From: Octopus sinensis
Lineage: Eukaryota
DNA: 17,314 bases
Direction: 5' to 3'
NCBI RefSeq assembly: GCF_006345805.1
Contig: NW_021825226.1
Span: 1-17,314, forward strand
Both the position numbers and the translations under genes were made by a program. Shown piece by piece: positions 1-17,314 of this stretch. Each line of letters begins with the position of its first letter. Positions within the stretch are counted from its first letter, which is position 1. The notes beneath the pieces were generated by a model, which saw only the letters and a list, made by a program, of their open reading frames with translations, was not told the DNA's origin and did not search any database.

Positions 1-199
1 CTCGAGTCTTGCATTCGTTATCCCGTCCTATTCAAACGCTCTTACTCCACTCCACATTTTTGTTCGCTATATAAATCGATCCGAAGCAATGGTTTCTATG
101 TCTTCTGAATCCATTCAAAGTGACTTCATATATATATATATATAAATATATATTCTGCGTTCCTTCTACTAAGTAAAGCCCTTAATCCATATATGCACC

Positions 200-412
200 A
201 TACTCTACGCCAGAGTATGACCGTACATTGATCCCAGATTAAAATAAGGGAATCCAGAAGAATAGCATTAAGTGAACACATCGACATTTGCGGCATAAAC
301 GAACAACCCGACTTTAAAATACTCCCTTCTAAAAATTGAGGGACAATGCAACCTATAATCATTAACAAAGAGTCATATTTTATCACAAAATATAAACCGA
401 TTTTGAATGCTT
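200..412 (+). pseudogene. Degenerate C-terminal part of a Penelope-like GIY-YIG endonuclease
   Basis: Manual translation across stops and frameshifts gives TLRQSMTVH*SQI..RRIALSEHIDICG..FKILP...KESYFITKYKPILN. This matches the L..R...H / H..C / E..FI....P.LN pattern at the end of PLE endonucleases. Confidence 0.7.
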
Positions 413-428
413 TCACCACGGATGACAC

Positions 429-822
429 ATTGGATTTTGGAAGAACTCCGTCGGTTACGACGACGAGGGTTCCGGTTGATCCGAATCAACGGAACAGCCT
501 GCTCGTGAAATTTACGTGTAAGTGGCTGAGCACTCCACAGACACGTGCACCCTCAACGTAGTTCTCGGGGATATTCAGCGTGACACAGAGAGTGAAAAGG
601 CCGGCCCCTTGAAATACAGGTACAACAGAAACAGGAAGTAAGAGTGAGAGAAAGTTGTGGTGAAAGAGTACAGCAGGGGTCGCAACCAACCCCTGCCGGA
701 GCCTCGTGGAGCTTTTTAGGTATTTTCGCTCAATAAACACTCACAACGCCCGGTCTGGGAATCGAAACCGCAATCCTATGACCGCGAGTCCGCTGCCCAA
801 ACCACTGAGCCATTGCGCCTCC
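429..822 (-). mobile_element. tRNA-derived SINE, head H1 + tail T1, full length with TSD
   Basis: Reverse complement of 990..1360 with a tRNA-like head. Flanked by direct repeat (CC)ACGGATGACAC at 416/418..428 and 821/823..833. Confidence 0.92.
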
Positions 823-989
823 ACGGATGACACTACTACTAGGATCTAAGAATAATACCGGCGCAAATATTAAAAACGATAGATATATTCAGAATAGTCG
901 CTACCAATGGATTTATTTAGAACAATTCCAACCGTTACTGCTACAACCACAACAGGTCACTTTTAGGAGACTTGACTACTAAAGAAGGT

Positions 990-1360
990 GGAGGCGCAAT
1001 GGCCTAGTGGTTAGGGCAGCGGACTCGCGGTCATAGGATCGCGGTTTCGATTCCCAGACCGGGCGTTGTGAGTGTTTATTGAACGAAAACACCAAAAAAG
1101 CTCCACGAGGATGGTGGTGATCCATGCTGTACTCTTTCACCACAACTTTATCTCACTCTTACTTCCTGTTTCTGTTGTACCTGTATTTCAAAGGGCCGGC
1201 CTTGTCACTCTCTGTGTCACGCTGAATATCCCCGAGAACTACGTTAAGGGTGCACGTGTCTGTGGAGTGCTCAGCCACTTACACGTTAATTTCACGAGCA
1301 AGCTGTTCCATTGATTCGGATCAACCGGAACCCTCATCGTCGTAACCGAGGGAGTGCTTC
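990..1360 (+). mobile_element. tRNA-derived SINE, head H1 + tail T1
   Basis: A box TGGCCTAGTGG (1000..1010) and B box GGTTTCGATTCC (~1043..1054). Highly similar to 429..822 in inverted orientation. Confidence 0.92.
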
Positions 1361-1696
1361 CATCACTACCGGTTCATACTACGCCTGTCATTTTCTTTTC
1401 TTTCTTCTTCTCCCTCTTCTTTTTCATCATCTGCTTCTCCTTCCTCTTCCTCTGCCATCTATTTATATGGTAACAATCAGCATTTCTCTGAACCCATAAC
1501 TATTTCTTCAGATCTACTACTGCTATTTGATGACTATGGAAATATTTACAACACATTGCATTTAATTTTCTCTCCAAATCAATTTAATTGTCTTTATTGT
1601 TTTACCGGTACTAGACTTTACAAAATGTACTTCATGCTAAAATTGTTGTCTTTGCCTTTCATCCTTTCGCGATCGATTAAAGAAGTACTAGTGTTG

Positions 1697-1975
1697 ATAT
1701 ATGTCTGTAACTATGTATGTATACATATATATATATTCAAATATATATATATATATACATACATGCATGTATATATATGTGTCTATATGTGCTATATATA
1801 TATGATGCATACATATTTATTATATGTGTATATCTATGCATGCATATGTAAACATTTATATTCGTAATATAATTTTTAATTCTTTTTTATTTGTAAAGAT
1901 ATATATATACATTTGTGCGCGCGTGTGTGTGCGTGTATACGCATGTATATAGGTGTATGTGCCATATATATTTGT
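1697..1975. repeat. Degenerate (TA)n/(TG)n microsatellite region
   Basis: Direct inspection. Confidence 0.85.
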
Positions 1976-2129
1976 ATAAAGAGAGAAAGATACTGACTTA
2001 ACCCATCCCCACGAAACTGCTGGCCTGGTGACTAGGTCTGTATCTATTATTACGTAAATGAGCATTGAGACTCCAATCGATGATCAAAATGTATTAACAT
2101 GTTTCTTGATTAAACATCATTTCCCTACT

Positions 2130-3095
2130 GACCTGATTTTACCAAAATCTCTCCATCCAGCTTTTGACTAGAATCGGTAACGTTCGAAAAACAAAGCCAA
2201 GCAAGAAATTCGTGACTAGAGAATATCTTACCCAATGAGACATGCGTGTATACCGCCATTATTGCTAATATATACGCTAAATTTGATTTCAATGTATCCA
2301 TACATTTTCTCTCGTTTGCGTCACGTAACAAAAAATATAGCTTTTATGTTTATTTCGTTGCAAACGTTTGCTTATTTTCTTTCTTTATCGTATTTTGTAT
2401 GGCGGACGCGTATCACAATTGTGTTGTTCTATCCTCCGATATTAACAAATGTCCGTAGAGAAAAACCAGCTGTTCTCATTTATTCTGGTGAAAATATAAT
2501 CCAAACCTTCTCGGGATATCCTGCTCTCTATAATCCAAATCAACAAAAAGCAAACAACATCCACTTTCGTAACGGTAAAATAAGTAAGCTCTCCAAGCTA
2601 TCAATAACCACAAAGAGATGTCTGTTGACAGTTTGGCAGCGTGTAAGACTTAAGCCTTGAAGGGAGAAAAGAAAGCCCATTTTAGTGGAATATACATAGC
2701 TGAAGAACGGGATTTAGAACTTAATAACAACGGACACATGTAGCTAGGCATACTGGTGCTCGATGATATGGATATATCGTGAAATGAAATGTGAAAGAAC
2801 AAACAAAATATATTTGAAAAGAAGCAAGTATTGGAGTCCGAACTTAATTCATGAAGCTTGATAAATGAGATCAAAACAACGACGTTTGCCATTGTGTATT
2901 AAAGTGTGGGATAGATGAAGTCGACGAAAGACGAAAGAGATGAATTAGATAGAAAAACGAAGAGAAAACACTAAACTACCCATGGAGCCCTTCATCTGAA
3001 GCCTAAAGCCATTGGTTTATACATGAAACGGATCTTTGTTGGGAGAGGACACATTAGCATTTCTGATTGTGTGAATGAGAAAAGAAAGTCTGTAT
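2130..3095 (+). repeat. Copy A of an old tandem triplicated unit (unknown segment + R4-like fragment)
   Basis: Collinear homology to 3265..3470 + 5281..6025 and to 6790..7506 + 7831..7882 + 10738..10930. A 31-bp block is identical at 2472, 5420 and 7209. Confidence 0.85.
2635..3092 (+). pseudogene. R4/Dong-like (RLE-type) non-LTR retrotransposon RT C-terminal fragment
   Basis: Degenerate translation LGIL..D..VLESELN..LINEI..ELDRKTK..L.YHGALH..LYMKR..GRGHISISDCV resembles the YLGI / LDRKTRK / HP..RLY..R..GGRGL motifs of R4-clade ORFs. Confidence 0.75.
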
Positions 3096-3479
3096 AAGAC
3101 GGCCAGATTTACGAGTCACCTTGTCTAATAAATGTGACTCATCTCCGAATAACGACCTTCACTTCAAATTGTAACTGTTGTTTCGTTGGTACAAGAAAAG
3201 TTGTTGCGTCTCTATCGGAACAGTTATAGGTACTTTCTTTATACTTTACTTTTTATTAACGGGATCAGGAAGATTAGCGTGTTACGTCCTAAGTTTTGCC
3301 TACTGAGGTCGTTTGCGTCAAAAATTTGAGATTTATTTTTTCACTGGTGATGTTTGAAAATGATAACGTGTAAGAAATTCTGAACCTTAAAACACCGTCC
3401 ATGTAATCGCTAAAATCTGATCTCATTCTGTCCACATATTTTCTCACGTGAGTGTCATGTTACCAAATGCATATGTATA

Positions 3480-3685
3480 TATAGTTAATTCAAACATGAA
3501 AACACCAAGAGAAAACACAAGAACGCGAGGACGGAGAGCAAATATAGTATTATTGAACGCTCAGGAAGAAAGGGAAGAAGGAGGATTTTACGTTTCGAGC
3601 GGAGCTCTTCGTCAGAAAGAAGGGAAAAGGAAAGATCCAGAAAAGGGAAGACGGAGGAAAAAATCGCCAACGGTACACACGCGGG
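3480..3685 (-). mobile_element. Penelope-like pseudo-LTR fragment carrying a hammerhead motif
   Basis: Strand-biased ~200-bp segment between microsatellites that contains a hammerhead core at 3586..3618. Confidence 0.6.
3586..3618 (-). ncRNA. Minimal type I hammerhead ribozyme motif (PLE-type)
   Basis: Minus strand reads UUU-CUGACGA-A-GAGC-UCC-GCUC-GAA-ACGU-A-AAA: core boxes, 4-bp stem II, palindromic loopless stem III (ACGU), GUA cleavage triplet and a weak 3-bp stem I. Confidence 0.7.
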
Positions 3686-3780
3686 TGTGTCTGTGTGTGT
3701 GTATCTCTGTGTGTGTGTGTGTGTGTGGTGTCTGTGTGTGTGTGTGTCTGTGTGTGCGTGTGTGTGTGTGTGTGTGTGTA
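3685..3780. repeat. (TG)n microsatellite
   Basis: Direct inspection. Confidence 0.95.
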
Positions 3781-4080
3781 TGAACTTCTGTTCCAAACGA
3801 TAAAGCCACATGTTTTTTAAAGTTATTTTAAAATCTAGCGCCGTATTTAAGTAAACTAAGGGGAACAGTACACTGTAAATGAGTATTTAGTGAATACTTA
3901 GAGATGTAAACCTTGTACCTCTGAGATGTAAAACATTTTAACACCTGGTTTTTCAATTGTTTTTAACATACAAACAGTTCAAAAGTATAAAGCTACTAAC
4001 ACATTTTCATTTCTTCCCATAGTGTTTCGAAAAATATTCGACTCAGTCGTATTCCCTGTGATCCAAATTACATTTCCAGT

Positions 4081-4371
4081 ATCCTTAACGCTGCCAAGTT
4101 TTCTGAAATTGAACAAGGGAAGATTCTTGCATTGAAAGTTAAAGGAATGAGTAACGTGAAGATTGATGTGAAGGTTCGACGAAGCAGAACACCAGTGGAG
4201 AATTTTCGGAAAGATCTTCACGGCTACAACAGGGTTCGTGCTGGTAGACGTCCCAAGGCTGCATCAGAAACGGACGAAAGGGCCATTGTCAGTGTTATGG
4301 AGAAGTCACATTGCGTTTCTGTTTCGAAAATCAAGGCGTCAGCAGATGTAGAAGCCTCGAAAGATGAGTGA
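4081..4371 (+). pseudogene. Tc3-like (Tc1/mariner) transposase N-terminal DNA-binding domain, truncated
   Basis: Open frame AAKFSEIEQGKILALKVKGMSNVKI..VRRSRTPVENFRKD..GY..RAGRRPKA.SETDERAI..IKA..ASK parallels the Tc3 HTH (LSDTERAQ..ISRSR..LKDP..Y..RRKALS.RDER..ASK). No DDE domain follows. Confidence 0.8.
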
Positions 4372-4663
4372 TTTTGAACCATGGTTTCGACCTGAAGAAG
4401 CGGCTAGGATGTCCGTTAATGTCCCTTTTCCACAAAGGTGTTAGACTAGAGTTTGTTAGGCAGCATTTAGACGTGGGATGAGGAATGATCCAGCGTTCTG
4501 TTCTCTGATAAGAGAAAATGGAATTTGGATTGCCACGACAGGTATAAACATTACTGGAAAGATAAATGTATGGAGAATTATAATTATTCTAAGTGGCAGA
4601 AAAACAGAGGAGGTTTTATAGTGTGCGGAATAATATCTGCCGCTGAGAAGCTTCCACTTGTCA

Positions 4664-4780
4664 TCGTGAAGCTTTAGAGGTTTTCGCTCAATAAACACTC
4701 GCAACGCCCGGTCTGGGAATCAAAACCGCGATCCTACGACCGCGAGTCCGTTGCCCTAACCAATGGGCCATTGCGCCACC
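4664..4780 (-). mobile_element. SINE head H1 fragment (3' truncated)
   Basis: Matches 704..822. Confidence 0.85.
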
Positions 4781-4852
4781 ACACACACACACACACACAC
4801 ACACGCACATATATATATGCGTGTGTGTGTGTGTGTGTTTATGTATGAATAT

Positions 4853-4883
<31 letters not shown>

Positions 4884-5188
4884 ACTTGATCACGTGACCG
4901 ACCAGGCTAGCAGATGTTGCTACACATCGCTGGTCACAATGCGCTTCGCATTGTTTTAGCCTTCAAATGACGCCACCCCGCTGGCTAAGCGAGCAGGCCA
5001 ACAGAAGAAAGAGCGAGAGAAAGTTGTGGCGAAAGAATACAGCAGGGATCGCCACCACCCCTGCCAGAGCCTCGTGGAGCTTTAGGTCTTTTCGCTCAAT
5101 AAACACTCACAACGCCCAGTCTGGGAATCGAAACTGCGATTCGACGCCCGCGAGTCCGCTGCTCTAACCACTGGGCCATAGCGCCTCC
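4884..5188 (-). mobile_element. tRNA-derived SINE, head H1 with a different tail (T2)
   Basis: About 5010..5188 matches the H1 head and body. 4884..5005 is unrelated to tail T1. Confidence 0.85.
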
Positions 5189-5189
5189 A

Positions 5190-5211
5190 TATATGTATAT
5201 ATATATGTGTG

Positions 5212-5280
<69 letters not shown>
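5190..5280. repeat. (TA)n microsatellite
   Basis: Direct inspection. Confidence 0.95.
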
Positions 5281-5599
5281 TTCTTTTCTTTTATTTCGTT
5301 GCAAATATTTGCTTTCTTCCCCTATCTTTTTTGCTTGGTGCAAGCGTATCTGTTTTGTGGTTCTAGAGCCGTTATTAATGAATGTCTACAGAGAAATGCA
5401 AAATAATAAAAGAACTCCCGTTCTCATTTATTCTGGTGAAAATATAATCCGAACTTGCTCGGGATATCCTGCTCTGTATAAACTAAAGGAAAAATAAGAA
5501 AATACAAAGGAAATAATGCAGCTATCCACTTTGGTAAAGGTAAAATATCTAAGTTCTCCAAGCTATCAATAACCACGAAATGATGTGTTTTGACAGATT

Positions 5600-6420
5600 C
5601 ACAGCGTGCAGGACTTTAGCCATAAAGAGAGGAAAGAAATGTTTTTTTCTCAGAAGAGGACTTTAGAACTTAATGACAATGGATACACGTATCTAGGCGT
5701 ACTGGTCTTAGATTATATAATGACATGACGCTTCGGCAAATGAAGAAAAACGTGAAAGCATGAAAGAAATATATATTCGGAAAGGTTAACGCTTGTATTG
5801 AAGTTATAAATTCACCCTTGGATTCTGATAAATTCGAAGGAAAAAAGGGTCGTTTGCCGTCGTAGATTACGTTGTTGGAATAGTGAAAAGGGCGGAAAGT
5901 GATATAGAAGGATTATATAGATATCAAATGCGTTGACCACTTCTCTCAAATACAAATTCCAGTCTTTTACACGATATGAAAAATTGTAGGGGGAGGATTT
6001 ATTAGCCTTCCTGATTGTGTGAATTGAGTACGCAGTAAACAAACCGTTCCTTGCAAAGTGTGAAGTACTATTTGGATATGTCAAAATAGAAACAAGGCCA
6101 TTTGAGCCTGATGAAGAATAATTTGTAAAAGAAATCCGGTGTTAGAAGAAGGACAGATATTCAGTTACATGGAGAGATCCACAGAAACCCCAAGAATGGG
6201 GAAACTCATGTTTCGTCATGGGAGGATGTCAGGAGTGGAGATTTAAAACACAAGAATAGTTACCGTTGTGCATTAGAGGGCTAAGAGTAGAGAATTAGAC
6301 GGAAAATGTAATATATTAATTAGATAAGAAAAAATAAAAGAAGGAACACTTTTATAGAGCCAATTATACTAAGGGCAATGTTAGACTTTCATACATAAAA
6401 CGCACGATGGCAAGGAGAGA
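5600..6420 (+). pseudogene. R4/Dong-like non-LTR fragment (copy B, longest)
   Basis: GYTYLGVL, GGGFISLPDCV and QLHGEIHRN..SWEDVRSGDLK (cf. LHG..W.WL..G.LK.E.E of R4-type ORFs). Homologous to 2635..3092. Confidence 0.72.
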
Positions 6421-6443
6421 ACTAATTAATATTTCCGATAGAT

Positions 6444-6678
6444 AAGTTAAGTTAAGTTAAGTTAATTTTTTGGCTCAAAAAGCAAAAAGCAAAGCCATGT
6501 AGGTGGACATAGAGTTATGTACAGGGTGGTGTTCATGCAAAGAGTTCAGGCCATTTCTGGTCAAGATTAAATGAAGAAAGATCCTTACGGTTTGCCTTGA
6601 CTTATACAGGTGGCGTTTCTCCACATGTCGATCAGCTCCTCTGATAGCTGTTTCGTTGATGTACAAGGAAAACTCCCC
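6444..6678 (-). mobile_element. 5'-truncated 3' end of a non-LTR retroelement with a (TTAAC)n tail
   Basis: Minus strand: ORF end ..QLSEELIDMWRNATCISQGKP*, then a short UTR, A6 and (TTAAC)4. Confidence 0.5.
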
Positions 6679-6679
6679 A

Positions 6680-6737
6680 CCTCTCTTTCTCTGTCTCTCT
6701 CTCTCCCCACATCTCTCTCTCTCTCCCTCTCTCTCTC
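6680..6737. repeat. (CT)n microsatellite
   Basis: Direct inspection. Confidence 0.9.
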
Positions 6738-7506
6738 ACTCAAGACTGTTATAGGATTTTTTTTTTTCAGTTTTGTTCTTTAAAAACGCGTTCAGGAAAG
6801 ATTAGCGTGTTGCTTGGTAACATAACTTTTCTCTCGTGTCCCCATTTTTACCAAAATCCCCATATCTAGTTTTGGAAAGGAACTGGTAACGTTTAGGAAA
6901 AAAATAAATTTCTAACTTGCAAAAATCTTCACCCAATGAAACTTGTGTGTGTATACCGCCATTATTGTCGATATAATCACTAAATTTTGATTTCGTCATA
7001 TCCATAAATATTTTCTCCTGCGTGAATTGTGTAACAAAAAATAAGAAAAAAAATGCTTTTATTCTTATATCGTTGCGAATATCTCCTTTTATTTTCCATT
7101 ATTTATCGTTTTGTGCATGGCGGAGGCGTATCTCTTTCTTTTTGTGGTTCTATACGGCATTATTAAAAGATTTCCGCAGAGAAAAAGCAGAATAATAAAA
7201 GAGCGTCCGTTCTCATTTATTCTGGTGAAAATATAATCCATACTTGCTTGGGATATCCTGCTTTGTATAATCCAAATGAAAAGAAAGAAATATCCATCAA
7301 CTTTGGTGACGGTAAAATATCTAAGATCTCTAAGCTATCAATAACATCGTAGAGATCCTGCGTTGACAGTTTGGCTGTGTGTATGTCTTTAGACATGAAG
7401 AGAGGGAAGAAAGCCTATTTTAGTGGAATAAACGTACCTGAAGAAAGAGATTTCGACCCTAGAACTATGAACTTATATAGCTAAGCATACTGGTACTCAA
7501 TGATAT

Positions 7507-7828
7507 GGCACTCCGTCGGTTGCGACGGTGAGAGTTCCAGCTGATCTGGTTAGCGGAAAAGACTTCTCGTGAAATTATCATGCAGGTGGCTGGGCACTCT
7601 ACTGACACGTGTGCCGTTAAAGTAGTTCTCAGGGAGGTTAAGCGTGACACAGAGTGTGACAAGGCTGGCCCTTTGAAATACAGGAACTACTCATATTTGC
7701 CAGCCGAGTGAACTGGAGCAAAGTGAAATGAAATGTCTTGCTGAAGGATACAACGCATCGCTGGGAATTGAACCCATAAACTTATTATCGTGAGTCGAAT
7801 ACCTTAACCACTGAGCCACGTGCCTTCA
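7507..7828 (-). mobile_element. Older tRNA-derived SINE: different head H2 (CORE-like) + tail T1
   Basis: 7507..7685 matches tail T1. The head has a tRNA-like part and TCCTTCAGCAAGACATTTCA. Degenerate TSD TACTCAATGATAT (7494..7506) / TACTCAAAGATGT (7831..7843). Confidence 0.82.
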
Positions 7829-7919
7829 CATACTCAAAGATGTAATGCTACAGAAGCTGGAGAAATGAGGGACAACATCAAAGGCGCAGGAGTCGCTGTG
7901 TGTTAAGTAGCTTGCTAAC

Positions 7920-10116
7920 ACGCATGCGCAGTTAGTCAGTTGCTTCCTGTTCAGCCAGAGTGGACGCGAGTCAACCAGCTCCGTCCAATTAAAGAAAAAA
8001 GACCAAAAACGGAAAGTTGTCGAGGTAAGTGATTTTGTTTATTGTGAGTTGGGCATAATTTATTGCGTGCCAATTATTATTTCAGTAAGTTGTGTCCAAC
8101 TCTGAGACAATTTCGCCTGCTCTCGGCAGCTGCCGTTTTTGTGTTCATTGAAAAAAAAAAAAAGAAAAAACAGTGGAGGGGCGTATCCTCGGAATTCAAT
8201 ACAGTTACTGTTAAAATTACCGTTGGCGGTAGCCAGTGCTGTGTTTGGGTTTGTTGAATTTATTCCCTTGTCAGAGTACTTCGCAAGAAAATTATAAAAA
8301 TAAGCCACTATTGGATTACCTTTCGGACCCATTTTTGTGGAGGTTGTGTTGCTGTTGCGGCGTTCCAGGCTCAACCCAGGCCGGGAGTACCGCAAGGCCA
8401 GAATATTTTTGCTGTGTTTTTTCTGTTTATTAACTTTCTTTTGAACTTCATTTAACCCCCCCCTTTTATTTTTTTTCTTTATTGCGACTTTCCGTTGATT
8501 TCTTCCCTTCTGTTGTGCTTTCTCCTTTTTGTTTTTTCATAAATCTATCAAATTTTATTTGGACTTTTGAACTTTTTTCTTCTTGCTTTTTGAGTTTAAT
8601 TTGAATATATTTTTAAAAAAACATGGCAATGAAAAATAACAAAATTTTGGAATGGGAAATCATACCACCTAAAAAGGGGTTAAAAGACCGTGAAGATAGG
8701 ACGGTGGTGTTGAGAACCTACTCCAAGGCACTCGACACCATCGCCCTATTCGAAAAGACGGCAATTGAAAAGGAGTTGGAAGAGTATTTGCCAACAATTA
8801 AATTCATTTCCAGGGGTGTCAAATATGCAACGGTGTGGTTGCTATTTGACACCCCTGAAGAGGCTTGCAAATTTGCTAGCAAACCCCTGGAGGGTAAGGA
8901 AATCTTATTCCTGCCCACGTACAAAAAAAAGAAATTGATGAAAGCTTGGATTTGCGGGCTGCCACCCGACATAGAACCCGAGTGGATAGAGGAGACTATC
9001 CGCGGGGTCTGGGTGGCAGCGAAACTAAGCTCCTTAATGTAAAAGTTCTTCCTGCGGCTGCTTGGGTTGGGTCAAAAGCAATTTTGACCCTGTGGACCCA
9101 ATCAGCCAATCTGGTTCTTCCAGATTTTTTGAAAATGGCCGGGTGCAGGTACCCGGTGATGCTTGAGGGTCGCCCCCCTAAGTGTCATCGGTGCTTGGAG
9201 TCCGGCCACATAAAGAAGAACTGTCCTCGGGAACAAAATAGGATCCCGGAACAGTTAAGTAAAACCCCTCTAGAAGAGGGAACGATAACGGCCGAGAAAG
9301 CAGAGGACTCCTCAAACAGAGGCCGAAAGAGGAAGGTGAGCAACAATGGGTGCTCACCAAAGGATAATAGGGATGAGGAGAGGAAGGCGAATCTTCCAGC
9401 CAGGGAGGAGACGGCACCCTCCCTCAGTTGAAAAGGGAAAAAAATGAAAAAGAGGAAGAAAAACGGGACATTACCGGCTGTCAGTGTAACACCGGAATGT
9501 CCCGGAACTACGTCGGTTGGGGTTGTGCCACCGACAAGAGAAGGAATACCGTTGGCGGGAACTGTGCCGCCAACGAAAGAACTGAACGTATTGGTCCTCT
9601 TCTATAGAGGAGGAGTAATTGAAAAAAAATTATGGAAGAGCACCACAAGGGAGCAACTTTAGCCTTCACACAGGACCCCGAATGGCCTCCGCAGATAGCT
9701 GTGGAGGCCGTGGCGTTCGACGTAACGCTTGGGCTAAAGGAGCTCAATGAAGATTATAGCTTGGTCCCGGGCGACGCGAACTCGGAACTTGATTACGTTC
9801 TGAGGGAGGCGTGGTTGATGGTGGAGGGCGCGGGCACAAGCTATTTCGAGGACGATATGTAATTATTGAACTGTTAGTATTAATAATGGACTGCTAAGTC
9901 CAAAAATTGGAAAAATTTTAAGAGGTTTAATACCTCGTTTTGTGTTTATCTTTAAAAAGAACAATGTTTTAGAGAAGCGAAAGTCGGCGGGCGCTTTTTG
10001 TCTTCTCCCATCCTTATCATCTGTCTTTCATTATCATTCACTTCATTAATGTCCTCGTCCAGCCCGCAAAGCTAACTTAATCTGTGTACTGCCTTTATGG
10101 CAAATGTTTTGAAATA
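7920..10116 (+). mobile_element. ORF1-only (HAL1-like) non-autonomous non-LTR retroelement, L1/Tx1-related
   Basis: Exact 15-bp TSD AAGTAGCTTGCTAAC (7905..7919, 10117..10131). About 700-bp 5' UTR, a gag-like ORF and a ~250-bp 3' UTR ending in AATAAA. No RT. Confidence 0.82.
8623..9862 (+). CDS. L1/Tx1-type ORF1 (gag-like) nucleic-acid-binding protein, ~413 aa reconstructed (2 frameshifts and 1 in-frame stop as assembled)
   Basis: RRM-like region (TVWLLFDTPEEA, WICGLPPDI..EWI), then LPDFL..EGRPPK-CHRCLESGHIKKNC (CX2CX4HX4C, 9183..9224), a basic low-complexity linker and an acidic C-terminus. Frameshifts at G4 (9004..9007) and A8 (9622..9629); TGA at 9429. Confidence 0.75.
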
Positions 10117-10268
10117 AAGTAGCTTGCTAACCAACAACATGGTTCCGGGTTCAGTCCCACAGCGTGGCATCTTGGGCAAGTGTCTTCTGCTATAGCCTCG
10201 GGCCGACCAAAGCCTTGCGAGTGGATTTGGTAGACGGAAACTGAAAGAAGCCTGTCGTATATATGTAT

Positions 10269-10318
<50 letters not shown>

Positions 10319-11270
10319 GTGTGTGTGTGCGTGTATGTTTGTGTGTCTGTGTTTGTGTGTCTGTGTTTGTCCCCGATGCTGGTGTGCTTGAATTTAAAGG
10401 AAAGTTTTTTTTTAAAGAATATTTGTATAGCGTTCAAATACAAGGGGCGTTTTCCTTGTTTCTGCCTTTCTCTGTCTCTCTTGTTTACTCTTGTAGATTC
10501 GAATATATATATATGTTTGTGTGTGTTTGTGTGTCTGTGTCTGTCCCTCGCCCCAACATCGCTTGACAACCGATGCTGGTATGTTTAGTCCCCGTAACTT
10601 AGCGGTTCGGCATAACAGACCGATAGAATAAGTACTGGGCTTACAAAAGAATAAGTCCCGGCGTCGAATTGCTCGATTAAAGGCGGTGCTCCAGCACGGC
10701 CGCAGTCAAATGACTGAAACAAGTAAAAGAGTAAAAGAGAGTACATATTTGGAAAGATTAAAGCTTGTATTGAAGACCAAAATTAATTCTAGGAACATGA
10801 TTAATGTGACCAACGATTGGGCGTTTGCCGTTGTAGATTATATTGCTGGAGTTGAGGATTAGACGAAATTTGGATTAGCTGTATGGATAGAAAAAAGGGA
10901 AGACCCTAACTTTGCATGTAGTCCTCCATCAAGTACTTCCTTTCTGCGTGGTAAGGTCTCTTCTCTTAAACTTCAACAGATATAAGTCATTGCTTAATTA
11001 CAACTCTTAATTATTTTGTTTTCATTCATGGCGATGGTTTACTAAAATTTGTTCTCCATTCAAATCCTGAGAAGAGCTAAGAAGCTTTTCTCTTCTAGTT
11101 TTCTGCATCATGTAAGAATGAATGATATTAGCCTTAAGATAAAGGGATTCATGAATAGTTTGGCCCTTTCTCGTCCAGTTAACTATTCCCACAATATAAT
11201 GTCCGTTGGCAATACTTAATATGTTCTATATCTATTTTGAAACCACTTCCATGATGATTCACAACTCTGT

Positions 11271-11711
11271 TACTCTTTTACTCTTTTACGTGTTTCATTC
11301 ATTTGACTGAGGCCATGCTGGAGCACAGCCTTCAGTCGAGCAAATCTACCCCAGGACTTATTCTTTGTAAGCCTAGTACTTATTCTATCGGTCTCTTTTG
11401 CCGAGCCACTAAGTTACGGGGACGTATATACCCCAGTGTCGGTTATCAAGCGATGTTGGGGCGGGGGACAAACACAGACACACAAACACACACAAACCTA
11501 TATATATATTCGAATCCACAAGAGTAAACAAGAGAGACAGCGAAAGGCAGAAACAAGGAAAATGCCCCTTATATTTGAACACAATACAAACATTCTTTAA
11601 AAAATTTTTCTAAATTTAATTATTTAATTGTTTCAGTTGAAAAGGTCTCAATGACTGAAATGTACTTTATAAAATTATTTTAGCATTTTCGACCCTAAAT
11701 TGTTTTTACAT

Positions 11712-11746
<35 letters not shown>

Positions 11747-11917
11747 CATATATACGACGGACTTCTTTCAGTTTCCGTCTACGAAATCCACTCACAATGC
11801 TTTGTTCGGCCCGAGGCTATAGTAGAAAACACTTGCCCAAGGCGCCATGCAGTGGGACTGAACCCGGAACTATGTGGCTGGTAAGCAATCTACTTACCAC
11901 AAAGCCACTCCTACGCC
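11271..11917 (-). mobile_element. SINE family 2 copy with a ~200-bp insert (11510..11712) in its internal microsatellite
   Basis: Tail 11271..11510 and head 11741..11917 match family 2. Confidence 0.88.
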
Positions 11918-12494
11918 TTATATAGGCGAATTTCTGGCAAATAATACCGAAAGGCGTCCTTCTCTGCGGCTATAACGATTTTGCCAATTTGCCGTCTTAA
12001 TAATATTTTGGACTGTTTTGTAGTGTATTTAGCATGTATGTTTTTTTAATAATAGAGTAACGGCGTAAATTTGTTTGTACCTGGACCAAAAGAGATGTTG
12101 GTTGTTAGGTTTAAAAAAATTTGTTATATTCAAGATAACTGGTAAACTCTGACCTCATTACATTTTGGGAAACAAAGGAAAGTTCGACGACATGAAGAAG
12201 GGGTCAGACAAAATTGGCCTCATTATTGTAGAAGCGATTAGTTACGCTTCTTAAAAAGATCGATATTATTGATAAAGAAAACAAAAGAAAAAAATGTAAT
12301 AGCCGTGATATATAAGTATATATTTAGAAGACGGAACCGAAATATTGTTTTTTATTATAGGAAGGAAAGAGAAGAAAAAAAGAAACAAAATGTCAGTGTA
12401 AACTTCTTGGAAGAAATTTGAGTTTGTTAGGAAAATAATCGATATTTTTTGTATTATTATTCGTGTGTTATTGGTGGTGGTGGGGGGGGGGGAG

Positions 12495-12625
12495 ACAGCG
12501 AGTTGGCAGAAATGTTAGCACATTGAAGAAAATATCTAAAAGCATTTCTCTAAACTCTTTCATCTGTCTTTCGATTCAGAGTTCAAATTCCACTGGGGTC
12601 AAGCCTGCCTTGCATCATTTCGAGG
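12495..12625 (+). mobile_element. Old SINE-like family 3 fragment (duplicate at 13388..13530)
   Basis: GCGAGTTGGCAGAA..GTTAGCAC..GAGTTCAAATTCC is shared with the 14436..15015 copies. Confidence 0.7.
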
Positions 12626-12649
12626 TTGGAATATCTATATAATATATAT

Positions 12650-12824
12650 ATATACATATATACGACGGACTTCTTTCAGTTTCCGTCTACGAAATCCACT
12701 CACAAGCTTTGTTCGGCCCGAGGCTATAGTAGAAAACACTTGCCCAAGGCGCCATGCAGTGGGACTGAACCCGGAACTATGTGGCTGGTAAGCAATCTAC
12801 TTACCACAAAGCCACTCCTACGCC
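12650..12824 (-). mobile_element. SINE family 2 head (duplicated copy)
   Basis: Nearly identical to 11741..11917. Confidence 0.88.
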
Positions 12825-13640
12825 TTATATAGGCGAATTTCTGGCAATAATACCGAAGGCGTCCTTCTCTGCGGCTATAACGATTTTGCCAATTTGCCGT
12901 CTAATAATTTTGGACTGTTTTGTAGTGTATTTAGCATGTATGTTTTTTTAATAATAGAGTAACGCGTAATTTGTTTGTACCTGGACCCAAAAGAGATGTT
13001 GGTTGTTAGGTTAAAAAAATTTGTTATATTCAAGATAACTGGTAAACTCTGACCTCATTACATTTTGGGAAACAAAGGAAAGTTCGACGACATGAAGAAG
13101 GGGTCGACAAATTGGCCTCATTATGTAGAAGCGATTAGTTACGCTTCTTAAAAAGATCGATATTATTGATAAAGAAAACAAAAGAAAAAAATGTAATAGC
13201 CGTGTTATATAAGTATATTTTAGAAGACGGAACCGAAATATTGTTTTTTATTATAGGAAGGAAAGAGAAGAAAAAAGAAACAAAATGTCAGTGTAAACTT
13301 CTTGGAAGAAATTTGAGTTTTTTAGGAAAATATCGATATTTTTTGTATTATTATTCGTGTGTTATTGTGGTGGGTGGTTGGGGGGGAGACAGCGAGTTGG
13401 CAGAAATGTTAGCACATTGAAGAAAATATCTAAAAGCATTTCTCTAACTCTTTCATCTGTCTTTCGATTCAGAGTTCAAATCCACTGGGAAGCCTGGTTG
13501 CAAGCCTGCCTTGCGCATTCTATTCGAGGTTGGAATATTTATATATATATATATATATATCTAATATATATAATGTGTTGTGTGGTGTGTGTGTGTGTTG
13601 TGTGTGTGTGTGGGTGTGTTGTGTGTTTATATATATATAT

Positions 13641-13815
13641 GGCGTAGGAGTGGCTGTGTGAAGTAGCTTGCTTACAAACCACATGGTTCCTGCTTCAGTC
13701 CCACTGCGTAGAACCTTGGGTAAGTGTCTTCTACTATAGCCTCGGGAAAACCGAAGCCTTGTGAGTGGATTTGGTAGACGGAAACTGAAGGAAGCCTATC
13801 GTATATATCTATATA

Positions 13816-13865
<50 letters not shown>

Positions 13866-14315
13866 GTGTGTGTGTGTGTGGTGTGTGTTGTGTTTATATA
13901 TATATGGCGTAGGAGTGGCTGTGTGGGAAGTAGCTTGCTTACAAACCACATGGTTCCTGCTTCAGTCCCACTGCGTAGAACCTTGGGTAAGTGTCTTCTA
14001 CTATAGCCTCGGGAAAACCGAAGCCTTGTGAGTGGATTTGGTAGACGGAAACTGAAGGAAGCCTATCGTATATATCTATATATCTATATATATGTATGTG
14101 TGTGTATACGTTTGTGTGTGTGTGTGTGTTTATCTCCCCAACAAACCGATGCTTGTGTCTTTACGTCCCCGTAACCTATCGGTTCGACTAAAGAGACCGA
14201 TAGAATAAGTACTAGGCTTACAAAAAATAAGTCCTTGGGTCGATTTGCTCGACTGAAGGTGGGGCTCTAGCATGGCCAGAGTCAAATGACTGAAACAAGT
14301 AAAAGAGTAAAGAGT
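13641..14315 (+). mobile_element. SINE family 2: duplicated head (13641..13830) followed by a full copy (13906..14315), period 265 bp
   Basis: GGCGTAGGAGTGGCTGTGTG occurs at 13641 and 13906 with shared private variants. Confidence 0.9.
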
Positions 14316-14364
14316 ATATATATATATTTACATGGTAACAGTGGAATATTGTGATCGTTGTAAT

Positions 14365-15015
14365 TCAAAATTTGAGGGTTTGTGCTCATGGTAGAAAGGA
14401 TTATTATTATTATTATTATTATTCGTAAAGAGATTGGCGACGAGCTGGCAGAATCGTTAGCCCGCCAAGTAAAATGCTTAGTGGCATTTCTCTCCGTCCT
14501 TACATTCTGAGTTCAAATTCTACCGGGGTCGACTTCGTCTTTCTTCCGCTCAAGGTCAATAAAATAAGTACAAGTTAAACATGAGTCCGATGTAATCGAC
14601 TTAGCAGTCCCTTTCCCAAAATTGCTGCCTCTGGGCCAAGATTATAGAGAGAGCAAACAATCATTAAAACCCTGGACAAAACGCTTGGCTTCATACCTCC
14701 CAACACTTTCCTCTGACTTTACGTTTAGAGTTCAAATTCCGCCGAGGTCGACTTTGCCTTTCATTCTTTCGGTGTTGATATGCACAGTATCAATGGAACA
14801 TTGGGGTCAATGTAACCGACTAGCCTTCTGCCCACAAAATTTCAAGCTTTGAACATATAGTAGAAAGAATTATTAAATAGGGATATGAGGCGAGCTAGGA
14901 GTATTGTTAGCACGCTGGGCAAAATACCAAGAGATGTTTTATCGGCCTTTTTGCTCTGAGGCCGACTTTGCCTTTCATCATTTCGGCATCAATAAAAGAA
15001 GTACCAGTTGTGTCA
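14365..15015 (+). mobile_element. Head-to-tail cluster of 3-4 diverged family 3 SINE-like copies
   Basis: Units at about 14436, 14650 and 14888 share GAGTTCAAATT..GGTCGACTT..AAGTACCAGT..TAATCGACT motifs. The tail TAGAAAGGATTATT(ATT)n occurs at ~14392 and ~14862. Confidence 0.72.
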
Positions 15016-15051
15016 GTTTGATTCAAATTCATAGCTACGAATTCGCGCTCG

Positions 15052-15066
15052 TATATATATATATAT

Positions 15067-15112
<46 letters not shown>

Positions 15113-15277
15113 TAATACATATATATACATATATATATATATAATATTATATATTTATATATCTATATATATATATATGTATATATATATATACATATAT
15201 ACACACACATATATATATATACATATATATACAATATATATATATATGTATATATATGTATATATATACATATATCA
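15052..15277. repeat. Compound (TA)n/(GA)n/(CA)n microsatellite
   Basis: Direct inspection. Confidence 0.95.
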
Positions 15278-15652
15278 CAAATAAGAAAATGGAGGAGAAC
15301 AATAGGTAGTTCATCAACTTTTGGACAATAAAATGTTAACTTATTTATTTATTAAACTGATAATTATAATAACATACCTGCATATAACATATTATTATTT
15401 GCATATAAGGTATAAGATATAAAATATAGTAATATATAAGGATAACAGAAATTATTATAAAAAATATTTTTAAAATAATTTCTGGTATCCTTATATATTA
15501 CTATATTTTATATCTTATACCTTATATGCAAATAATAATATGCTATATGTATGTATGTTATTATAATTATCAGTTTAATAAATAAATAAGTTAACATTTT
15601 AATGTCCAAAAGTTGATGAACCACCTATTGTTCTCCTCCATTTTCTTATTTG
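15278..15652. repeat. 375-bp near-perfect spacerless palindrome
   Basis: Arms of ~187 bp with about 7 mismatches and 1 indel by manual comparison; centre at 15465/15466. Confidence 0.95.
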
Positions 15653-15760
15653 CTATATAAATTAATGGTAAAATATCTCTTTACCTTCACCCATTTAGTA
15701 CACTAGGTAAGTTAATTGCAATGCAAAAAAAAAGCACTTGTGTATTAATAATTGAGTATT

Positions 15761-16179
15761 CTCTTTAAACTCTTTTTACTCTTTTACTTGTTTCAGTCAT
15801 TTGACTGCGGCCATGCTGGAGCACCGCCTTTAGTCGAGCAAATCGACCCCGGCACTCATTCTTTGCAAGCCCAGTACTTATTCTATCGGTCTCTTTTGCC
15901 GAACCGCTAAGTGACGGGGACGTAAACACACCAGCATCGGTTGTCAAGCAATGCTAGGGGAACAAACACAGACACACAAACATATTCACACACACTTATA
16001 CATATATACATATATACGACAGGCTTCTTTCAGTTTCCGTCTACCAAATCCACTCACAAGGCATTGGTCGGCCCGGGGCTATAGCAGAAGACACTTGCCC
16101 AAGATGCCACGCAGTGGGACTGAACCCGGAACCATGTGGTTGGTTAGCAAGCTACTTACCAAACAGCCACTCCTGCGCC
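15761..16179 (-). mobile_element. SINE family 2, full length
   Basis: Head GGCGCAGGAGTGGCTG, B box GGTTCAGTCCC, CORE-like CTTGGGCAAGTGTCTT and tail (GTAAAAGA)n. Confidence 0.92.
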
Positions 16180-16429
16180 AGCAGTATATTGAATAGATAT
16201 TATCCCTTAGTGGGTTGCTTTTCCCAATATAATGTGGCTGTCCTGAAACGGACGAAAATATAAGTGTGTCGTATAACCGGCTAGAAACGATATTTTTCTT
16301 GGTTCTAAATCAACACCAACATCGTCCCTTTCAGGGCAGTCAGATGAATTTGGCAAATCGTATTTGCTTTAAAATATCTGCTACTGAGTGACTCTCTTTG
16401 AAAGATTTAAAAATAATTATAATGTATAT

Positions 16430-17314
16430 AGATACATTAGTCTCAAATCATGGCCCACCACTTCATCCTACGTGGATATCCCCTCAACACTATCCCCACC
16501 GCTCTTGACAGTGCATATTCCGTGAGCTGTGCCTCAACCCTCTCCCCCGCACCCGCCCCGTCGTCTCCGTCTCCCTTCACCTACTATCCCACCAGCCTAC
16601 CTCTCCAACGCACCAGTCTCTGAGCCTTCCGGCGACTCCAGTCCGACAGTTCTACTTCGCAAATCTTCCCTAGCCGACGCTACCTCTCCTTCAAACAAGC
16701 CAACAACCCACTAGACCTCTTGGCCCAGAGTTTCTTCCCTAGACCAACCTCTCAACCCGGCTCGTTCCCCTGCTCACCCCAGGCTGCCGCACTTGCCCTT
16801 ACTTCTCCAACACCACCCTTCTTACTGTCACCCATCATCGATCCTATCATATCACCGACTCCTTCACCTGCACTTCTAGCAATGTCATCTGCTGCGTCAA
16901 CTGCACTTTCTGCCGTTCTCTATACATCGGGCAAACGGGAGGCTGACGGTTCTCGGAAGACCTCCGAGACATCCGATTCGGCAATGACACCCTGGTCTCG
17001 CGCAAATCCGCTCTACCCCTCATTCTTTGCAACACTTGTCTGTATTCGGATTGCCCTTGCACAGGGGCCATCCGGACTCCCGTCTTGCTGTGAACAGGGA
17101 TTAATCTTCTCTCTCCTCTCCTTTGCGCCACATGGGCTCAACTCTCCTGCCATCTTCATCTATCCCTTTTGCCCCTCTCCTCTCTTCATCTCGCACCTAC
17201 ATATTCCCACCCATCTCTCCTCGCTTGCTCCGACTCCTACTTCTTCTCTTCACTCCTACCCTACTTCTTTCTCCTCTTCACTCCTACTCATCTTCTCCCT
17301 CATCGTCACCCTCC
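16430..17314 (+). mobile_element. Degenerate Penelope-like element (Neptune-type): RT C-terminal linker, Cys-rich motif, GIY-YIG endonuclease and pyrimidine-rich 3' region
   Basis: FILRGYP..LPFTYYP..RLQSD..IFP; PGSFPC..CRTCPY..FTCTSSNVICCVNCTFCRSLYIGQTG..RFSEDLRDIR..EQGLIFSL..APHGLN (16756..17150). Confidence 0.85.

Follow-up and report, generated by a model that had tools for sequence, protein, structure and literature searches.

The analyzed window, i.e., the whole stretch of 17,314 nucleotides of Octopus sinensis DNA (contig NW_021825226.1), contains on its forward strand a unit of 2197 bp (positions 7920-10116), which is enclosed by exact 15-bp direct repeats at 7905-7919 and 10117-10131, as had been claimed in a preliminary description of this locus. 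The unit is composed of a 703-nt 5' leader (7920-8622), a single ORF1-type gene (8623-9862) and a 254-nt 3' trailer (9863-10116) ending at AATAAA without a poly(A) tail; the leader and the trailer correspond to the long 5' and the short 3' untranslated regions described earlier.

The repeats bordering the unit are a real target-site duplication, yet one located within a SINE, so its sequence is not unique. The 15-mer has seven matches with at most two mismatches in the window (0.02 expected), and the five other than the two repeats all lie inside SINE copies. Adjacent to the left duplication, which is itself SINE sequence, is the 5' head of an interrupted octopus SINE (7883-7904, forward strand, with an A-box-like motif recognized by eye), which aligns with five intact copies in the window, while the remainder of the same SINE follows the right duplication (10132-10318, forward strand, with a B-box-like motif, also recognized by eye, and a (TA)n tail). 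When the empty site was rejoined (7883-7919 plus 10132-10258) and compared with the intact SINE at 16170 on the reverse strand, 149 of 157 aligned bases were identical. Judging from this alignment, the flanks of the element derive from a single octopus SINE copy split in two, and the insertion point is in the SINE head, between the box-like motifs. By eye, these motifs suggest a tRNA origin of the interrupted SINE; Rfam and ARAGORN returned no tRNA match for it, and Rfam gave chance matches only.

The SINE context also affects how the junctions should be read. The left junction was earlier given as TT/AAGT and treated as the trace of an L1-type nick. TT does precede the left repeat, but it is a variant of the interrupted SINE copy (among the five intact copies, GT/AAGT occurs at the insertion site in three and TT in none), and because the insertion site is a SINE, the TT/AA argument for an L1-type signature is weak. 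The AATAAA reported at the 3' junction is present (10113-10118), but its last two adenines are those of the duplication, and the element therefore has no poly(A) tail. A small TGCC-N5-GGCA hairpin does occur nearby, at 10090-10102, but it does not exceed the chance level (18 of 200 shuffles yield one; fold z 0.08).

Several other repeats were observed in the window. Two copies of another SINE-like repeat form a 254-nt inverted repeat (438-1362, 94% complementary), and a 267-bp unit with a SINE and a microsatellite tail is tandemly arranged in 2.2 copies at 13535-14129. Three decayed copies of one repeat, 75-87% alike, are located at 2446-2619, 5394-5501 and 7183-7356, a decayed Tc1/mariner transposase at 4000-4680 (HTH_Tnp_Tc3_1, E 8.3e-05), and an AT-rich inverted repeat of 193 nt whose arms are 3 nt apart, MITE-like or foldback, at 15271-15659. 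The region 16400-17314 contains broken frames whose appearance, by eye, suggests the GIY-YIG terminus of a Penelope-like element; a 67-aa piece from this region gave no match in Pfam.

The coding part of the element had been described as one gag-like ORF with a CCHC knuckle. The knuckle was found, as a single CX2CX4HX4C motif at 9183-9224 on the forward strand (Pfam zf-CCHC, E 0.0029, with a score of 18.1 bits, which is below the Pfam cut-off of 20.8), but the gene is not one ORF in the window copy. It is broken at four places (approximately 9002, 9413, 9437 and 9622), leaving two ATG frames, one of 139 aa (8623-9042) and one of 98 aa (9135-9431), and further pieces up to the stop at 9862. The frame of the family comprises predicted RRM1 and RRM2 domains, the knuckle, a low-complexity charged linker and a C-terminal piece that matches no known family. 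The reported absence of reverse transcriptase (RT) was upheld, as neither an RT nor an endonuclease family was detected with Pfam in the four ORF pieces scanned, and within the 3' trailer no open frame of note and no ORF2 remnant was recognized.

The closest protein, P0001 of O. sinensis, shows 72% identity over the first 126 aa and 57% identity with the next 155 aa of the window copy, which lie in another frame, and it is continuous across the first frame break. Moreover, indels of one or two bases carried by other copies at 9002, 9413, 9437 and 9622 indicate a frame of about 412 codons without internal stops (413 including the final one). The continuity of P0001 and these indels indicate that ORF1 is open at the level of the family. 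The window copy itself is dead or mis-sequenced, as follows from its four frameshifts and from its near-private ORF changes, six of seven of which are non-synonymous among the displayed sites. The breaks may reflect either decay or long-read error; the latter is conceivable because a nearby 0.9-kb tandem duplication (11735-12640 and 12645-13545) differs mostly by gaps (22 gaps and 9 mismatches over 885 aligned bases). This pattern resembles long-read indel error, and frameshifts elsewhere in the window may also be artefacts. Synonymous changes account for 5 of the 13 polymorphic and 1 of the 7 near-private sites among the 20 ORF substitutions displayed (199 substitutions overall), and these 20 are too few for dN/dS. 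RNA editing was considered as well and rejected, since A>G changes outnumber T>C changes in the copies to about the degree expected from the A/T ratio of the strand.

The search with P0001 among 1.84 billion representatives yielded 47 relatives at E<=0.001. Of 20 whose records were inspected, twelve bear Octopus or Argonauta names, which supports the octopus origin. In addition, zf-CCHC was present, at E<=5, in 14 of 17 aligned relatives. Transposase_22 was found neither in the four ORF pieces of the window nor among the 20 families matched by these 17 relatives. In the AlphaFold2 model of P0001, built from a 17-row alignment (pLDDT 78.5, pTM 0.59), the knuckle and a disordered tail come after two alpha/beta RRM-like domains. 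Foldseek matched this model with tandem-RRM proteins (E 1.4e-5), and in VIA comparisons residues 14-99 resembled the La RRM (Z 8.4) and residues 103-183 the U2AF65 RRM1 (Z 8.0), where Z values, up to 8.7, are near the common-fold level, although RRM domains account for many of the 50 rows. The ORF1 protein is thus predicted to comprise two RRMs and one CCHC knuckle, i.e., to be a type I ORF1. Its last 77 aa had no relative recognizable by Pfam or BLASTP, and a profile of the C-terminal stretches of five relatives gave no match to the last ORF piece among 459 peptides. No ORF1-ORF2 fusion protein was found by an insensitive search among 5103 candidates of 1403-4005 aa, nor among 7999 candidates of 493-2000 aa, a search which also missed four known relatives of the same length and consequently provides no evidence. 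The Atlas neighbours of the ORF1 protein include ZCCHC3-type RBD clusters, which we presume to be linked to Tx1 ORF1. The available text of PMC10351740 does not state this link.

Among P0001-P0047, many divergent members of this ORF1 family were observed in octopus annotations as uncharacterised or misnamed genes. For instance, P0005 is annotated as 'EPM2A-interacting 1-like', in P0002 46 aa of ORF1 are fused to an integrase piece, and the relative LOC115225585 is represented in RefSeq by three isoforms with one protein. Metagenomes, GTDB and viral contigs contained no relatives of the element, as expected for an animal repeat.

The leader carries promoter-like motifs in its first 30 nt (at 7922, 7936 and 7943), which we assume to be putative NRF1-like, Inr-like and ETS-like sites (7922-7949), as well as a long hairpin at 8046-8102. 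The sole consensus splice-donor match of the whole window is located at 8022-8030, within this leader, and the element may have a 5' UTR intron. Folding predictions revealed several hairpins in the coding region, the strongest at 8811-8857 on the forward strand (z -6.05, with 0 of 200 shuffles as good), and a module of three hairpins placed just after the stop codon (9878-9947, forward strand, fold z -2.64, 2 of 200 shuffles). In other copies this module is tandemly repeated, as shown by back-joints from 9942/9947 to 9878 in runs X1 and X2 at depths of 225-5661. The 3' trailer as a whole folds no better than its shuffles. The element strand is rich in hairpins, its coding part included: seven of 30 non-overlapping 70-nt windows had z<-3 against four of 194 elsewhere (Fisher p 9e-5), in a count from which 23 of 247 windows had been dropped as microsatellite or junction-straddling and in which the control consists of decayed repeats, not of other coding DNA. 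Our guess is that the hairpins, or the three-hairpin module, serve recognition by ORF1 or ORF2.

The element, or a part of it, was detected in 20 of 24 public runs (nine studies, four organism labels), and in 15 of the 24 at least half of its words were present, with 0.65 as the best value. None of the runs containing it is recorded as RNA, although X13 may be of this type. Four of these runs (X1, X2, X4 and X13) were aligned to positions 7700-10300 at 85% likeness; their contigs are short, and none of those listed spans the unit. The material listed, in which SINE matches dominate, comprises 15 of 252 joints, 24 of 2529 loose ends, 12 of 26 indels, 40 of 199 substitutions and 32 of approximately 416,000 records. 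Other copies cover all 30 bins in each of the four runs. In X4, contigs differing by two letters from the window (records 26 and 32) occur at a depth of about 475, and diverged contigs at depths of 7-17.

The passage from ORF1 to the 3' region was followed in several contigs. Record 16 of X13 bridges the ORF stop (9706-9941), record 23 of X2 extends over 9919-10042 with 12 substitutions at a depth of 193, and X4 includes contigs with ends as much as 52 letters away from a variant at 10023 (approximately 9971-10075). High-depth contigs with indels at 9871-9874 and 9950 were present in three to four runs, and the summed depth, which is a weak measure and not a copy number, increases two- to sixfold at bin 9962-10048 relative to the preceding bin in all four runs. 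The bridging contigs come from different runs and reach about 10075 of 10116, so that copies continuing past 10116 or bearing ORF2 would be invisible to these data. As far as these contigs extend, the layout from ORF1 to the 3' end appears common to other copies, which indicates a multi-copy family.

These observations sustain the proposal, made in the preliminary description, that an octopus harbours a non-LTR family which is non-autonomous and has ORF1 only: the element is multi-copy, its stop codon is bridged into the same 3' region, other copies carry indels at the four breaks, and the closest protein is from O. sinensis. We consider it probable that the window copy is a member of a multi-copy octopus family with one ORF1-type gene, no RT and a 15-bp duplication in the SINE head, which would have been copied by target-primed reverse transcription by means of the ORF2 protein of a full-length LINE, probably of the Tx1 group. 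ORF2 would be borrowed in trans from this partner, for which neither the fusion-protein searches nor the metagenome, GTDB and viral collections yielded a candidate. Tx1 is our best guess, given the ORF1 type, the 15-bp duplication, the nesting in a repeat and the L1-Tx1 families of O. vulgaris.

In the proposed mechanism, an internal promoter in the 5' leader would produce the element RNA, which would be coated by the element's own ORF1 protein, and the latter might co-assemble with the ORF1 and ORF2 proteins of the partner, as was proposed for HAL1, HeT-A and Ag-Sponge with the proteins of autonomous LINEs (PMC5786205). A nick made by the partner's endonuclease at T/AAGT in the bottom strand would release a T-rich end, which could pair with the terminal AAUAAA of the RNA and prime reverse transcription, and a second nick 15 nt away would give rise to the 15-bp duplication.

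Other explanations of the same structure have to be weighed against this ORF1-only family. The 2.2 kb might constitute the 5' portion of an autonomous LINE of greater length, with the window copy derived from an RNA cut at the internal AATAAA and with ORF2 placed downstream in the remainder of the family. Every bridging contig would then look as it does here, and loose ends at 10116 are hidden behind the SINE matches, which is compatible with continuation into ORF2. However, cleavage at an internal AATAAA signal leaves a spacer of 10-30 nt and a poly(A) tail, whereas the window copy ends at AATAAA itself and has neither; furthermore, the summed depth rises towards 10048 in four of four runs, as it would, weak as this measure is, at a true 3' end. 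We therefore regard a longer LINE as unlikely. A single event of internal deletion in a full-length LINE, during or after insertion and at this locus only, had been named beforehand as the finding that would speak against a family, and its examination on the contigs of other copies makes it very unlikely, because the ORF1-to-3'-end layout is shared. Copies diverged by up to 10%, at depths far above the lowest, bridge all three of the stretches listed above, and the indels at 9871-9874 and 9950 recur in high-depth contigs of three to four runs, even though no single contig spans the unit and the window copy is decayed.

It is also conceivable that the family is ORF1-only and that its partner lies outside L1/Tx1 (e.g., in I/Nimbus, CR1 or L2 with a type I ORF1), as this ORF1 type is spread over many clades, the 3' end of the element has no poly(A) and there is no RT for classification. 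The ZCCHC3-type RBD clusters among the Atlas neighbours, if they are related to Tx1 as we assume, argue against such a partner. So does the single knuckle of the element, the multi-member type I groups having mostly three according to the available text of PMC4120745, and so do the 15-bp duplication and the nesting in a repeat, which fit the habits of Tx1 (PMC4494074). In addition, the LINEs recorded as active in O. vulgaris belong to RTE, Dong-R4, CR1, L1-Tx1, Hero and R2 (PMC13282606). On balance, a partner of this kind is distinctly unlikely. It is hardly credible that the element is a processed copy derived from one host gene encoding an RNA-binding protein: the listing of LOC115225585 by RefSeq as a gene with three isoforms and the splice-donor consensus in the leader could be quoted for it, but there are many diverged copies per run and dozens of divergent octopod paralogues, poly(A) is lacking and the donor site is retained in the leader.

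For the ORF1-only family, the preference for the SINE site was considered separately. Record 25 of X4 (168 letters), one contig over the 5' junction among the 32 of approximately 416,000 records listed, aligns end to end with 7905-8070 with 17 substitutions and two gap letters. Since the aligner elsewhere clips unmatched ends, even of one letter, this contig appears to carry the same SINE 15-mer. It represents a copy diverged by 11%, which is unlikely to be the orthologous locus of the window copy because X4 also has copies differing by about 1% from the window, and two chance insertions at one nucleotide are improbable given that there are six SINE copies in 17 kb. The shared 5' junction could alternatively result from co-duplication of the SINE together with the element, and not from independent targeting. 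In PMC4494074, target specificity is defined by more than 20% of the flanks of a family being in one repeat at one site, a level far above what two insertions can show. With one further contig, i.e., two insertions including the window copy, a preference of the family for this SINE site is a tentative reading, to which we give slightly less than an even chance. More doubtful still is the extended version, in which an ORF1-only Tx1-type family borrows a site-specific ORF2, hits one nucleotide in the head of an abundant SINE between the A and B boxes and thereby disables the SINE promoter, and in which the hairpin-studded coding RNA is a packaging signal for the family's own ORF1 protein.

Published ORF1-only derivatives are described for the L1, Jockey and CR1 clades of LINEs. 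If our reading is true, a Tx1-type, molluscan case would be added to them, and it supports ORF1 retention as a recurrent way to hijack the ORF2 of a partner. Should the SINE site prove to be a genuine target, a repeat class occupying about 12% of the O. vulgaris genome would serve a Tx1 endonuclease as a safe haven. The enzyme would then be a naturally occurring sequence-specific endonuclease that is open to testing, and bursts of SINEs would be linked with the spread of LINEs in octopuses. Without targeting, the element is a useful yet ordinary addition to octopus repeat libraries. Many of the 'uncharacterised CCHC proteins' of octopus annotations are likely to be LINE ORF1s.

A type I ORF1, in which an RRM is placed upstream of CCHC (PMC5203782, PMC4120745), is tied in non-mammalian animals to the Tx1 clade when it has the RRM + CCHC form (PMC5203782), and it also occurs in the I, Jockey, R1, Tad1, L2 and CR1 groups (PMC4120745). 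The predicted protein of the octopus element agrees with this feature of the Tx1 clade, which is not exclusive to it. Within the genus candidate partners exist, since 80 L1-Tx1 families were reported for O. vulgaris, of which 13 have been active recently; the 421 insertions of these extend over 2.29 Mb and average about 5.4 kb in length (PMC13282606). Tx1-clade elements with target preference include Tx1L in Tx1D, Tx1-Mar together with SINEU in Mariner-N4_AMi, and Keno in U2, and non-autonomous passengers share their targets (PMC4494074). The octopus element resembles them in being nested within another repeat, possibly at a preferred site, and in the predicted RRM + CCHC type of ORF1; it differs in having no RT, and the SINE head is not among the targets named in the available text of that source. 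Our literature search found no L1/Tx1-type or molluscan ORF1-present non-autonomous LINE, and no ORF1-only or SINE-targeting Tx1 element of cephalopods, although such an element may be deposited as L1-Tx1 in Repbase or Dfam, which were outside the search.

The preliminary description filed the element with the mammalian HAL1/L1 group, an assignment that finds no support, given the predicted two RRMs and CCHC of its ORF1, the lack of a Transposase_22 match and the missing poly(A). The ORF1 of HAL1 is of the Transposase_22 type II (coiled coil, RRM and CTD), and HAL1 has a 3' poly(A) tail, whereas the octopus element encodes a protein with two predicted RRMs and CCHC, has no poly(A), resides in a mollusc and is inserted in a SINE. 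The common features are both LINE ends, ORF1 only, a target-site duplication and presumed mobilisation in trans (PMC5753468, PMC5786205); the presence of both ends and of ORF1 without ORF2, as claimed earlier, accords with the definition of HAL1. HeT-A (Jockey clade) and Ag-Sponge (CR1 clade) are grouped with HAL1 as ORF1-present non-autonomous LINEs (PMC5786205). Like the octopus element, they are ORF1-only LINE derivatives of invertebrates, the protein of which is thought to multimerise with the proteins of the partner, although they belong to other clades and HeT-A is telomeric. The octopus element fits this wider class of ORF1-present non-autonomous LINEs, and it represents a HAL1-like way of life, probably arising from the Tx1 group, in an octopus, i.e., a known kind of element in a new lineage.
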